Source of the DNA: a bacterium
Lineage (GTDB): Bacteria > RBG-13-61-14 > DATKZS01
DNA: 64,000 nucleotides
Assembly (NCBI GenBank): GCA_963674965.2
Contig: CAXXFL010000001.1
Span: forward strand, 1,120,001 to 1,184,000
Reading direction: 5' to 3'
Shown: positions 1-64,000 of the stretch, piece by piece
Numbering within the stretch: position 1 is the stretch's first letter
Layout: each line of letters begins with the position of its first letter
The notes under the pieces: model-generated
Told to the model about the DNA's origin: nothing
Seen by the model: the letters and a program-made list of their open reading frames with translations, nothing else
Databases searched by the model: none
Translations under genes and position numbers: made by a program

Positions 1-262
1 TCACCGCCGCGCCGTGGCCGCCACCCGCGGCCAGGTGAAGAGCGGACTGGCCGGCCAGGTCACGGGCGCCGATCTTGGCCCTGGTGTCCAGAAGCACCCG
101 GAGTATCTCGGGGTCGCCCCCCATCGACGCCAGATGGAGGGGCGTAAGACCGCGGCCGTCCCTGGCGTCGACCGCCTCGGGGTCTTTAAGCATGACCTTG
201 GCGGCCTCGAGGTCTCCCTTTTCGATCGCCTCATGAAGCGATATGTTCTCTTCCATATTCAT
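1..262 (-). CDS. Ankyrin-repeat protein (partial, runs off the left edge)
   Basis: Manual translation from ATG at 262: MNMEENISLHEAIEKGDLEAAKVMLKDPEAVDARDGRGLTPLHLASMGGDPEILRVLLDTRAKIGARDLAGQSALHLAARGGH. Contains G-x-TPLH/SALH ankyrin motifs. Not in the ORF track. Confidence 0.9.
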   Translation of the reverse strand, partial: MNMEENISLHEAIEKGDLEAAKVMLKDPEAVDARDGRGLTPLHLASMGGDPEILRVLLDTRAKIGARDLAGQSALHLAAGGGHGAAV

Positions 263-355
263 AAATGAGTTACGATCGCGAGCGCAATATTAGATTAACC
301 GCAAATAAAGAACCCTTCCAGGAAAAATACGGTCGGGTAAATTAAAGGGACGGTA

Positions 356-1882
356 TTATCGCTCGAGCGCCTTTTCAAGAGAGGTGGCCCAGATAACGTC
401 GCTTCGGCCGTCCACCATGGCGATCACGTCTCCCCTGATGGCGATGTCCCGGGTCCGCCATCTCGGCGCGGCTATCTTCTCGTCGATTCCCGCCCGGATG
501 TATTTCCCGCCCAGCGCCCGCTCCGGGTCGATGACGTAAATAAGGTCGTCGCCAAGCGAGCCGTTGATCTCGAAAAGCCTTTTGCCGTCCGTGGCCAGTC
601 CCCTCGAGAAGCCGGCGTTCCGATACCACGCCACCACGGCGTCCGAGGCGTCCCCCTTGGCGAAGGCCTTCTCGTAGTCCACCACGATGGTCTTGTAAAG
701 GTGCATGTACTCGCTGATCAGCATGCGCCTGGTCCCGTTTAGCTCGACGAACTCGCAGGCCACGGGCGCGTCGAGGGTCGCGTCGAAGCTCCGGTTGATC
801 GCGGCTATCTTTCTTTCAAGACTATGGGCCACGTCGATCTCGAAGACGCTTCTCGAGAGGCGGTCGGTGATGTAGAGCATGTCTCCCAGCGTGGCCGCGC
901 CGTGTTGCCGGTGCATGGCGAAAGGAATCCGGAAGGAACCCTCGAGCCTCAGCCTTTGCATGGGACCCCTCACGTGATAGATGGTCGCGAAACTGAGTTC
1001 CCGATCGAAGGCCGACACCAGCCAGCCGTCCTTATACCCAGCCACGGCCCAGGGGTTTTCGTTCTCCTTTAAAAAATACAGATCCGAGCTTTTCTCCCAT
1101 TTCGGCTTGACGTCGGGGAACTCGACCATGGCCACGATCTGGGTGTAGGCGCCGAGGAATAAAAGAACGGCCACCACCGAGGCCGGGATAAAAAAGTTGA
1201 GTGGACGCCAGAACTCGGGCGGCTTTCCTCCTTCCCGCCTTATGGTTCTCTCCTGCTCCATGATCTTGGGCAGGTCGTACTTCCAGTTGAAGCCGCGCTT
1301 GAGACGGAGGAAGCTCTGGACCGCCGAGAAGGTCATGACCGCGCAAAATATGGGGATGAGAAAAGGCGCCAGGTTCAGCCCGGTAAAGGCCCAGACCATA
1401 TACATGCCGTAGACGATGTACTTGCTCCGGAAGATGTACTGCATGGGTATGCCCTGAGCGTTCTGGATAACGCTGAAGGCTATCATCACCACGTAGACCA
1501 CGATATAGTAGGCGCCTATCTGCCCGTCAACCATGTCGTAATGGATAAAGCCGAGCATGATGACGATCATGCCAAGCTGGTCGACCACCACGTCGGTAAA
1601 GGCGCCCGCCTGGGTCGGCCGGTTAAGATACCTGGCGTAGGCCCCGTCTATGCCGTCGAAGACCACGTATAGCAAAATAAAAAGAAAGGCCCGGTGCGGA
1701 TGCGACACGAACCAGACGACCACGCCCGTGAGCAGCGCGAGGCCCGTGTAGGAGATGGCGTCGGGCTTGATATGAAGGCGGACGAACGCCCTGCCCATCC
1801 ATCCGAAAAGACGGTTCTTGATCTCGTTGGCGCGCTTGGCGCCTTCCCGCTCGGAATCGGTAAAGGTATTGAAAAATGAAAT
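356..1882 (-). CDS. CDP-alcohol phosphatidyltransferase fused to a C-terminal soluble (propeller-like) domain; start possibly ATT 1882 (first ATG 1798)
   Basis: DGIDGAYAR..TQAGAFTDVVVD signature, several TM helices, then ~250 aa beta-rich domain. The frame is open upstream to an ATT 6 nt after GGGAGG. Confidence 0.8.
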   Translation of the reverse strand: MSFFNTFTDSEREGAKRANEIKNRLFGWMGRAFVRLHIKPDAISYTGLALLTGVVVWFVSHPHRAFLFILLYVVFDGIDGAYARYLNRPTQAGAFTDVVVDQLGMIVIMLGFIHYDMVDGQIGAYYIVVYVVMIAFSVIQNAQGIPMQYIFRSKYIVYGMYMVWAFTGLNLAPFLIPIFCAVMTFSAVQSFLRLKRGFNWKYDLPKIMEQERTIRREGGKPPEFWRPLNFFIPASVVAVLLFLGAYTQIVAMVEFPDVKPKWEKSSDLYFLKENENPWAVAGYKDGWLVSAFDRELSFATIYHVRGPMQRLRLEGSFRIPFAMHRQHGAATLGDMLYITDRLSRSVFEIDVAHSLERKIAAINRSFDATLDAPVACEFVELNGTRRMLISEYMHLYKTIVVDYEKAFAKGDASDAVVAWYRNAGFSRGLATDGKRLFEINGSLGDDLIYVIDPERALGGKYIRAGIDEKIAAPRWRTRDIAIRGDVIAMVDGRSDVIWATSLEKALER

Positions 1883-1932
1883 GGCGGACCTCCCCCCGGC
1901 CCAGTCTGGCGCCGCGGCGCTATATCAGCCGG

Positions 1933-2352
1933 CTATTCGCCGACGATCTGCACGATAACCTCTCTTCTTCTCGCGCGGTTGTCGTGATCCATCAGCACTA
2001 TCTGCTGCCACGTGCCCAGCATAAGGCGGCCGCCCGAAAAGGGGACCGCGAAGCCCGCGCCGGTCAGGGCCGCCCGGACGTGAGAGAAGCCGTTCCCGTC
2101 GTGCCACCTCAGGTTGTGCTTGTATTCCCGGTCCGCGCCGGCTATTTCCTCGAGGGCCCGCTTCAGGTCGGCCACGGCCCCGCTCTCGTACTCGATGGTG
2201 GTTATGCCCGCGGTCGAGCCGCCCACGAAGGCCAGGCAGATGCCCGACTCGAGTCCCGACTCGGAGACGGCGCCCGCCACCTGGCCCGTGATATCGATAA
2301 TGTCCGAGAAGCCCTTGCCCTCGACCTCGAACGTTTTCGTGACCACCGCCAC
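1933..2352 (-). CDS. yjbQ: YjbQ/UPF0047 family (secondary thiamine-phosphate synthase-like)
   Basis: STAGITTIEYE, Y.HN...DGNGFSHVRA and LGTWQQI motifs; GTG start after AAGGAGG. Confidence 0.9.
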   Translation of the reverse strand: MAVVTKTFEVEGKGFSDIIDITGQVAGAVSESGLESGICLAFVGGSTAGITTIEYESGAVADLKRALEEIAGADREYKHNLRWHDGNGFSHVRAALTGAGFAVPFSGGRLMLGTWQQIVLMDHDNRARRREVIVQIVGE

Positions 2353-2369
2353 GGCCGCCTCCTTGAAAA

Positions 2370-3593
2370 CTAGCCGAATATCTTGCGGTCGAACAGGCCC
2401 GCGTTGACCACCTCGCCCTTCATGACCGTGTACTCGGGAAAAATCCGTTTGTCCGTCTTGCGCTTTTGCCTCTTCACGTCCTCGCAGACGAAGTCGCCGG
2501 TCTCCACTTTAAACACCGTCATGGTGGCCTCCGATCCGACCTTGATCTCACGCTCGAGCCCGAGGAACTGGGCCGGCTTGGAGCTCGCCTTGTACATTAT
2601 GTCCTCGAGCGGAACGCCCAGGGTCAGGAATTGGGTGAGCACGTTGGCGAAGGTCCTGGCGTAAAGCCTGGTGGTAAGAATATACAGATCGGAACTGATG
2701 GTAAAGTCGTCGAAGCCCTGGTCAAGGGCGCTTTCGGCCGCCTCGAACTGGAAGCTGCCCATGCCGTGACCCACGTCGAACCGGACTCCCCTGGCCTTGG
2801 CCTCCTTGACCGCGTCAAGCAGCTTGAGGTCCTCGCCGACCACAGAGTTCTCGATGGGCCGGAAGCAATGGGTGATGAAGTCGCCTTCCTTGAGATAGGG
2901 AAGGACCTCGGGCAGGGCGGGAGGCGGCGAGCCGATGTGGATCATGAGGGGAAGACCGAAACGGTCGCCCGCCTCACGGCATTTACGCAAGTAATAGAGC
3001 CGGTCCTTCCTGGGCGTCACCTGATGGTCGGCCCGGAACTTGATTCCCACGATCCTGTCCCTGTTTTGCTCGATCACCTTTTCCATGGCCGGGATATCGT
3101 CCCATCCCGTACGGGTCATATAGAAGTCGGTCAGCTTGATGCCGCCCCTGGCTATGTAGATGAAGGCGTAACAGGGGACCTCGTCGCTGCCCTCGGCCGC
3201 CTTAACGAGACGGTTGAAATTGTCCACGCCCGTGGTGCCGGCGTCGACCATGCCCGTCACTCCCAGCTTGGTCCCCAGCCGCTTGATGGGCGAGCCGGCC
3301 GTCTTTCCTTCCCTCCAGCTCACGTAATGCACGTGAAGGTCCACCCAGCCGGGGGAGGCGTACAACTCGCCGCCGCCCCGCGTGGTCCTTGCCCCGGAAA
3401 GGGTACCCGGCTCGGCAATGGCCGAGATGACCCCGTTGTCCACGCCCACGTCGCGGCGCGCGAACTTGCCGTCCACCAGGGCCATCACGTCGCTGAGCAC
3501 CAACTCATGAGCGTTCCCCGCCCGGCCGACCGCGCCAAGTCCCATTACGGCCGCCCCCGCCGCGGCGGAGCCCACGAATTTTCTTCTGTCCAT
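2370..3593 (-). CDS. Tat-exported amidohydrolase/deacetylase (dihydroorotase-like metallohydrolase)
   Basis: MDRRKFV Tat motif; PGWVDLHVH, DAGTTG, GIKFR, MIHIG, THCF, DVGHG and ISSD motifs. Confidence 0.85.
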   Translation of the reverse strand: MDRRKFVGSAAAGAAVMGLGAVGRAGNAHELVLSDVMALVDGKFARRDVGVDNGVISAIAEPGTLSGARTTRGGGELYASPGWVDLHVHYVSWREGKTAGSPIKRLGTKLGVTGMVDAGTTGVDNFNRLVKAAEGSDEVPCYAFIYIARGGIKLTDFYMTRTGWDDIPAMEKVIEQNRDRIVGIKFRADHQVTPRKDRLYYLRKCREAGDRFGLPLMIHIGSPPPALPEVLPYLKEGDFITHCFRPIENSVVGEDLKLLDAVKEAKARGVRFDVGHGMGSFQFEAAESALDQGFDDFTISSDLYILTTRLYARTFANVLTQFLTLGVPLEDIMYKASSKPAQFLGLEREIKVGSEATMTVFKVETGDFVCEDVKRQKRKTDKRIFPEYTVMKGEVVNAGLFDRKIFG

Positions 3594-3633
3594 TTATCGT
3601 CCTCCATTTTTCCCCCATTACAGGGCGACGCGA

Positions 3634-5625
3634 TCATTCGACGATCCTTTTAGCGTTCCTGAAGTCGAGGGTCATCGAGAGGCCCGCGTGATTCACCTCG
3701 ATTAAGTCCGAGTAGCGCTCGGCCGAGACGTAAGGATTATAGTAGCGCTTATTCCTTATTAATGGAATTTCCCGGCCGTCCACCTTGAAAGGTCCGGTCC
3801 AGGCGAACTCGACCGCGCCGAGGGAGGGACTTTCATAGCGAAGGTCCGTTCCCTCCACCTTGAGGTTGGCGCTCGAGACCCGGTCCATGAAATCCTCGAA
3901 GGTCCCGTTTTCCGCCTCCCGGCCCATCTCGATCAGCCAGACGTTCACCATGCCGGGCGCGACCAGTTCCGATTCCTTGCCCCTCTCGGCGCCTTTCCAT
4001 TTTGTTTTTCGTTTCGAGTAAAGCGCCGCGTAGGCCTTGTCCTTTTTCGCGAAGGTCCAGTTTCCCATCCGCTCGACCCGGTCGAAGGCCGCCCGCGGAA
4101 ACCAGGCGTGGGTCATCCGATATCTCCACGTCTCGCCGATGGCCGGCGTGGAAGGCGGGTTATAGATGGCCACCAGTACGTTTTTGTACTGCGCGGCCCT
4201 GGGTCCCGCTCCGTTGCCGTTCCAATAGGAAGGCTTCTTTCCCGCCAGTACCTTGCCCGGGTGCTGGGTGAAGATCACCGCGTCGGGGCCCATGCCGGCG
4301 GTCCAGACGAGATTCTGGGCCATGATCTCGCCGGGCCTCCAGTCCAGCAGGCACGACAGAATATAATCCGGCGTCCGGTAGGTATAGGTATGAGCGTCAT
4401 GCAAATAGGCCCCGTCCGTGGCCAACCGGGCGGCGAAGACGTCGTCGAGCCATCCGGCCTTGTCGGCCAGGACCCCGAGCCTAGCCATGCCCATGAAGAA
4501 GGCGTTGTCGTAAAGCTTCCATTCCCGCCACATTTTCGCGGTCACCGCGGCGGTCTTTTCGTGCGCGTACATTCCCATGCCCCAATAGAGCATGCCGTTG
4601 TCAACGTCGGTCAGGGACTCTCCCATTTCCTCGGCCTGGTTCACGTTAAAGCCGTGGGCCTGGTAATTCTCGTAGGTGGCCTCATCGTCCAGGGCTATCG
4701 AGACCACCGCCGCCGCCGGCCGGTAGCCGGAGGTGGCCAGGGCAACGGCGTCCTTGCTGGCCCTGGGCGGCTCCAATAATACGTCCGGGCGTCCGAACAG
4801 AATATAGAAGGCCCGCCGATTGTCGTCTCCCCTCGCCGTTGTCACCTGCTTCCTGCTCGTCCTGCCATGGGTGCAGATGAAGTTGCCCTTAAATGAATTC
4901 AGGGCCATGTTAAGGGCCAACTGGTCCAGGGCCATGGCCGCCCGGACCCTCATCTCGGGATCGGGCGCGAAGTCGTAAACGTTGGCCAGGGCGAAGATAT
5001 CCTCGGTGTAATAGATGTTCGAGAACCACTCGGAGAAACCGTAACGCTCCCGCCGGTCGAACCACCTCTCGAGCAGCCGCTTGCCCTTTTCCCGGTGCTC
5101 GGCGCCGGTCATGCCGGAGTTGGAAAAGGTCCGGTCCGGGTACAAGGCCCCGGCCAGGTACTCGGCTCCGTTAAAGAGTACCTGGTGGTTTTCGGACCAG
5201 TAGCACATGCTGTCCTTGCCCGGCTCGTCGATCCAGAACTTGAAATCCAGGATGGACCGCTCGAGGGCTTCCCTCCCGTCGGCCGGCAAGCGGGGGTCGT
5301 CGCCGTAAAGATACATGAGCCTCAACATGCCGGCCATGATGAAATCCGAGCAATCGAGCCTCGAGTTGACGTGAATAAGGTTGGCCTCGAGGGCCGACTT
5401 GCGAACGGGCCTGTCAGTGGACAGAAGGGCCAAGGCGCCGAAGGCCCCTTTTACGTCGCCGGGAAGACTTTCAAGGTAGGCCCTGCTCCTCGACTCGTAA
5501 TCGGCTTCCTCAAGAGGCCCGGCGGCCGCGCAAAAAAGAGCGGGCAATATAAGAACCAGCGCCGGCAAGACGCGTTTAAAGCCGTTGCAAAAAGCGGGCA
5601 AGGGACCTCCCATTTTTTCGACCAC
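3634..5625 (-). CDS. Secreted hypothetical protein, possibly heparinase II/III-like fold (WSENH motif)
   Basis: Signal peptide, YWSENHQ motif, helical N-terminal half and beta-rich C-terminal half; function not assignable. Confidence 0.55.
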   Translation of the reverse strand: MVEKMGGPLPAFCNGFKRVLPALVLILPALFCAAAGPLEEADYESRSRAYLESLPGDVKGAFGALALLSTDRPVRKSALEANLIHVNSRLDCSDFIMAGMLRLMYLYGDDPRLPADGREALERSILDFKFWIDEPGKDSMCYWSENHQVLFNGAEYLAGALYPDRTFSNSGMTGAEHREKGKRLLERWFDRRERYGFSEWFSNIYYTEDIFALANVYDFAPDPEMRVRAAMALDQLALNMALNSFKGNFICTHGRTSRKQVTTARGDDNRRAFYILFGRPDVLLEPPRASKDAVALATSGYRPAAAVVSIALDDEATYENYQAHGFNVNQAEEMGESLTDVDNGMLYWGMGMYAHEKTAAVTAKMWREWKLYDNAFFMGMARLGVLADKAGWLDDVFAARLATDGAYLHDAHTYTYRTPDYILSCLLDWRPGEIMAQNLVWTAGMGPDAVIFTQHPGKVLAGKKPSYWNGNGAGPRAAQYKNVLVAIYNPPSTPAIGETWRYRMTHAWFPRAAFDRVERMGNWTFAKKDKAYAALYSKRKTKWKGAERGKESELVAPGMVNVWLIEMGREAENGTFEDFMDRVSSANLKVEGTDLRYESPSLGAVEFAWTGPFKVDGREIPLIRNKRYYNPYVSAERYSDLIEVNHAGLSMTLDFRNAKRIVE

Positions 5626-5635
5626 GCCTCGCCGA

Positions 5636-8278
5636 TCAGTTGGGCTCGAGGGTAAGATGGTAAGCGGCCTCGGCCTTGACCCTCTCCGGGTCCATGGTCG
5701 CGGTGACGTACTCGCCGTTGACGTACATCTCGTGCATGTCGCGGTAATGGGGCGAGAGCCACTGCCCGGACTCGGAGCCGTCGATAATCATGAGCGCGTT
5801 GTCCGGGTCTCCCATGTCCATGATGTGTCTCAGCACCGGTCCGCCCATGGTCTTCCAGGGGTTCTTGCCGAAGCCGGCCGTGCTCGCGTTACGAACGGTC
5901 TGGTCCGCGCCCAGGTGCGGATATGGCCCGACGGAAAGCTCGGAAAGCGGCCCCCACCCGAGCGGATGATACCACTTGATGGTATGCAACTTGCCCCACT
6001 CGCGGCTCGAGGGGTCCTTACCGTACTTCTTCTCCACCTTCTTCATGGCGTCGTGAAGAGACTTGACGATTATATCGTTCGCGTCCTCGACGACGTCCCC
6101 GGTGCGCTTGTCGTCGAAAAAGGGAGACTCGCCGGCCTCGACCCACATGGTCACCGCGTCGTCAAGACGGCCGCCCGCCAAAAATGCCTTGTAGTCGCGA
6201 GCGGGCATCTCGTCCTCCAGGGTGTTCCTTCTCAGCTCCTTGATGAAGGTGAAAAAGATGGACGGGGCCGTCGCGTCGTGATCGGCCATGAAGTCCCAAT
6301 TCCTCAGTTCCTCGGCGGCCTTTAATACCAGCTCGTCGTCGGGCGACTTGGCCTCGACCGCCTTAAGTATATAGGGGACCTCCCACTCGGCCCGTTTTAC
6401 CAGCACGTCATTCTGAATCCTGACCATGTCGTCCACGTCGAGCGGCTTTAGCTCGTCGATCAACTCCTCGATCCTCCATGCCCTCCAGCCGTCCCCATAG
6501 TTGGTGGCGAAGACGTAAGGATACCACTCCGCGTCGACCACCTCGTTGTTGGCCGTGACCATGAAGCCGCGTTCGGGATTCACGGCCATGGGCAGCTCGT
6601 TCACCGGGATAAACCCGGTCCAGTCGTATTCTCCCGTCTCGCCCGGCGCCGGCATGACGCCCAGGCCCTTTTTCCGTATCGGTACCAGGCCGCCCGGCAC
6701 GTAGGCGATGCGTCCGTCCGCGTCGGCGGCGACCCAGCTCTGGTTGGGCACGACCAAAAGGTCCATGGCCTCGATGAAGTCGTCCACCGACTCGGCCGCG
6801 CACAGCTTGTTATACATGGCCGCGAAATGCCGTATCTTCACGTTCTCCCGCGGGATGGTCCTGAACTTGACCATGAACTCCTCGACGCTTTTCGAGCTCA
6901 CCGCCGCATGGAAAACCTCGAGGTTGGTATCGAAGTCCCATCCCGTCCAGCGCATGGCGATGGGGGGAGTACCGCGGGGAAGCTTGCCCGCTATATCGTT
7001 GATGATCGGGCCGTGTACGCTGTGCCTTATCTTAACCACCCGGTTTTGCGTCCGCGACCCAACCCTGACCTTAATAATCTCCTCCCTCACGGTGAAGGGC
7101 AGCCACTGGCCCTTGTAGCGATACATGCCGGGCCGGTCGGGGCTGGTCGTCTCGATGAACAGGTCCTGCACGTCGGCGGCGGTGGTGGTGGCGCCCCACG
7201 AGAGCTTGCGCGTGTGGCCGAGAACGGGGTAGGGACTGAGAGGAAAGGCCACGCCATAACAGTCGAACTTGCCGCCCTTGATCCGCATCATGTAAAAGAG
7301 CGAGGGCTCGATATGGGCCAGGTGCGGGTCGTTGCACAAGATGGGAGAGCCTTTCTCAGTGAGCTTGCCCGACACCACCCAGTTGTTCGAGGCCAGAGGA
7401 TAATCGTGATGAAAGAAGCTTTTGATGGCAGAGTCGGCCAGGAGCAGGTCGAAGGCCGCGTCGGCGGAAAGAGGCAGGTCGTATCCCAACTCCTCGCTGG
7501 AGGGGGCCCCGCCGGGTGGAAGGTCCCTGGGACTATCGAGCCCGTTCCGCAGTATCTCGGGCGGCACGATGGTCGGTCCGGGCGAATAATGGAGCGGCAA
7601 TAGTTTCCATCCCAGCTCGGGACCGTACTTCTCGAACAGGCCGTACCTTAAAAGCTCGAGGTCCATGTTCGCCGCCAGCATGCTTCCGATAAACGCGCCC
7701 AGGCTGGCCAGGTCGGCGACCCGGAAGGGCTCGGGCTTCAGCCTCAGCACCTGGAACTCGAGGGGTAGCTCATCCCAGCTCTCGTGGGTCCTTATATACT
7801 CGTTGGCCCCCTCGCAGTAGGCGTTCAAGAGGTCGTAATTCTCGCGGTCGACCTCTCTTAGCATAGCCTCGCCCATCTCGCCCACCCACTTGAGACCCAT
7901 TATCCGCTGCCTTTTGTCCATCTCGAAAGTCCGGAGGGAAAAGCCGCTGATGCCTTGTCCCGGCACTCCCAGGTCCCCGAAAATCTCGGAGAGCCTTCCC
8001 TCGGCGATGGCCCGGAGCAGGGTCATCTCCCAGAGCCTGTCCTGGGCCTGCACGTATCCCACGGCGTAGAACAGGTCGCGCTCGTTGTCCGCGAATATAT
8101 GAGGAACGCCGCGCTCGTCGCGATATACGTTGACCTCCTTTTGCAGGCCCGACATGGACAGGGTCCCTTCATACTGGGCCAGGGGCGGGTCCTTTTCGTA
8201 TTTTCTGGCGGCCGAATAGCACCCGGCGAACGCGAAAAGCACGACAAGGGCGAGGGCCCGCTTTTGTTTCCAAGGCAT
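5636..8278 (-). CDS. Penicillin acylase / peptidase S45 family Ntn-hydrolase lipoprotein
   Basis: Lipobox FAGC; GVPHIFA, AQDRLWEM, ASNNW (catalytic Ser), NDPHL, TANN and GESG..SPHY.D motifs. Confidence 0.93.
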   Translation of the reverse strand: MPWKQKRALALVVLFAFAGCYSAARKYEKDPPLAQYEGTLSMSGLQKEVNVYRDERGVPHIFADNERDLFYAVGYVQAQDRLWEMTLLRAIAEGRLSEIFGDLGVPGQGISGFSLRTFEMDKRQRIMGLKWVGEMGEAMLREVDRENYDLLNAYCEGANEYIRTHESWDELPLEFQVLRLKPEPFRVADLASLGAFIGSMLAANMDLELLRYGLFEKYGPELGWKLLPLHYSPGPTIVPPEILRNGLDSPRDLPPGGAPSSEELGYDLPLSADAAFDLLLADSAIKSFFHHDYPLASNNWVVSGKLTEKGSPILCNDPHLAHIEPSLFYMMRIKGGKFDCYGVAFPLSPYPVLGHTRKLSWGATTTAADVQDLFIETTSPDRPGMYRYKGQWLPFTVREEIIKVRVGSRTQNRVVKIRHSVHGPIINDIAGKLPRGTPPIAMRWTGWDFDTNLEVFHAAVSSKSVEEFMVKFRTIPRENVKIRHFAAMYNKLCAAESVDDFIEAMDLLVVPNQSWVAADADGRIAYVPGGLVPIRKKGLGVMPAPGETGEYDWTGFIPVNELPMAVNPERGFMVTANNEVVDAEWYPYVFATNYGDGWRAWRIEELIDELKPLDVDDMVRIQNDVLVKRAEWEVPYILKAVEAKSPDDELVLKAAEELRNWDFMADHDATAPSIFFTFIKELRRNTLEDEMPARDYKAFLAGGRLDDAVTMWVEAGESPFFDDKRTGDVVEDANDIIVKSLHDAMKKVEKKYGKDPSSREWGKLHTIKWYHPLGWGPLSELSVGPYPHLGADQTVRNASTAGFGKNPWKTMGGPVLRHIMDMGDPDNALMIIDGSESGQWLSPHYRDMHEMYVNGEYVTATMDPERVKAEAAYHLTLEPN

Positions 8279-8364
8279 GTTTCCCTCCTATGCTGGTTTT
8301 TTAGCGAAACGAGACGGGACGGACGCGCGAACGAATCCGGTCGTGAAGCGGCGCTAATATCCGC

Positions 8365-9582
8365 TTACTCGCCGCAATCGAGCGGCACGTTGAATATCGA
8401 GACCGTCCCGGCCTTGTCGCCGGTGAGGATAAGGTCTATGTGGGCGTCGGCGCATCCCTTGGCCTCGGCGGAGAAGGTATAATCCACGCCGGCGGGAAGC
8501 GAAAGCTGGTATTCGCCCTTTGGGCCGCTTTCCACGCGGGTCACGATTTCACTTTTCCCTTTTTCCCTGACCAGGATGACCGCTCCGGACAGGGGCATGC
8601 AGGTCGTGAGGTCGCCTTGATCGAGGTCCCGCGGCTTGCAGGATTTTTTATCCACCACCTGCCCCTTGACGGAATGCATGGCCTGGTTCGACAGCTCGAG
8701 GGGTATGGCCACCGAGTAAATGTCCTCCAGGCCGTACCCCCCGGACCTGTTGCTGGCCAGATAGGCCAGGTCGCCCGAGGCCGGGATAGTAAAATAGATG
8801 TCGGCCATGGGAGTATTGATTATCTTGCCCATGTTGACGGGCTCGGAAAACTTGCCGTCCGCGAGAATGGAATAGAACACGTCGAAACCGCCCAGGCCCC
8901 CGTGTCCGTTCGAGCTGAAATAAAGCGTCTTTCCGTCCTGGTGCATCATCACGTGCAGTTCGTCGTCGGGCGTATTGACGGGCTCCTCGAGCCTCTGGGC
9001 GGGGCCCCACTTGCCGTCTTCAAAGTAGGACGCGAAAATGTCGAAGTCTTTTTTCTCCGTTCCTTCCCTGGGCCTGTCCGAGACAAAGTAAAGACTTTTC
9101 CCGTCATGGGAAACGGAGGCGTTCGAGTCCTTATAGATGGAATTTATCTCGGGTCCCATCCGCTCGACGTCGGCCCAGGGCTTGTCGGGGGACTCCCGCC
9201 TGGCGGTAAAGATATCGCAGATACCCGGCTGCTCAAGCTGGTCGCACCTGGTGAAGTACATGGTTTTCAGGTCCACGGAAATCGAGTCGGGCCCCTCGTG
9301 GTACTTGGTGTTGATCGGCGCTCCCAGGTTGACGGGCTCGGTCCATTGCCCATCGACCCTTCGCGAGGCCCACACGTCCTGGTTGCCCAATCCTCCTTCC
9401 CGGTCGGAGGTGTAGTAAAGCCAGTTGCCGTCGGCCGTGACTATTGGCCCGAAGTCGGAGTCGGGAGAATTGACGAGGGGCCCCAGGTTAACCGGCTCTT
9501 GTCCGAGGGCCGAGCCGGCGGCCCATAAGGCGAATAAAAAGACGAGTGAGCCGACGGTCCAGGGAAATGCAAAATCTTTCAT
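8365..9582 (-). CDS. PD40 (WD40-like) beta-propeller protein with carboxypeptidase-regulatory-like domain, no OmpA domain
   Basis: Signal peptide; repeated NLGP.VN..D..P....DG..LYF.SDR.GG.G..DI units; C-terminal V.GQVVD..PLSGA..G.Y.L.L. Confidence 0.85.
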   Translation of the reverse strand: MKDFAFPWTVGSLVFLFALWAAGSALGQEPVNLGPLVNSPDSDFGPIVTADGNWLYYTSDREGGLGNQDVWASRRVDGQWTEPVNLGAPINTKYHEGPDSISVDLKTMYFTRCDQLEQPGICDIFTARRESPDKPWADVERMGPEINSIYKDSNASVSHDGKSLYFVSDRPREGTEKKDFDIFASYFEDGKWGPAQRLEEPVNTPDDELHVMMHQDGKTLYFSSNGHGGLGGFDVFYSILADGKFSEPVNMGKIINTPMADIYFTIPASGDLAYLASNRSGGYGLEDIYSVAIPLELSNQAMHSVKGQVVDKKSCKPRDLDQGDLTTCMPLSGAVILVREKGKSEIVTRVESGPKGEYQLSLPAGVDYTFSAEAKGCADAHIDLILTGDKAGTVSIFNVPLDCGE

Positions 9583-9641
9583 CGCTCGTTCCTTTCCTTG
9601 CTCCGAGGCGCTCGAGCCCGCCGAGCGCCGCGCAAAGCGCC

Positions 9642-9674
9642 AATAAAAAGCGCGCGACCCCCTATGACCGCGCG
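9642..9674 (-). terminator. Rho-independent terminator after the AMIN-LysM gene
   Basis: Minus strand GCGCGCGG-TCATAGGGGG-TCGCGCGC followed by TTTTTATT. Confidence 0.6.
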
Positions 9675-9695
9675 CCGGCTCGATGTTATATCAAA

Positions 9696-10865
9696 CTAGC
9701 GTACGGGTACCCTGATAATGACGTTCGTGCCCAGGATGACCGCCCCGTCGCTCCTTCTAATGTCCTCCAGTTCCCTCTTGGTAAAGATATCGCGGTTCGC
9801 CGCCAGCAGCCTGGACCAGGCCTCGGGGTTTCCGTAATGCTTGTTGGCCACGTCCCGCAGGCTCTCGTTGGCCCCCGTCCTGTACTCGGTGAAGTTAAAT
9901 CCGCCGGGCACGTACTTGGCGTCGATTACGGTAACCACAACTCCCGACCTGGTTAGGCTCACGTCGTAGGCGGTAAGTTTTTTCAGGTTTATGACCACCC
10001 TTGTCTTGTCGTAATGCTGTCCCACCTTGATGCTCTTGACGCCGGCGAAGGACAGGTTATAAACGCTCTGGGAGGTGGCGTCACCCAGCCCGGGAAAATC
10101 CACGACGATTCGGGGGGGCCGGCTAAGGTCGAAGTCGACGAAGTCCCGAACCCTTCCGTTGGTCAGGATGAGTATTTGAAGGCCGTCCTCGATGGTGCGG
10201 TAGAGGACGTCTCCCACCACCGTGGCCGATCCGCCGCCGCCGGGGCCGGGCATCTGGACCAGCATGGGCGAATACTGGGAGGTGGCCTTGACCTGAGGAG
10301 AAGCCGCCACCCTGGCCGGTCCTCCCGGCCCGTAGGGCTGGGGAGGCGCGCCGGTCTCGAGACGGATCAACTCCTCCTTGGCCTCCTCGTAGGGAAGCGT
10401 ATCGTCGCCCATGCCCTCGTCCTTGCCCGTGGCCTCGAGGATAAGGGCCACCGAGCTCATCCTGTTGTCCAGGCGATAGGTCACGTCCCTCTTGACGTGG
10501 ACCACCACCCGGACCACGGGAACGGACATGGCCGTCAAAGGCCGGACCTCGACGTCGGTTATAAGGTCGGAGCCGCCCACGTTAAGCCGGTCCTGCATGC
10601 CGGACGCCATGGCCGCGGCCTTGACGTCCACGGCCACGACCCTTTCCTCCATGATGAAGGGATAGGCGTCCATGGCCCCGTTTCCAGTGATCAGGACCTG
10701 GTTGCCCTCGGGCACGGAGACCTCGGTCACCATCACCTCGGCGCCGGGCACGTAGCCCTCGGCGTCGGTGAAAATCGAGGAGTCCTTCTGGCAAAACGAC
10801 ATGGTCGCCGCGACCATGACAAGAAGCGCTATACCCGCCGCTTTCCGCGTAACCCAGTGATCCAT
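9696..10865 (-). CDS. AMIN-domain (x2) periplasmic/lipoprotein with C-terminal LysM-like domain
   Basis: PPRIVVDFPG..VKSIKVGQHYDKTRVVINL (AMIN); ESLRDVANKHYGNPEAWSRLLAANRD (LysM-like); N-terminal hydrophobic segment followed by Cys. Confidence 0.75.
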   Translation of the reverse strand: MDHWVTRKAAGIALLVMVAATMSFCQKDSSIFTDAEGYVPGAEVMVTEVSVPEGNQVLITGNGAMDAYPFIMEERVVAVDVKAAAMASGMQDRLNVGGSDLITDVEVRPLTAMSVPVVRVVVHVKRDVTYRLDNRMSSVALILEATGKDEGMGDDTLPYEEAKEELIRLETGAPPQPYGPGGPARVAASPQVKATSQYSPMLVQMPGPGGGGSATVVGDVLYRTIEDGLQILILTNGRVRDFVDFDLSRPPRIVVDFPGLGDATSQSVYNLSFAGVKSIKVGQHYDKTRVVINLKKLTAYDVSLTRSGVVVTVIDAKYVPGGFNFTEYRTGANESLRDVANKHYGNPEAWSRLLAANRDIFTKRELEDIRRSDGAVILGTNVIIRVPVR

Positions 10866-10876
10866 TTTTGCGCCTC

Positions 10877-12451
10877 CTACTGGATGATCTTGAATTCCAC
10901 TCGGCGGTTGAGCTGCCTTCCCTCGTCCGTCGCGTTCGACGCGATTGGCATCCGCTCACCGTAACCATGCGCGACCAGCCTGGAGGGGACTATGCCCCCC
11001 TGCATGAGGTACGTGTAAACCGACTGGGCCCGCCTCTGGCTGAGCTTGATATTGTATTGGTCGCTTCCCTTCGAGTCGGTGTGTCCACCGACCTCGATCC
11101 TTACCTGGGGGTTGGCGTTAAGCCACCTGATGGCGTTGTTCAGACTGTTTTGCGACTCGGGCCTGAGGGTCGCCTTGTCGAAGTCGAAGTAGATGTTGTT
11201 GACCACGAAGGCGACGTCGACCTTGGCCGGAGTGAGCAGGATGTTCTTCTCGATGATCTCGTACACCTGGGTCTGGGCAACGTTGAAGCGCTCGGAGTGG
11301 AAGGTGTATCCCGTGGCCGTGGCGGTGACCGAATAGTCCCGGCCCGCCGGGATCACGACCTGATAGAAGCCGGTGGGCCCGGTCACGCTCTCCTTAATCA
11401 GAGTGTCGGTCATGACGTCGGCCAGCCTGACCACCGACCGGTCGATGGGCGTGCAGGTCCGAATGTCGTAAACCGCGGCCCCCGACGCGGGGTCGGCGGA
11501 GGGCGGCGCGCAGGTGTTCTTGTCGGCCACGATGCCCTTGACGATGATGACGCCCGGGCCCCCGATATCGAGGGGAACCGGAACGGAGTAGATGTCCTCG
11601 ACGCCGTAGGTCCCGGTCCTGGTGCTGGCCAGGTAGGCCAGGTCGCCCGAGGCGGGGATGGTGAAGTACATGTCGTTGTCGGGAGTGTTTATAAGGGGCC
11701 CAAGGTTCTTGGGCTTGGTGAACTCGCCGTTCTCGATCCTGCTGACCAGGATGTCCGCGCCCCCGAAACCGCCGTGGCCGTCGGAGCTGAAATACAGGTT
11801 CACGTCGTTCTGGTGGATCATGACGTGTATTTCGTTGCCCGTGGTGTTGATCTCCGGTCCCAGCCTCTCGGGTTTTCCCCACCTGTCGCCGTTCTTCACG
11901 GACCGGTAAATGTCCCAGTTCCTTCTTTTGTCGGAGGTGGGACGGTTGGACACGAAATAAAGGACGTTGCCGTCGTAGCTGAGGGAGGCGTTGGCGTCGT
12001 TATGTCGGGAGTTGATTTCCTGAATGGCCTTCACGTTTCCCCAGGTCTCTTTACCCTCGTCCCAGTACGCGGTGTAAATGTCGCAAGTGCCGGGCTCTCC
12101 GGTCTTGTCGCACCGGGTAAAGAACATCACCCTCTCGTCGACGGAGAAGGTGTCGGGACCCTCGTTATACTTGGTGTTGATCTTGTCGCCCAGGTTTACC
12201 GGCTCGCTCCACTCGCCGTTCACCCGCCTCGAGACCCAGATGTCCTGGCCCCCGAAGCCCCCGCTCCGGTCGGACGTAAAGTAAAGAGCGTTGCCGTCCG
12301 CCGTCACGATGGGCCCGAAGTCCGAGTCGGGCCCGTTCACCACCGGACCCAGGTTGGTCGCCTCGTCCAGCACCTGCGCCGTCAGGGCGTACCCGATCAA
12401 CATCAAGCATGCCAGCGTCAACGCCGCAACCGATACCCTCATCTTTCGCAT
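10877..12451 (-). CDS. OmpA-family protein: PD40 propeller + carboxypeptidase-regulatory-like + OmpA C-terminal domain (PorE-like architecture)
   Basis: PD40 repeats; NIYFDFDKATLR..GHTDSKGSDQYNIKLSQRRA..GYGE..P..NRRVEF; RBS GGGGAGGAGG. Confidence 0.9.
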   Translation of the reverse strand: MRKMRVSVAALTLACLMLIGYALTAQVLDEATNLGPVVNGPDSDFGPIVTADGNALYFTSDRSGGFGGQDIWVSRRVNGEWSEPVNLGDKINTKYNEGPDTFSVDERVMFFTRCDKTGEPGTCDIYTAYWDEGKETWGNVKAIQEINSRHNDANASLSYDGNVLYFVSNRPTSDKRRNWDIYRSVKNGDRWGKPERLGPEINTTGNEIHVMIHQNDVNLYFSSDGHGGFGGADILVSRIENGEFTKPKNLGPLINTPDNDMYFTIPASGDLAYLASTRTGTYGVEDIYSVPVPLDIGGPGVIIVKGIVADKNTCAPPSADPASGAAVYDIRTCTPIDRSVVRLADVMTDTLIKESVTGPTGFYQVVIPAGRDYSVTATATGYTFHSERFNVAQTQVYEIIEKNILLTPAKVDVAFVVNNIYFDFDKATLRPESQNSLNNAIRWLNANPQVRIEVGGHTDSKGSDQYNIKLSQRRAQSVYTYLMQGGIVPSRLVAHGYGERMPIASNATDEGRQLNRRVEFKIIQ

Positions 12452-12509
12452 CAGCTTGACCTCCTCCCCTCCTTGGGCCCCGCTCGGGGCTCGACATGTT
12501 CGGCCGCCG

Positions 12510-13826
12510 TCAGCGGATGGAAATTTCCACGCGCCTGTTCAGCGGATTACCGCTGGCGGGATCGTTGGCCTCGGCCGGCCTCGTCTCGCCATAGAATGAA
12601 ATAGAAACACGGTCGGGGTTGATCCGGTTGTTAACCAGATATTTGTACACCGATCCGGCCCTCCGTTTGGAAAGGCCCATGTTGTAATCATCATTGCCCA
12701 CCGAGCAGGCGTGGCCTTGAAGCTCGATCTCGACGTTGGGGTTCTCGTTCATGAGATTGATGACCCTGTCGAGCTTGGCCGTCTCGGATGGCCTGACGTT
12801 GTCCTTGTCGAAGTCGAAGTATACGGTCTCGATGTGGCCGGCGCTGGGTCCGGTCCGCCTTCTCGAGCTGGGCATGTACTTGGGCCGCCTGGCGATGACC
12901 TGGGGATCGAGGAAAATGTCAAGAGGAACAACGTAAATGTCCTCCATGCCCGAGCCCCCGCTCATGTTCGAGCTGAAATAGGCCACGTCGCCCGAGGCCG
13001 GGATCGAGAAGTACATGTCGTTTCCCGCCGTGTTGACCACGTCCATGTTCTCCGGCTCGCTCCAGACGCCGGGGCTGGTCTCCTTGGACCTGAAAACGTC
13101 CGCGCCGCCCTCGCCGCCGTGGCCGTTCGAGCTGAAGTAAAGATACCCGTCGGCCGCGTGAAAAAAGGCCACCCCCTCCCACTGGGGAGTATTGACCGGG
13201 GCGCCCAGGTTCTCGGGCTCGTCCCAGTTGCCGTCGTCGCCCAGACGGCAACGCCAGATGTCGTAGCTGGCCTCGTTCTTGAGACGCTTGGGACCGGGAC
13301 CGTCAATGCCGCCGGGACGGGTCGAGGTGAAGTAAAGGGTCTGGTTGATATAGTCCCAACTGGCGTTGGCGTCGGAATAATCGGTATTGATGGGCCAGCC
13401 CACGTCGCGGGGCTTGGACCAGGTCTTGCCGCTGATACGCTCGCTCACGTAGACGTCGCAAAGCCCGTCGTCGGTGGGGTTGCAATAAGTAAGGTAAAGG
13501 TATTGCTTATCCTCACCCCACACGAAGCAGTCGGGGCCCTGGTTGAGCTTGTTGTTGATGGGCAGGCCAACGTTTTCCGGCTCGCTCCACTTACCGTCCT
13601 TTCTCTCGGAAACCCAGATGTCCTGGCCTCCATAACCGCCCTCGCGGTCGGACGTGAAATAAAGATAATTGCCGTCGGGCGATACGATGGGCGCGAAATC
13701 GGAGGAGTCTGAATTCAGCCCGCCGCTTAAATTACGTACCTCCGGTGACAACGCCAGGGCCACGAACGGGGCCGCGACCAGGAGCGATAAAGCGACAAGG
13801 ATTAAGCTCTTAAGCAAACCTTTCAT
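12510..13826 (-). CDS. OmpA-family protein: PD40 propeller + OmpA domain
   Basis: Start MKGLLK at 13826 after GAGGTGGG; PD40 repeats; VYFDFDK..GHACSVG..YNMGLSKRRA..NRRVEI. Confidence 0.9.
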   Translation of the reverse strand: MKGLLKSLILVALSLLVAAPFVALALSPEVRNLSGGLNSDSSDFAPIVSPDGNYLYFTSDREGGYGGQDIWVSERKDGKWSEPENVGLPINNKLNQGPDCFVWGEDKQYLYLTYCNPTDDGLCDVYVSERISGKTWSKPRDVGWPINTDYSDANASWDYINQTLYFTSTRPGGIDGPGPKRLKNEASYDIWRCRLGDDGNWDEPENLGAPVNTPQWEGVAFFHAADGYLYFSSNGHGGEGGADVFRSKETSPGVWSEPENMDVVNTAGNDMYFSIPASGDVAYFSSNMSGGSGMEDIYVVPLDIFLDPQVIARRPKYMPSSRRRTGPSAGHIETVYFDFDKDNVRPSETAKLDRVINLMNENPNVEIELQGHACSVGNDDYNMGLSKRRAGSVYKYLVNNRINPDRVSISFYGETRPAEANDPASGNPLNRRVEISIR

Positions 13827-13895
13827 TTCCCACCTCTTAAATCTTCCATAATTATGTCCCTCATATTGATTTTCCGGTTCTTTCCCCACCTAATC

Positions 13896-13924
13896 TCTAT
13901 ACCATTTGGGGCAAGGCATGTCAA
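13896..13924 (-). promoter_or_regulatory. Sigma70-type promoter of the PD40/OmpA operon
   Basis: Minus strand TTGACA-17 nt-TATAGA with extended -10 TG, ~70 nt upstream of ATG 13826. Confidence 0.7.
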
Positions 13925-14239
13925 CAATTTCATGCCAAACGACCAAATAAGTCGCGAGCCCCGGCTCGGCCGGAAACATGAAAAACCGTCTCCGGCCTCA
14001 GCCGTCCATGGCGGGGCCTTTTTATATTTAGTTATAACCCTTTATCCGACGCTCTCGCCGGTCTTTACCCGATACGTATAAAAAAATCTTTCCAGATACA
14101 AAATTAGATTGAAATTATCTTAGTTTATCTCGCTTATTATTTCAAGGCCAAATAACGCAAAATCAACCACCGGCCGGGGTCGTCGTCTTGAAAAATACAA
14201 AATTTCCCCGTTATTTCAGCCGCTTCCATTGCCGAGACC

Positions 14240-15271
14240 TTACGGCTCCACGTATACCACCTGCACGTCCGAAGGCCCGCTCATATTGGCCGGATAGGTA
14301 TTGTCCATGGCCCTTACCATATACTCGTACTCCGTGCCCCGCCTGGCCGACTTGTCAAGATATTCGGTCTCAACTATCGGCTCGGCAAACAAAGCCCCGT
14401 ATTCTCCCAGTCCCCTTAACCTTCGATATACGATGTATCCTTTAACGTCCGGCTCCGGCGACCTCATCCATTTCATCTTAACGCCGGCCCCGGACCAGAT
14501 GGCGGTAAAGCCCCGGACCGGGTCGGGAGGGACCCGGTCGTTGGGTACGACCTCGGCCACGGGAGGGGCCTCACCCTCGACCGGCGCGGCCTTGGCCGAA
14601 ACGATAACCGGCCTTACCTGATAATAATATCTCTCGCCGTTCTTCAAGGGGCCGTCGGAAAAGGAGTTGTCCGTAATGGGCTCCGAGTTTATGGGCCGCC
14701 AGGGAAAGACGCCGGGCTTATTCGAGCGGTAGAGGTTAACCGGCGAGTCGGCCGGAACTCCGGGCGGAAATTCCCAGGCAAGGTCGGCGTGCCCGTCTCC
14801 TCCCCGCGCGACGAGGACCGAGGGGCCGGGGGGCGGGTCAAGGTTCTGGACCTTGGCGGGGGCCGAGGGCTCGCCTCGCCTGTCCCCGTCGGAAACGCCC
14901 CGCACGGAGTAGCGGACGTGATCGAACAGTTGCACGGAACAGTCGCGATACTCCGTTTCGCCGATTATATCCACTACCCGGTAGGCGGGACTCTCGCCCT
15001 CCTCCGGCTCGTCGGCTTTCAGTATCTCGTAGCGGGCGGCCGAGGTCTTCTCGGGAAGGTCGGGCTTCGGGGCCGTCCAGCTAAGCTCGACGCAACCCTC
15101 CCGCGTCCGGGCCGTGAGGTTGCCGGGGGCGTCGGGGGCCGGAACGATGGGCGGCTTGGGAGGCCCCTTTACGCCGCACGAACATAATAAAAAGAGCGCC
15201 AACGAAAACGCGGCCGCCCCGGAAAGGGCTGGCGAGCGGCGACTTGTCCGGCCGTAAATTCTCGCTCTCAT
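14240..15271 (-). CDS. Fibronectin type III-repeat lipoprotein with LptM/YifL-like N-terminus
   Basis: LCSCGVKGPPKPP lipoprotein start; three FN3 units (P..P.L.A...L.W...Y.....Y.Y.VRA). Confidence 0.8.
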   Translation of the reverse strand: MRARIYGRTSRRSPALSGAAAFSLALFLLCSCGVKGPPKPPIVPAPDAPGNLTARTREGCVELSWTAPKPDLPEKTSAARYEILKADEPEEGESPAYRVVDIIGETEYRDCSVQLFDHVRYSVRGVSDGDRRGEPSAPAKVQNLDPPPGPSVLVARGGDGHADLAWEFPPGVPADSPVNLYRSNKPGVFPWRPINSEPITDNSFSDGPLKNGERYYYQVRPVIVSAKAAPVEGEAPPVAEVVPNDRVPPDPVRGFTAIWSGAGVKMKWMRSPEPDVKGYIVYRRLRGLGEYGALFAEPIVETEYLDKSARRGTEYEYMVRAMDNTYPANMSGPSDVQVVYVEP

Positions 15272-15275
15272 TGCG

Positions 15276-16004
15276 TCATCCTCCCTTGGCGACCCTTATC
15301 GCCTCGGCAAGGTCAAGCGTGCCCTCGTAGATGGCCCTTCCCGTGATTACCCCGGTTATTCCCTCCGGCTCGAGCTTGGCCAGGGCCCTGACGTGATCGA
15401 TGGTTTTAACTCCGCCCGAGGCGATAATAGGGATATCCACCGCCCTGGCCAGGGCCAGAGTGCTCTCGATGGAAGGTCCCGTCATCATGCCGTCCCTGGC
15501 GATGTCCGTGTATATGATGGCCGCCGCGCCCAGGCCCTCGTAACGCCGGGCCAGCTCGACGGCGGGCAGGTCCGTGACCTCGGCCCAACCCCGGATCGAG
15601 ACGAGGGAGTCCTTGGCGTCGATGCCTATCACGATGGCGCCGGGAAAAAGGGCGCAGGCCTCCCTGGCCAGGTCCGGGTCCTTATGGGCCACCGTGCCCA
15701 GGATTATCCTTTTCACTCCCGACTCGAGATAATCCTCGATGGTGGCAAGGTCTCGAACCCCGCCTCCCAGCTCGATGGGAGCGGACGAGGCGCGGGCGAT
15801 GGCGAGGACCGCGTCTCGGTTCACCGGCTTTCCCGCGAAGGCCCCGTCCAGGTCCACGACGTGGATAAGCTCGGCCCCCAGGCCGGCCCACCTCGAGGCC
15901 ATGGCGGCCGGGTCGTCCGAGTACCTGGTGTCCCGGTCCATCAGGCCCTGCTCGAGTCTGACGACTTTTCCTTCCTTTAAATCAATGGCCGGTATTACCT
16001 GCAA
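15276..16004 (-). CDS. hisA: ProFAR isomerase HisA
   Basis: [42 protein letters not shown] and ASGGV motifs. Confidence 0.97.
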
Positions 16005-16037
16005 AGGATTTCCTCTTCGCGGCCCGAGGCCGCTCTC

Positions 16038-16754
16038 CTATTTTTTCCCACCCGGAGACTTGTCCTTTTTAGCCGGGGCCCAGGGAAGAACCGACGCGAC
16101 CTCGGCCGCGGCCTCCACCGACATTTGCTCGACCGTGATCCACTTCCCGCCGCGCTTGATGAACTGGGGAAGGGTGAGAAGGTTGTCCGATAAAGGCGCC
16201 TGCTCGTCTCCATATCCAGCGCTCCAAAGGACTTCCCCGCCGGCCGGGTCGATCAGGTGAAGACTGAAGGAAAGGGCCGCCGGGGTACCCGAGGCGTAAG
16301 AGTTGCCGCTCCTGTCCCGGTAGCAATAGATGAATCCGGTTAGGACCGCGTCGGCCTCGACCTCGGAGCCGATCGCCTTTTCCCAGCCCAGGGCCGAGGT
16401 AAGGTCCACCCCTCCCTTTTTTTTGAGCCGCGCCCGCGCCTCGTTGATCTCCGCCTGGGGCACGAGGGTCACCTCCGTTTTAATCCCCTCCAGGGCGTGA
16501 GCGATGGACCTTGACAGCTCGGCCTCGGCCGCTTCGGAGATCGAGCAGGCCGGAAAGGACCACTTGATCGCGGGGCACTCGGCCCGGAGTTCCTTGCCCG
16601 GAGGGGCAACGCGCTTCAAGGGAAGAAAGGCCACGCGGGAGATTTTCCTTCCCTCCAGGCCGGGGGCCTTCTCGATCCTTACGTCGGCCGCCCGGACGGT
16701 ACCGCAGGCGATGAAAAGGGGCAGCGCGAAAAGAATAATTTTTTTAGCTTCCAT
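16038..16754 (-). CDS. Hypothetical lipoprotein (TolB-N/CsgG-like alpha/beta fold)
   Basis: Lipobox FIAC; VAFLP..ADAVLTG.I..YRDR.G...L.LID..G.VLW pattern; overlaps the hisH stop. Confidence 0.6.
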   Translation of the reverse strand: MEAKKIILFALPLFIACGTVRAADVRIEKAPGLEGRKISRVAFLPLKRVAPPGKELRAECPAIKWSFPACSISEAAEAELSRSIAHALEGIKTEVTLVPQAEINEARARLKKKGGVDLTSALGWEKAIGSEVEADAVLTGFIYCYRDRSGNSYASGTPAALSFSLHLIDPAGGEVLWSAGYGDEQAPLSDNLLTLPQFIKRGGKWITVEQMSVEAAAEVASVLPWAPAKKDKSPGGKK

Positions 16755-17394
16755 TTACCATCTCTCCGAAGTTCCTGAGCAGCCGAAGGCCCAGGTTCTG
16801 GCTTTTTTCCGGATGGAACTGACAGGCGAAAACGTTGTCCCGCGCCACGCTCGAGGCGAACTCGATCCCGTACTCGGTGCTGGTGGCGATAATGGACTTA
16901 TCCTCCGGCGCGACGTGGAAGGAGTGCACGAAATAAAAATACGAGCCCTCCTCGATGCCCGATAAAACGGTCGCGTCGGACTTTATGCTCACCTTGTTCC
17001 AGCCCATGTGAGGGACCTTTAAATAGTGCTCCTCATCCGGCCCGGCCTCGGGGTCGGGCATGTCGTCGGGAAAACGTGTGACCTTGCCCTTGAAGACGTC
17101 CAGGCCCGGATGAATCCCGAACTCCTCGCTCTGGGTAAACAAGGCCTGAAGCCCAAGGCAAATGCCGAGAAAGGGCTTGCCGCCGTCGATGGCGCCGAGG
17201 ATGGCGCCGATCAAGTCATGCTTTTCCAGGTTCAACATGCAGTCGCGAAAGGCGCCCACGCCCGGAAGCACCACTCCCGAGGCGTTAGCCACGTCCCGTT
17301 TCTCGCTCGTGACCCTGGCCTCGAGGCCGAGCCTCTCGAGGGCCTTGTGCACGCTCCTTAGATTGCCCATGCCATAGTCTATGATGGCGATCAT
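16744..17394 (-). CDS. hisH: Imidazole glycerol phosphate synthase glutaminase subunit HisH
   Basis: IIDYGMGNLRS, LPGVGAF, GICLGLQ, VPHMGWN, YFVHS and QFHPEKS motifs. Confidence 0.97.
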   Translation of the reverse strand: MIAIIDYGMGNLRSVHKALERLGLEARVTSEKRDVANASGVVLPGVGAFRDCMLNLEKHDLIGAILGAIDGGKPFLGICLGLQALFTQSEEFGIHPGLDVFKGKVTRFPDDMPDPEAGPDEEHYLKVPHMGWNKVSIKSDATVLSGIEEGSYFYFVHSFHVAPEDKSIIATSTEYGIEFASSVARDNVFACQFHPEKSQNLGLRLLRNFGEMVNGS

Positions 17395-17439
17395 ATATAT
17401 CTCCGCCGGGCGCCGCGAAACATTCGGCGCCTTTTCCTT

Positions 17440-18042
17440 TTAATCCAGGGCGTCCTTAGTGGACAACACGCCCTTTATCCGAGGATCGAGGGACACGGCC
17501 TGGCCGATGGCCCGGCCCGCAGCCTTGAAGGCCGCCTCAAGGGCGTGATGATAGTTGTCCCCGTACTCGAGTTTTATATGCAGGTTGATCCGGGCCGCCG
17601 AGGCGAGGGCCTGGAAGAACTCGCGGGCCAGGTTGCAGTCGAACTCCCACCGCGCTCGCTCGGGTATCTCGACGTTGTAAACCAAAAATGGCCTTCCCGA
17701 GAAATCGGCCGCGGCCCAGGCCAGGGACTCGTCCATGGGGACGTGGGCCTGGCCGAACCGTCTTATGCCCCGCTTGTCTCCGACCGCCTTGGCGATGGCC
17801 TCGCCGAGCACCAGTCCCAAGTCCTCGGCCGTGTGGTGGTCGTCCACCTCGACGTCGCCCTCCGCCCGGAGGACAAGGTCGAACAAGGCGTGCTTGGACA
17901 AGGCCGTCACCATGTGGTCCATAAAGGCCACCGGGCCCTTGACGTCGATCTTTCCCGAGCCGTCAAGGTCGAGCTCGGCCGAGATATTCGTCTCGGCCGT
18001 CGTCCGCTCGACCTTTACTGCGCGTTTCGATGATTGTCCCAT
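17440..18042 (-). CDS. hisB: Imidazoleglycerol-phosphate dehydratase HisB (monofunctional)
   Basis: RTTAET, DHM, VDDHHTAED, PMDESL, NYHHALEAAFKA and STK motifs; start at ATG 18042 after GGAG. Confidence 0.95.
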   Translation of the reverse strand: MGQSSKRAVKVERTTAETNISAELDLDGSGKIDVKGPVAFMDHMVTALSKHALFDLVLRAEGDVEVDDHHTAEDLGLVLGEAIAKAVGDKRGIRRFGQAHVPMDESLAWAAADFSGRPFLVYNVEIPERARWEFDCNLAREFFQALASAARINLHIKLEYGDNYHHALEAAFKAAGRAIGQAVSLDPRIKGVLSTKDALD

Positions 18043-18071
18043 CCCGTCTCCACGCCGGCGGGGTCCGGCTG

Positions 18072-18878
18072 TCAGGTCACGACCGCGGAGGCGTAAGCCA
18101 CCACGTCGCCATAGTCGCCGGTCACGTCGCCGGAATTCCTGTAGTCTATCACCTCGGCCGAGGTCGCGCCCCGCTCGAGGGCGTAAATCAGCATCACCGA
18201 CGCGGGTATGACCCCGCACATGGTGATCCGCTTTCCCAGCACCACCTCGTAAAGTCCCTTCGGGTCCAGGGCCTTTATCCTTGCAAGGGCCAGGTCGTCC
18301 TTTTTTCGGGCCGACTCGGCGCTCTCGAAGTGAGTCATGTCCGAGCTGGCCACCACCAGGGTTTCCTCCCCGGCCTCCTCGGCCGCCCCCGCCAGGGCCC
18401 CGCCCAGATCGAGGCACTCGGAATAAGAGAGCCGTCCCAGCGAGATGGGCGTCAGCTTGAAGTCGGGCCGGAAATACTGGAGAAAGGGCACGTGCACCTC
18501 GAGGGAGTGCTCGCCCGCGTGGGCCCTCTCGTCCTCGATCAGGAGCCCGGTCCTCGCCTTGATCCGGGAGCCCATGTCCTTGTCCAGCTCCGTCTCCCCG
18601 GTGGGCAGGACCCAGGAACCCTCGCTCATGACCGCCGCCTTAGCGCCCACGCCCCGGTGATTGGGACAGAGCACTATCACCCGGCCGGGTATCTCGACGC
18701 TTCCGTATAGGATTCCCGCGCCCTTGCCCGAGTACATCCAGCCCGCGTGCGGACCCATAACCCCGATGGCGGAACGCTTAAGATCGGCCTTAACCACCAT
18801 CTCGGAGATCATGCGCCTGGCCCGATCGCCGTCGCCGGGATAAAATTGCCCCGCCACCGCCGGCGCCCGTTTTTTCAT
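18072..18878 (-). CDS. amrB: AmmeMemoRadiSam system protein B (MEMO1 family)
   Basis: PAVAGQFYP, PHAGWMYSG, PNH, EHSLEV..PFLQ, ASSDMTH, MCG and SGDV..VVAYA motifs. Confidence 0.93.
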   Translation of the reverse strand: MKKRAPAVAGQFYPGDGDRARRMISEMVVKADLKRSAIGVMGPHAGWMYSGKGAGILYGSVEIPGRVIVLCPNHRGVGAKAAVMSEGSWVLPTGETELDKDMGSRIKARTGLLIEDERAHAGEHSLEVHVPFLQYFRPDFKLTPISLGRLSYSECLDLGGALAGAAEEAGEETLVVASSDMTHFESAESARKKDDLALARIKALDPKGLYEVVLGKRITMCGVIPASVMLIYALERGATSAEVIDYRNSGDVTGDYGDVVAYASAVVT

Positions 18879-18977
18879 GGCCGAACCTCCCATGCCCGGT
18901 GGGCGAGAAATTTCGCCCGAAACTTTATTTTACTTTATCCGAGGCCTTATTGAAAGAATCCAATAAAAAATGGCGAT

Positions 18978-19004
18978 AAAAAAGCCGCCCCTCCGGACGG
19001 CTTC
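18978..19004 (-). terminator. Putative terminator after rfaE2
   Basis: Minus strand GAAGCCGTCC-GGAG-GGGCGGCTTTTTT. Confidence 0.55.
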
Positions 19005-19027
19005 AGGTTTATATGAGGAGGCCTTTG

Positions 19028-19516
19028 CTAGTCTTCCTTGGTATAGCGCTGCACGATCACGTCGATGATGCTCGAGGTGGACCTGCCCTCCCGCAAGGGC
19101 ACGCGCATGATGAGGCCGCCCTCCGACTTGACCAGGTCGGCGCCCACGATGTTTTCCTCCGCCCAGTCGGCGCCCTTGGCCAGAACGTCCGGCACGATCT
19201 GATGGATAATGAGCTCGGGCGTGTCCTCGCTGAAGGCCACCACCAGGTCCACGGCCTCGAGGCCCGCCAGCACGGCCGCCCTGTCCTCGAGGGGGATGAG
19301 AGGACGCTTGGGTCCCTTGATCCGGCGTACCGAGGCGTCGTCGTTCACTCCAACTATCAGGACGTCCGCCTCGCCCTTGGCCGTCTCAAGGTAATCGACG
19401 TGGCCCGAGTGCAACAGGTCGAAGCAGCCGTTGGTAAAGGCCACCACCTTGCCCTCTTTTCTGGCCTCCTCCCTGATTTGCCTCACTTCATCGATCGTCT
19501 TTATCTTGTCTTTCAA
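19028..19516 (-). CDS. rfaE2: D-glycero-beta-D-manno-heptose 1-phosphate adenylyltransferase (RfaE domain II)
   Basis: FTNGCFDLLHSGH, VGVNDDASVRRIKGPKRP, FSEDTP, KGADW and STSSII motifs. Confidence 0.93.
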   Translation of the reverse strand: MKDKIKTIDEVRQIREEARKEGKVVAFTNGCFDLLHSGHVDYLETAKGEADVLIVGVNDDASVRRIKGPKRPLIPLEDRAAVLAGLEAVDLVVAFSEDTPELIIHQIVPDVLAKGADWAEENIVGADLVKSEGGLIMRVPLREGRSTSSIIDVIVQRYTKED

Positions 19517-19534
19517 ATTGAGTTTCCTTTATCT

Positions 19535-20188
19535 CTACTTCGCGTGCTCAAGAATCCATACCTCGGGACCGGAGACGGGCAGGGCGCCGCCGCCAATATC
19601 GACCTCGCTTTTTCCCGTCTTCTTGACGTTGGTCATAAGCTCGGCGAACTCGTCCACCCCGGCCAGGGGAAAGCCGCACTTCGCGGTCTTGAAATGCATG
19701 GGTATGACCAGCCGGGGTTTTATCTGCTCGACCAGCTTGGCGGCGTTTTCCGGTCCCACCGTGAAGGTCCCTCCCACGGGCGCGAGCAGGACGTCGACCG
19801 GCCCGAGCTTCTCGAGCTGGCCCTTGGAAAGGAGATGGCCAAGGTCCCCGGCGAAGCAGACCCGCACCCCATCCACGGTAAAGGCGAAGACCGTGTTCTT
19901 GCCTCTTTCCTTGCCGCCGGACTCGTCGTGGGCCGCCTCGATGGCGCTGAAATCAATTCCCTTCGCCTGGCCGGCGGTTTTAAGCACCTTCGGGTTTCCT
20001 CCCACTCCCTCGGCGTAGCTGTGGTCCGGATGATCGTGACTCACCAGTACCACGTCGGCAGGCTCGTCGACCACGCCGTAGGTAAGGGCCCCGCCGTATC
20101 CGGACGGGTCGTAAGGGTCCGTCACGATGACCGAGCCGTCACTGGAAGTAATGGTGAAACTGGCGTGGCCGTTCCATTTGATTTTCAT
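19535..20188 (-). CDS. MBL-fold metallo-hydrolase
   Basis: MKIKWNGHASF, TDPY, SHDHPDH, GDLGH, PVGG and IPMHF motifs. Confidence 0.9.
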   Translation of the reverse strand: MKIKWNGHASFTITSSDGSVIVTDPYDPSGYGGALTYGVVDEPADVVLVSHDHPDHSYAEGVGGNPKVLKTAGQAKGIDFSAIEAAHDESGGKERGKNTVFAFTVDGVRVCFAGDLGHLLSKGQLEKLGPVDVLLAPVGGTFTVGPENAAKLVEQIKPRLVIPMHFKTAKCGFPLAGVDEFAELMTNVKKTGKSEVDIGGGALPVSGPEVWILEHAK

Positions 20189-20396
20189 AACCTTACCCCC
20201 TTGCGAGCCTTCGCCGGCGTCCCGGCGCCAAACCAAACCTCGCCGCCCGTTTGGCGGCCTCCCTTATGGCCGATCGCTTAATCATAAGCGGTGTCCAAAC
20301 GGGTTGTCAATAAAGTCACGCCGGCCGCGTAACCGGCCAGGGAAGCGCGTGATATAATGTTCGTGCGGAGAGCCGGCGGGCGGCCGCCACGATGAC

Positions 20397-21758
20397 ATGG
20401 TTAAAGGACGCGATAAAAAGAAAAAAGCCGGGGCCAGGAAAATAGCCTTTGACGCCTTATGGAGAGTGGAGGCCAAGGGTCATCACGCCGACGCGGCCCT
20501 CGATCTCCTTTTTTCCGAGAGACGCGTCGAGGAACGGGAAAGGTCCTTCGCCTCGGAGCTTGCCTACGGGACCCTGAGGTGGCGGGGCCTTTTGGATTTT
20601 CATATCGGCCAGGCTTTGGACCGACCCCTCTCGAGGCTGGAGCGGAACGCGCTTATCGCGCTCCGGCTTGGGGCTTACCAGATACTTCTGCTCGACCGCG
20701 TTCCCCCCTCGGCGGCGGTGAACGAGAGCGTGTCCCTTGCTCCGCCCGGGGCCCGGGGCCTGGTCAACGCGGTCCTGAGGAAATTGGCGTCCGGAGAAGA
20801 CCTCGCCGATCCCGGAGCTATAAGCGATCCGGCCGAGCGCCTGTCCGTCGTTCATTCCCATCCCGCCTGGATGGTGGAATACTTTTTTAAATATATCGGG
20901 GCAGAGGAAACGGAAAAGTTCCTTAGCGCCAACAACGTTCGCCCGGTCCTTTCTCTGCGGGCAAACTCGGGAAGGACCAGCCGTGAGGCCCTCGCTCGTC
21001 TTCTGCAAAAGGAGGGAGTAAATTGCTCGGCCGGCCGTTTGAGTCCCCTGGCCGTCACGCTCGAGCGGACGAGAAAGGTCGCCGACCTTCCCGGCTTTAG
21101 CGAGGGCCTTTTCGCGGTCCAGGACGAGGCCAGCCAGTTGGCCGCGCTGGTCCTGGCGCCGTGTCCGGGCGAGACCGTTCTCGACGCCTGCGCGGCCCCC
21201 GGCGTGAAGAGCCTGCAAATAATGCAGCTCATGAAGGGAAACGGGCGGGTGGCCGCCGTTGACAAGGACGCGGACAGGCTCGAGTCCATGTCCGCCGAGG
21301 CCGTCAGGATGGGCGTCAAAAACGTGACCCGAATAGTGGGCGACTGGTCGGAAGAAATCAGTTGGCCCGGCCGTTTCAGGAACGTCTTGTTCGACCGCGT
21401 CCTGGTTGACGCTCCCTGCACCGGTTTGGGCACCATCCGCCGGCGGCCCGAGATCAAATGGAACCGGAGGCCCGGCGACCCGTCCGAGCGTTCCGGCTTG
21501 CAAAGAGGAATTCTTGACGAGGCGATCCGGCTGGTCCGGCCGGGCGGCTATGTCGTTTATTCCACCTGCACTCTCACGGCCGAGGAAAACGATGGCGTCC
21601 TTCGGCCATATCTTGAGGACGGGCGCCTTGCGCTCGAGGACCCGGCGGGGGGACATCCCCATCTTTCGCCTCTGGTTAAAGACGGGGCCATCAGGACCTG
21701 GCCCCACCTTACCGGGACCGACGGCTTTACCATTTACAAGCTGAGAAAGCCAGGTTGA
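20397..21758 (+). CDS. rsmB: 16S rRNA m5C967 methyltransferase RsmB/Sun
   Basis: NusB-like N-terminus (ELAYGTLRW, LRLGAYQ, AVNESV); VQDEASQ, LDACAAPG.K, DAPCTGLG and YSTCT..EEN motifs. Confidence 0.95.
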   Translation: MVKGRDKKKKAGARKIAFDALWRVEAKGHHADAALDLLFSERRVEERERSFASELAYGTLRWRGLLDFHIGQALDRPLSRLERNALIALRLGAYQILLLDRVPPSAAVNESVSLAPPGARGLVNAVLRKLASGEDLADPGAISDPAERLSVVHSHPAWMVEYFFKYIGAEETEKFLSANNVRPVLSLRANSGRTSREALARLLQKEGVNCSAGRLSPLAVTLERTRKVADLPGFSEGLFAVQDEASQLAALVLAPCPGETVLDACAAPGVKSLQIMQLMKGNGRVAAVDKDADRLESMSAEAVRMGVKNVTRIVGDWSEEISWPGRFRNVLFDRVLVDAPCTGLGTIRRRPEIKWNRRPGDPSERSGLQRGILDEAIRLVRPGGYVVYSTCTLTAEENDGVLRPYLEDGRLALEDPAGGHPHLSPLVKDGAIRTWPHLTGTDGFTIYKLRKPG

Positions 21759-21761
21759 GGC

Positions 21762-21795
21762 AAAAAGGCCCGGACGCCGTTGACGCCCGGGCCTT
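21762..21795. terminator. Terminator between convergent rsmB and porin genes
   Basis: AAAAAGGCCCGG-ACGCCGTTGACG-CCCGGGCCTT. Confidence 0.6.
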
Positions 21796-21811
21796 GGTCG
21801 AAGGCTTTTCC

Positions 21812-22978
21812 CTATATCGCCGGCGATAAGGAGACGTCGAAAAGGAACTGCATGTTGATGAAGAATATGTTGTCGTCCTGGTCGTCGGTAAAGTCGTTCA
21901 CCGTGTTTTTATCCACGTAGTTGGCCTGTATTCTGAAGGAGGGGGAAGGCGAGAAGTTGGCTCCGAAGGTCCAGTTTTTCTGGTCGGTCACGTCGCCGTT
22001 CTCGTCGAACTCGGATGAGAACTCGTCGTATCTTATTCCCAGCTCGAGTCTGTCGTCGAAAAAGGCCTGAACGACCTGTCCCCCGTATCCCTTATAGTCG
22101 TAGATATAGTTAAGGGCCACCCACAGGTCGTCCAGATGTCCCTCTCCGTAGAACCCGTAAATCCTGGTTCCCCAGGGAAGCTTCACCAAAAGATCGGCGC
22201 TCCAGGCTTCGCGGTCGATATCGAACACGGTCTTTTTGTCGTCGTAGAGCGCGTCCTCATGCTTGTTGTAGCTGTAATGGCCGCCCAGGGTGACCTCGGG
22301 AACCGCCTGCAGCTCGAGCCTGGCCCCGTAGAAGTATTCACCGAACTTGTTGGTGTAAAAATACTCGGGGCTTTCCTCGCCGCCCACGTAGAAGTTGCCC
22401 CCAATGCCGTTGGATATCATGAGGAAATAACGAAGCTGGGTCGCGTCGTCGTCCCCTATTTTTCCCTTGAAGGCCACGCCCATGTCGCGGTTGTTAGATG
22501 ACTGGGCCATGAGCAACGATATATATGGAGTGCGGGAAAGTGAATAGTCTCCCACCATCTTGGCGAAGGTCGTCCTGGTGATGAAGTCCAGGCCCTGATC
22601 GGGGGTGAGGACCTCGCCGGTCGAGGGTATCTTCATAAGACCCACGTAAAACCCCAGCCAGTCGGCCACGTGATATGCCCCCCAGGCGTCGATCACGTCC
22701 GTTCTTTCCTCGAGCCTCAGCTTGAACATGCCCTCGACCTTGCCGTCCGCGGTGAGGAAGTGAACGCCCAGCCGGCCCTGCTTGAAGTTGAAACCGCTGG
22801 CCTCGTCCACCGCCGGGTCGAGCGTTCCCTGCTGGAGCCGGCCGTTCTCGACCTGCTCCTGGACCACCCACCAGAAGTTGGCGTTGCCCGAAAGAGTGAC
22901 CATGGGACCATCCGATCCCAGGGCGAGGGCGGGAAATATAACCGCCGCCGCGATGGCCAGTATCGCCGTTTTTTTCAT
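21812..22978 (-). CDS. Outer-membrane beta-barrel porin, OprO/OprP (phosphate-selective porin)-like
   Basis: Signal peptide MKKTAILAI; F..KQGRL, DAW..Y, G..KIP..E, LDFITR and RDMGV motifs; amphipathic strands ending FINMQFLF. Confidence 0.75.
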   Translation of the reverse strand: MKKTAILAIAAAVIFPALALGSDGPMVTLSGNANFWWVVQEQVENGRLQQGTLDPAVDEASGFNFKQGRLGVHFLTADGKVEGMFKLRLEERTDVIDAWGAYHVADWLGFYVGLMKIPSTGEVLTPDQGLDFITRTTFAKMVGDYSLSRTPYISLLMAQSSNNRDMGVAFKGKIGDDDATQLRYFLMISNGIGGNFYVGGEESPEYFYTNKFGEYFYGARLELQAVPEVTLGGHYSYNKHEDALYDDKKTVFDIDREAWSADLLVKLPWGTRIYGFYGEGHLDDLWVALNYIYDYKGYGGQVVQAFFDDRLELGIRYDEFSSEFDENGDVTDQKNWTFGANFSPSPSFRIQANYVDKNTVNDFTDDQDDNIFFINMQFLFDVSLSPAI

Positions 22979-23124
22979 TTTCTTTCTCTCCCATCCTGAG
23001 GCGGAAATGGCAACCGCCGTCATGCCTCGCGCGAAGTCAAAGGCGCGCGGTCTTTTATGACGCTCGAACGTCGTCCCCGGAAGGCCCTTCACGGGCCCGC
23101 CGGGGACGTTTTCCGCGCGTGGAT

Positions 23125-24438
23125 TTATGGCGTCTGTATGCCGTAGCCGTAAAGAAGTATCTTGTTTTCCTGGATCAGGGCCCAGCCGCCGTTGTTGATG
23201 TCGAACTCCTCGCATCCCTCGGGCATGGGCATGACCCTGATAACGACCGCTCCCTTGGCCATGTCCCCGGCGTTATGGCACTTGCATTCGTCGTATGGAT
23301 AGGTATCGGCCTCGGTGCATCCCATTTTATCCTGATCAAGCCCCCAGTCCGGATGCATGACGTATTTGGGGTCAAGGGTATCGCTGCAATCGGAGTCCTC
23401 GAGGTTTGCCATCCACGGGGGAATGACGTTCCGGAAGGGGCCCTCGCCCCCTATCTTTCCGCTCGAGTCGTCCAGATAGGCCTTGTCCAGCAGGCTTCCG
23501 TCCCTCTCGTAGGCCAGGAGGTGCCACATCTCGTCCACGATGGTCTCGCCGTCGCTGTAGCCGTGGGTTTGGGCCGGGTAATCCACGAAGGCGCACTCGC
23601 CGAGGTCGTTGACTCCGAAGCCGTCGAAGAAGTAGCTGGGCGGGAACTGGTCGGCGATCTTATCCACGTCAAAGGTGAGGCTGTAGCCGTCGGGAGCGAC
23701 CACGTGAATTCCCTCGACGCCGGCGCCGTCCAGTTCCAGGTCCAGTCCGCCATAGTGCTTGATGAAGTCCTTCATGCGCACGCCCTTGTAGTTGGCGTAA
23801 TTGTCGAACTGCTGCTTCGAGGTGTTGGAAAGCAGGAACATATCGTACTTGGCGATGCCGGCGTCGTTTCTTACCTGGTTCAGGGTTACCGTCACCACCG
23901 GGCAAAGCGCCTGGCCGGGCATGCTGCCCGCGTCGCCCGGGTACTTGACGTCGTCTATCTCCTCGCGGTTGGTGAAGCCGTCGCCGTCGCTGTCGTTCTG
24001 GTCGATTTTAACCAGGGCGTTGAGGTTTTTTCCATTTAGCATGTAGTCCTTGCCGTACTCGTTAAGGGTTTCCCAGAAGGTGGTGGGAAGACCGAGCCAC
24101 CCATCCATGGGATGCTCGATGTAATGGCAGAAGGTGCAAACGTCGGCCTGGATGTCCTTATAGCCGCCGCCCTTGGGTTTTTGCACCACCCCGCTCTTAT
24201 GGCAGGTCTGGCAGTCGTCAAGACGCGTGCCGTAAACCCACGGGTACACCCTGACGAAGTTGTTGATGTCCGCGTCGCTGGCGTGGCCCTTGTACGCGCG
24301 CGACGAGAAGTTCCTGTCGTCCGCGTTGTCGTCGTCGTGGTCGCATCCCGTTACGACGATGAACGAGGCGCCCACGGCGAAACTCGCCACGATGAGCGCC
24401 GCCAAAGCGCCGCTTGCCGCTTTCCTTAGACAATCCAT
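23125..24438 (-). CDS. Diheme c-type cytochrome lipoprotein of the 'GEGP motif' family
   Basis: Start MDCLRK after CAGGAGGG; lipobox VTGC; CQTCH and CTFCH; DSDGDGFTN.EE; APDGY and GGEGPFR (resembles a molybdopterin-oxidoreductase-like domain); HNAG. Confidence 0.85.
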   Translation of the reverse strand: MDCLRKAASGALAALIVASFAVGASFIVVTGCDHDDDNADDRNFSSRAYKGHASDADINNFVRVYPWVYGTRLDDCQTCHKSGVVQKPKGGGYKDIQADVCTFCHYIEHPMDGWLGLPTTFWETLNEYGKDYMLNGKNLNALVKIDQNDSDGDGFTNREEIDDVKYPGDAGSMPGQALCPVVTVTLNQVRNDAGIAKYDMFLLSNTSKQQFDNYANYKGVRMKDFIKHYGGLDLELDGAGVEGIHVVAPDGYSLTFDVDKIADQFPPSYFFDGFGVNDLGECAFVDYPAQTHGYSDGETIVDEMWHLLAYERDGSLLDKAYLDDSSGKIGGEGPFRNVIPPWMANLEDSDCSDTLDPKYVMHPDWGLDQDKMGCTEADTYPYDECKCHNAGDMAKGAVVIRVMPMPEGCEEFDINNGGWALIQENKILLYGYGIQTP

Positions 24439-24525
24439 TTTACCCCTCCTGTTCTTCCCGACCCGGCGGACCGGGTCTCGCCCTTTCCAAAAACTGCCGC
24501 GCCTGGCCCAAAAAGGAGGGATCGA

Positions 24526-24556
24526 AAAATAATAAGGCTTCCCCCCTGGGAAGCCG
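24526..24556 (-). terminator. Second terminator-like hairpin in the leader
   Basis: Minus strand GGCTTCCC-AGGG-GGGAAGCC-TTATTATTTTT. Confidence 0.45.
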
Positions 24557-24571
24557 GCCACGCGACCCGAA

Positions 24572-24603
24572 TAAAAAAGCGGTTCCCCATAATGAAACCG
24601 CTC
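24572..24603 (-). terminator. Intrinsic terminator, expression platform of the riboswitch
   Basis: Minus strand GAGCGGTTTC-ATTATGG-GGAACCGCT-TTTTTAT, ~10 nt downstream of aptamer P1. Confidence 0.75.
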
Positions 24604-24612
24604 GACCTCGGG

Positions 24613-24722
24613 CCGCGCCTCCTTTCCAAGCATGGGGGGCCGCGAGGTTTCCCCCGCCGCCGAATGGCCGGCTCGCCATAGCCATTTCTCCAGCCTTAGG
24701 CGAAGCCGACTCGGAGACGAGG
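24613..24722 (-). ncRNA. Molybdenum/tungsten cofactor (Moco/Tuco) riboswitch
   Basis: Minus strand CCTCGTCTCCGAG TCGGCTTCG CCTAAG ... TATGG CGAGCCGG ... GCGGGG GAAA CCTCGC ... CCCCCATGCTTGGAAAGGAGGCGCGG. Hallmarks CUCCGAG, CCUAAG/UAUGG tetraloop receptor, GAAA tetraloop and UUGGAAAGGAG are present; P1 pairs 9 of 10. Confidence 0.88.
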
Positions 24723-24888
24723 AATATTTTATAAAAACGAGACAGAATAGTCAACAGCTTTGCGTCAATGACCGGCCGGTAAAGGGCGCCTACGAAGAAA
24801 TTTTTTAACAACGGGAATCTCGGGCTACACTAGTAAACGTAAAAGAGACCGGCCGTCGGCCGCGTCTACTCGTCCGCGGGGGAATGTT

Positions 24889-25593
24889 TTGAAGACCGAT
24901 CCAATTATAGTAAAAAAGCGGCTCGCCCGCATACTGGCCTGGGCCATCGTGTTTCTCTTATGGCTGGCCGCGACCAGGGCCACCCTTCATAATCCGCTTC
25001 TGAACTTCTCGGTGGTGGACCCGGGCAGGCTTATGCGCTCGGGCCAGCCGTACGCGCAAGATTACGAGGAGATAAAGTCCACAAAGGGCCTGGGCACGAT
25101 CGTCAATCTGCGCGGCTCCATCCGCGCCGCCGAAAGGGAGTGGGCCGAGGCCAACGGCGTCAAGGTGATCGCCATGCGCATGTGGGCGGATATCCCTCCC
25201 AAGTCCTCCCAGGTGGGGGTCTTCTTCGCCGTCATGAGGGGAGAGCCGATAAACGTCGCGGCCAACGACGATATAATCGTCGAGCACGCCGGGTTGGGCG
25301 GCGAGGAAACGGTGACCTTTCCTTTCCCCGTGCTTTTGCACTGCGAGGGGGGCTCGGACCGGACGGGCGTTCTGACCGCCCTTTACCGCGTGGCCTTCAT
25401 GGGTTGGAGCATGGATGACGCCAAACTCGAGGCCATGCTCAACTGGCACATACCCCCGTCGCATCCGGACCAGTTCAAGTACCTTGACGGCGTCAAAGGT
25501 CCGATAGGCCCATCTTTCGGGGACGAGCCGCGCAAGACGAAGGAGTCCGCCAAGGAGGAAATAAAGGGGCCATCCCCCTCGCCGCTGGATTAA
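24889..25593 (+). CDS. Membrane-anchored Cys-dependent (tyrosine/dual-specificity) phosphatase
   Basis: NF..V.PGRLMRSGQP, IVNLRG and VLLHCEGGSDRTG (CX5R) motifs; N-terminal TM. Confidence 0.85.
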   Translation: MKTDPIIVKKRLARILAWAIVFLLWLAATRATLHNPLLNFSVVDPGRLMRSGQPYAQDYEEIKSTKGLGTIVNLRGSIRAAEREWAEANGVKVIAMRMWADIPPKSSQVGVFFAVMRGEPINVAANDDIIVEHAGLGGEETVTFPFPVLLHCEGGSDRTGVLTALYRVAFMGWSMDDAKLEAMLNWHIPPSHPDQFKYLDGVKGPIGPSFGDEPRKTKESAKEEIKGPSPSPLD

Positions 25594-25633
25594 TGGCGCC
25601 CTCCGTGAGATTATCTTTTACGAGGCTTTAGTC

Positions 25634-26836
25634 ATGTTCGTCGAGTTTTTTTACGAGTTAAAATCCAAGGGCGTGCCGGTTTCGCCCACTTCTTTCCTTC
25701 GTCTTCAGAAGGCGCTCCACCTGGGGCTTATCGAGTCGCTCGAGGACTTCTATACGGTCACGCGCTCGATCCTCGTGAAGAGCGAGCGTTTTTTCGATCT
25801 TTACGACCGGATATTCGCGTATTACTTCGAGGGAGTCGAGTTCAGCGACGATATAAGCCGGGAGCTTGAGGAGGCCATGCGTCCCCTTCTGGAGGAATGG
25901 CTCAAGGACCCCGAGGAACTGGCGGAGATGCTGGGCATGGACCCTGAGGACGTGCTCAAGCTTTCGCCGGAGGAGTTGGTCAAGTATTTCCTCGAGCGCC
26001 TCAAGGACCAGACCGAGGCCCACCATGGGGGCAACCGCTGGATCGGCACTCAGGGGACCTCGCCGGTGGGCCACTCGGGCAAGAACCCGCAGGGTATGCG
26101 GGTCGGCGGTTCCTCCGGCGGCAAGACCGCCGTCAAGGTCGCCCTCGAGCGGCGCTACAAGGACTACTCCGCGGGCCGGACCATCGGCAAGGCCGAGATG
26201 GGTGAGGCCCTCCGCTATCTTAAGGACCTGCGGCCCGTGGGCCCGAGGGACCAGGTAAACATCGAGGAAAGCATCCGGGCGACCTGCCGCAACGGGGGCG
26301 AGATCGACATCGTGTTCGACCGGGCCCTGCGCGACCGCCTTCGGGTGATCCTGATGATGGACAACGGCGGCTGGTCGATGGACCCCTTCATCGAGGTCTG
26401 CACCACCCTGTTCGCCTACGCCCGCAACCAGTTCAAGGAGCTTCATACCTATTATTTCCATAATTGCATTTACGACCGGGTATGGATCGATCCCATGCGG
26501 ATCAGGCAGCCCAAGAAGACCCTGGACTTTGCCAGGGACGACCCGGACTCGAGGCTGATAATAGTGGGAGACGCCTCCATGGCGCCCTACGAGCTTTTGG
26601 GCGCGGACGGCAGCATCTATTACCACGAGCGCCAGTCAAGGCCCGGCGTCAAGTGGCTCGAGTTCCTGGCCGATACCTTTCCCCATTCGGTTTGGCTCAA
26701 TCCCAAGCGAGAGATCACCTGGGAATACACGGAGGGAGCGACGACCATTTCCCATATCGGGAACGTCTTCCCCATGTTCGACCTGACCATCGAGGGACTC
26801 GAGAAGGCGGCGGCCAAGTTGAAAGAGAAAAATTGA
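25634..26836 (+). CDS. VWA-domain CoxE-like protein
   Basis: H.GGNRWIGT.GTSP.GHSG, MDNGGWSMDP, YFHNCIY, VGDASMAPYEL and WLNP motifs. Confidence 0.88.
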   Translation: MFVEFFYELKSKGVPVSPTSFLRLQKALHLGLIESLEDFYTVTRSILVKSERFFDLYDRIFAYYFEGVEFSDDISRELEEAMRPLLEEWLKDPEELAEMLGMDPEDVLKLSPEELVKYFLERLKDQTEAHHGGNRWIGTQGTSPVGHSGKNPQGMRVGGSSGGKTAVKVALERRYKDYSAGRTIGKAEMGEALRYLKDLRPVGPRDQVNIEESIRATCRNGGEIDIVFDRALRDRLRVILMMDNGGWSMDPFIEVCTTLFAYARNQFKELHTYYFHNCIYDRVWIDPMRIRQPKKTLDFARDDPDSRLIIVGDASMAPYELLGADGSIYYHERQSRPGVKWLEFLADTFPHSVWLNPKREITWEYTEGATTISHIGNVFPMFDLTIEGLEKAAAKLKEKN

Positions 26837-26870
26837 CAATACGGGCTCGGCCTTTTCCCGGATAAGCGTT

Positions 26871-27665
26871 ATGAAGGACGAAAAGAAAAACAAGATTTCG
26901 CTTGATGACCTGATCGAGCTGATGGCGCGGCTAAGGGGCGATGGCGGCTGTCCCTGGGACAGGGAGCAGACCCCGGAGAGCCTTACTCCCTATATCATCG
27001 AGGAGGCCTGCGAGCTGGTAGACGCGGTTAAGGAAAACGACCCGGACCACGTTCGGGAGGAGCTGGGAGACCTTCTTTTCCAGATCGTGTTCCAGGCCCG
27101 GATCGGTTCCGAGCGGGGCGACTTCGACCTCTACGACGTGATCGAGGGCATTCATCGCAAGATGGTTCGCCGCCACCCCCACGTTTTCGGCGACACTCGG
27201 GTTCGGGACTCGGGCGACGTAAAGCGCAACTGGGTAAGGATCAAGGAGAGCGAGGGCAAGAAAAGGCCGAAGGGGGCCCTGGGCAAGGTTCCCAGGTCGC
27301 TGCCCGCCCTTCTTCGGGCCAGGCGTCTGACCGAGAACGCGTCGGAGGTCGGTTTCGACTGGACGGGTCCCACGGAGGTCATGGCCAAGTTCGAGGAGGA
27401 ATGGGAAGAGTTCGAGCTTGCCCTCTCAAGCGGCGACCCGGACCGGATCGAGGATGAGTTTGGGGACGTGCTTTTCGTGCTGGTCAATCTTTCCCGCTTT
27501 ATCAAGCAGGACCCCGAGGCGGCGCTTAACCGGGCGATCGGCAAGTTCACCCGCCGCTTCGGCTACATCGAGGACAAGGTCGAGGAGTCGGGCAGGAAAA
27601 TGGAGGACCTGACCCTTGACGAGATGGAACAAATCTGGAAGCGGGCCAAGGCCGAGGGCGTCTAA
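26871..27665 (+). CDS. mazG: Nucleoside triphosphate pyrophosphohydrolase MazG
   Basis: GCPWDREQT, EELGDLLFQ, RRHPHVFG, GFDW and EFGDVLF motifs. Confidence 0.95.
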   Translation: MKDEKKNKISLDDLIELMARLRGDGGCPWDREQTPESLTPYIIEEACELVDAVKENDPDHVREELGDLLFQIVFQARIGSERGDFDLYDVIEGIHRKMVRRHPHVFGDTRVRDSGDVKRNWVRIKESEGKKRPKGALGKVPRSLPALLRARRLTENASEVGFDWTGPTEVMAKFEEEWEEFELALSSGDPDRIEDEFGDVLFVLVNLSRFIKQDPEAALNRAIGKFTRRFGYIEDKVEESGRKMEDLTLDEMEQIWKRAKAEGV

Positions 27666-27702
27666 GCCGCCTTCTTCCAGGAACGCGATCTAGGAGGACC
27701 GG

Positions 27703-28113
27703 ATGGGTCTCGCGAAAAAAGCGGCCGTCAGATCGGGCCTCATCTTTCCCGGATGGGGCCAGTGGTTCCTGGGCGAGCGCAAGATGGGCCTGGCCATCAT
27801 CGTTGTCGAGACCCTTTTGGTCGTCGTCCTGGGCGTAAGGATCGCCGTCCTGACCTACCGGTTGATCCTTCCGACGGGCAACGTCATGGACGTTCCCGTC
27901 GAGCCGGGCGAGCTGATCGGCTTTATGCTTTCGGGCTTCGGTAAGGTCCACTCCGCGGCCTACTCGGGCAACTGGTGGCTTTTAATTTTAATCGTCGCCA
28001 TCTACGCCTGGAGCGTATGGGACGCCTACTCCCGGGGCAAGAAGCTCGAACTGGCCGGCGCGTCGGAAGAGGCGAATTCGGGCCGGCAAAACGAGCAAGG
28101 AGGAAAGGCATGA
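27703..28113 (+). CDS. Hypothetical membrane protein
   Basis: S.IFPGWGQ.FLG motif with TM helices and W..WDAY; RBS AGGAGG. Confidence 0.7.
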   Translation: MGLAKKAAVRSGLIFPGWGQWFLGERKMGLAIIVVETLLVVVLGVRIAVLTYRLILPTGNVMDVPVEPGELIGFMLSGFGKVHSAAYSGNWWLLILIVAIYAWSVWDAYSRGKKLELAGASEEANSGRQNEQGGKA

Positions 28114-28892
28114 CCGCGGTAATAGTGGAGAATAAGGACGGCGTGGCCGTGGTGACCCTCAACCAGCCCGAGACTTACAACGCCCTGAGCTTCCGGATGG
28201 CCGACGAGTTCGCCAATGCCATGGTCGAGCTGGCCTCGAGCGACGCGGCCCAGGCCGTGATCGTCACCGGGGCGGGCAAGGCTTTCTGCGCCGGCGGCGA
28301 CCTGAAATGGGTTTCCGAGCACGAGGGCGGGAACAAGGCCGCCTTCCACCAGCTGGCGGGAAGGTTCCACCAGGGCGCTCTCGAGATAAAACGCATGAAC
28401 AAGCCGGTCATCGCCGCCATAAACGGCGTGGCCGCGGGCGCGGGATTCACTTTGGCCCTGGGCTGCGACTTCCGGGTCATGGCCGAGTCCGCTTACATGC
28501 TTCAGGCCTACACCTCGGCCGGGCTGTGCATCGATGGAGGCGGGACTTTCTCGCTTCCCCGACTGGTCGGGGCGGCCCGGGCCCTCGAGATAGCGGCCTT
28601 CGACGAAAAGATCTTCCCCGAAAAGGCCCTGGAATGGGGACTGGTCAACAAGGTCGTCCCCGACAAGATGGTCATGGAAGCGGCCTTGACCATGGCCGAC
28701 GCCCTGCGGGCCAGGTCCATTAATTCCTTTGCCCGCGCGAAAAGGCTTATTAACGAGTCCTTTTCCTCCTCGCTCGAGAGCCAGCTCGAGAAGGAAAGGG
28801 AAGCAATAGCCGAGTGCGGCGCCCATCCCGACGGGACCGAGGGAATCAAGGCCTTCCTGGAAAAAAGAAAGCCCGTCTTCAACCGCGAGTGA
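28110..28892 (+). CDS. Enoyl-CoA hydratase/isomerase (crotonase, PaaG-like)
   Basis: TLN.P...NAL, AFCAGGDL, AINGVAAGAG..LAL.CD and EGIKAFLEKRKP motifs; ATGA overlap with the upstream gene. Confidence 0.93.
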   Translation: MTAVIVENKDGVAVVTLNQPETYNALSFRMADEFANAMVELASSDAAQAVIVTGAGKAFCAGGDLKWVSEHEGGNKAAFHQLAGRFHQGALEIKRMNKPVIAAINGVAAGAGFTLALGCDFRVMAESAYMLQAYTSAGLCIDGGGTFSLPRLVGAARALEIAAFDEKIFPEKALEWGLVNKVVPDKMVMEAALTMADALRARSINSFARAKRLINESFSSSLESQLEKEREAIAECGAHPDGTEGIKAFLEKRKPVFNRE

Positions 28893-28908
28893 TTTAAGCC
28901 GGAAAGAT

Positions 28909-29502
28909 TCAGTCGTCCGAGGGCGCGCCGCCTTGGTTTTTATCGGTGGGGTCGTGGGCCTTGGCGTCACCCGATAGAAGCGCGCTCGCCCTAATTTCCT
29001 CGGGAGTCATGCCCGCCCTGGCGGCCCTGGCGGCCAGTTGAAGCCGCTCGAAAAATACCATGGCCTCTTTGACGTTGACCTGGCCGGATATCTTCACCCC
29101 CCGGGAGGAAAGGATAAAGAAGCTGCGGGGCCAGGCGTACCAGGTCATGAAACAAAAAAGACTGAGAACGATGGCGACCACGCCCCCGTAACGCGCTATG
29201 GGAAAAAAGAACATGACCCCGCCGGCCACGGCGAAGGAAAGGGAGGCCAGGAGCACTATGGGTCTTTTGCCGGTGCCAATAATAAAGGAGTCGAACTCGG
29301 TAAGGGGAAAGGCCGCGGCCATGGCGCCCCTCATAAGGGATAGGTGGGGCCCCAGCGCCCCGGTATAGCCGTTGACCAGGACCCGGTGGTCGGTAAGCGA
29401 TATCTCGCATGGCCGGGAAAGGGCAAAAAAGGGCAGCCTGTCTATTACCTTCTCTCCCGGCAAAAGACAATTCTCCGGCCGCGTTTCCTTGGGATTTCTC
29501 AT
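28909..29502 (-). CDS. Hypothetical membrane protein
   Basis: 197-aa ORF with two TM helices, co-oriented with the upstream gene. Confidence 0.6.
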   Translation of the reverse strand: MRNPKETRPENCLLPGEKVIDRLPFFALSRPCEISLTDHRVLVNGYTGALGPHLSLMRGAMAAAFPLTEFDSFIIGTGKRPIVLLASLSFAVAGGVMFFFPIARYGGVVAIVLSLFCFMTWYAWPRSFFILSSRGVKISGQVNVKEAMVFFERLQLAARAARAGMTPEEIRASALLSGDAKAHDPTDKNQGGAPSDD

Positions 29503-29517
29503 TTTATGAATTAACCG

Positions 29518-30099
29518 TTACTTGAGAGTGGCCTTGAGCTTGGCTTTGCCATCCTCGACGACCACCTTGAAGCGCACCTGTTTTCCCTTGTATTTCTCCT
29601 GGATGGCGGGCGCCTGTTTTCTGATGCTTTCGGCCAGCTTGTCCTTGGACACGTTGGTGGACTGGTTCAGTTGTTTTCTCGCCTCGACGAAGGCGTTATA
29701 AACCTCGTCAATATGGTCGTCCGATATGCCGCCTTTTTCCTTCCCGCGGGGAGGCGGAGGGGTCCTGCCCGGCTCGGACATCGAGTCGGACTGCGCCCTT
29801 AAGTTGGCCTTGAAGCGGTCGCGGAAATAAGTGCCGGCCTCGATCTGCTGAAGCGTCCGGTTCCAGTGCTGGTTATAGGCGTTGAACTTGGCCACTATCT
29901 GCTGGAAGCGGAACCTCAGTCTGGTATTGGTAATATTGATATTGCTCAGCCGCCGGATGTAGTACTGCACCGAGGTCCGCTCCTGGAGGGGGGCCCTCTT
30001 TCGGCTTCCCATGAAATACTGCTCGAACCAGTTGCGGAGGTCGTCGACCCTTTTCTCGAGGGCCGAAAGTATTTCCTCGTTGATTTCTTCATTCGCCAT
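29518..30099 (-). CDS. MXAN_5187 C-terminal-domain-like protein
   Basis: EQYFMG....P, NT.LRFRF, W...L.QIE.GTY and V.FKVVVEDGKAKLKA pattern recalled from deltaproteobacterial proteins. Confidence 0.75.
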   Translation of the reverse strand: MANEEINEEILSALEKRVDDLRNWFEQYFMGSRKRAPLQERTSVQYYIRRLSNINITNTRLRFRFQQIVAKFNAYNQHWNRTLQQIEAGTYFRDRFKANLRAQSDSMSEPGRTPPPPRGKEKGGISDDHIDEVYNAFVEARKQLNQSTNVSKDKLAESIRKQAPAIQEKYKGKQVRFKVVVEDGKAKLKATLK

Positions 30100-30203
30100 T
30101 TCAGTATCTCCCGGCGCGGCGTCCCTAAAGTTATTATTATCGCCCAAACCGATTCGGTTGTAAAGCCCGGAGACGGGAGAAATATCAGAGGGCCTCCACG
30201 TTT

Positions 30204-32882
30204 TTACATGGGCTTAAGAAGCAAAAGCGACTCGGCCTCCTCCTCGATCTTTTCCGGGCGCTTCTCCGCCCGCATATACTGGCCGTTGTACCACAGGGTA
30301 TGCATGTCCCGGTAATGGGGGGAAAGCCACTGTCCGCTTTCGGACCCGTCGATGACCAAAAGCGCGTCGTCTGGAGCGCTCATGTCGATAATATGGCGCA
30401 TTACCGGACCGCCCATACAGTGGTAACGGCCCTTGCCTACCCCGCCAAAGCTGCTGGCGTTCCTTACCGTGTTGTTCGCCCCGGGATGGGGAAAAGGACC
30501 GACGCTCATCTCCTTGAGCGCCTTGAAGCCCATGGGATGGTACCATTTAATCGTGTGTAGCTTGCCCCACTGCCACGTTTCCATGTCCCATCCCTGGACC
30601 TTGGTCAGCCAATTGACGGCTTCCTCGAGGCATGCCACCAGCAGGTCGTCCCGGTCCTCGACCTTGTTTGGCGTGCGCTTGTCGTCGAAGAACTCGCTCT
30701 CTCCCTCGATAACCCACATCTCGACCGCGTGGTTGGCGCGTCCCTTTATAAACTCGTTGTAGTCCTTGCGCTTGAACTCGTCACGCAGGGTCTTGTCGGC
30801 CATGTAATGAATGGCGTCGTAAAATATGGCCGCCGCCGCGCTGTCGATTGTGGCCTCATAGTTCCACTCGCCGAGTATTTTCGCGGCCATTCTGACCCTG
30901 TCGTTCGCGGGGACCTTTTTTTCCACCGCCGCCAGGAAAAGAGGGACCAGGACCTCGGCCTCCTTCGAGTAGACGTCGTTTTGGATACGGCGCATGTCGT
31001 CGATCGAGATGGGCTTAAGCTCGTTCAGTAGCTCCTCGATGCGCCATGAGCGCCAGCCGGGCGCGTAGTTGCTCGCGAAAAAATATGGGTACCACTCCGC
31101 GTCGACCACCTCGTTGTTGGCCGTGGCCATGTAGCCCCGGGCCGGGTCCATGGCTTGAGGGACCTCCTCGAGGGGCACGAAGCCAGCCCAGTCGTAATCG
31201 CCGCTCGCTCCGGGGGAGGGCAAGGCGCCGATGCCCTTTTTCCGGATGGGCATGAGACCGCCCGGCAGCCAGGCGATATGGCCGTCGGCGTCGGCCGCGA
31301 CCCAGTTCATGTTCAGGATGACGTTGTGCTTCATGCCCTCGATGAAGTCGCCCATGCCCTGGCCCTTCATCCAGTAGTTATACATCATCCCCTCGTTCAT
31401 GATGGGGATAGAGGGGTCCATTTTATCCAGCTCCGCCTGGTACTCCTCGGGCGTGGCGCAGGAAATGAGTTTCTCGAACATGTCCGGGTCTCGCGAGAAG
31501 TCCCAGCCGACCCACCTCAGCGCCATGGGAGGCGTGTCCTTCGGGAGGTCGGGCATGACGTCGTTGATTATCGGGCCGTGAACGCTGTGCCTGACCTTGA
31601 TCTTCATCGTCTTGTAGCGATGGTCAGGGCCATACTGAACCACGCCCGGCCTGATCCGGATGGTTTCCTCCCGGACCGTGAAGTCGCGCCACTCGCCCTT
31701 GTATAGATACTGGCCGGGCCTTTTCGGGTCCACCGTCTCGACGTAAATGTCCTCGGTGTCGCCCATGGTCACGGTCGCGCCCCAGCTCAGCTTCCTCGTG
31801 TGTCCCATTACTATGTAGGGCTGGCCGGGAAAAGCCACGCCATAGGCGTCGATGCCAGCGCCCTTCAGATGCATCACGTAGCACAATGACGGCTCGATAT
31901 GCACCAGGTGAGGGTCGTTCGCAAGCATGGCCGTTCCCGTCTCGGTCATGGACGGTCCAACCACCCAGTTGTTCGAGGCCTCGCGGTTTGGGAACATGGC
32001 CGCTCCTCGGAAGGCCTCGTCGGTCATGGCGACCATGGCCGCGGCCTCGGCGGTCAGGTCCCCCAGTTCCTTCATTGGATCGCCGGATATGGAAGGGTCG
32101 GGCCTCCCGCCCGGCGGGAGGGCCTTGGGCTCGGAAAGCCGGTTCTTCAGCATCTCCGGGGGAAGCACCGTGGGGCCGACCGATTTATGCAGAGGCAGCA
32201 GCTTCCAGGCCATGTCCTCCCCGTAGTTCCTGGCCACGGCGTAGCGGAAAAGCTCGTCCTCCATGTTGGCCGTCAGCATAAAGCCGTAAAAACGGCTGAG
32301 TGATACTATGTCCTCCGGCACGAAATGGTCCGGCTCGAGGTACAAGACCTGAAACTCGATGGGAAGCCGGTTCCGGTTCTGGTCGATAAAGGCGTTGATC
32401 CCCTCGCAAAAGGCCCGCATCTGGCCCAGTATCTCGGGCTGGCGCTCGGCCAGAAGCATGGCGCCGCCTTTTCCGAGCCAGTTCATGCCCAGAACGCGCT
32501 GCATCTTGTCCATGCCGTAGGTGCTAAGCTCCATGCCCATGACCGTCCGGCCGGGAAGGCCCACGTTGCCGAAAATTTCGCACAACCTGCCCGTGGCCAC
32601 GGCGCGGAAAAGATACATCTCCCAGAGCCTGTCCTGGGCCTGGACGTAGCCGTTGGCGAAGAAGAGGTCGTGCTCGTCCTCCGTGAAGATATGTGGTACT
32701 CCGTATTTATCTCGGCAGACCCGGACCTCGCCGTTGAGCCCGTCCATCCTCAGGGTCCCGTCCACCTGGGGCAAAGTGGGGGCCATTTCATAGCGCGGCA
32801 TGGGCCGTATGGCGCAGCTTACCAGGACCATAAGCCCGAAGGCCGGCAATAGTCTTTTCCAGGTCAGTTTCACTTTATCCAT
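30204..32882 (-). CDS. Penicillin acylase / peptidase S45 family lipoprotein (paralog 2)
   Basis: Lipobox LVSC; GVPHIF, AQDRLWEM, ASNNW, NDPHL and GSESGQWLSPHYRD motifs. Confidence 0.93.
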   Translation of the reverse strand: MDKVKLTWKRLLPAFGLMVLVSCAIRPMPRYEMAPTLPQVDGTLRMDGLNGEVRVCRDKYGVPHIFTEDEHDLFFANGYVQAQDRLWEMYLFRAVATGRLCEIFGNVGLPGRTVMGMELSTYGMDKMQRVLGMNWLGKGGAMLLAERQPEILGQMRAFCEGINAFIDQNRNRLPIEFQVLYLEPDHFVPEDIVSLSRFYGFMLTANMEDELFRYAVARNYGEDMAWKLLPLHKSVGPTVLPPEMLKNRLSEPKALPPGGRPDPSISGDPMKELGDLTAEAAAMVAMTDEAFRGAAMFPNREASNNWVVGPSMTETGTAMLANDPHLVHIEPSLCYVMHLKGAGIDAYGVAFPGQPYIVMGHTRKLSWGATVTMGDTEDIYVETVDPKRPGQYLYKGEWRDFTVREETIRIRPGVVQYGPDHRYKTMKIKVRHSVHGPIINDVMPDLPKDTPPMALRWVGWDFSRDPDMFEKLISCATPEEYQAELDKMDPSIPIMNEGMMYNYWMKGQGMGDFIEGMKHNVILNMNWVAADADGHIAWLPGGLMPIRKKGIGALPSPGASGDYDWAGFVPLEEVPQAMDPARGYMATANNEVVDAEWYPYFFASNYAPGWRSWRIEELLNELKPISIDDMRRIQNDVYSKEAEVLVPLFLAAVEKKVPANDRVRMAAKILGEWNYEATIDSAAAAIFYDAIHYMADKTLRDEFKRKDYNEFIKGRANHAVEMWVIEGESEFFDDKRTPNKVEDRDDLLVACLEEAVNWLTKVQGWDMETWQWGKLHTIKWYHPMGFKALKEMSVGPFPHPGANNTVRNASSFGGVGKGRYHCMGGPVMRHIIDMSAPDDALLVIDGSESGQWLSPHYRDMHTLWYNGQYMRAEKRPEKIEEEAESLLLLKPM

Positions 32883-32996
32883 CCTTCGCCTCCCTTTAGC
32901 GATATTGACTGAGCTATCCCGATGGTATAACAATAGTTATGTCCGTAATTGAACGGCCGGTAGACAGGTTCACTAGCTTATCAAGGAGGATATGGC

Positions 32997-34718
32997 ATGG
33001 CAAGGCCGGAAAAACTCTCCGGAGTAAAAACCGCAAAAAACAAGCTTCCCACCATCGGCGTATTCGCGGTTTGCGATCCCCGCATCGACCGGGCCTCGAG
33101 GAAACGGGCCCAGAACATCGTGTCCATGGCGGCCGAGAAGATATCGGCCAAGCTCCAGGCCCCCGACGGTAAGCGGCCGCGCGTCGTCTGGACCGACGTT
33201 CTCGTCGACGGCGAGACCCAGGCCGACCAGGTTGCCCGGGGCTTCAAGGGGGAGGGCGTATCGATCCTGGTCTGCGCGCCCGACACCTGGGCCTTTCCGC
33301 AGCTTGGTCTTCTTTCGCTCCTTTCTCACTTCCCGGCGGACGTTCCTCTCAACCTAACGTGCGGCAACTCGGGGCCCAAGCCGGGGGTCGTGTTCACCCA
33401 CGCGGCCAACGGGGCCCTGGCTCAATCGGGCCGCCTGGCCCATATCAACGTGGGCAACTGGCCGGACGAGGGATTAAGCCCCGTCATGAGCGACCCCACC
33501 GCCGAGGCCTTGGTGGACTGGTGCTACGCCGCGTTGACCTTCCAGGGCCTGAAGGGCAGGCGGGTCGCCGTCTTCGGACACGACTCGATGGGCATGGAGA
33601 CGGCGCTGGCCCACGTCATTCAGACCAGGAACGCCTTCGGGCTCGAGATCACCCGCCTTGACATGAAGCTCCTGGCCGACATGCTCGGGAAAGGGGCCTA
33701 CAAAAAGGCCGAGCTTCGCGAACTCCGACGCTGGATCGACCGCCACCTGGGCAAGCGTCTCGAGCTCCGGAGCAAGGCCGACTCGGATCGTTTCGATAAA
33801 AGCCTGGCCATGTACCTGATCACGATGGACTTGATGGCCGACCTTGACGCGGTCGGCGGCGGCTTCATGAGCCAGCTCGAGTGGGGCTCGGACAAGCGCG
33901 GCCTTCCACTTCCGGTGGCCGACGCCATGGAGAGCCTTTTCAACTCGAGCTTCGACCACCGCGGCAAAAAGCCCATCCTGCCCTACGCCACCGAGGCCGA
34001 CGCGCAGGGTCTTTTGACCATGCTTTTTTTCACCTGGCTTTCCGGCGGGGCCCCGCCTCTTTTCATGGACTTCAGGAAGGTATGGGAGGCCTGGGAGATA
34101 ACCGAGTTGGCCTCCCGCCTTGGCCTTAAAGACTTGAAGGGCGACAGGATTTGGGAGCGCAAGGGTCTGGTGGACGGCGACAACTCGGGAAGCGCCAGTT
34201 TCGACTGGGCGGGCAAGCCGGGGGAGAAGCCCGAGGTCCTTATGCAAAGGGTCTCGATGCCCCTGGCGGACAGGGACTATTTCCCTGGACTTGGCAACTC
34301 GGTCACCTTCGTCACGCCCGGCGGCATAAACGGCATCGCCGGCCGTCTTTCCTTCAGCGTCCTTTCCGGCATGTTCGGGATGGTCTGGGACGAGGCCTGC
34401 ACCGTGGACCTGCCCGCCAAGCTGGAGAAGGCCGTATGCCAGGCCTCGACGCCAACCTGGCCCCACACCTTCGTGGTCCCCAAGTACGCCTCGATGCTCG
34501 AGTACAAGCAATACGCGCCGGCCAACCATTTGCACATGACCTGGAACTTAAAGCCGGCCCGTCTTCAGTACTGGATGGACATGGCCAACGTTTTGTCGGT
34601 TACTCCCTGGCGGGAGCGGCCCGCCTTCGTCGAGGGGACCGACCGCCCTCTTCCCCTGCTTTACCTCATCAACGGGGGGGAGGACGCCGCGAAGATTATG
34701 AAGGCAAAAAGCGGATAA
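32997..34718 (+). CDS. L-fucose/D-arabinose isomerase family protein
   Basis: NSSFD..G.....ATEAD, FMDFRK, NSGSA, YFPG.G.S and ANH motifs; the metal-ligand Glu/Asp/His of FucI appear conserved. Confidence 0.85.
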   Translation: MARPEKLSGVKTAKNKLPTIGVFAVCDPRIDRASRKRAQNIVSMAAEKISAKLQAPDGKRPRVVWTDVLVDGETQADQVARGFKGEGVSILVCAPDTWAFPQLGLLSLLSHFPADVPLNLTCGNSGPKPGVVFTHAANGALAQSGRLAHINVGNWPDEGLSPVMSDPTAEALVDWCYAALTFQGLKGRRVAVFGHDSMGMETALAHVIQTRNAFGLEITRLDMKLLADMLGKGAYKKAELRELRRWIDRHLGKRLELRSKADSDRFDKSLAMYLITMDLMADLDAVGGGFMSQLEWGSDKRGLPLPVADAMESLFNSSFDHRGKKPILPYATEADAQGLLTMLFFTWLSGGAPPLFMDFRKVWEAWEITELASRLGLKDLKGDRIWERKGLVDGDNSGSASFDWAGKPGEKPEVLMQRVSMPLADRDYFPGLGNSVTFVTPGGINGIAGRLSFSVLSGMFGMVWDEACTVDLPAKLEKAVCQASTPTWPHTFVVPKYASMLEYKQYAPANHLHMTWNLKPARLQYWMDMANVLSVTPWRERPAFVEGTDRPLPLLYLINGGEDAAKIMKAKSG

Positions 34719-34731
34719 TCCCGTCTCGATG

Positions 34732-34763
34732 AAAAAAAGGGCGCGGAAACTTCCGCGCCCTTT
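34732..34763. terminator. Bidirectional terminator
   Basis: AAAAAAAGGGCGCGGAA-AC-TTCCGCGCCCTTT between convergent genes. Confidence 0.8.
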
Positions 34764-34784
34764 CCGTTTGGTTGTTGCTTTCCT

Positions 34785-37700
34785 TTACTGGCCCGTAATA
34801 AGGACCAGCTTATCTCTCACGATGGGGTTGGCGAAACGTCCCTTTCCGCCGGTCCCGCAGCCGACGATTCGGCCTCGCACGTATATCGTGCCCGGCGTGT
34901 CCACCCGGATGACCACGGTGGACCTTCCGCCCGAGGCGATGGGGCCGGACACGTCGTAACGTCCGGTTTGATCCGCTCCCTCGCCCCCGAACACGGTCGC
35001 GGTCCCGGTCGAGCTGTCCCCGTTGATCTCGAAGACCACGTCCATGGCCGCCGTGTAATTGGGCTTGTTGTTGAGCACGCCAACCGTAATCCGCGTCGTC
35101 ATTCCCGTCTCGACGGTAACGGTCGCGTCGCCGACCACCTCGAGGTCCACGGGGATGCTCGGGTTGCCTGAAGTCGAGCTTAGAGTCGCCATGGCCACCA
35201 GGATGTTGAGGTCCAGCGGAGACGTGATCTCGTCCATATCGAGTTCCTGGGAGTCCCCGTTAGGCGGGATGACCCCGGTGTAGGAGGCGGATTTCAAGCC
35301 GATCCGGTTTTTAAGGGCCGGCAGGTCCAGAGGCGACACGAGTCCGTCCGCGCTCAGGGTATTGCCCGAGTCGCCCCAGCAGTAGCATCCCGTTCCGCCC
35401 ACCAGGCTGGTCACCCAGACCTCGGTCCCGTTCCAGTACTCGTGAACGTTCGGGTTAGTGTCGGAGTCGAAGTCCAACAGTCCGTCGGCCGAATAGTTCG
35501 GATCGAGGTTCAGGGCGTGTCCACTCAAGTTGTCGATCTCGAACTTGTCGGGCAGTCCGTCCCCGTCGGTGTCCCAATAGGCCGGGTTGGTCGAGTAGGT
35601 GTTTACCTCGTCGCCGTCGTCCACTCCGTCGTCGTCCGAGTCGGTATCGCATGGGCTGGACTCTCCCGCGTCCACCACGCCGTTGCCGTTCTTATCCTCG
35701 CCGAGCGACGTGCCGTCAATAAGACCGTCGGAGTCGGAGTCGTCAACCAGGGCGTCTAGACAGCTGACCTTCACCGCCTCGATCCAGTCCCTTATCCCGT
35801 CCAGGTCGCTGTCCGCCAGGATGGGGTTGGTACCGTAGAGTGGGGCCTCGTCGCCGTCGCCCAGGGTGTCGCCGTCGGTGTCGGCCGAGCAGGGATCGGT
35901 CTCGACCCCGCTCTCCCAACTGCCGCTAAGGTCCATGTCCTCGCCGGCCTCGCAGAGAAGCGTCGCTCCGTCGTACACCGCCGTGTCGCCGTCGCAAAGC
36001 CCGTCGCCGTCCGTGTCCGGGTCCGAACTGTCCGTGCACCATGCGTCCTCCACGTCGTCCATCAAGCCGTCGCCGTCGAGGTCGAGGCTTACTACCTTCA
36101 GCACAAGGTCGTCACGGTCGGTCAAGGTATTGGAGTTACACGCCGTGGCTGGAGTGCTCCGGCCAAAGGACACCCTTAAGGCCTGCTCGCCTCCCGTCAT
36201 GGCCAGATTGAAGCTTATCGACAGGGTCTCGAGGCCGCCGGCCACGGTACAGTTCATGGTACCGACGCGAGTCCAGCTTGGGGAGGAGGCGGAGGGCGAA
36301 TGGTAGATATAAGCGACGTCCTTGGTGTACTCCGCGGCGTTGCAGAAGACGCGAGCCTTGACCTGCACCGTACTTCCCGGGAAGAAGGTGTCGCCGGTGA
36401 GGGGCTCGACGATAAAAGCCTCGAGGGACTCGTCCGACCAATAGGACCCGACCGAGCCGTCGGCGCAAGAGCTGACCGTCAACGTGTTCGGCTGATTGGG
36501 CTCGGAGCCTCCCGTTATATTGTCCCTGCTCTGGATAATGTCGCTCGTCACGATGCAGGGGCCGACGCCGGCCTGGCAATAGGGCGCTCCATAGGACCCG
36601 CTGTAAGCCGCTATCTCTCCGTCATCCGCCACGCAAGGATCGGTGCCGTCCTTATACTCGGTAATGTTTCTCCTCGAGTCCCTGTCGTAATCGTCCGCGC
36701 TGTCGCCCGCGGCTATATTGACGCAGGCGTAGCCGTTCTCATAGTAGTCATCCATGCCGTCGCCGTCCGTGTCCTCATCGCAGGGATTGGACCCAAGGCC
36801 GTGCTCGGTAAGGTTTGTAAGTCCGTCCGCGTCGCCGTCAAGGAGGGAGTCGCCAACCAGGATATTGATACAGGCGTAGGAGTTCTCGTACCCGTCCTCC
36901 ATGTCGTCGCCGTCGGTGTCCTCGTTGCACGGGTTCGAACCAAGGCCGGCCTCGGTAATGTTGTCCAGGTCGTCGGTGTCGCCGTCCTGCAGGGAGTCAC
37001 CAACCAGGATGTTGATACAGGCGTAGGTATTCTCGTACCCGTCCTCCATGTTGTCGCCGTCGGTGTCGTCGTTACATGGGTTCGAGCCGAGGCCCATCTC
37101 GGTTATGTTGTTCAGGTCGTCGGTATCGCCGTCCTGCAGGGAGTCACCAACCAGGATGTTGATACAGGCGTAGTCGTACTCGTACCCGTCTTCCATGTTG
37201 TCGCCGTCGGTGTCGTCGTTACATGGGTTCGAGCCAAGGCCGGCCTCGGTAATGTTGTCCAGGTCGTCGGTGTCGCCGTCCTGCAGGGAGTCACCAACCA
37301 GGATGTTGATACAGGCGTAGGTATTCTCGTACCCGTCCTCCATGTTGTCGCCGTCGGTGTCGTCGTTACATGGGTTCGAGCCGAGGCCCATCTCGGTTAT
37401 ATTGTTCAGGTCGTCGGTATCGCCGTCCTGCAGGGAGTCACCAACCAGGATGTTGATACAGGCGTAGTCGTACTCGTACCCGTCTTCCATGTTGTCGCCG
37501 TCGGTGTCATCGTTGCAAGGGTTCGAGCCAAGGCCCATCTCGGTGATGTTGTCAAGATCGTCCGTGTCGCCGTCCTGCAGGGAGTCCCCAACAAGGATGT
37601 TGATACAGGCGTAGTCGTACTCGTAGCCGTCCTCCATGTTGTCGCCGTCGGTGTCGTCATTACACGGGTTCGAGCCGAGGCCCATCTCGGTGATGTTGTC

Positions 37701-40700
37701 AAGATCGTCCGTGTCGCCGTCCTGCAGGGAGTCGCCAACAAGGATATTGATACAGGCGTGAGTATTCTCGTAGCCGTCCTCCATGTTGTCGCCGTCGGTG
37801 TCATCGTTGCAAGGGTTCGAGCCAAGGCCCATCTCGGTTATGTTGTCAAGATCGTCCGTGTCGCCGTCCTGCAGGGAGTCTCCAACAAGGATGTTGATAC
37901 AGGCGTAAGTGTTCTCGTAGCCGTCCTCCATGTTGTCGCCGTCGGTGTCGTCATTACACGGGTTCGAGCCAAGGCCGGCCTCCGTGACATTGGTCAACGA
38001 GTCGGTGTCGCCGTCAAGGAGAGAGTCGCCGACCAGAATATTTATACACGAGTACGCGTTCTCGTAGCCGTCTTCCATGTTGTCGCCGTCGGTGTCGTCA
38101 TTGCACGGGTTCGAGCCGAGACCCATCTCGGCTATGTTGGTCAACGAGTCGGTGTCGCCGTCCTGGAGGGAGTCCCCAACCAGGATGGAGATGCATGAAT
38201 TCGCGTACTCGTAGGCGTCGAGCATGTTGTCGCCGTCGGTGTCGTTATTGCAGGGGTTGCTCAGCAGCGAGTACTCGGTGGCGTTGGTCAGGGTGTCCGT
38301 GTCGTTGTCTCCGGAGGCGTCGTTAGCCAATGGATCGAGACCGCAGGACGAATAGGTAACCTCCCATCCGTCCTCCATTGTATCGTCGTCGCTGTCCGGG
38401 TCGCAGGGGTCGGTGCTGTTTCCGTGTTCCAAGATGTTCGTTAACTCGTCCTCGTCGGGATCACCGCTGGCGTCGTTGACGGTCGGGTTGAGGCAGGATG
38501 AATGATAGACCTCGTATGAATCGCTCATGAGGTCGTCATCCGAGTCCGCGTCGCAGGGGTCGGTCTCCCCCGGGTCCACCGTACCATCTCCGTCCTTGTC
38601 CTCACCCGCGCTGGTCCCGTCCAGCAGCGTGTCGTCGTCCGAGTCGTTGTCGTTGGGATCGAGACACGGCCTGGTGATGGTCTCGATATAATCGTTCAAT
38701 CCATCGTCATCCGAGTCGTCGTCGTCGGGATCGGTCGAGTAAGTAATGACCTCCTCTCCGTCCTTAAGTCCGTCATCGTCCGAGTCGTCGTCGTCGGGGT
38801 CGGTACCATAGGCGGTTTCGCTGGCCAGGCATAGCAGAGTCGACCCGTCGTAAAGCGAGGAGCCCGAGTCGCAAAGCATGTCCCGGTCCCGGTCGAAAAC
38901 TATGGTAGTGATCGCGCTCCGGAACCTTGGCACACCTTCATTGTCGCTGCCCTGTATGGTGATGGTGTTTTCGCCGTGAAACTCGGGCGAGGCGCCCTGG
39001 ACCGAGTACTCGAAGGTGTAATCGTTGCCCGTGTGACTGGTTTGCGTGGCCGTTTGTCCGGATAAGGTAACCGTGGGTCCATCGCTGACCGTGTTGCCGG
39101 AGGTGAAGCTTATTGAAATGGTATCGCCGGCGTACGCGACCGACGGCGAGGTCTGAAGGTCCTGGAAGTAACCCGCCGTATAGCCGGAATAATCGACCTC
39201 GCCATAACTTGCGTTGTCATGATGGTCATAAATCAAATCCTGTATTTCGGAATCCACAGTGGTGCCCCAATAATTACCCTGAGCCATAACGTCAAGCGTG
39301 GAAAGGTTCATAACAGAATATCCAGTCCCCAATTTAATGAACTCATTTCCGCCCGCGCTGCCGAATGCCCCGCCTCCAAAATCGGGCACCTCCGCGGGCG
39401 TTCCGGAATTTCGGATAGTGGCGTTATTACCCGAGAACAACACGTTATTCTCGAACTTGCCCGTGGAGTTTACTAAATTCATAACGTAGCCGTTCGTTCC
39501 AGTAAAATAGTTCTGCTTTACAACGGTACTGACCGGCGTGTTTCTCATATAAAGCGCGTTAGTGCCAAAGTATTTGACCTGACACAAATTAAGATTAAGC
39601 GCTGACGGGATATACGCGTAAACGCCATAGGTCGCGTAGTCGACTATTATTCTTTCCAGCGTAAGCTGTCCGCTTGAATTTACCCTGATACCGCTCCAAT
39701 CGCCGGGAGCGGGAGTGGTTTCAGCCGAGGTCATTTCGATGTAATTTCCCTGTTGTCCTCTCGCTTCCAGCTTTCCGTTGCATATAACGCCAATATCCGG
39801 GGCGAAGGACAGCTTGGAGCCGGGAAGGCTGATCATAACGGACCCTCCGGCGTTGATCTGCACTCCCGTTTCAAAGAGGTAATCGCCGGCCTGGTTCCAG
39901 GTTTGGACGTTGGTTATGGCAACGACCGACTCGCCGGCGGCCCTTATCTCCTGGGCCAGGCATCCGGAGAGGGAGTTGCCCGAAAGGTAGCCCAGGAATT
40001 GGGGAGCCACGCCATTAATCACGTGCTGTCCGCTCGCGCCCTGTATCGAGTTTCCCGTAATGGCCTTCAGCGTCGATCCCTCGACGTCAAGGGCGTTGTT
40101 GGTCTCGCCGGCCGACGTTGTCAGCGCGTTGTTTGTAAAAGTAACGGAACTGGAATCGAGCAGGGCAACCCTGGACTCGGTAAGAGAGCAGCCGGAAATC
40201 TCGGCCGGTCCCATGCCGTCGGTCCCTCCATCGGCGAGGATAGGGCCGCCGTCCCATTTCGCGTTTTTAATCGCAAGGCTTCCCGTGGTTGCGGGGGTGA
40301 GATTCACGCCGCCCCACGAGGCGCCGACCCCGGAAATATTTATTCTAGATACGGCTGATCCGGACAGATCGAGTGAGCCTTCCCCGGAAAAATTGGCGCC
40401 GCCGGCGAATTTTACGGTAGCGCCCGGCAGATAGGCCGTAACCTTGCCGCCGGCGTCGATGCACACGGTGCAGCCAATGAGATAGGAGGCGATTTGAGAC
40501 CAGGTAGCCGAGCCCGCTATGCATTGCGGCGCGCCCGGCGAATCGACGAACAGGTCATAGCTTCCGGACCCCGAAAGTGCGTTTCCGCTTATGGCGCCAA
40601 CTCCTTTTGGGGCCACGTTGTTAATCAGGTATTCGTTGCCCGTTCCCGCGATGGAGTTGCTCGATATGGCCAGAACGGTGGACCCCTCGAGATCGAGGGG

Positions 40701-43700
40701 AGACTCGGAGGCTGAAGAGGGTCCGTCCACGCTGTTACCCGAGAAGGTCACGGCGTTCGAGTCCTTTAAGGCGACCCTGGCGCCGTCGAGCCATGAATTG
40801 GTGATGGACGACGAGGCCATGTTCGCTCCCGAACTGGATACCAGGACCGGCGCGGGTCCGACCACCACGTGGTTCAAGGAGAAAGTCCTGCCCGCTCCCG
40901 AGTTCATGGCAAGGCCGTCCCAAGTGTAGGGCGAGACGGGACCGCGCAGGATCATGCGGTTTGCCGTGTTGCCGGCAAGAGCGAAGCTTCCGCCATTTAC
41001 GGTAATATCGCTTCCGGCGTTCATGGTCCACTTGGTTCCGGGGCCGGTAAAGGACATACTTCCAGTGGGTCCCACGCAGACGTCCGAGGCGATTATCATG
41101 GTGGCGTTGGACTGGGAGCCGTTTTGCGAGTCGCTGGCGCATACCAGGGCGTCGGAGTAAACGTAGAACTCGGCGGTGGTGAATCCGGTGATGGTATTGT
41201 TCGTAATATGCCCGAGGCTCTGCGGTGGGTATCCGGTCACCGCGTAGGTCCCGCCCCCGCCGGCTATGGAGTTATTGTCGAAGGAGGTAACCGTGCTGCC
41301 CGTAAGATTAATGGCCGGGGTCGCCCCGGACAGGGCGTCGACGGAGTTGGCGTCGAAAGTCACGGCGGCAACGTCCGTAAGGTCAAGCACCAGACCCGTT
41401 AGAGCGCTGTTCGTAATATCGGCGGTGGCAAGATTGCCTGAAGCGCTTGTGGTTATTGGTCCGTTCAGCCAATCCACGTAATCGAGGCTAAAGTCGGCTC
41501 CGGTGGAGCTCATGTCAATGCCGTCCCATGTACCGGATGATGGTGGCACGGCGTCAGGATAAAAGGCAATCTCGGCGCCGGAGTCGGCGTCAACCGCGAA
41601 TGACCCCGCGCAACTTATGCCCAGGCCGGCGCCAAAGGCAAAGGTTGATCCGGTAGCTGTGACGGTAACGTCGCCCGAGGCGTCAATGCAGAGGTCCTGC
41701 TTGACCTGGTAAAGAATATTCTTGTCTCCCCAGTTCTGTACGCCCGTCGCGCAGGGAGGAGAAGACGATTGGTCGTCCACCTCGACCTGCGCTATCAATC
41801 CTCCGTCGTAGGTGTTACCTGACAAGGCTCCAAGATAAGCTCCCGGATACTTGGCCAGGATGTAATCAACGGAACCCGTCCCCGTGAAGACGTTGTTTTT
41901 CATTGAGGAAATCGCCACGTCGCCAAGAAGGTATACCACCGATCCATAAGACAGATAGGGATTGATGGTGACCGAGCTGCCGTCAATCGCAAAATCATCG
42001 ACGTTCATGGACTCGAAATCCATGTAATACATTCGCGAGTTGGTCATGGAGAAGGAATTGACCGGCTCGGCCCCAATTCCAACCACCGCCATATAGCCGT
42101 ATTCAATCCTGGCGGCGTCAATGTCAACCGTACCCCCCGCGGTACTGATCATGAGAAAAGCCGCGAAGTAACCAGATGAGGGGTCCGCCGCGTCGTTGGT
42201 AATCAGAATAGGGTCGGCGGTGGTGCCGTCAACGATAATGCTTCCTCCATTGCTCCGGAATTGGCCGTTTCCTTGACTTAAATAATAATTGGACCCGGCG
42301 CCGTTGATGGTGAGCTTTCCAGACTGAGCGACGAAAGCCTGGGCGTCCAAGTGGAAATCGGCTACCTGGCTCCAGGTCACGTCGCCCAATATCGAGTCGC
42401 CCGGGGCAATGTATACATCGGCGGTCAAGGCGCCGCTGAACTCGTTATTGGCAAGTCCTCCGGCGCCGACGGGAGTGATTCCATAAATAAGGTAATTATT
42501 GGATTCTCCCGTAAACGCGTTTCCATTAATGGATGTGATCGTATCGCTGGTCAACGTCAGCGGATAGACGGCGGCGCCGGACTGACAGTCCACGCTGTTG
42601 CCGTCGAAGGAAAAATCGTCGATCGACGACCCGGCGATGGTCAATTCCGTAAACCAGGAGTTGGAAATAGCCGACTTGCCCAGTCTTGAGGCCCCTCCCA
42701 CAATGTCGATGTCTCCATAGCTCCATCTTACGTTATCCAGGGAAATCTCGTCCGAGGACCCGCCGCTGGCAATAAGGCCAGGCCACGCGTCATGGCCCGT
42801 GCCGATAAGAGGTTTGAAGGTGATGGGGGAAGCCGTGGTACCGTCCACGATGAAGGAACCGTCAACGTCAATATTGATGCCCGTGTCGAACTCGAACACG
42901 GCGCCCGGAGCGGCGATGGTGATCGATCCCGAGTTGACAACGCAGATATCGTCTCGAACGTGATACACGGCGGCCTGGGACCAGGTGGTGGTCGAGGAAA
43001 CGCACTCGGGATATACGGTGTCCTCAAGTTCTATGTCCCTGGTGTACGTACAGTCGAGGGTGTTCCCGGAAAACGCGCCCACTAGCGAAGGATCCAGGTT
43101 TATAATGCAATAAGTGGTTGTGTCGGTCATGGTATTGTTTCTGAAGGAACTGACGGAACTGCCGAAAAGGTTGACCACAACGCCGTTATTGGTCGGGCTT
43201 TCCATGGAATTATCATTGAAGCTGAAATAGGTAGCGTCCTCGATTTCAGCGTGAGAGCCATAGAACTCGCAGTTGGAAACGCTCATAGAGGGAACGCGTG
43301 AGGGGCTGGACGTCTCGATCCTGGCGTATTCGACTCGGCAATAGGAGAGAGTGGCCGTGGCGTCGGCTCCGCTGGCGATAATCCCTCCCCACGCGTCGAG
43401 GCCGGGGGTCCCGCTCGTCGTGGTGAAGGTTATCAGGTTGCCCTGGCTTCCCTCCGCCTCGAGCGTGCCCTCGATGACGAGGGCGGTAATCGACCCGGTG
43501 AAGGCGACCGTGGTGCCTCCACTTATTACCAGGGTATCCAAATTTTGGATTATTATATCATCCGTGACGACGTACTCGTTGGTGGTCGAGTTATAGCTGA
43601 CGGAAGAAGTCAGGGCGGCGATATCAGACATATCGTAGGTGGTGCCGTTATTTGCGCTCGACCAGGCGCCAAGCGAAACGCCGGCAGGAAGAATAACCAT

Positions 43701-43742
43701 GGCCAGTGCCAACGGAATTGCGTACCATAATGCCTTCCTCAT
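34785..43742 (-). CDS. Giant (2985 aa) secreted/surface protein: beta-helix modules, thrombospondin type 3-like Ca-binding repeats, dockerin-like C-terminus
   Basis: Signal peptide; seven G....I.F....W.GI beta-helix modules; many DTDGDG/D.D.DGL.D..E motifs; paired SPLDL motifs near the C-terminus. Confidence 0.88.
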   Translation of the reverse strand: MRKALWYAIPLALAMVILPAGVSLGAWSSANNGTTYDMSDIAALTSSVSYNSTTNEYVVTDDIIIQNLDTLVISGGTTVAFTGSITALVIEGTLEAEGSQGNLITFTTTSGTPGLDAWGGIIASGADATATLSYCRVEYARIETSSPSRVPSMSVSNCEFYGSHAEIEDATYFSFNDNSMESPTNNGVVVNLFGSSVSSFRNNTMTDTTTYCIINLDPSLVGAFSGNTLDCTYTRDIELEDTVYPECVSSTTTWSQAAVYHVRDDICVVNSGSITIAAPGAVFEFDTGINIDVDGSFIVDGTTASPITFKPLIGTGHDAWPGLIASGGSSDEISLDNVRWSYGDIDIVGGASRLGKSAISNSWFTELTIAGSSIDDFSFDGNSVDCQSGAAVYPLTLTSDTITSINGNAFTGESNNYLIYGITPVGAGGLANNEFSGALTADVYIAPGDSILGDVTWSQVADFHLDAQAFVAQSGKLTINGAGSNYYLSQGNGQFRSNGGSIIVDGTTADPILITNDAADPSSGYFAAFLMISTAGGTVDIDAARIEYGYMAVVGIGAEPVNSFSMTNSRMYYMDFESMNVDDFAIDGSSVTINPYLSYGSVVYLLGDVAISSMKNNVFTGTGSVDYILAKYPGAYLGALSGNTYDGGLIAQVEVDDQSSSPPCATGVQNWGDKNILYQVKQDLCIDASGDVTVTATGSTFAFGAGLGISCAGSFAVDADSGAEIAFYPDAVPPSSGTWDGIDMSSTGADFSLDYVDWLNGPITTSASGNLATADITNSALTGLVLDLTDVAAVTFDANSVDALSGATPAINLTGSTVTSFDNNSIAGGGGTYAVTGYPPQSLGHITNNTITGFTTAEFYVYSDALVCASDSQNGSQSNATMIIASDVCVGPTGSMSFTGPGTKWTMNAGSDITVNGGSFALAGNTANRMILRGPVSPYTWDGLAMNSGAGRTFSLNHVVVGPAPVLVSSSGANMASSSITNSWLDGARVALKDSNAVTFSGNSVDGPSSASESPLDLEGSTVLAISSNSIAGTGNEYLINNVAPKGVGAISGNALSGSGSYDLFVDSPGAPQCIAGSATWSQIASYLIGCTVCIDAGGKVTAYLPGATVKFAGGANFSGEGSLDLSGSAVSRINISGVGASWGGVNLTPATTGSLAIKNAKWDGGPILADGGTDGMGPAEISGCSLTESRVALLDSSSVTFTNNALTTSAGETNNALDVEGSTLKAITGNSIQGASGQHVINGVAPQFLGYLSGNSLSGCLAQEIRAAGESVVAITNVQTWNQAGDYLFETGVQINAGGSVMISLPGSKLSFAPDIGVICNGKLEARGQQGNYIEMTSAETTPAPGDWSGIRVNSSGQLTLERIIVDYATYGVYAYIPSALNLNLCQVKYFGTNALYMRNTPVSTVVKQNYFTGTNGYVMNLVNSTGKFENNVLFSGNNATIRNSGTPAEVPDFGGGAFGSAGGNEFIKLGTGYSVMNLSTLDVMAQGNYWGTTVDSEIQDLIYDHHDNASYGEVDYSGYTAGYFQDLQTSPSVAYAGDTISISFTSGNTVSDGPTVTLSGQTATQTSHTGNDYTFEYSVQGASPEFHGENTITIQGSDNEGVPRFRSAITTIVFDRDRDMLCDSGSSLYDGSTLLCLASETAYGTDPDDDDSDDDGLKDGEEVITYSTDPDDDDSDDDGLNDYIETITRPCLDPNDNDSDDDTLLDGTSAGEDKDGDGTVDPGETDPCDADSDDDLMSDSYEVYHSSCLNPTVNDASGDPDEDELTNILEHGNSTDPCDPDSDDDTMEDGWEVTYSSCGLDPLANDASGDNDTDTLTNATEYSLLSNPCNNDTDGDNMLDAYEYANSCISILVGDSLQDGDTDSLTNIAEMGLGSNPCNDDTDGDNMEDGYENAYSCINILVGDSLLDGDTDSLTNVTEAGLGSNPCNDDTDGDNMEDGYENTYACINILVGDSLQDGDTDDLDNITEMGLGSNPCNDDTDGDNMEDGYENTHACINILVGDSLQDGDTDDLDNITEMGLGSNPCNDDTDGDNMEDGYEYDYACINILVGDSLQDGDTDDLDNITEMGLGSNPCNDDTDGDNMEDGYEYDYACINILVGDSLQDGDTDDLNNITEMGLGSNPCNDDTDGDNMEDGYENTYACINILVGDSLQDGDTDDLDNITEAGLGSNPCNDDTDGDNMEDGYEYDYACINILVGDSLQDGDTDDLNNITEMGLGSNPCNDDTDGDNMEDGYENTYACINILVGDSLQDGDTDDLDNITEAGLGSNPCNEDTDGDDMEDGYENSYACINILVGDSLLDGDADGLTNLTEHGLGSNPCDEDTDGDGMDDYYENGYACVNIAAGDSADDYDRDSRRNITEYKDGTDPCVADDGEIAAYSGSYGAPYCQAGVGPCIVTSDIIQSRDNITGGSEPNQPNTLTVSSCADGSVGSYWSDESLEAFIVEPLTGDTFFPGSTVQVKARVFCNAAEYTKDVAYIYHSPSASSPSWTRVGTMNCTVAGGLETLSISFNLAMTGGEQALRVSFGRSTPATACNSNTLTDRDDLVLKVVSLDLDGDGLMDDVEDAWCTDSSDPDTDGDGLCDGDTAVYDGATLLCEAGEDMDLSGSWESGVETDPCSADTDGDTLGDGDEAPLYGTNPILADSDLDGIRDWIEAVKVSCLDALVDDSDSDGLIDGTSLGEDKNGNGVVDAGESSPCDTDSDDDGVDDGDEVNTYSTNPAYWDTDGDGLPDKFEIDNLSGHALNLDPNYSADGLLDFDSDTNPNVHEYWNGTEVWVTSLVGGTGCYCWGDSGNTLSADGLVSPLDLPALKNRIGLKSASYTGVIPPNGDSQELDMDEITSPLDLNILVAMATLSSTSGNPSIPVDLEVVGDATVTVETGMTTRITVGVLNNKPNYTAAMDVVFEINGDSSTGTATVFGGEGADQTGRYDVSGPIASGGRSTVVIRVDTPGTIYVRGRIVGCGTGGKGRFANPIVRDKLVLITGQ
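36642..38258 (-). repeat. Intragenic tandem repeat, 11 x 147 bp (49 aa)
   Basis: Unit NPCNDDTDGDNMEDGYE(NT/YD)YACINILVGDSLQDGDTDDL(D/N)NITE(M/A)GLGS counted in the translation. Confidence 0.95.
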
Positions 43743-43927
43743 AATACAGTCCCCTCTCCTTGCGATCTGGTTAAAAGAATTGGAATAATAACGTGACGCG
43801 GACCCATGTAACCAAAAAGAATATAGCCAATAGCCAAAATATTGTCAATCACGACAAGCGCGACAATTAACCGGGAAATTTGATAGGACCCGATATTTCC
43901 ACTAACCTGATGGGCGGAGGTTAAATC

Positions 43928-44539
43928 ATGGCCACGAGGATTCTGCTTGTCAGACACGGTGAAACTAAATTCAACGACGAGAGGCGATGCCAGGGATTTA
44001 CCGACGTGCCCCTTAACGAAAGGGGCGTTGCGCAGGCGGTGAATCTTGCCGAAGCTCTCAAGAAGGAAAGAATAGACGCCATTATTTCCTCCGATCTTGT
44101 GCGGGCGAAAAAGACCGCCGAGCACGTGGCGGTTCATCATGGCTTGTCCGTTCAACTCGACGCCAGACTCAGGGAACTCAACCAGGGATCGCTGGAAGGG
44201 AAAAACCTTGACGGGCTTCTTTCCGACCACCCTGAACTCCTGAAGAACTGGATGGACCGTCCGGCCGACGTGGAAATGCCCGGCGGCGAATCCATGAGGG
44301 CCCTTCAGGCAAGGGCCTGGAGAGCCGTCGAGGACGTCCTCGAAGCTTTCCCCGATAAAACGGTGGTTATTGTCGCTCATAACCTGTGTATAATGTCCAT
44401 AGTCTGCCTGGCCATCGGCCTTGATCTTAACAATTTCAGGAGACTGAAAATAGGCACGGCGTCTATATCTGAAATCCGTTTCTCGAACGGGGGACCGACC
44501 CTTATAAAAATAAACGATTCTCATCATATCGACCGATAA
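43928..44539 (+). CDS. Histidine phosphatase family (PGM/CobC-like)
   Basis: LVRHGET..N...CQG..D.PLN.RG, SSDL.RA..TA, ELNQG..EG, PGGES and VAHN motifs. Confidence 0.92.
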   Translation: MATRILLVRHGETKFNDERRCQGFTDVPLNERGVAQAVNLAEALKKERIDAIISSDLVRAKKTAEHVAVHHGLSVQLDARLRELNQGSLEGKNLDGLLSDHPELLKNWMDRPADVEMPGGESMRALQARAWRAVEDVLEAFPDKTVVIVAHNLCIMSIVCLAIGLDLNNFRRLKIGTASISEIRFSNGGPTLIKINDSHHIDR

Positions 44540-44878
44540 AGATAAAGCCAAAATGACCGAGGAAAAGTAAGCTTTCCTCTCATCCCCCCATTTCGATGAT
44601 TGTTAAACATTCACAGATTCATTTTTTATCAGGTTTTGGCAGGCCAGACCCGAATTGGGAATTTCTTGAATTTGGCAATTTTTATTTCATCTTTGATATA
44701 TAAATTTAGCCTTATCCCTATGACTCCCATATAAGCCTTTTTTTCCCTTTTCTTATTGATGGTTTAGAGAACCGCATTTTTCGGCAGCGATTTTGCTTTA
44801 TTCCTTTCGAGGTATTTGCCGTCTATTTCCATTTGCGCAAACCCACGTCATGTACAATCGGCGGCAACCTGGACAAAA

Positions 44879-46570
44879 ATGACTAAGTACATCGGCATAG
44901 ACCTGGGAACTTCCACCACTTGCCTTTCGGTAGTTGAAAAAGGCGAGTCTCTCATAATCCCTGGACCAAGCGGGGAAAAAGTCATCCCTAGCTACGTCTA
45001 CCTCCGCGAGGATGGCAAATTCCTCATCGGGGAGCCGGCTAAAGCCGAGTGCATAGCCGATCCTTATAACACTATTTGGGCCACCAAACGGCTGATCGGA
45101 CGAAAATTCAATGACCCTTTTGTTCAATACAGCCTTAAAAGATTGCCCTACAAGATATCCGAGTCTAAACATGATGGGGTACAGATTCATGGACGGGACA
45201 AGACTTACCCGCCGGAATGGTTCGCCTCCTTAATACTTAAATCCGTGGTTCATCACGCCTCGACTTATCTTTCCGAGCCCGTTAAAAAGGCAGTTATCAC
45301 CGTCCCCGGCACTTTTAACAAGTTCCAGCGCGAGGCCACGCAAAAGTCAGCGGAAAAAATTGGTCTTGAGGTACTCAGACTCGTTAACGAACCCACGGCC
45401 GCCGCCGTGTCATGGGGGTTCCATAAAAAGACCGGACAGACGGTTGCCGTGTTCGACCTTGGAGGAGGTACATTCGACGCTTTCATTATTCGGATAGGAG
45501 AAGGTAATTACAAACTCCTGGCCGCAAGGGGCGAACCCTGGCTGGGCGGAGAGGATTTCGACAACGTTTTGGTTGAAAAAGTAGCTTCCGCCTTTAAAAA
45601 GCAATATAAAATAAATATTTATACCGACAAGATCGCCCATCAAAGACTCAAAACGGCGGCGGAAAAAGCCAAGATGGAGCTTAGCGAGAATGACGAGGCA
45701 CTAATCTATATTCCTTCCATCTGCCCCGATATCAGCAGAGTAGCCGACGTCAACTATAAGGTCGGCCGAGCCGAGTTTGATGGACTGATTGAAAAGCTCG
45801 TGGATCGAACCATCCAGATTTTTCATCGCGCCGTTCAAGACGCCGGCTTATCTCTGGACGATCTTGACAACGTCCTTATGGTTGGCGGGATGACGCGGGT
45901 CCCTCTGGTTAGAGAAAAGATGCGCCGCCTGATTGGCCGCGAACCCAATTGTACGATCGATCCCGACGAGGCGGTCGCAAGAGGGGCCGCGATAATCGCC
46001 TCCGGTCTTTCGGGAAATCCGGTTAAGCTCAGCCCCCCAGCCTCTACCAAGCCGGCGGACGAATACCTGAGTGGTGACGTTGATATCCACGCCATGTACG
46101 CCGAGGCCATCACCAGAAGTCATGACCCTTCGTCGCCCGACCAGGATTTTTCTTCTCATCAGCCAGATGTCCTTCCCGACGGTGGGATCGATACACCAAA
46201 TCTAAGCGGAGCGCAAAACTCCTCTAACGCGGAGCAGGCTCCGGGAGCTCAACTTCTCCTCGAAGTTTTATCGCAGTCAATCAAGATTGAGGACCTCGCC
46301 AAAATACTCGCGCCCACGGCGGGTAACGGAAACGGTAACTGGAGAACGGGAGGCTTCACCTTGAAGGCAAGCCTGAGAGAAGGCGTCAGAATCAAGGTCT
46401 ACCACAACGCGAATGGAAACGGGCGGCGCGTGATGCTCGGAGAGTTCGTTATCCAAAGCTACAAAGCCACCGAGCATTCCTCACCCGAGATAAAGGTATA
46501 CTTCAGCGTCGACAAAAAAGCGCCTTTCGCCGTCAACGCGCCCATATTAAGCGCGGGCATAAGCAAATAA
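44879..46570 (+). CDS. Atypical Hsp70 (DnaK-like ATPase domain, degenerate substrate-binding domain)
   Basis: IGIDLGTS, AVITVP, NEPTAAA, FDLGGGTFD, LGGEDFD, VGGMTRVP and PDEAVARGAA motifs; low-complexity insert after the ATPase domain. Confidence 0.9.
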   Translation: MTKYIGIDLGTSTTCLSVVEKGESLIIPGPSGEKVIPSYVYLREDGKFLIGEPAKAECIADPYNTIWATKRLIGRKFNDPFVQYSLKRLPYKISESKHDGVQIHGRDKTYPPEWFASLILKSVVHHASTYLSEPVKKAVITVPGTFNKFQREATQKSAEKIGLEVLRLVNEPTAAAVSWGFHKKTGQTVAVFDLGGGTFDAFIIRIGEGNYKLLAARGEPWLGGEDFDNVLVEKVASAFKKQYKINIYTDKIAHQRLKTAAEKAKMELSENDEALIYIPSICPDISRVADVNYKVGRAEFDGLIEKLVDRTIQIFHRAVQDAGLSLDDLDNVLMVGGMTRVPLVREKMRRLIGREPNCTIDPDEAVARGAAIIASGLSGNPVKLSPPASTKPADEYLSGDVDIHAMYAEAITRSHDPSSPDQDFSSHQPDVLPDGGIDTPNLSGAQNSSNAEQAPGAQLLLEVLSQSIKIEDLAKILAPTAGNGNGNWRTGGFTLKASLREGVRIKVYHNANGNGRRVMLGEFVIQSYKATEHSSPEIKVYFSVDKKAPFAVNAPILSAGISK

Positions 46571-46869
46571 CGTTTCATTTTTGAAAAAAATCTTTTGATG
46601 TTAGGTACTGTCCTCGGAAATGAAATCTCGATAGTGTAAAAATATTTGGCGCCAGGGAAAATTCATTTTTATTATTTTTACGCCCCGCAAACAATCTTAA
46701 TTCCAAGTTATTGAAAATATTGCTTATTATTTTATCGAGAGAAATCCGCCATAGGGTACGCAAATTGCTTAAACAACTATTATATGGCATGACTGATGAA
46801 AGGAAAGCACATAAACCCTGACATGTATTACATTGCGTCAATTTGCGTCTTTTTTGAAAGGAAAAAGAT

Positions 46870-47037
46870 ATGAGCGCTAGCAGGAAGAATCGTGAAAGTT
46901 ATGGTTCCGAAACGACTAGTGAAATAATTCTTAACGTATTAAAAAGAGAATTCGACAAAACGCCCGAAAAAGACCTCAAGGTCATCGCGCTACGGATTCA
47001 GAAACGACGTCCGCCCCAGACGTCGGCCACAATATAA
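46870..47037 (+). CDS. Small hypothetical protein (55 aa)
   Basis: AAAGGA RBS, ATG, MSASRKNRESYGSETTSEIILNVLKREFDKTPEKDLKVIALRIQKRRPPQTSATI*, followed by a hairpin. Confidence 0.45.
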   Translation: MSASRKNRESYGSETTSEIILNVLKREFDKTPEKDLKVIALRIQKRRPPQTSATI

Positions 47038-47072
47038 GTCCCTCCTATTTTCCCGCCAAGGCTACCCCGCCC

Positions 47073-47112
47073 GATGGTAAGGCCCCTGATAGGGGTCTTA
47101 CCATTTGTATTT
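47073..47112 (+). terminator. Terminator-like hairpin
   Basis: ATGGTAAGGCCCCT-GAT-AGGGGTCTTACCAT-TTGTATTT. Confidence 0.6.
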
Positions 47113-47179
47113 AAACAATAAAATAAATTTATCTTGTGCGGGGCCACGCTTTTTGATAACATCCGGGAAGGAGGACCAA

Positions 47180-49294
47180 ATGATACCTTTCCTTTTCGCC
47201 GTTCACAGTCACCAGCCCGTGGGTAACTTCGGCCATGTCTTCGAAAAAGCTTATAACGACAGCTATATGCCTTTCCTGGAGACCATGGAAAAGAACCCTG
47301 AAATGAAATTTACACTTCATTACTCTGGGTGCCTTCTCGACTGGATCCAGGCCAATAGGCCCGAACATGTTCGGCTTCTCCAGAAAATGGTTTCCAGAGG
47401 TCAGGTCGAAATACTCGGCGGCGGTTATTACGAGCCAATCCTGACCTGTATTCCCCGCCGTGACGCCAAAGGCCAGATTTGCCTTTATCTTGACCACCTT
47501 GAAAAGCTCTTCGGCCAAAGGCCTCGGGGCATATGGCTTACTGAAAGAGTGTGGGACCCGGGACTTCCCGAGCTCCTTCACGACACGGGTGTCGAGTTCA
47601 CCCTGGTTGACGACTCTCATTTCCGCTTCGCCGGGATCGACATGGATGACGCCTGGGGGCCTTATATCGCCGAGACGGCCGGCAAATCGATCCTTGTCTT
47701 TCCTATCGACAAGGAATTGAGATATAAAATTCCTTTCCAGGAACCGTCCGCGTGCCTTGAATATCTTTTCCAGCGGGCAAGAAAAGACCCTGATTTCGTC
47801 GCCTGTTACGGCGATGACGGTGAGAAATTCGGCATTTGGCCGGATACCTACGAATGGGTCTTTGAAAAAGGTTGGCTTGACCGGTTCCTTGCCGAGATGT
47901 CTAACCAAAAAGACCGGATCGCCATGACTCACTTTGGGGATTACCTCTCAAATGCAAAACCCAGGGGAAGGGCATACATTCCGCCCGCCAGTTATGACGA
48001 AATGATGGAATGGGTACTGCCGCCCCATCTTGGCCTTCGCCTCGAAAAATATCTCCATGAGCTTAAATATTCCAATCGGGCCGGCGAGTTGGCGCCTTTT
48101 GTCAGAGGCGGCCACTGGGAGATGTTCCTGGCTAAGTACAATGAATCAAACCGCATGCAAAAAAGGATGCTGCTCGCCTCGAACGGGCTCGACTCGAAAA
48201 AGAGCATCCCCCTTTCGGCCCTGAAGTCCTTGTATCAGAGCCAGTGCAACTGCGCCTACTGGCATGGAGTGTTCGGTGGGCTTTACCTTAATTTCCTGCG
48301 CCACGCCATATATGAAAAAATCCTCGAGGCCGAGGAACTTGGCGGCCTCAATAAAAAACTTTGCCTCGAAAAAACGGATTACGACCTTGACGGCCTCGAA
48401 GAGATTCTAGTTACGTCGCCCCATATCAACGCCATAGTCAGTCCCGGGCTGGGAGGGTCTATCGTCTCCCTGGAAATTCCGGGAAAGCGCTTTTCGCTTT
48501 CGAACGTTATGGCCAGGAGAAAAGAGGCTTACCACTCTAAGTTATTGGAATCGCACAATACCTCGGTAAATCATGATGAGGCGGCCCCGGGCTGTAACGA
48601 GCCGGCGACCATTCACGAGATAGTTAAGGTAAAAGAAGAAGGACTGGAAAAGTTTCTCGTTTACGACCGTTTCCAAAGGCTTTGCCTGCAGGACCACTTA
48701 CTGCCCGCAGCTTTATCCTTGGAGGAGATCGAGTCAGAAAAAACCATTGAACTGGGATCCTTCGCCGGGAAGCCCTATGAACTGATAGATTCTGGCTCTG
48801 GAAAAATTTCGCTAAAAAGAACCGATTATTGTGGATCGGCGCCGTTTACCGTCTCCAAGAACTACCTGTTCCAGGATATAGTGTCCGGTTTTGACATAGA
48901 GTATAAACTTAAATCGGAGGGGCAGGGAAAGCTTAAAATTCGCTTTGCCGTTGAATGGAATCTTACGCTTTTAGATGGAAACAGCCCCGACCATTATTAT
49001 AGAATAGATGATATTGTACCGGAAGATTCGACCATGAGCGCCAGAGCAAAGCACACCGGGGCAACAAAGCTGGAGATGATAAATAAGCCCTTGGGCTTCC
49101 AGGTTGTGCTTATAAGCGAACAACCATGCGAATTATTTTACTTTCCCGTCGAGACCGTGTCTCAATCGGAGTCGGGATTCGAAAGGACTTATCAGGGATC
49201 TTGCATATGGCAAACCTGGGTAATTGATATCCCCCCCTCAGGTTCATGGTCTGGAAAATTACAAATAAGGTTTCAAGAGGATAGTATCATTTAA
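47180..49294 (+). CDS. GH57 alpha-amylase/4-alpha-glucanotransferase
   Basis: HSHQPVGNF, GGYYEPIL, WLTERVW, DDGEKFG.WP, SYDEM..W and QCNCAYWHGVFGGLYL motifs; RBS AAGGAGG. Confidence 0.93.
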   Translation: MIPFLFAVHSHQPVGNFGHVFEKAYNDSYMPFLETMEKNPEMKFTLHYSGCLLDWIQANRPEHVRLLQKMVSRGQVEILGGGYYEPILTCIPRRDAKGQICLYLDHLEKLFGQRPRGIWLTERVWDPGLPELLHDTGVEFTLVDDSHFRFAGIDMDDAWGPYIAETAGKSILVFPIDKELRYKIPFQEPSACLEYLFQRARKDPDFVACYGDDGEKFGIWPDTYEWVFEKGWLDRFLAEMSNQKDRIAMTHFGDYLSNAKPRGRAYIPPASYDEMMEWVLPPHLGLRLEKYLHELKYSNRAGELAPFVRGGHWEMFLAKYNESNRMQKRMLLASNGLDSKKSIPLSALKSLYQSQCNCAYWHGVFGGLYLNFLRHAIYEKILEAEELGGLNKKLCLEKTDYDLDGLEEILVTSPHINAIVSPGLGGSIVSLEIPGKRFSLSNVMARRKEAYHSKLLESHNTSVNHDEAAPGCNEPATIHEIVKVKEEGLEKFLVYDRFQRLCLQDHLLPAALSLEEIESEKTIELGSFAGKPYELIDSGSGKISLKRTDYCGSAPFTVSKNYLFQDIVSGFDIEYKLKSEGQGKLKIRFAVEWNLTLLDGNSPDHYYRIDDIVPEDSTMSARAKHTGATKLEMINKPLGFQVVLISEQPCELFYFPVETVSQSESGFERTYQGSCIWQTWVIDIPPSGSWSGKLQIRFQEDSII

Positions 49295-49395
49295 TTAAAC
49301 GGAGTGTATTAAATTTACAGTGTTTATAATAAACACTGTAAATTAGATTTACTGATTGTGATTGTAAAATATACTGCCCTTACTCATAACGGCCA

Positions 49396-49881
49396 TCAGG
49401 AGCGAAGATACCTGTATAATGCCTCGGCCACGCAAGCCGGTTTTTCCTGGCCCTCAACCTCGAAAACCAATTTCCATACCGTGGACAGGCCGCCTTTTAT
49501 CTCCTCCACCGAATAGAGCCAAGCCCTCATGCGAACCTTTGCTCCAACTGGAAGAGGCGCGGGAAAACGGAGCTTGTTAAGTCCATAATTGATCGTCATC
49601 TTCTTATCGAGCACTTCGAGTATCTCCGACCTCAAACGCGGAGCAAGACTTAAAGTAAAATAACCATGGGCGATCGTGCCGCCATATGGCGATTCGGTTT
49701 TAGATCTCTCCGGGTCAGTGTGAATCCACTGATGGTCGCCGGTGGCCCTGGCAAACAGGTCCACGTCCTCCTGCGTCACCTGGACCCAATCGCTGACCCC
49801 GACCTCTCTCCCGATAAAATCCTTGAGATCGTCAACTTTGTCGATGATAACCTTGGGCATTTTTTCTCCCGTCGCCTCCAT
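49396..49881 (-). CDS. MaoC-family (R)-hydratase/dehydratase
   Basis: FARATGDHQWIHTDPE, TIAHG and NYGLNKLRFPAP motifs. Confidence 0.93.
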   Translation of the reverse strand: MEATGEKMPKVIIDKVDDLKDFIGREVGVSDWVQVTQEDVDLFARATGDHQWIHTDPERSKTESPYGGTIAHGYFTLSLAPRLRSEILEVLDKKMTINYGLNKLRFPAPLPVGAKVRMRAWLYSVEEIKGGLSTVWKLVFEVEGQEKPACVAEALYRYLRS

Positions 49882-49891
49882 GTAGGTTCCC

Positions 49892-50749
49892 TCAGGCGGG
49901 CGCCTTTTTTTCCGCGATGTGGTCCTGGGCCTCGGTATAGGTAAGAAGGACGACGCCGACGACTATTATACCCACGCCCAGGTACTGAAGAGGTTTCAGT
50001 ATGGTGCCGAAGGTGAAATAATCGAGCACAACGGGGCAAAGTATCATGAAGGAATTGATAGTCGGCACCACGATCATGGCCGGCGCTCTCCAGAAGGCAA
50101 ACTGGGTAATGGTCAGCGCCGCGATGCCCAAAATGATTGCGGCGTAAGGATAAGGATTTTTCAACTGTCCCAGAAAATTGTCCTTGGCCTCGACCAGGGC
50201 CATATCGCCCAGGATGAGACAAATGCCTAAAATCACTCCCGCGGCCGCGCCAAAGGCCAGGCCATGAAATCGCTTGGCCCGCCAGGCGTACGCGGCTGGT
50301 GGACCGAAAATGACTACCATAATAATTGACGAGAACAGGAATCTTGAAAGGGAAAAGGCCTGGCCCTTTTCCGGGGGCTGATCGAAATAGCCCATAACCG
50401 TGGTGCCAAGCAGAACGCAAAGGGCCCCGCCAATCTCCTGAAAACCTATCTTCTCCTTCAAAACCAGCCAGGCGAAAATGACAAGGCCTATCATGCCGAC
50501 ACCGTTTAACGAGCTGACCATGGATGGCTTGTCCGTGTATTTCAAGGCCAGAGAGTAGATGACCGTGCATGACGCGGTAAGGCCAAAGCCGAGGAGCCAG
50601 ATGAAAAAGTCCCTCCTGTGCTCGGGCGCAAGTACGGCCCTTCCATTACCGAGTACTTTAACCTTCCATTTCTGGATCGCCTTGCCCACGTTCAAATTGG
50701 TGGAGGCTATTATCGCCAGTAAAACTCCAAGCCACATCTCGGGTTTCAT
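49892..50749 (-). CDS. DMT-superfamily (NIPA-like) membrane transporter
   Basis: About 9 TM helices; N.GKAIQK and LKEKIG patterns. Confidence 0.7.
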   Translation of the reverse strand: MKPEMWLGVLLAIIASTNLNVGKAIQKWKVKVLGNGRAVLAPEHRRDFFIWLLGFGLTASCTVIYSLALKYTDKPSMVSSLNGVGMIGLVIFAWLVLKEKIGFQEIGGALCVLLGTTVMGYFDQPPEKGQAFSLSRFLFSSIIMVVIFGPPAAYAWRAKRFHGLAFGAAAGVILGICLILGDMALVEAKDNFLGQLKNPYPYAAIILGIAALTITQFAFWRAPAMIVVPTINSFMILCPVVLDYFTFGTILKPLQYLGVGIIVVGVVLLTYTEAQDHIAEKKAPA

Positions 50750-50794
50750 GAAATCTCCTTTTATAAATATACTGCTCGCCGCGACAATGGCGGA

Positions 50795-51061
50795 TCAGGA
50801 GTTATGTTGACCAAGCCTTTGCGCCCAGGCGGAAATGGACTCGTTCAGCCCATCAATCGCGGGCTGATCGTGAATTGCAAGAGAATAAGCGTAATCGGAT
50901 AAATCCAAGCTTAAAAATTCTCTCAACTCATCGGCAAGTTCAGGAAGATATCCATCGGCTTCGGCTAAGATAGGCCGAAGCTCCCTGGCCAGTTCGGAAG
51001 GACTAATATCTTTCCTGGCGGCCTTTGTAAATAACTCCCGCGCATTCTCAATCCAAACCAC
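50795..51061 (-). CDS. Hypothetical protein
   Basis: 88-aa helical ORF, AAAGGAG upstream of GTG. Confidence 0.5.
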   Translation of the reverse strand: MVWIENARELFTKAARKDISPSELARELRPILAEADGYLPELADELREFLSLDLSDYAYSLAIHDQPAIDGLNESISAWAQRLGQHNS

Positions 51062-51242
51062 TTGAAATAATTCTCCTTTGATTAGTCCAATACTTTATTT
51101 CAACGAATATTTATTATATCAAATTGTAAATGTCAATTTGTTTTCTTGCTCGATGAGGCGCTTACGAACCCGCAATCTTCAGGCCAACCTCTACCGCTGG
51201 TCGCTAAGAAATGGAAACATAAAAACATTCGAGAGGCTCTCT

Positions 51243-51917
51243 CTATAGTATCTCAGATTTGAGCCGTTCGTATTCCTCCTTTGTAATAGCGCCCGACTCC
51301 TTAAGGCGAGAGAGCTCGGACAGTTTGGAGATCTTGTCAAAGACGCTAGTGGAATGAGTCCCCTTGGATGGAAAAAAACTCCTGCTATTCGCGTTGGAAC
51401 CAGCCTTTTGCGCGTCGGCCCGAGAATCATGACCGCCAATCCGAGCGGCTTCCGACCTTCCGCTCCAGTCGATCGCAAGATTGTGTATGTCGGTGTAATC
51501 CACCATTACGGGAATCCATCTTCCAGGCGTCGCCATTCCAAGGGCCGCGCGAGGAACGATCTGCTTTTTCTCCGTCACGTATGGCGCCTCACCCTCAAAA
51601 TTAACCTCAAGGGTAAAAACATAGACGGGGTTCTCAATGGCGCCATAGGAGATCGTTGTGCCAGTATCAACAATGGACTTGATCATGGCCATGGCGGGAC
51701 GACCGTTGGAGAGCAGTTTTGCATCCGCCTCCATTTCGCCTCCAATATTTGAAAACACCAACCCCATAATCAGCATTACCAGGCCAAAGAACGCTCCCAT
51801 CCCCAACCCGAACCAATCCACCGGTTCGAGCGAGACCCATAAATAATAGACCACCGCCGCGCTGGAGCCAATGGCTAAAAGTCCTCCAATAAATACGACC
51901 CTGCCAACGCTTTTCAT
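51243..51917 (-). CDS. SHOCT-domain membrane protein
   Basis: Two TMs, OB-like middle region, C-terminal ISKLSELSRLKESGAITKEEYERLKSEIL (SHOCT). Confidence 0.85.
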   Translation of the reverse strand: MKSVGRVVFIGGLLAIGSSAAVVYYLWVSLEPVDWFGLGMGAFFGLVMLIMGLVFSNIGGEMEADAKLLSNGRPAMAMIKSIVDTGTTISYGAIENPVYVFTLEVNFEGEAPYVTEKKQIVPRAALGMATPGRWIPVMVDYTDIHNLAIDWSGRSEAARIGGHDSRADAQKAGSNANSRSFFPSKGTHSTSVFDKISKLSELSRLKESGAITKEEYERLKSEIL

Positions 51918-52142
51918 AATGATTCCCCTCTCTCGTTCGCGAAAGGCAAAACCGATCCCGTCCGCTGAAACCATATTGTATTAAGAAGGACATGTCAATA
52001 GATCCCTCTTGCCGATTGTCAGTCCAGATATGCAAGCAGCAAAAATATTAAGGTTAAAAACAGTCGAATAATTATTGCCATCTTCACGGCTGAAGGCCTG
52101 AAAAGAAAACGAAGCTAGATATAATTTCGAACGCATGGTAAA

Positions 52143-53051
52143 ATGTATCGTCTAATAGAACAGGAAAAAAACCTCACCATATTTTCGTCTCAGTGGGAAA
52201 GGAAAAATCTTTTGGGAAAGAAAAGAAAAGTCGACTCCAAGGAGATCGGACTTGGCATAGCGCTGATCTTCGGAAAATACCTACTTCGAACGGAACATCT
52301 CCATTACGGTTACTGGTCCGACGGCGTGGAAGTACACTATCTTAACCTCTCCGACGCTCAGGAAAAATACTGCGAATTCCTGGCCTCGAAAATTCCGGAG
52401 GGTACAAAAACCATCCTCGACGTCGGATGCGGGGCCGGGTCATTTGCTCTTAAGCTTATTTCTCTTGGCTACGAGGTCGATTGCGTGTCTCCGCCGGGAC
52501 TTCTGACTGAAAGGGCCAGGGAAGTCCTCGAGGGAAAAAGCAGCGTTACCATCTCAGGCTTCGAGGAATTTTCCACCGACAAACGCTATGACCTGGTGCT
52601 TTTCAGTGAAAGCTTCCAATATGTCAAAATAAAACAGGCGCTTAAAAAATGTCTCGATCTGCTTAATAAAGACGGGCACATCCTGATTTGCGACTTTTTC
52701 AGGAGAGCGAACACTCCAAAAGGATTGTTGGGTGGAGGGCACAAGATTGAATTGTTTGAAAAAGCCATTTCCAAATTTCCCCTGGAAAACCTTATCGATA
52801 TCGACATTACGGAACATACGGCGCCTAACATCGACATATATAACGACTTTCTTATCAAAGTCGCCAAGCCGCTCATGGAACTCCTGCTTTACTATCTCGA
52901 GTATAACCGGCCATTAATGCATCGAATTATCAACTGGAAGTTCAGCCGGATTTTCGATAAGGTCAGCGTGAAATACTTTTCCAACGACCGAAACTCGGAC
53001 GAGTTTAAAACGCATAAAATCTATAAATGCCTCCTTTACCGAAGGACCTGA
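52143..53051 (+). CDS. Class I SAM-dependent methyltransferase
   Basis: LHYGYW, AQE.Y, ILDVGCGAG and FSESFQY motifs. Confidence 0.88.
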   Translation: MYRLIEQEKNLTIFSSQWERKNLLGKKRKVDSKEIGLGIALIFGKYLLRTEHLHYGYWSDGVEVHYLNLSDAQEKYCEFLASKIPEGTKTILDVGCGAGSFALKLISLGYEVDCVSPPGLLTERAREVLEGKSSVTISGFEEFSTDKRYDLVLFSESFQYVKIKQALKKCLDLLNKDGHILICDFFRRANTPKGLLGGGHKIELFEKAISKFPLENLIDIDITEHTAPNIDIYNDFLIKVAKPLMELLLYYLEYNRPLMHRIINWKFSRIFDKVSVKYFSNDRNSDEFKTHKIYKCLLYRRT

Positions 53052-53150
53052 AGACAATCAAATTGGCATAGCGATAGCTTTTATAAAGGTCTTTTCCAAT
53101 CCCTTTTCTTGCCCGAGCGGACTTTATCCGGATCGCGTCTGGAATTTCTC

Positions 53151-53179
53151 TTGACGCGCGAATTATTCCGTACTAAAAG
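53151..53179 (+). promoter_or_regulatory. Putative host sigma70 promoter upstream of the IS insertion site
   Basis: TTGACG-17 nt-TAAAAG. Confidence 0.4.
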
Positions 53180-53222
53180 TATAGCCTCTATCGTGAAAAG
53201 GAGATGGTATGAATGAAGAGTT

Positions 53223-53417
53223 TTGAGGTGGTAAATACTTCAACTAGGTTAGGAATGATCTATTGGAGTAGGCGGGTCGTGGGCTGGATCGTTTTCGTGA
53301 GGCTTATGACCTCGTAAAGGAGATTAGTCAGCCCCGCGACTGGAGCGCCACCGTAAGGCTAGACCTTGTATAGGAGTTTGGCGGCCCCTCAAAGCGTGTC
53401 TACTCCGACCTTAGATC
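53223..53417 (+). ncRNA. Candidate IS110 bridge RNA
   Basis: 5' hairpin TTGAGGT..ACTTCAA; enclosing stem GATCTATTGGAGTAGGC/GTCTACTCCGA..TAGATC; two internal stem-loops containing AAAGGAG (53316-53322) and ATAGGAG (53370-53376). Confidence 0.7.
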
Positions 53418-53445
53418 AAATTTATTTCTAGGGAGGAGTAAGGAA

Positions 53446-54462
53446 ATGGGAAGGTACATTGGAATCGATCTGCACAGGAATTGTTTCACCTCTTGCGTCC
53501 TGGCCGAGAACGGACGGAACTATCTCAAGGACTGGCGTCTCGAGGATTTGGAGAAGTTTTGCTCGACGCTTCGCGAGTCCGACGAGATCGCGGTTGAGGT
53601 CACGGGCAACGTCCGCCTTTTTTACGACGCCGTTCGCGGCCTCGTTTCCCGCGTCGTGGTTGTCAACCCTCGCCAGTTCAAGGTCATCAGCGAGTCGGTC
53701 AACAAAACGGACGGCAACGACGCCAGACGCCTTGCCCTGTTTTTGTCCAAGGGCCTTTTGCCGGAGGTGAGGATGCCGAACAAGGAACACGCTCAGGTTA
53801 AAAGCCTCACTCAAAGCCGGGACAAGCTGGTGAAGCTTCGCACGGCCTTGAAGAACAAGATCAACAACATCTGCTCGGCCCACGGCATCAACCTGAAGAA
53901 GGAATATCTTTCCAGCGAGAAGGGCCTTGAGACGGTGCAGGAGATACCTTTCGACCCCATGGTCAAGACCGAGGTCCGCGTCCTGGTGGAGCAGATTCGG
54001 GGCTTGAACGCCGGGGTCAAGGAGCTTGAGGCCGCCATCAAGGACTCGGGCAATCAGCTTCCCGGTCACAAGAATTTGAAGAGCATAAAGGGTATCGGGG
54101 ACCTTGGCTCGGCCATACTTTTGTCGGTGATCGTTGACGTCAAGGACTTCCCCGACGAGGGCAAGCTGGCCTCCTACTTCGGCATCGTCCCCCGGGTTAG
54201 CAACTCGAACGAGACCAGCCGCTCGGGCCGGATCACGAAGCGGGGCAACAAACTCGGCCGCACTACCCTGGTCCAATGCGCCCTCATCGCCAAGCGTTAC
54301 AGCCCTTATTTGTCGAGCTTCTACGAGCGTATCAAGGCCAGGCGCGGCGCGGGCAAGGCCATCATCGCACTGGCTCGCAAATTTTTGAAGATCATTTACA
54401 TCACTTTACAGGAAAACTTGATTTGGGAGGACTTCCCGAACGGAGTAATAGCGAAAGGCTGA
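53446..54462 (+). CDS. IS110-family DEDD transposase/bridge recombinase
   Basis: YIGIDLH (D), AVEVTG (E), KTDGNDA (DD); C-terminal SIKGIG, LASYFGIVP..SNS (Ser), GRITKRGN and IIALARK motifs. Confidence 0.96.
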   Translation: MGRYIGIDLHRNCFTSCVLAENGRNYLKDWRLEDLEKFCSTLRESDEIAVEVTGNVRLFYDAVRGLVSRVVVVNPRQFKVISESVNKTDGNDARRLALFLSKGLLPEVRMPNKEHAQVKSLTQSRDKLVKLRTALKNKINNICSAHGINLKKEYLSSEKGLETVQEIPFDPMVKTEVRVLVEQIRGLNAGVKELEAAIKDSGNQLPGHKNLKSIKGIGDLGSAILLSVIVDVKDFPDEGKLASYFGIVPRVSNSNETSRSGRITKRGNKLGRTTLVQCALIAKRYSPYLSSFYERIKARRGAGKAIIALARKFLKIIYITLQENLIWEDFPNGVIAKG

Positions 54463-54523
54463 GTTTGTAAAATAATTCAGCTAATTTAAAAGGTTGGGTA
54501 GACAACCATCATAGGAGGAAGCC

Positions 54524-55360
54524 ATGAAAAACCGGCTTACCGAGCTTCTTAAAATAGAGTATCCCATCATCCAGGGCGGGATGATGGAGATTTCCCGCGC
54601 CAGACTGGTGGCGGCGGTATCCAACGCGGGCGGCATGGGTACCCTCGGCCAGAGGATGGACCTTGCCGCTTGGCGGGACGAGGTCAAGAAAACCAGGGAC
54701 CTTACCGATAAACCCTTCGCCATAAACCTTCCCATGCATGTGCCCGACCTCGACAAAAGGCTCGATATCATCAAGGAAGAAGGCGTCAAAGTCGTGGCCA
54801 CCGCCGCCGGAAACCCGGCCCGAGTAATCGGCGAGCTAAAAGATGCCGGAGTCACGGTCATCCACGTGGTGGGGTCGGCGGCCCAGGCCGTCAAGGTCGA
54901 GGCCGCCGGGGTCGAGGCCGTGGTGGCGGAGGGCGGCGAAAGCGGCGGCATGGTGGGCAAAGACAGGGTCTCGACCATCGTCCTTGCCCCCGAGGCCGTT
55001 GACGCGGTCAAGATACCGGTTGTCGCCGCCGGCGGTCTTTGCGACGCAAGAGGACTCGTGGCGGCCCTGGCTCTCGGGGCCCAGGGCGTGCAGCTCGGCA
55101 CCAGGTTTGTCGCCTGCCTCGAGTGCGACGCGCCTCAAAAATGGAAAGACGCCATTATAAAGGCCAGGGACACCGATACTCATATCGTTCCACGAGGCAA
55201 GGCCCAGGCCAGGATGCTCAAGGACGAGGTAGAAAAAGGAGCCATGGCCGGCATCGTTGCGGCCAGGATCGATAAAATCGAAACGGTCGAATCTATCATA
55301 CATGAAATGGTGTCGGAGGCCGAACAAGTTCTTGCCCGCATAAAGGAGCAGATTTTGTAA
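54524..55360 (+). CDS. Nitronate monooxygenase / FabK-like flavin oxidoreductase
   Basis: YPIIQGGM, AAVSNAGG.G, VAEGGESGG, PVVAAGG..D.RG and GVQLGTRF motifs. Confidence 0.9.
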   Translation: MKNRLTELLKIEYPIIQGGMMEISRARLVAAVSNAGGMGTLGQRMDLAAWRDEVKKTRDLTDKPFAINLPMHVPDLDKRLDIIKEEGVKVVATAAGNPARVIGELKDAGVTVIHVVGSAAQAVKVEAAGVEAVVAEGGESGGMVGKDRVSTIVLAPEAVDAVKIPVVAAGGLCDARGLVAALALGAQGVQLGTRFVACLECDAPQKWKDAIIKARDTDTHIVPRGKAQARMLKDEVEKGAMAGIVAARIDKIETVESIIHEMVSEAEQVLARIKEQIL

Positions 55361-55504
55361 GAAACCGTGCTATAATCGGGTCGATTGCCTATGGCGGCGC
55401 TTACCGCCTTTTAAGCGGCCGGCGCCCAAACGACTCCAGCGGGAACGGTCTTTTGGCTTCTGGCCGGAAACTCATTTCAACGTCTTTACCTACAGGGGAG
55501 AACC

Positions 55505-57829
55505 ATGAAAAGCGCCGATGAACTTATCGCCAGTTGGGAACCTCTTTTCAATCCTAGAAGCGTGGCCGTGGTGGGCGCCAGCAACGGAATCGGAAAATGG
55601 GGCTTCATCATTCCCATGAACCTCGTTACCGGCGGGTACGAGGGCAAGCTCTACATGGTCAACCCCAAGGAAAAGTCCATACAGGGACTGCCCACCGTGA
55701 AAAGCCTCGCCCACATTCAGGACGAGGTCGACCTGGTCATGGTCACCGTGCCGGCCCCTCTCGTGATTGACGTCATCGATCAAGCCGCGGACATAGGCGC
55801 CAAGAACATGGTGGTTATATCCTCGGGTTTTTCCGAGACCGGCGCCGAGGGCATGGAACTGGAAAAGAAACTCCAAGCCAAGGCCCTGGGGCGCGGCGTT
55901 CGGGTCATAGGGCCCAACACCATGGGCATAAGCTCGCCTCCCACCAACATGTTCGCCACCGGCGCCTTTGCCCATCCTCCCGCGGGCAACGTGGCCTTTG
56001 TCTCACAGTCCGGCAACCTGGGAGTGCAGCTTCTGGGCTGGGCCGCCGGCGCGGGCCTTGGCATCAGCCGTTTTATCGGCAGCGGCAACGAAGCCGTCGT
56101 CACTTGCGACCAGATTCTCGAATACTACGGCGCGGACCCCGAAACCCGGGTCATCATCATGTACCTGGAGGGGATCGACGACGGACGCCGCTTCCTCGAG
56201 GTTGCTCGGAAAGTCACGCCTCATAAGCCGGTCATCGCGCTTAAAATGGGCGCCACCGAGGCGGGGGCCAAGGCGGCGGCGTCCCATTCAGGGGCCGTCA
56301 GTACCCCTCACCGCGTGTACCAGGCAATGGTCAAGCAGGCCGGCATCCTCGAGGCCTCGAGCACCGAGGAAATGGTCAACCTGGCAAGGACCTTCGGTAA
56401 CCTCCCTATCCCCCAAGGCCGAAGGGTCGGCATCATGACCATGGGAGGCGGATGGGGCGTCGTGACCACCGACGCCTGCTCCAAGGCGGGGCTTTCCCTG
56501 CCCCAACCGTCGGCCGCCACCATCGAGGCCATCGACCAGGTGTTGCCCAAGTTCTGGAGCCGCGGAAACCCCGTCGACCTGGTGGGTACCGTCAATCGGT
56601 CCGCCCACTTCCGCGTGCTCGAGGCTTTGGTCTCCGACCCCTGCTACGATTCCATTATCACTCTCGGTTCTCTTACGGGCATGAAGTACATGCGCGACTC
56701 CCACCGCAGGGAAGGCCGCAGGGCCCTCCGGGCCATTATTAAAAGGCATGGCTGGAATATGGGCGGGTTCCTCCTTTCCATTTACAAGGGCGTGAGACAG
56801 GCCATGCAAAAGCGGCCCAAGAAACAGGTGATCGAAAAAAACAAGAACCAGTCGGGCGGTATCAACTTCCGCGAGGCCCGGCAGTGGAAGGACGAGTTGT
56901 TCTCGAAAGAATTGCGCAAGCTTATGCAGGCCTCGGGCAAGCCCATCGTGCCCGTTCCCTTCGAGCCGGCCACGGTGGCAGACATCTTCAAGGGCCTCGA
57001 ACTCGTGGCTTTCGGCATTCCCGAGGACGCCGTGGTAGCCATCTCCAAACTGGCCGATTACCATTCCTTTCTCGAGCGCCACAAGATGGAGTTGGAGCGG
57101 GACGACCTCGAGATTCCCAATGACGATATGGCCCTTGCCATCGGCAGCCAGATGATGAACCACTCCGGCGCCATGTCCGAGCATGAGAGTAAAGAAGTCC
57201 TTACCCGCTACGGCATCAGCGTCACCGACGAGCGGCTCGCCTCCAGCGAGCAAGAGGCCGCCTTGGCCGCCCGCGAGATAGGCTTTCCCGTGGTCGTCAA
57301 GATCGACTCTCCCGACATCGGCCACAAGACCGACCTCGGCTGCGTCCAAATCAACCTCGAGACCGAGGACGAAGTGCGCGAGGCTTTCAGGACCGTCACC
57401 GAGAACGCGCAAAAGCACGCGCCCAAGGCCAGAATTTCCGGTGTCCTCGTCCAGGAAATGGTCTCGGGTGGGACCGAGGTTATCATCGGCGTGTCCACCG
57501 ACCCCCATTACGGGCAGACCATCGTCTTCGGTCTGGGCGGCATCTTCGTCGAGGTCCTCGAGGACGTGTCCCTCCGCATCCTGCCCATCGAGCTGGTCGA
57601 CGCTGAGGCCATGGTCAGGGAAATTAAAGGCTACAAGGTGCTGGAGGGAACTAGGGGCAAGAAACCGAGGGACATCCAGACCCTGGCCGAAACCATCCGC
57701 CGCGTGGCCGACTTGGCCGATGACTTAAAGGACCACATCGCGGAAATGGATATCAACCCACTTATGGTTTTCGAAAAAGGAAAAGGCGTCAAAGCCCTCG
57801 ACGCCCTGATCGTACTGAAAGACAAATAG
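55505..57829 (+). CDS. Acetate/acyl-CoA ligase (ADP-forming), fused alpha-beta
   Basis: SVAVVGAS, IGPNTMG, SQSGN, AASHSGA (phospho-His), NPVDL; ATP-grasp HKTD.G.V, VQEMV, FGLGGIFVE and DINPL. Confidence 0.92.
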   Translation: MKSADELIASWEPLFNPRSVAVVGASNGIGKWGFIIPMNLVTGGYEGKLYMVNPKEKSIQGLPTVKSLAHIQDEVDLVMVTVPAPLVIDVIDQAADIGAKNMVVISSGFSETGAEGMELEKKLQAKALGRGVRVIGPNTMGISSPPTNMFATGAFAHPPAGNVAFVSQSGNLGVQLLGWAAGAGLGISRFIGSGNEAVVTCDQILEYYGADPETRVIIMYLEGIDDGRRFLEVARKVTPHKPVIALKMGATEAGAKAAASHSGAVSTPHRVYQAMVKQAGILEASSTEEMVNLARTFGNLPIPQGRRVGIMTMGGGWGVVTTDACSKAGLSLPQPSAATIEAIDQVLPKFWSRGNPVDLVGTVNRSAHFRVLEALVSDPCYDSIITLGSLTGMKYMRDSHRREGRRALRAIIKRHGWNMGGFLLSIYKGVRQAMQKRPKKQVIEKNKNQSGGINFREARQWKDELFSKELRKLMQASGKPIVPVPFEPATVADIFKGLELVAFGIPEDAVVAISKLADYHSFLERHKMELERDDLEIPNDDMALAIGSQMMNHSGAMSEHESKEVLTRYGISVTDERLASSEQEAALAAREIGFPVVVKIDSPDIGHKTDLGCVQINLETEDEVREAFRTVTENAQKHAPKARISGVLVQEMVSGGTEVIIGVSTDPHYGQTIVFGLGGIFVEVLEDVSLRILPIELVDAEAMVREIKGYKVLEGTRGKKPRDIQTLAETIRRVADLADDLKDHIAEMDINPLMVFEKGKGVKALDALIVLKDK

Positions 57830-57981
57830 AGGAATAGCCAGTGAACTGTTAAAAAAACAAAATAACGCGGCGTCTTTTCATTAACGAGAGTCTGGCGGCG
57901 ACGGGTGGACTGGTTGCCCTCTCTCAGGCCTGGGCGTGGCCGGCGTGGGGTGAGGACGACTTCGAGGGGGAAGTCTCCCGC

Positions 57982-60414
57982 ATGGGCCGGATGAAATACG
58001 ATCCCGAGACGAAACGCGTGTGGGTTAGCCTTTTAGACGTCAAGGTGACCACGCGCGTCGAGGACACGGAGATCGGCCCGACCAACGTAAGCCAGGCCCG
58101 CGACCGGATCGTGGTCAAGTCGAAGACGGGCGGCACAAGGTACGGCGGCTATTACGACGTGAGCGAGGGCCAGCCTCACGCCAAGCTCGATCCCCGCTTG
58201 GACGCGCGAGCGGGCAAGGTCTGCGTCGCCTGGTGCGCCATGGACCACTCCGACCGGCAATGGCGGGTTTACGCCAACTTCTTCGGCGACGGCGAGTCCT
58301 GGACCGGCCCCATGGAGGTCGCCGGAGGGGAGCGCCCCGCCCTTCATCCCAGCGTGGCCATCGACCCCGAGACGGGCAAGGTCTTTATAGCCTACGAGGA
58401 CTGGGCCGACTCGACCATCAGGCTGACCTCCTACGACGGCGCCGGATGGAGCGAGACCATGGCGATCAGCGAGAAGGACGAGAACTATCGGCCGACGCTT
58501 ATCGTGACAAGGCGGGGAGGAAGGCACAAGGGCGCCGTCGCGGTCGCCTGGGACTCATACCGGGGAGAGCAATACGATATCTTTCTTCGCCTGCTTGGCC
58601 GCGACGGCCGCCTGGGCCCGGAAACGCGAGTCACCGAAAGCGCGCTTTGGGACTGCGGCGCTGACCTTTGCGAGGACCTGGACGGCAACCTGTGGATAGT
58701 CTGGACCCGGGCCTCGAACGCCCTGGCCCAGACCAACGCGCTTCGCGAGGTCCGGGTCCGGTTCTTCGACGGCGAGAAGTGGCTATGGCCTTATCCGGCG
58801 GAAGACGGGGGTGACGACAACGGGCTCATCTCGGCCAACTCGGTGAACTGGCATCCCAAGATAATTGTGGACGAGCTTAACCGCGTTCACGTTTTCTGGC
58901 GCGACGGCATGAACCCGGCGCCTCCAATCATCGGCAAAATAAGGTTCAGGACCTACGAGGGCGACCGCTGGTCAAGGCTCCGCCACCTCAAGGTCAACCA
59001 TGGCAAAGACGCCGTTCATATGATATGGGACTTCTCGACCGCGGTGACCGACGGATACCGGGTCGAGGGAGTATGGGACAGCCAGTACGTGAAAAGACTG
59101 GGCTTCGCCAACAAGGTCAGCCACGTCCGTTTCTCGTCCGCTCGTCCCCGCCGGAAAGAGAGAGTAACGGTCAAGGGCCAGGGCGCTCCCGAACGCCTGG
59201 GGGAGGGCTGGCCCAAGCAGCCCCGGCCGGAGAAGAGGGAAGCCATCATTGGCGGCCAAAGATACTCGCTGGTCTTCGGCGACACGCACACTCACTCCTG
59301 GACCAGCGACGGTGCTGACCCGGCCGACTTCTACTATCACTTCGCCAGGGATTACGCGGGCCTCGATTACTACGCCCTTTCAGACCACGACTTCACGGTG
59401 AGCTACACGCCGGGACTCGAGGCCCTCATATCCTTTCTGCCCGAGAGGTTCGCCTCGGAGGACTTCATCTGCTTCCAGGCCTTCGAGTTCAGCTCCCAGC
59501 ACAAGGGACATCGGGTGGTGGTGTTCGAGAAGCCCTATAAGCCGACCTTTTCGATGGTCGTGCCTCCCAAGAACAAGAGCAATACCACGGCCGGGCTCTA
59601 CAGGTTCCTGCACCGCTTCGGCCTCGAGCCCGACTCGAGGGTACTGGTCACGGCCCACAACATGTTCAACCTGGGCAACGACTTCAAGGAGCACGACGAG
59701 AATTTCGAGCCCCTCTACGACGTGACCAGCCTGCACGTTATCGCGGAAAAGCCCTTTGACGAATACCTGGACGGCCGGGCCGCCGGCGGCAACAAATCGG
59801 CCGTGGCCCTTTTAGGGACCATCGCCGCGGTCAACTCCATGAACCCCTCCCGCGCGAGAAGGAACAAGTGGTTCTCCTGCTGGCGCCAGTGCCTGGACGA
59901 CGGCCTGCCCCTCGGGGCCTACGGAACGTCCGACACCCACGCGGCCAACGCCATCGGCTACGTCACGGCCGGGTTGTGGGTCAGGGAAAAAACCGGCAAG
60001 GCCATCTTTGACGCCATGTTCGCCAGGAGGTCCACCGGCCTTGACAGCCGGCTTCGGTCGGCCGAGATGTGGAATACAAACCCCGAGATGGTCCGGGAAC
60101 GAAACTACGACGCGCTGCGCGCGGACATAAGGTTCTTCCTTGACGACCATTTCATGGGAGAGAAGCCCTCGGTTTCCGGCCCTCCCCAGGCGCGGGCCGA
60201 GGTCTACAACCAGGACAAAAACGACCCGGCGCGAGCCGTGGTTTTCATAAAGGACGGCATGGAGGTCCATACGGCTTTTCCGGAGGGGAATAACCCCGCC
60301 GCGGTCTCCTGGCGGGATGAGGAGTTCGAGGGCGGACGCCACTATTACTACGTCAGGGTCGATTTCAAAAGCGGCAACGTGGGTTTCTCGTCGCCCGTGT
60401 TCGTAAATTACTGA
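57982..60414 (+). CDS. Beta-propeller + PHP-type metallohydrolase (CehA/McbA/DUF3604-like); true N-terminus probably upstream
   Basis: GDTHTHS..SDG, LDY.ALSDHD, GHR, SDTH and YYYVRV....G..SSPVF motifs. Confidence 0.75.
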   Translation: MGRMKYDPETKRVWVSLLDVKVTTRVEDTEIGPTNVSQARDRIVVKSKTGGTRYGGYYDVSEGQPHAKLDPRLDARAGKVCVAWCAMDHSDRQWRVYANFFGDGESWTGPMEVAGGERPALHPSVAIDPETGKVFIAYEDWADSTIRLTSYDGAGWSETMAISEKDENYRPTLIVTRRGGRHKGAVAVAWDSYRGEQYDIFLRLLGRDGRLGPETRVTESALWDCGADLCEDLDGNLWIVWTRASNALAQTNALREVRVRFFDGEKWLWPYPAEDGGDDNGLISANSVNWHPKIIVDELNRVHVFWRDGMNPAPPIIGKIRFRTYEGDRWSRLRHLKVNHGKDAVHMIWDFSTAVTDGYRVEGVWDSQYVKRLGFANKVSHVRFSSARPRRKERVTVKGQGAPERLGEGWPKQPRPEKREAIIGGQRYSLVFGDTHTHSWTSDGADPADFYYHFARDYAGLDYYALSDHDFTVSYTPGLEALISFLPERFASEDFICFQAFEFSSQHKGHRVVVFEKPYKPTFSMVVPPKNKSNTTAGLYRFLHRFGLEPDSRVLVTAHNMFNLGNDFKEHDENFEPLYDVTSLHVIAEKPFDEYLDGRAAGGNKSAVALLGTIAAVNSMNPSRARRNKWFSCWRQCLDDGLPLGAYGTSDTHAANAIGYVTAGLWVREKTGKAIFDAMFARRSTGLDSRLRSAEMWNTNPEMVRERNYDALRADIRFFLDDHFMGEKPSVSGPPQARAEVYNQDKNDPARAVVFIKDGMEVHTAFPEGNNPAAVSWRDEEFEGGRHYYYVRVDFKSGNVGFSSPVFVNY

Positions 60415-60464
60415 ATACGAGGCTCTTCCGGCTCAAAGGATAGGCAAAAGGTCTTCTCAAGAAG

Positions 60465-61529
60465 TTATTGCGCCCGTTTTTGATTCATCTTGTCCGACCC
60501 GGCGGAGATATTGGAAAAGAAACTGTCTTTTATCCTTTGAGCCTTCATCAGGGAAAACATGGATTCATATACAACCGGCGCCAAGTAGGGAATGGAGGCC
60601 ATGCTCTTCATGGTCAGTCCCTGGACCTTTTTCGATCTGATAAGCTCGTTCAGGTGGGGAGTATCGTATTTCGGGTCGAGAATTTTTTTCGCGACCTCCC
60701 TGCCGCTCAGATACGCCGGAAAAATGCCGTAGCCGGACACGTCGTTTATCAGGCCGGCCGCGTCTCCCACCAGCCATTTGTCGCCGAAATGGTGCCCACA
60801 GTAATGGATGCAAAGAGGAAAACCCTCTTTTTTGTATTCGCCTTTATATCCTATTTCCCTGACCCATTCGTCAAGGGCTCTTTTCATGCCCGAGGCCGGG
60901 TACCGCTTTAAATCGCCGCCAAGACCGCAATAGACCAGGTCTCCACTGGGTATGGCGTAAGCCGGCCATATGCCTATTTTCTTGAAATCGAATTTAAGCA
61001 GTATATGATCCAGGTCCATTTTTAACGCGGTTTGTATGGCGACGCCTCGAAGGCCGAAAGGCAGACCAAGATGACGGCGAACAATGGATAAAGAACCGTC
61101 CGCGCCAATAAGGGTCTTGAAATATATTGGCTCGCCTTCCTCGGTGACGACCCTTTCATCCTCGATCTTCACCACTCTCGCGCCCATCCGAATACGGGCG
61201 CCGGCCTCGCAAGCTTGCGAGGCCATCCAGGACCCCAGTTCCTCCCTGGAAAAACTAACGCGAGGCTCATTGGCAAGCTCTAGCCTGTGGCTTTTCCTTT
61301 TCATGAATATAGTCACCGAGTCGATCTTGCTTCTAAAGAGATCCTCCGGAATTCCCATTATCCGGACTTCCTTGTTCAAGGGCATATACCCGGCGCATAC
61401 TTTGCGGCCAAGGACTTCGCCTTTTTCCAGGATCAGGACATCTCTGCCCGCCTGAGCCAGTTCCCTGGCAGCGCTCAGACCTCCCGGCCCGGCCCCTATA
61501 ATTAAGACGTCCACTGCTTGATCGTTCAT
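60465..61529 (-). CDS. FAD-dependent oxidoreductase, geranylgeranyl reductase family
   Basis: IIGAGPGG, K.CAG, IGADG..S.VRR and LVGDAAG.....SG.GI..A..SG motifs. Confidence 0.88.
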   Translation of the reverse strand: MNDQAVDVLIIGAGPGGLSAARELAQAGRDVLILEKGEVLGRKVCAGYMPLNKEVRIMGIPEDLFRSKIDSVTIFMKRKSHRLELANEPRVSFSREELGSWMASQACEAGARIRMGARVVKIEDERVVTEEGEPIYFKTLIGADGSLSIVRRHLGLPFGLRGVAIQTALKMDLDHILLKFDFKKIGIWPAYAIPSGDLVYCGLGGDLKRYPASGMKRALDEWVREIGYKGEYKKEGFPLCIHYCGHHFGDKWLVGDAAGLINDVSGYGIFPAYLSGREVAKKILDPKYDTPHLNELIRSKKVQGLTMKSMASIPYLAPVVYESMFSLMKAQRIKDSFFSNISAGSDKMNQKRAQ

Positions 61530-61967
61530 TTATTGCATCCCGGATTGGTTGAGTTCAGATATTTGCCTGGCACGGCGTCCATAAGATAATTGTACATAAA
61601 TTGTCCAATTTGCAATTATTGTGCCGTAAAATAAATAATCCGCGGCAAGGGCCCAAATATCTTGATTCCTGCTTCCAGGCCCTTTTTTTAGGCCCTATAA
61701 TGAGACGGATATTACTCCGGCAAAATATCGCTTTGATGATTTTGAAGAAATAGGCCAAAATGATTTAAATGGAACTGAGTAATTTCTACATGATTGGCAT
61801 AATTTACGTCATTAATATTTCTGACGCGACTTTCAGCCGGATAAAGCCGCAAACAATAGCCGGAGCTATGCCGGAAAGAGACGCCGACTCGTATCCACTG
61901 AAAAACAAGTGAGAGCATGAAAAATCAAAATATTTCAGCCCCGCTCCCGCCAGGTATCTTCTTTTTA

Positions 61968-61996
61968 TTGACCGCCCGATATCAATACCTTATAAT
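61968..61996 (+). promoter_or_regulatory. Sigma70 promoter of the lipoprotein-lpxB-M16 operon
   Basis: TTGACC-17 nt-TATAAT. Confidence 0.7.
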
Positions 61997-62066
61997 GGGC
62001 ATGATAATCGGTTAAAAGCGCTTTTCTCGAGCGGAACTTAACAACGCGAAAAAGAGGAGGAAGATT

Positions 62067-62480
62067 ATGGCGCGAAAATATTTCTTAACGGCGATAGTTC
62101 TGGCCGCCCTGGCCCTTACGGTCGGCTGCCCCAAGAAGAAACCCAAAAACGGCTCCGAGGACAATAAGCTCGACCTCGAGTCCAAGGTGAAGATATACAA
62201 CGAGGGCTTTTTCTGGCGGGATTATGAGACTATCTCCCTTATGGTGTTGCCCTCGCGCAGGCGCGATTTCCTGAACTATTGCGAGGAACTCGGCCGGGGC
62301 TATACGCAGGATGAATTCAAGATAATGGAAATACAGATGAATCCGACCAAGGACAAGGCCGTGGTGGTGGTCAAGAGAAAATTCATCATGCCCCCCTCCG
62401 TCATATTGCAGACCAAGGAAATCACTCAGGAATGGGTCCTCTACGAGGGCGAATGGTACCTGAGCGGGCCGCCATATTGA
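62067..62480 (+). CDS. Hypothetical lipoprotein (NTF2-like)
   Basis: Lipobox TVGC; RBS GAGGAGG; W....G.WY C-terminus. Confidence 0.7.
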   Translation: MARKYFLTAIVLAALALTVGCPKKKPKNGSEDNKLDLESKVKIYNEGFFWRDYETISLMVLPSRRRDFLNYCEELGRGYTQDEFKIMEIQMNPTKDKAVVVVKRKFIMPPSVILQTKEITQEWVLYEGEWYLSGPPY

Positions 62481-62493
62481 CGCGGGTCCACCC

Positions 62494-63678
62494 ATGAGCG
62501 ACGCCGGCCGCGTCATGGTGGTTGCCGGCGAGGCCTCAGCCGACGCGCACGCCGCCAACCTTATCAGGGAATTGCGCGAACTCAAGCCGGGCCTCGAGGT
62601 CTTTGGCGTTGGTGGCGAGAAGCTGGCGGAGGCCGGGGCCGATCTGCTGCTCGATTTCAGCAAGGTCGGCGTGGTGGGCATAACGGAGATTATTCCCGAG
62701 ATACCGAAATTCTATCGCGCCTACAAGGAACTTATCCGGGGCTTTAAGCGCCTTTCCCCCGATGGCGTTATCCTGGTGGACCTTCCCGATTTCAACCTCT
62801 TTTTGGCGGGCAGGATTAAAAAAATAAATCCCGACGCCAAAATAATCTATTACATAAGCCCCCAGGCCTGGGGATGGAGGCCGGGCAGGACGAGAAAAAT
62901 CGCAAAGCGCGCCGACGCCATGCTCACCCTTTTCCCCTTCGAGGTCGATTTCTACAACGAACGCGAGCCGGGTTTCGACGTCGAGTTCGTGGGCCATCCC
63001 CTCGCGGAAAAGGTCAAGCCGTCAAGTCCTATACCGACCCTTCGACAAGAGTTCGGTATCGCCGAAAGGGGCCGGGTTCTTTCCCTCTTGCCCGGGAGCA
63101 GGCGGTCCGAAGTAGGTCGATATCTGCCAACTTTCGCGCGAGCGGCCGTCGAGCTAAGGTCCATTTATAAGGATCCGGTTTTTCTCCTGGCCCTGGCCGC
63201 CACGGTGGACGGGGAACAAGTATCTGAAATACTGGAGGATTGTGGGGTCGCTGAAATCGTAAAAGTAATTTCAGGACGAACTTACGACGTGCTGGCGGTG
63301 TCTGATATGGCCATGGTGGCGAGCGGCACGGCCACGCTCGAGACGGCCCTTCTAGGAGTACCCATGGTAATAGTGGGCGCGGTCTCGAATTTCAGTTACT
63401 ATTTGACGGCCCTTATCGTGGATACCTGGACTATAGGACTTCCGAACGTGGTGGCGGGAAAAAAAATAGTGCCCGAGCTTCTTCAGTTCGACTTTACGGC
63501 GGATCACTTGGTCCGCGAAATCACCCGGGTCCTGGATCATCCCGAAAAAACGGCTAAAATAAAGGAAGACCTCGAGCGGGTAAAAAAAGCCCTCGGCTCG
63601 GGAGGGGCGTCGAAAAAAGCCGCCGAGGCCGTTTTTAAAAGGATTTACGGCCCAGCGGCCAAGGGGCGGGACGTTTAG
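62494..63678 (+). CDS. lpxB: Lipid-A-disaccharide synthase
   Basis: AGEASAD, VDLPDFN, YISPQAWGWR, FPFE, FVGHPL, LPGSR.SE, SGTATLE and PELLQ motifs. Confidence 0.96.
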   Translation: MSDAGRVMVVAGEASADAHAANLIRELRELKPGLEVFGVGGEKLAEAGADLLLDFSKVGVVGITEIIPEIPKFYRAYKELIRGFKRLSPDGVILVDLPDFNLFLAGRIKKINPDAKIIYYISPQAWGWRPGRTRKIAKRADAMLTLFPFEVDFYNEREPGFDVEFVGHPLAEKVKPSSPIPTLRQEFGIAERGRVLSLLPGSRRSEVGRYLPTFARAAVELRSIYKDPVFLLALAATVDGEQVSEILEDCGVAEIVKVISGRTYDVLAVSDMAMVASGTATLETALLGVPMVIVGAVSNFSYYLTALIVDTWTIGLPNVVAGKKIVPELLQFDFTADHLVREITRVLDHPEKTAKIKEDLERVKKALGSGGASKKAAEAVFKRIYGPAAKGRDV

Positions 63679-63722
63679 CCTTAAGAAGCGGCTTTTTCCG
63701 GCCCCAGGTCAAGGAGCACTCG

Positions 63723-64000
63723 ATGAAACGTTTTAAGGTTGTATTTCTCATTATCGCCATAAGCACGATCATGGCGGGCTGTCCGCTTCTGGAAAACAGG
63801 AAGATCAGGCTCGACACAAGGAGACCGGAAACAGTGACAAAAACTTTAAAGAACGGCCTGACGGTGGTGGTGGAGGAAAACTTCGGCGCTCCCGTCGCGG
63901 CCGTGCAGGTGTGGGTCAACGCCGGAAGCGCCGACGAGACGGACGGCGAGGCGGGGCTGGCCCATTTTCTCGAGCACATGGTCTTCAAGGGAACGGCCAA
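63723..64000 (+). CDS. M16 family (pitrilysin-like) zinc peptidase lipoprotein, partial
   Basis: Manual translation MKRFKVVFLIIAISTIMAGC...LKNGLTVVV..WVNAGSADE..GLAHFLEHMVFKGT (HxxEH). Confidence 0.92.
   Translation, partial: MKRFKVVFLIIAISTIMAGCPLLENRKIRLDTRRPETVTKTLKNGLTVVVEENFGAPVAAVQVWVNAGSADETDGEAGLAHFLEHMVFKGTA

Follow-up and report, generated by a model that had tools for sequence, protein, structure and literature searches.

The variant of the Moco RNA motif that lacks the P3 stem (the Tuco class) accounts for 58 of 176 motif examples and associates with tungsten-cofactor metabolism; in the portion of the report on which we draw, its targets are cofactor synthesis, inner-membrane transporters and cofactor enzymes (Regulski et al., 2008; PMC2408646). 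Our literature searches returned no description of a route for tungstate or molybdate through the outer membrane. Transport by the known systems TupABC, WtpABC and ModABC begins in the periplasm, and Kazakov and colleagues are said to have described TunR-type tungstate-responsive regulators in 2013. A further system of relevance is PruR, which, in the part of its description used here, is a small single-domain regulator of a diguanylate cyclase that combines a sulfite-oxidase (SUOX) fold lacking cysteine with pterin binding in the periplasm (PMC11194511).

Herein we analysed an operon within a 64,000-nt stretch of bacterial DNA (the window), in which a riboswitch precedes genes for a diheme lipoprotein of the GEGP family and an outer-membrane porin. 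We establish its riboswitch and layout, the families to which its two proteins belong, how the lipoprotein C-terminal domain is folded and a recurrent linkage to Mo/W genes. On balance we read the operon, from context and fold, as an outer-envelope front end for acquiring tungstate (Mo/W oxyanion) that is repressed by cofactor.

Riboswitch and leader

An earlier note, made from the sequence, had claimed a Moco-class motif at 24613–24722 that is followed straight by an intrinsic terminator. Using cmscan on the whole window, we found a significant covariance-model match to RF01055 at 24603–24728 on the reverse strand (59.6 bits against a gathering score of 36; E = 8.8e-12), this being the sole Rfam family above its gathering score in the window. 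The alignment covers model positions 1–135, and a search of the whole genome for RF01055 returned an identical 59.6 bits; model search and a loose pattern scan of the 6.5-Mb genome reported no RF01055 match other than this aptamer. In the RF01055 alignment stems P1, P2, P4 and P5 are paired and the GAAA tetraloop is present, as are the conserved stretches CUCCGAG, GGAAAC and UGGAAAGGAG, which show no variation among 12 aligned examples, whilst the positions of the P3 hairpin are deleted. By its absent P3 stem the aptamer belongs to the P3-less (Tuco-associated) subclass, and its ligand is probably the tungsten cofactor.

Directly before the aptamer lies a putative sigma-70-like promoter (TTGACT-17-TAAAAT, 24726–24754, reverse strand), a layout also seen in two homologous loci (L043 and L109); it is a consensus match only, with 10 of 12 positions matching, and the region held two such sites where shuffled sequence would be expected to give 1.1. 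On its other side, pattern scanning and folding placed the claimed terminator at 24567–24603 (reverse strand; hairpin 24603–24577), with a 10-pair stem and a T-run. This hairpin still forms when P1 is forced (−74.3 kcal/mol in the thermodynamic fold), and aptamer and terminator are thus compatible; the 5′ arm of the terminator has no overlap with the 3′ strand of P1. The pattern scan also listed a second terminator-like hairpin in the leader (24526–24555, reverse strand; hairpin 24555–24536), with 8 pairs and a T-rich tail. The putative antiterminator is weak, with a 6-bp GAAACC/GGUUUC core obtained solely by thermodynamic folding. Taken as modelled, the leader would act as an OFF switch. In one metatranscriptome, two short near-identical contig pieces (23442–23647 and 24283–24518) fall within the lipoprotein gene and leader; as such contigs are blind to strand, level and ends, and may derive from DNA carry-over, they are at most a weak hint of transcription, and the stretches left uncovered carry no information.

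The two proteins of the operon

The first gene (23125–24438, reverse strand) is an ORF specifying a GEGP diheme lipoprotein of 437 aa, with a lipobox ending in C32, CxxCH motifs at residues 76–80 and 101–105, and the APDGY and GEGP signatures at 248–252 and 331–334; the two CxxCH motifs and both signatures had been read in the earlier note. It matches NF041762 with 375 bits against a curated cut-off of 300 (residues 48–433 on profile positions 1–358 of 359), and comprises a diheme c domain with a DxDxDG motif followed by a SUOX-like C-terminal domain (approximately 178–405). In 38 aligned sequences C76/C79/H80, C101/C104/H105, G331, G333 and P334 are invariant; more widely, of 121 family proteins 120 carry at least two CxxCH motifs and 118 a G[EN]GP motif. 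Among 8000 candidates scored, the family numbers 608 proteins at E ≤ 0.001, spread over many uncultured phyla. A search for longer, fused forms yielded one protein of 793 aa, which was uninformative. We take NF041762 to be a named family that has been assigned no function, and, in agreement with the earlier note, literature searches found no published function for it, nor the terms 'GEGP' and 'diheme' used together.

The second gene (21812–22978, reverse strand) encodes a 388 aa outer-membrane porin of the OprO/OprP family, with a signal peptide and, in its predicted structure (pLDDT 88.8), 16 strands. The assignment made in the earlier note is borne out by Pfam Porin_O_P (PF07396; 31.5 bits against a gathering score of 20.9; residues 57–380 on profile positions 21–370 of 370). 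The best query-normalised TM scores were 0.66 for OprP (2o4v) and 0.65 for OprO, at 14 % identity and with other general porins ranking equal by E-value. Five arginines (R69, R164, R220, R256 and R316) are invariant in the alignment and would suit an anion channel. As had also been claimed, the gene ends at a terminator: reading the sequence directly past its stop codon, we found a 10-bp hairpin (21793–21767) followed by five T (21766–21762), which together span 21762–21793 on the reverse strand, lie within the 53 nt that separate the porin from the convergent rsmB, and are absent from the pattern-scan listing. A complex prediction for porin and lipoprotein scored 0.00 and gave no verdict, weighing on neither side.

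Fold of the lipoprotein C-terminal domain

A comparison with the sulfite-oxidase fold, suggested by the earlier note, gave a clear match. When the predicted structure of residues 178–405 was aligned to solved structures by VIA-align, the top ten matches all had the SUOX cofactor-binding fold (Z 8.3–11.0), whilst the next unrelated fold reached Z 4.9. The Z-scores were 11.0 for 2blf, 10.6 for 2xts, 10.4 for 4pw3 and 10.0 for 1sox, with 10.2 for the PruR structures 7kp2 and 7rkb, and the alignments to 2blf, 2xts and 1sox had an rmsd of 2.2–2.3 over 121–129 residues. Profile comparison by hhalign against PF00174 domains yielded E = 3.5e-6 (probability 87.6 %). The clear matches came from these two methods alone: Foldseek placed PruR proteins in its top rows with all E-values > 0.001, searches of solved structures by sequence (single sequence and profile) found no meaningful match, and Pfam PF00174 was absent among hits at E ≤ 1.

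This fold raises the question of whether the lipoprotein is a periplasmic oxidoreductase dependent on Moco or tungsten cofactor, in which a SUOX-type catalytic domain and c-type hemes are fused into a counterpart of SorAB or SoxCD, and for which the porin would admit an anionic substrate. Such a role would accord with the structural and profile matches, and the invariance of both CxxCH motifs would fit electron transfer; in addition, P3-less motifs precede putative sulfite oxidase genes in Syntrophomonas wolfei in the part of the literature used here (Regulski et al., 2008; PMC2408646). Speaking against it are the missing PF00174 hit and the residue expected to bind the metal. The hhalign alignment sets the column of the Mo-ligand cysteine on S207, where none of 38 rows has Cys. 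Position 204 is what we take to be the alternative site, from the start offsets of the structural alignments and the cysteine numbering of the SUOX enzymes; here 120 family proteins have A (91), S (8), C (8), G (6), V (4), M (2) or F (1). The SUOX Mo-ligand cysteine is thus, by these alignments, not conserved in the GEGP family at either position, and with the gene-context evidence given below we regard the oxidoreductase as unlikely.

A predicted SUOX fold in a GEGP lipoprotein is new, and it is cysteine-less as in PruR. The likeness to PruR invites another explanation, namely that the pair scavenges external pterin (molybdopterin, cPMP or Moco/Tuco), with the lipoprotein binding it and the porin or a TonB-dependent receptor serving as the channel; repression by the finished cofactor would also make sense under such an arrangement. 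However, it leaves the two hemes unexplained, and we know of no bacterial uptake of molybdopterin, cPMP or the labile Moco/Tuco.

Gene neighbourhoods of GEGP homologues

We surveyed 80 homologous loci, one per species, for Mo/W features within 6 kb, verifying neighbour families on representative loci; as related lineages are included, the counts given here are not independent events. As the earlier note had anticipated, riboswitch, porin and tupABC-type genes recur. The three computational checks that it had put forward (covariance model, homologue loci and fold) thus all favoured its claims, and none of the refuting outcomes that computation could have revealed was obtained. At least one Mo/W feature, riboswitch included, occurs in 40 of the loci and none within 6 kb in the other 40. 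Most frequent was a regulator of HTH_17+PBP_like architecture, which we take to be TunR-type (21/80), followed by a TupA-like binding protein (17/80), TupB (14/80), MoeA and MoaC (10/80 each), an AOR cluster (6/80) and MoaA (3/80). All of the TupA-like proteins score 209–260 bits, below the NCBIfam TupA cut-off of 400, and a preference for tungstate over molybdate is therefore not settled by them.

A porin homologue lies directly downstream of the GEGP gene in 52 of the 80 loci and is absent there in 28. A heme lipoprotein gene that so often adjoins one for an outer-membrane barrel might specify a minimal porin–cytochrome conduit for extracellular electron transfer, with the riboswitch just coupling it to anaerobic metabolism. 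We consider this highly improbable: the lipoprotein has two hemes only, the surrounding genes are those of Mo/W metabolism and not of respiration, and a 16-strand barrel of general-porin size is too narrow to enclose a cytochrome as the 26-strand MtrB type does.

The riboswitch census applied a purpose-built covariance model (R1) to all 80 loci, with Rfam used for confirmation. RF01055 was found in 11 of them; there were 13 hits at E ≤ 1.4e-11, one of which is the window's own aptamer, and all 12 riboswitch hits of those 11 loci exceed the Rfam gathering score. In L043 the promoter–aptamer–terminator layout stands directly upstream of the GEGP–porin pair and a second riboswitch heads a TupA-like operon. 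L037 has, on a single strand, a riboswitch followed by genes for a TupA-like protein, a permease, an ATPase, the GEGP protein and the porin. The order in L038 and L040 is riboswitch, Kelch protein, GEGP and porin. In seven loci from Aminicenantes and Acidobacteriota, a riboswitch–tupABC–moeA–moaC cluster lies on the strand opposite GEGP, at a distance of 1.3–1.8 kb in six loci and ∼4 kb in L066. Outside the 80, a relative of the class of the window genome (L109) has the riboswitch directly upstream of GEGP. Two aptamer sites that a loose pattern had suggested upstream of GEGP (L014 and L041) were rejected, the covariance model being silent there at E ≤ 1.

These arrangements bear on both readings of the earlier note. 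The one that proposed a Mo/W envelope module under an OFF switch fits better, because in L037 one riboswitch heads an operon that contains both tupABC and the pair; the other, a molybdo- or tungsto-enzyme of this fold, would need the Mo-ligand cysteine, which is not conserved. A metal-dependent enzyme would likewise be in keeping with the AOR genes and TunR-like regulators nearby, but with an OFF-type leader and, in L037, a riboswitch shared with tupABC, a cofactor-needing enzyme would be produced just when its cofactor is missing.

TonB-dependent receptors replace the porin beside GEGP in nine Acidobacteriota loci, four of which also have a FecCD / Peripla_BP_2 transporter; in these nine and in L061, no Rfam family was found. 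Receptors and transporters of this kind are the usual equipment for large organic ligands and would favour pterin scavenging. Against this, the pair is tied most strongly in operons to tupABC, an importer of oxyanions, and to TunR-like regulators with a PBP_like sensor domain, and to no pterin transporter, and the window's own genome has moaA, moaC and moeA, making cofactor synthesis possible in-house. Uptake of pterin by the pair accordingly appears quite improbable to us, more so than the oxidoreductase.

The host genome and its relatives

The genome from which the window derives encodes tupABC, moeA–moaC and moaA outside the operon, together with modA and four AOR genes; profile searches of this genome found neither a TunR-like PF12727 nor a canonical SUOX PF00174 protein. 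No riboswitch was found upstream of its tupABC, moeA–moaC or two AOR loci; thus, co-regulation of the operon with the importer is not demonstrated in this genome. A search for RF01055 among relatives (40 loci in 39 genomes, 61 candidates scored per genome) revealed that in two from the same order the lone other reported hit lies, by its coordinates, 108 and 134 nt upstream of a TupA-like gene, which, like the second riboswitch of L043, would be in line with a shared regulon. Across 41 genomes (its own and 40 relatives), all six with a strong GEGP match have both AFOR_N and a TupA-like gene, against backgrounds of 19/41 and 15/41, respectively; a single class, all members of which have both genes, accounts for five of the six, and this is therefore not independent support.

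A proposed role in tungstate acquisition

As the GEGP–porin pair lies beside tungstate-uptake genes in many other bacteria, it is probably the outer-membrane entry step of tungsten acquisition; the neighbouring genes and riboswitch class suggest its substrate. Transcription would begin at the promoter that immediately precedes the aptamer. With tungsten cofactor (or Moco) in ample supply, the P3-less aptamer would bind it, the terminator at 24603–24577 would form and transcription would halt; when the cofactor is scarce, an alternative pairing via the P4 GAAACC segment could compete with the terminator's 5′ arm, and both genes would be transcribed. The porin would provide a selective oxyanion path over the outer membrane towards the TupABC importer. 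For the lipoprotein we infer every step: anchored beside the porin, it may employ the two c-type hemes and the SUOX-like pocket, which is cysteine-less, in the capture or redox processing of environmental metal species, with a pterin-bound form of the metal as an alternative cargo.

Counting against acquisition are the 40 loci with no Mo/W feature within 6 kb, the 28 without the porin, the weak antiterminator, the importer genes of this genome that have no riboswitch, and the sub-cut-off TupA-like scores. The TonB receptors with FecCD / Peripla_BP_2 would be better matched to a ligand that is chelated or organic than to free oxyanion. Moreover, simple oxyanion passage needs neither two hemes nor a cofactor-type fold, which would equally fit an enzyme or a pterin binder. 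A bolder version of tungstate acquisition, which we put forward tentatively and hold to be rather doubtful, is that anoxic habitats harbour bacteria with an outer-membrane route devoted to tungsten and controlled by the level of tungsten cofactor. The lipoprotein would there reuse the SUOX cofactor fold, minus its metal-ligand cysteine, along with two hemes, and would capture or redox-convert tungsten species, e.g. thiotungstates or complexes; these would then be handed on to an anion porin or, in the case of Acidobacteriota, a TonB-dependent receptor. If true, it would be the first system for tungsten uptake at the outer membrane and would give the SUOX fold a third function.

With its riboswitch, TunR-like regulators and tupABC linkage, the GEGP family becomes a candidate, open to testing, for the first step that is missing from tungsten acquisition, and the fold indicates where to seek the ligand of the lipoprotein. 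The findings also extend the list of genes under the P3-less riboswitch class and add to the SUOX fold a cysteine-less, heme-fused branch beside PruR.

Comparison with known systems

The lipoprotein resembles SorAB (2blf), SoxCD (2xts) and chicken sulfite oxidase (1sox) in its SUOX fold and attached heme c module; unlike these molybdoenzymes, it is lipid-anchored, has its hemes fused in the same chain and has no conserved Mo-ligand cysteine. Like PruR (7kos, 7rkb and 7kp2), it is secreted and has a SUOX-like fold that lacks the ligand cysteine, but GEGP proteins are not single-domain: they bear a diheme domain and accompany a porin and Mo/W genes. PruR-type proteins are characterised by a PW motif and by a Tyr/Trp sandwich for the pterin. 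The porin is like OprP and OprO of P. aeruginosa (2o4v and 4rjx), barrels in which an arginine ladder confers anion (phosphate) specificity, in its PF07396 match and 16-strand model; it has several invariant arginines, and differs in its low identity and in regulation that points to W/Mo rather than phosphate. MtrAB-type conduits thread a cytochrome of about ten hemes through a large barrel, in contrast to the two hemes and 16 strands predicted here. TupABC and TunR-type regulators are the commonest GEGP neighbours, not homologues, and both lie outside the window. The riboswitch corresponds to the Tuco class in the full-length match, the absent P3 and the intrinsic terminator as expression platform, as well as in a host that, by its four AOR genes and tupABC, is tungsten-using. 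Unlike the targets reported for that class, however, the genes controlled here specify an outer-membrane porin and an uncharacterised heme lipoprotein.

Architecture of the riboswitch-led operon

Re-examination of the window recovered every element that an earlier note had read from the sequence alone: a Moco riboswitch, terminators, a diheme lipoprotein and a porin, all on the (-) strand. An Rfam scan placed an RF01055 (Moco/Tuco riboswitch) aptamer at 24603–24728 (-), matching the full model with 59.6 bits against a gathering score of 36 (E-value 8.8e-12), and no other family exceeded its gathering score in the whole window. Fifteen positions of the P3 hairpin of the model are deleted in this alignment. 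According to the account of the motif by Regulski et al. (2008; PMC2408646), P3 is absent from 58 of 176 examples, and these are almost exclusively associated with organisms and genes of the tungsten cofactor. A consensus match to a sigma-70-like promoter (TTGACT, 17 nt, TAAAAT) reaches two bases into the aptamer match from its 5' side, and a putative terminator, a 10-pair hairpin with a T-run, begins on its final base; a second, weaker terminator-like hairpin follows in the leader at 24526–24555 (-). In the minimum-energy fold, CGCGGCCCGA pairs with UCGGGUCGCG over a long range (24557–24618, (-)), bracketing the first terminator.

The first gene of the operon (23125–24438, (-)) encodes a 437 aa lipoprotein that, besides its lipobox, carries CxxCH twice along with APDGY and GEGP. 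It scores 375 bits (cut-off 300) for the NCBIfam family NF041762, 'GEGP motif-containing diheme protein', and no Pfam family above gathering score was found in it. The second gene (21812–22978, (-)) encodes a 388 aa porin (Pfam Porin_O_P, 31.5 bits against 20.9), and directly past its stop codon a 10-bp hairpin with five T residues faces the convergent rsmB gene. The flanks are of a housekeeping nature (an HldE-like adenylyltransferase domain, a metal-dependent hydrolase, rsmB, a phosphatase-like protein and mazG). A 400 aa ORF adjoining the operon, at 25634–26836 (+), showed no Pfam match at E-value ≤ 1e-4 and no NCBIfam match at E-value ≤ 1e-5.

Riboswitch distribution and predicted switching

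In the 6.5 Mb source genome, a whole-genome search in which 150 of 877 candidates were scored reported a single RF01055 match, whilst a loose aptamer-core pattern gave 44 matches over seven contigs, of which by eye only the one in the window had the conserved 3' core. The same genome carries an operon for a TupA-like protein (246 bits), TupB and TupC, the components of a tungstate importer, 148 kb from the window operon, as well as moeA-moaC, moaA, modA and four genes of the AOR family. No Rfam riboswitch was found ahead of tupABC, moeA-moaC or two of the AOR loci; thus the only cofactor riboswitch found in this tungsten-using genome serves the lipoprotein–porin operon. Neither a TunR-like PF12727 regulator gene nor a canonical sulfite-oxidase (SUOX) domain, PF00174, was present in the genome.

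The 5' arm of the terminator and the 3' strand of P1 do not overlap, and when P1 is forced, the aptamer stems and the terminator coexist in the best fold (-74.3 kcal/mol, versus -76.9 unconstrained). As such, ligand binding should permit termination, from which we infer that the leader works as an OFF switch. For a transcript that stops short of the terminator 3' arm, the most favourable fold joins GAAACC of the P4 region to GGUUUC of the terminator 5' arm, a pairing that could possibly act as a weak antiterminator. The same order of promoter, aptamer, 10-pair terminator, ∼100 nt and ribosome-binding site was observed for the ortholog in a genome of the same taxonomic family (locus L043). For a relative from the same class (L109), promoter and aptamer were present and our scan detected no terminator in the leader; the lipoprotein homolog there (G051:C52:10435–11489) is split between open frames of 271 and 161 aa, possibly through a frameshift or a fault in the assembly.

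Neighbourhoods of relatives link the pair to molybdenum and tungsten

Relatives of the lipoprotein were collected as 141 stretches, one genome per species, and the best 80 of the 141 were retained as loci, spanning Krumholzibacteriota, Eisenbacteria, Myxococcota, Acidobacteriota/Aminicenantes, Poribacteria, Latescibacterota and others. In 52 of these 80, the gene immediately 3' of the lipoprotein gene encodes a porin homolog, and at least seven of the 28 loci lacking one are contigs that end <900 nt from the lipoprotein gene.

A covariance model trained on 12 RF01055 matches located riboswitches in 11 of the 80 loci, with all 12 matches there confirmed above the Rfam gathering score. In L043 the riboswitch is directly 5' of the pair; in L037 riboswitch, TupA-like protein, permease, ATPase, lipoprotein and porin follow each other on one strand; and in L038 and L040 the order is riboswitch, Kelch-repeat protein, lipoprotein, porin. 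This Kelch-repeat beta-propeller protein of ∼550 aa (L038:1637–3325; L040:1977–3608) is a third operon member that is absent from the window. In seven Aminicenantes/Acidobacteriota loci a riboswitch-tupABC-moeA-moaC cluster occupies the opposite strand, 1.3–1.8 kb from the lipoprotein gene in six and ∼4 kb away in L066; where annotation is available, dus separates the two.

A census of the 80 loci made with representative queries found TunR-like regulators in 21, TupA-like proteins in 17 (a label resting on NF041772 scores of 209–260 bits, under the cut-off of 400), TupB in 14, MoeA and MoaC in 10 each, and MoaA in three. For the TunR-like label, the HTH_17 plus PBP_like architecture was confirmed by Pfam in three of the 21, and an NCBIfam check covered eight cluster members chosen before the census, seven of them among the 21. 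An AOR gene cluster occurs in six loci. Altogether 40 of the 80 loci held at least one Mo/W feature or a riboswitch, and none was found in the other 40. As Mo/W genes number one or two per genome of several Mb, we roughly estimate that chance would account for well below one locus in 80. In the Myxococcales locus L035:694–9383, genes for AOR, MoaA, MoaC, a small HTH_1 protein, lipoprotein, porin, TupA-like protein and TupB stand in a row. A SAM-dependent methyltransferase (Methyltransf_31/11/25) also recurs, either beside the pair or within the riboswitch-led TupA-like operon (L005:9544–10251, L006:8475–9098, L009:8481–9164, L010:8434–8994, L053:7248–7910, L071:8621–9355, L043:11071–11766).

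In some genomes importer and pair are both riboswitch-led. The genomes of L038 and L040, from the same order as the source, have two reported RF01055 matches each, one leading Kelch-lipoprotein-porin and the other lying 108 and 134 nt, respectively, 5' of a TupA-like gene; likewise, a second riboswitch in L043 leads a TupA-like operon. Hence the same sensor class governs importer and pair within one cell. In this part of L043 (L043:8638–12900), the second operon is convergent to the lipoprotein–porin operon and separated from it by a gene for a CGGC-domain protein; behind its riboswitch come genes for the TupA-like protein, a methyltransferase, a CdhD/4Fe-4S protein and a transferase resembling MobA.

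Because two unrelated Mo/W-responsive controls, the riboswitch and the TunR-like regulator, precede the pair in different lineages, and because it is repeatedly placed in tupABC operons, the pair very probably belongs to a Mo/W homeostasis regulon.

Proposed function of the pair

The most economical function, and the one we favour on balance, would be an outer-membrane step of tungstate acquisition, made at cofactor shortage. The pocket of the lipoprotein may bind the oxyanion or a pterin, and its hemes may act on metal in reduced, thio- or complexed form. The porin model (pLDDT 88.8) has 16 strands and matches trimeric 16-strand porins generally, with OprP (0.66) and OprO (0.65) giving the top query-normalised TM-scores. 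Five arginines are invariant in 30 porin orthologs. In the open-access literature we found neither a paper about the GEGP family nor one describing how tungstate passes the outer membrane.

In nine Acidobacteriota loci, one or two TonB-dependent receptors adjoin the lipoprotein gene in place of the porin (e.g. L053:3335–5710; L070:3401–5692 and 7449–9878), flanking it on both sides in L067, L070 and L081. Four of these nine also hold Peripla_BP_2 and FecCD, two hold DUF364, and no riboswitch was found in any of them. The receptors, together with a FecCD-type importer in four loci, hint at a ligand bulkier than an oxyanion.

Fold of the lipoprotein and its known counterparts

Among 38 aligned family members, which share 42–52 % identity with the window protein, the two CxxCH motifs, a DxDxDG-type motif, APD, PD, HNA, M393, G331, G333, P334, R336 and two extra cysteines (C282 and C374) are invariant, and E332 is kept in at least 90 %. 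N205, Q209, D212, Y214, R312 and H388 are likewise invariant. Given the recurring Mo/W context, we regard an electron conduit as a highly improbable role for the pair. Two family members of 499 aa, P0118 and P0090, have precomputed Pfam matches to PF18962 and/or PF13860 at the C-terminus; if PF18962 is indeed a type IX secretion sorting domain, some lineages would display the protein at the cell surface.

The AlphaFold model of the lipoprotein (mean pLDDT 84.6) gave weak E-values in Foldseek, with PruR pterin-binding proteins and sulfite oxidases/dehydrogenases in the top rows. With VIA-align, comparison of the model with 48,161 representative chains yielded ten matches at Z 8.3–11.0 over residues 178–405, all of the SUOX fold, ahead of an unrelated fold at Z 4.9: SorA (2blf; Z 11.0, rmsd 2.2, 123 residues), SoxC (2xts; 10.6), SorT (4pw3; 10.4), PruR (7kp2 and 7rkb; 10.2), chicken sulfite oxidase (2a99 and 1sox; 10.1 and 10.0), nitrate reductase (2bii; 9.6), YedY (1xdq; 8.6) and a Thermus sulfite dehydrogenase (8s5s; 8.3). 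As an independent test, a profile of eight PF00174 domains from the relatives' genomes was compared with the GEGP profile, giving a probability of 87.6 % (E-value 3.5e-6, 93 columns). By eye, the family's GEGP-x-R resembles HGFPLRLVVP of the SUOX consensus; as the profile alignment ended short of that stretch, we do not count this likeness as evidence.

Such structural matches would suit a cofactor-dependent oxidoreductase, a reading that the metal-ligand position makes rather unlikely. The profile alignment puts the SUOX cysteine column on S207 of the window protein, where none of 38 family rows has cysteine. The residues at which the structural alignments begin, read together with the numbering of the ligand cysteines in known SUOX enzymes, would instead indicate position 204, which in 120 family proteins is A in 91, S in eight, C in eight, G in six, V in four, M in two and F in one. 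By these alignments, the cysteine that defines SUOX enzymes is not conserved in the family at either position.

In this respect the lipoprotein resembles PruR, a secreted SUOX-like protein that lacks the cysteine and binds pterins (PMC11194511). Although this likeness would accommodate scavenging of a pterin or of the cofactor itself, we consider that role quite unlikely beside tungstate acquisition, given the repeated company of tupABC. Among the examples of Regulski et al. (2008; PMC2408646), putative sulfite oxidase genes of Syntrophomonas wolfei are preceded by two P3-less motifs; these may represent a Gram-positive counterpart of a SUOX-fold protein under control of a tungsten riboswitch.

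What the first reader, a model, noticed from the sequence alone, without database searches (positions are those of the whole stretch)
53197..54523. IS110 element inserted in a Shine-Dalgarno sequence, with a candidate SD-targeting bridge RNA
Seen: the left junction is ...CGTGAA-AAGGAG-ATGGTATGAAT and the right junction is TAGACAACCATCAT-AGGAG-GAAGCC-ATG. Removing the element restores ...CGTGAAAAGGAGGAAGCCATG, an intact RBS and start for the 54524 gene. The ~240-nt left end folds into a 5' hairpin plus two stem-loops inside a long closing stem. The first contains AAAGGAG (53316-22), identical to the reconstructed target, with TTTTC on the opposite side complementary to target GAAAA. The second contains ATAGGAG (53370-76), identical to the reconstructed donor junction CATC-ATAGGAG-ATGG. 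Established: IS110 recombinases use a bridge RNA with separate target- and donor-binding loops. Inference: this element is programmed to hit ribosome-binding sites, an abundant non-coding target, and regenerates the SD after insertion. The long matches lie on the 3' side of each loop, which seems to differ from my recollection of the IS621 layout.
Basis: partly seen in the sequence, partly recalled or inferred. Interest (0 to 1): 0.88.

Follow-up and report, generated by a model that had tools for sequence, protein, structure and literature searches.

The report
Insertion sequence that targets ribosome-binding sites
This is a small mobile element whose own guide RNA steers it into the ribosome-binding sites in front of genes, and whose end rebuilds that site, so it illustrates how such an element can use a near-universal target with little apparent damage.

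Summary
Window 53204-54517 is a 1,314-bp IS110-family element, present in 10 near-identical copies in this genome. Each copy lies directly after a 7-mer Shine-Dalgarno sequence: AAAGGAG in 9 of 10, and ATAGGAG, the end of a preceding copy, in 1. Eight of 9 independent right flanks have ATG 5-8 nt downstream.

The left end encodes a bridge RNA with a 5' hairpin, a closing stem and two internal loops. This structure is supported by covariation in 61 sequences.

The 3' arm of loop 1 equals the left-flank 7-mer in 50 of 61 loci. It covaries with that flank: 12 of 17 non-consensus guides match exactly, against 1.3 expected. The 3' arm of loop 2 equals the last 7 nt of the element in 50 of 50 loci.

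The arm order is swapped relative to IS621. It reads like IS621 on the opposite strand, and it matches the order reported for IS1111-type seekRNAs, although here the RNA gene lies upstream of the transposase gene.

The hypervariable, U-rich 5' arm instead shows weak complementarity to the right flank.

IS110-family insertion between Shine-Dalgarno sequence and start codon was already reported for IS900 and IS901. I rate this a new variant of a known kind, of moderate to high interest.

The parts
53197..53203 (+). Host Shine-Dalgarno 7-mer AAAGGAG. It is the left target half (AAAGG) plus the shared core (AG, 53202-53203).
   Evidence: Nine of 10 copies have AAAGGAG here; the tenth has ATAGGAG, the end of the preceding tandem copy. 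It is complementary to the 3' tail of the one 16S gene end found.
53204..54517 (+). The mobile element, 1,314 bp, with one copy of the core counted at its right end.
   Evidence: BLAST boundaries of the 10 copies. A junction contig in run X3 joins 54512 to 53199. The tandem junction on C7 agrees.
53204..53214 (+). Left-end terminus ATGGTATGAAT, the right half of the donor site. TATGAA (53208-53213), preceded by TG, is a candidate -10 box of a junction promoter.
   Evidence: Nearly invariant in 61 sequences. The promoter is my own reading; the scan tool called no promoter at the tandem junction.
53209..53226 (+). Five-codon mini-ORF (ATG AAT GAA GAG TTT TGA), placed 5 nt behind the host Shine-Dalgarno sequence after insertion.
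   Evidence: In 60 of 61 family members the equivalent ATG opens an ORF of only 2-14 codons. Any function is conjecture.
53239..53265 (+). 5' stem-loop of the bridge RNA.
   Evidence: Helices 1-2: 5 of 6 pairs show changes on both sides.
53266..53405 (+). Closing stem (53266-53273 with 53398-53405) that encloses both binding loops.
   Evidence: Helix 3: 99.8% of cells paired; one pair has a change on both sides.
53278..53338 (+). Target-binding loop. Outer stem 53278-53286 with 53329-53338; 5' arm 53287-53298 (GATCGTTTTCGT); inner hairpin 53299-53313; 3' arm 53316-53322 (AAAGGAG); then AT at 53323-53324, a candidate handshake guide.
   Evidence: for the structure. The 3' arm equals the left flank in 50 of 61 loci, with 0 of 10,000 shuffles as high. 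The 5' arm has 59 distinct sequences and is 49% U.
53346..53383 (+). Donor-binding loop. Outer stem 53346-53350 with 53379-53383; 5' arm 53351-53354 (CCGT); inner hairpin 53355-53367; 3' arm 53370-53376 (ATAGGAG).
   Evidence: The 3' arm equals the last 7 nt of the element in 50 of 50 loci. The 5' arm can pair with left-end nt 1-4. The outer stem is 100% paired but shows no change on both sides.
53446..54462 (+). Transposase/recombinase gene, 338 aa, preceded by its own GGGAGGAG.
   Evidence: Pfam DEDD_Tnp_IS110 plus Transposase_20. NCBIfam NF033542 scores 221.5 bits against a cut-off of 140. Distant match to the IS621 and ISCro4 chains.
54463..54517 (+). Right end. TAGACA (54499-54504) is a candidate -35 box, 17 nt from TATGAA across the junction. 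The terminal ATAGGAG (54511-54517) is the left donor half plus core and acts as a Shine-Dalgarno mimic.
   Evidence: Homologues carry GTAGAC or GTTGAC at the same place.
54518..55360 (+). Host spacer GAAGCC (54518-54523) and the nitronate-monooxygenase-family gene (54524-55360), whose Shine-Dalgarno sequence was the target.
   Evidence: Orthologous genes in G003, G004 and G012 have an uninterrupted Shine-Dalgarno sequence and ATG.

Best explanation
This is a bridge-RNA-guided IS110-family insertion sequence whose guide is set to the host's Shine-Dalgarno sequence.

What the sequence shows:
- The left end encodes an RNA of about 200 nt with a target-binding loop and a donor-binding loop.
[quoted passage not shown] - The 3' arm of the donor loop (AUAGG + AG) has the sequence of the element's last 7 nt.

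Inferred by analogy with IS621:
- The recombinase exchanges strands at the shared AG.
- The product is host AAAGG-AG-element...ATAGG-AG-host spacer-ATG.
- The arms are in the opposite order from IS621. Read on the other strand the layout becomes IS621-like: core CT; a right target guide AAAGGAG followed by a 2-nt handshake guide AU that matches the first two element bases; and a left target guide, the 5' arm, whose 3' end covers the core.

Inferred with weaker support:
- The U-rich, hypervariable 5' arm pairs loosely with the A-rich spacer after the Shine-Dalgarno sequence.
- The 7-mer is the main determinant of where the element lands.

Inferred from sequence only: because the right end supplies ATAGGAG at the original spacing, the downstream gene keeps a ribosome-binding site.
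For: Copies in this genome:
- There are 10 copies at 99.5-100% identity.
- Nine of 10 follow AAAGGAG. The tenth follows the ATAGGAG of the preceding copy.
- Eight of 9 independent right flanks have ATG 5-8 nt on, and 7 open ORFs of 93-354 aa.
- Five of those ORFs have Pfam families: NMO, ATP-synt_C, ADH_N/ADH_zinc_N, DUF4190 and Cytidylate_kin2.

The left 7-mer comes from the target, not the element:
- The C7 tandem junction and the X3 contig each hold a single ATAGGAG between the right and left ends.
- Orthologues in three relatives have an uninterrupted Shine-Dalgarno sequence and ATG.

Guide and target:
- In 50 of 61 loci the 3' arm equals the flank. Shuffles give a mean of 29.5 and a maximum of 39, with 0 of 10,000 as high.
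- Of the 17 non-AAAGGAG guides, 12 are exact, against a shuffled mean of 1.33, with 0 of 10,000 as high.
- A 50%-identical plasmid copy has guide GAAGGAG-CU, flank GAAGGAG and a left end starting CT.

Guide and donor: 50 of 50 loci match.

Structure.

5' arm and right flank:
- The best-offset score reaches the observed value in 1 of 2,000 shuffles.
- Only one of 9 registers stands out, the one in which the 3'-most loop base pairs with the core G (z = 3.2, 1 of 2,000).
- That register is the best in both loop-length classes.

Protein family.

IS621 layout and handshake guides: passages of PMC11208160 and PMC11208158.
Against: No RNA, circle or recombination was observed directly. No RNA run was listed.

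The 5' arm is weak evidence:
- A fixed-register, position-by-position matrix gave no clear diagonal.
- In this genome the 9 occupied flanks pair no better with the arm in the family register than the 2,029 unoccupied sites do: mean 5.11 against 5.31 (offset -2).
- Other registers gave p of about 0.04-0.08.

The excess of true ribosome-binding sites may be survivorship:
- Occupied sites have ATG in 8 of 9 cases, against 21% of all AAAGGAG sites.
- Of the 388 sites outside crude ORFs, 194 have ATG.

Other weak points:
- The donor 5' arm covaries in only one clade (ATGA with UC.U, 7 of 7). It does not pair in the same register in the plasmid relative.
- In L116 the candidate handshake CU does not match a left end starting GG.
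- The donor-loop handshake dinucleotide does not match right flanks above chance.
- The scan tool called no promoter at the junction.
Confidence: 0.88

Rival explanations
1. Half-site model. Only the 7-mer, through the 3' arm, selects the site. The 5' arm plays no part in target choice. The excess of real ribosome-binding sites among occupied sites is left over after selection removes insertions inside genes.
For: - There is no enrichment of 5'-arm complementarity at the 9 occupied sites in the family register.
- The position matrix has no diagonal.
- Among sites outside crude ORFs, half already have an ATG. Eight of 9 is then only about p = 0.02, and less striking if over-extended ORFs hide true start sites.
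- Half-match insertion is reported for IS621 (abstract of 10.64898/2026.08.31.748434).
Against: - Cognate guide-flank pairs beat shuffled pairs in one register only, and that register is the one that puts the core at the 3' end of the arm, as in IS621.
- Several loci pair in 10 of 11 positions (L041, L079).
- The arm is 49% U opposite flanks that are 40% A.
- The arm keeps a length of 10-11 nt while being almost always different: 59 distinct sequences.
Confidence: 0.3
2. The protein alone recognises AGGAG. The AAAGGAG and ATAGGAG in the RNA loops are there for another reason, for example ribosome binding or control of transposase translation.
For: The GGAG part never varies, so it cannot show covariation. 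The loops do resemble Shine-Dalgarno sequences.
Against: - Positions -7 and -6 of the flank follow the guide: 12 of 16 and 2 of 4 non-A guide bases are matched.
- The 50%-identical relative again matches its own flank.
- The family is documented to be RNA-guided.
Confidence: 0.04
3. The two 7-mers are terminal direct repeats carried by the element, so no Shine-Dalgarno targeting takes place.
For: Both ends of every copy carry A(A/T)AGGAG.
Against: - The tandem junction and the X3 junction contig hold one 7-mer, not two.
- Left 7-mers differ from the guide in 11 of 61 loci, for example TAAGGAG four times behind an AAAGGAG guide.
- In L086 the left flank is another copy's loop sequence.
- Orthologous empty sites carry a Shine-Dalgarno sequence.
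Confidence: 0.02

Closest known systems
IS621 and its bridge RNA (IS110 group; PDB 8wt6; PMC11208160, PMC11208158)
   Same: - Same domain architecture, and matching motifs where HMMER aligns them.
- The RNA is encoded in the left end, upstream of the recombinase gene.
- The target loop comes first and the donor loop second.
- Each loop has two arms that read opposite strands on either side of a 2-nt core.
- Two bases after the core-pairing arm match the other DNA partner, as handshake guides do.
- The two ends, once abutted, could form a promoter.
   Different: - The protein is distant (E 6.6e-13, aligned mainly over the C-terminal half).
- The arm order is swapped. Here the 3' arms carry the sequence of the left target and the left donor.
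- The strict arm is 7 nt and the other arm is degenerate.
- The donor 5' arm is only about 4 nt and does not cover the core.
- A closing stem encloses both loops.
- No Rfam family matched.
IS1111-type elements and their seekRNAs, e.g. ISEc11 (PMC11187229)
   Same: The order of the matches is the same: the stretch complementary to the top strand lies 5' of the one complementary to the bottom strand (passages). The transposase is about 340 aa.
   Different: - Here the RNA gene lies upstream of the transposase gene, not downstream.
- No long subterminal inverted repeat was found. Only ATGGT/ACCAT was seen by eye, and none of the 25 longest inverted pairs links the two ends.
- The subgroup was not resolved by a tree.
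IS900 and IS901 of Mycobacterium avium (IS110 family)
   Same: [quoted passage not shown] My basis is a sentence and the reference titles in PMC2942039. IS900's membership of the IS110 family is stated in PMC8141618.
   Different: - I did not see the original papers (Doran 1997, Inglis 2003) or those sequences.
- The title and PMC8141618 say IS900 exploits host signals for hed, a gene antisense to its transposase. Its transposase would therefore point away from the host gene, whereas here it points the same way (inference).
- I found no paper linking those elements to bridge RNAs (0 papers).

Membership tests
IS110 family (DEDD recombinases) | RuvC-like DEDD domain followed by the Tnp domain. 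| tested here: met
   Pfam PF01548 (2.5e-15) and PF02371 (1.6e-21). NCBIfam NF033542 scores 221.5 bits against a cut-off of 140.
IS110 family (DEDD recombinases) | Catalytic acidic residues and the Tnp-domain serine. | tested here: inconclusive
   The GID, (I/V)E.TG, NKTD..DA and PR...S stretches align with the IS621 chain. D8, E51, D89, D92 and S254 are invariant in 18 homologues. I did not check residue-by-residue equivalence with the published catalytic residues, and the N-terminal alignment is weak (8.3 bits).
IS110 family (DEDD recombinases) | No terminal inverted repeats and no target duplication beyond a short shared core. | tested here: met
   Only the AGGAG shared by target and donor flanks the element.
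Bridge-RNA / seekRNA-guided elements | A structured non-coding RNA with one loop matching the target and one matching the donor. | tested here: met
   Structure. Target arm: 50 of 61, with covariation. Donor arm: 50 of 50.
Bridge-RNA / seekRNA-guided elements | The RNA is made and bound by the recombinase; a circular intermediate has abutted ends. | tested here: inconclusive
   An abutted right-left junction exists in the C7 tandem copy and in an X3 contig. A circle cannot be told from a tandem, and no RNA run was listed.
IS110 subgroup (IS621-like layout) | [quoted passage not shown] | tested here: not met
   Here the 3' arms carry the left-target and left-donor sequence, against the description.
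IS110 subgroup (IS621-like layout) | The bridge RNA is encoded in a long left end. | tested here: met
   The left end runs 242 nt before the start codon and the right end is 55 nt. Some homologues have right ends of 130-420 nt.
IS1111 subgroup | Subterminal inverted repeats of 7-17 bp, and the RNA encoded in the right end. | tested here: not met
   One search lists no end-to-end inverted repeat among the 25 longest pairs. The RNA lies upstream of the transposase gene.
IS1111 subgroup | The top-strand complement lies 5' of the bottom-strand complement in the guide RNA. | tested here: met
   against the passage.
IS900/IS901-like targeting of translation-start signals | Insertion between the Shine-Dalgarno sequence and the start codon. 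| tested here: met
   Eight of 9 sites here. In the family, 46 of 55 right flanks have ATG 5-11 nt after AGGAG.
IS900/IS901-like targeting of translation-start signals | Relatedness of the proteins and the same orientation to the host gene. | not testable with these tools
   No IS900 or IS901 sequence was on hand. Their orientation is inferred from a title and PMC8141618.

The most novel reading that the evidence does not exclude
A widespread clade of bridge-RNA elements has specialised on the translation-start signal as a safe harbour found in every host.
- One short, strict arm is identical to the host's optimal Shine-Dalgarno sequence.
- The other arm is deliberately degenerate: U/G-rich, able to wobble-pair with almost any purine-rich spacer, and often beginning CAU opposite the start codon.
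- The element's end re-creates the Shine-Dalgarno sequence.
- A 2-14-codon ORF at the left end discharges ribosomes that load on the orphaned host Shine-Dalgarno sequence.

Insertions would then be nearly neutral, even in front of the only ATP-synthase c-subunit gene. The recombination site is also inverted relative to the cargo compared with IS621, an architecture described for neither subgroup.
Probability: 0.4. Interest if true: 0.78.

Novelty: new variant of a known kind. Interest (0 to 1): 0.62.

Why it matters
- It gives a sequence-level explanation, with natural covariation, for an old observation: some IS110-family elements land between the Shine-Dalgarno sequence and the start codon.
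- It shows a natural bridge RNA working with a 7-nt strict arm plus a loose arm. That bears on off-target, 'half-match' behaviour of bridge recombinases used for genome editing.
- It documents an arm order that differs from the IS621 model although the RNA lies upstream of the recombinase gene. Design rules taken from IS621 may therefore not transfer to all orthologues.
- Elements that enter operons without removing ribosome-binding sites would also matter for genome annotation and for reading polar effects.

Tried and rejected
- Rfam, E-value mode over 53100-54600: only a chance hit (E 2.1) to an unrelated lncRNA model.
- Genome-contig scan with the single protein: one 29%-identical locus only.
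- Search of the window's phylum: 13 genomes held, and only G000 has the element.
- Empty allele in close relatives: none is available. The nearest orthologous loci are 68-73% identical, so they show an intact Shine-Dalgarno sequence, not the same allele.
- Sequencing runs: no RNA holder was listed. Run X3 does not cover the flanks of this locus, so it gives no empty site.
- Subgroup placement: plasmid records carry only generic product names, and I built no tree.
- Internal control for strand conventions: a second IS family in G000 proved to have its long non-coding region downstream of the transposase gene, so I did not pursue it.
- Handshake dinucleotide of the donor loop against right flank +1/+2: not above shuffles (755 of 5,000 and 3,392 of 5,000).
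- Junction promoter: not called by the scan's rules.
- The RNAalifold consensus pairs part of the donor 3' arm with CGCC instead of forming my outer stem. My outer stem is 100% paired but has no change on both sides, so the choice between them rests on analogy.
- PMC88986 is not held.
- Earlier findings of this scan: nothing to show.
Supplementary Data 2 of PMC11208160, which lists natural target motifs, may already contain this clade.
Full report
WHAT IS THERE

The ORF at 53446-54462 (338 aa) has the two Pfam domains of IS110-family recombinases. It passes NCBI's model for 'IS110 family RNA-guided transposase' at 221.5 bits against a cut-off of 140. It matches the solved IS621 and ISCro4 proteins only distantly (E 6.6e-13 and 1.7e-12).

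The window's own genome has 7 contigs and 6.5 Mb. It holds 10 copies at 99.5-100% identity, plus one 48-nt left-end fragment.

Printing all junctions shows the following.
- Every copy starts ATGGTATGAAT and ends CATCATAGGAG.
- Nine copies are preceded by AAAGGAG.
- The tenth, on C7, is preceded by the ATAGGAG end of the copy in front of it, forming a head-to-tail pair.

The mobile DNA in the window is therefore 53204-54517 (1,314 bp). 53197-53203 is the host 7-mer and 54518-54523 is the host spacer.

Contigs of public runs agree with this.
- In two runs of one sample the element has 7.7-8.9 times the word depth of its flanks.
- In a third run, from another sample of the same study, one contig joins 54512 back to 53199. 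That is the abutted right-left junction with a single ATAGGAG.

THE TARGET IS A REAL RIBOSOME-BINDING SITE

Of 9 independent right flanks, 8 have ATG 5-8 nt after AGGAG.
- Seven of these open ORFs of 93-354 aa.
- One opens only 9 codons.
- The ninth right flank has no start codon at all.

Five of the seven have Pfam families: nitronate monooxygenase, ATP-synthase subunit c, zinc alcohol dehydrogenase, DUF4190/zinc ribbon and a cytidylate-kinase-like family. Two of the six ORFs submitted had no family.

The c-subunit gene is the only homologue that tblastn finds in the genome.

Orthologues of the window's gene in three relatives (68-73% identical DNA) have an uninterrupted Shine-Dalgarno sequence and ATG. 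One reads AAAGGAGGA, like the reconstructed site.

AAAGGAG is complementary to the 3' tail of the one 16S gene end found.

The left 7-mer belongs to the target, not to the element.
- The tandem junction and the X3 contig each carry one 7-mer.
- In metagenome locus L086 the left flank is the loop sequence of another copy.

HOW FAR IS THE CHOICE OF TRUE START SITES DUE TO TARGETING?

The genome has 2,049 AAAGGAG sites on both strands.
- 10 are occupied.
- 10 are the element's own loop.
- Of the other 2,029, 428 (21%) have ATG 4-10 nt on.

Eight of 9 is far above 21%. With a crude ORF map, however, 388 sites lie outside ORFs and 194 of them have ATG. Loss of intragenic insertions by selection could therefore explain much of the excess. 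I treat this as open.

RELATIVES

A protein search found 4,645 relatives among 8,000 scored. The best 120 are 67-100% identical, mostly on contigs of 1.1-2.5 kb.

A metagenome scan with an 18-sequence alignment confirmed 219 of 594 candidate stretches, and 80 loci were kept at 64-85% identity.

Together with the window, 61 loci had at least 12 nt of left flank and a recognisable first loop.
- The other 20 were cut by contig ends or failed my patterns.
- L031, L043, L056, L082 and L091 were dropped for short flanks. Among them L043 has a matching TCAGGAG flank and guide.
- Fifty-two had a first loop and at least 12 nt of right flank.
- L063 was dropped from the right-flank tests because its flank is a duplicated right-end piece.

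STRUCTURE

RNAalifold and my own structure on the 61-sequence alignment give four parts: a 5' hairpin, an 8-bp closing stem, and two modules each made of an outer stem, an internal loop and an inner hairpin.

Counting pairs for my structure:
- 98.0% of 2,377 cells are paired, against 93.6% in shuffles.
- 14 of 39 pairs show changes on both sides.
- 0 of 500 shuffles reach any measure.
- Structures slid by 1-3 columns drop to 30-45% paired.

The outer stem of the second module is 100% paired but shows only one-sided changes. RNAalifold proposes a different pairing there.

GUIDES

1. Target loop, 3' arm (window 53316-53322). It equals the last 7 nt of the left flank in 50 of 61 loci.
 - Shuffles give a mean of 29.5 and a maximum of 39; 0 of 10,000 reach 50.
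 - Seventeen loci have guides other than AAAGGAG (TAAGGAG, GAAGGAG, CAAGGAG, TGAGGAG, AGAGGAG, GGAGGAG, TCAGGAG). Twelve match exactly, against 1.33 expected, with 0 of 10,000 as high.
 - The five misses include L032, where I took the inner of two left-end motifs.
 - Of 44 AAAGGAG guides, 38 match. Four sit behind TAAGGAG.
 - Identity does not extend to position -8 (10 of 61).

2. The two bases after this arm are AU in all 61 loci. The left end starts AT in 59.
 - In a 50%-identical copy on a Tardibacter plasmid the arm reads GAAGGAG-CU, the flank is GAAGGAG and the left end starts CT.
 - This fits the 'handshake guide' described for IS621.
 - In a 53%-identical IMG/VR fragment the arm reads AAAGGAG-CU behind AAAGGAG, but the left end starts GG.
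 - That is one case for and one against outside the main clade.

3. Donor loop, 3' arm (53370-53376). It is ATAGGAG in all 61 loci and equals the element's last 7 nt in all 50 loci where the right end was found.

4. Donor loop, 5' arm (53351-53354). CC(G/A)U can pair with left-end bases 1-4, ATGG, in 45 loci.
 - All 7 elements starting ATGA or ACGA have U at the corresponding arm position.
 - No A-C combination occurs.
 - This is probably one evolutionary event.
 - In the Tardibacter copy the homologous four bases do not pair, although a complementary CCAG lies 3 nt upstream.
 - I rate this assignment as tentative.

5. Target loop, 5' arm (53287-53298). It is the most variable part: 59 distinct sequences of 10 or 11 nt, 49% U and 22% G, opposite right flanks that are 40% A.
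 - With the best of six offsets, cognate arm-flank pairs score 355 against 335.8 ± 5.7 in shuffles (1 of 2,000).
 - Testing 9 single offsets with Watson-Crick pairs only, one stands out. In it the 3'-most loop base is opposite the core G and the following U is opposite the core A (187 against 158.3 ± 9.1, z = 3.2, 1 of 2,000).
 - All other offsets have |z| < 1.
 - The same offset is the best for both 10-nt loops (z = 2.7) and 11-nt loops (z = 1.6).
 - Some loci pair in 10 of 11 positions, including CAU opposite the start codon (L041, L079).
 - Against this, a position-by-position matrix is not convincing on its own.
 - Also against it, the 9 occupied sites in this genome pair no better with the arm in that register than unoccupied sites do (5.11 against 5.31). 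They show only a purine bias at +1 to +3.

COMPARISON WITH THE KNOWN LAYOUT

[quoted passage not shown] Here the arm with the sequence of the left target or left donor is the 3' arm. If target and donor are read on the opposite strand, every feature falls into the IS621 scheme:
- the core becomes CT;
- the 3' arm becomes a 7-nt right guide ending in the core, followed by the handshake pair;
- the 5' arm becomes a left guide ending in the core.

So the chemistry is probably the same, and the recombination site is inverted relative to the cargo.

Siddiquee et al. report that IS1111-type seekRNAs have the top-strand complement 5' of the bottom-strand complement, and that the one IS110-type seekRNA they examined (ISEc21) has the reverse (passages). 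The present clade has the IS1111-type order. Unlike IS1111-type elements, its RNA gene lies upstream of the transposase gene. No long subterminal inverted repeat was seen among the 25 longest of 55 inverted pairs. I could not place the protein in either subgroup.

PRIOR KNOWLEDGE

[quoted passage not shown] It cites Doran 1997 on IS900 and Inglis 2003 on IS901 (I saw the passage and the reference list only). PMC8141618 places IS900 in the IS110 family.

Full-text searches found no paper that links bridge RNAs to ribosome-binding-site targeting.
- 'bridge RNA' with 'Shine-Dalgarno': 8 papers, none on this point judging from the listing and one paper's passages.
- 'IS900' with 'bridge RNA': 0 papers.
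- Two broader searches.

Supplements were closed. Subscription journals are mostly not held.

VERDICT

It is a member of a known, RNA-guided family with a previously reported kind of target. Three things make it a variant worth recording:
- natural covariation pins the Shine-Dalgarno sequence to a specific loop arm;
- the arm order differs from the IS621 model;
- the right end rebuilds the ribosome-binding site.

The role of the 5' arm, the promoter at the junction, the mini-ORF and the neutrality of insertion remain inferences.

Noticed in passing
G000:C7:6724-9358 (loci L005, L010): Two copies lie head to tail, sharing a single ATAGGAG. The second copy used the end of the first as its target, or a circle recombined with a resident copy. 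The same junction appears in a contig of run X3.
   Followed up: partly
G000:C6:1074153-1074200 (locus L011): A solo 48-nt fragment consists of AAAGGAG plus the first 41 nt of the left end, then unrelated sequence. Its upstream flank closely resembles the left flank of the C7 copy, so a larger repeat or a rearrangement is involved.
   Followed up: partly
L086:1-100 and L032:250-330: In L086 a copy is inserted into the DNA that encodes the target-loop arm of another copy; the guide DNA equals its own target. In L032 a second left-end start follows GAAGAAG inside the 5' hairpin of another copy.
   Followed up: no
window 53209-53226: After insertion the host Shine-Dalgarno sequence is followed at 5 nt by ATG and a 5-codon ORF. 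The equivalent ORF is 2-14 codons long in 60 of 61 relatives, and 2-3 codons in 34. It might discharge ribosomes; the same bases also form the candidate -10 box.
   Followed up: partly
G000:C6:276947-278551 (locus L003): One copy sits 5 nt in front of the start codon of the only ATP-synthase c-subunit homologue found in the genome. This suggests that such insertions do not silence the downstream gene.
   Followed up: partly
G000:C6:741680-743272, C6:787623-789215, C2:619176-620768, C2:7287-8879: A second IS110-family element of about 1.6 kb, 26% identical in protein, has 4 copies. Its left end is short and a long non-coding region follows the transposase gene. Two copies lie in members of a repeated sequence of about 0.8 kb that occurs many times on C2 and C6.
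   Followed up: partly
window 53265-53274 and 54494-54504; the same places in the homologues: The 5' strand of the closing stem (GGAGTAGAC in most relatives) recurs as a direct repeat about 11 nt inside the right end (GGAGTAGAC, or GTTGAC in others). The right-end copy overlaps the candidate -35 box. Whether the likeness means anything is unknown.
   Followed up: no
G000:C1, minus strand, near 706,000: The 3' end of the 16S rRNA gene carries the reverse complement of the 7-mer target. Each rRNA operon therefore holds a potential, presumably harmful, site on its antisense strand. This one is unoccupied.
   Followed up: no
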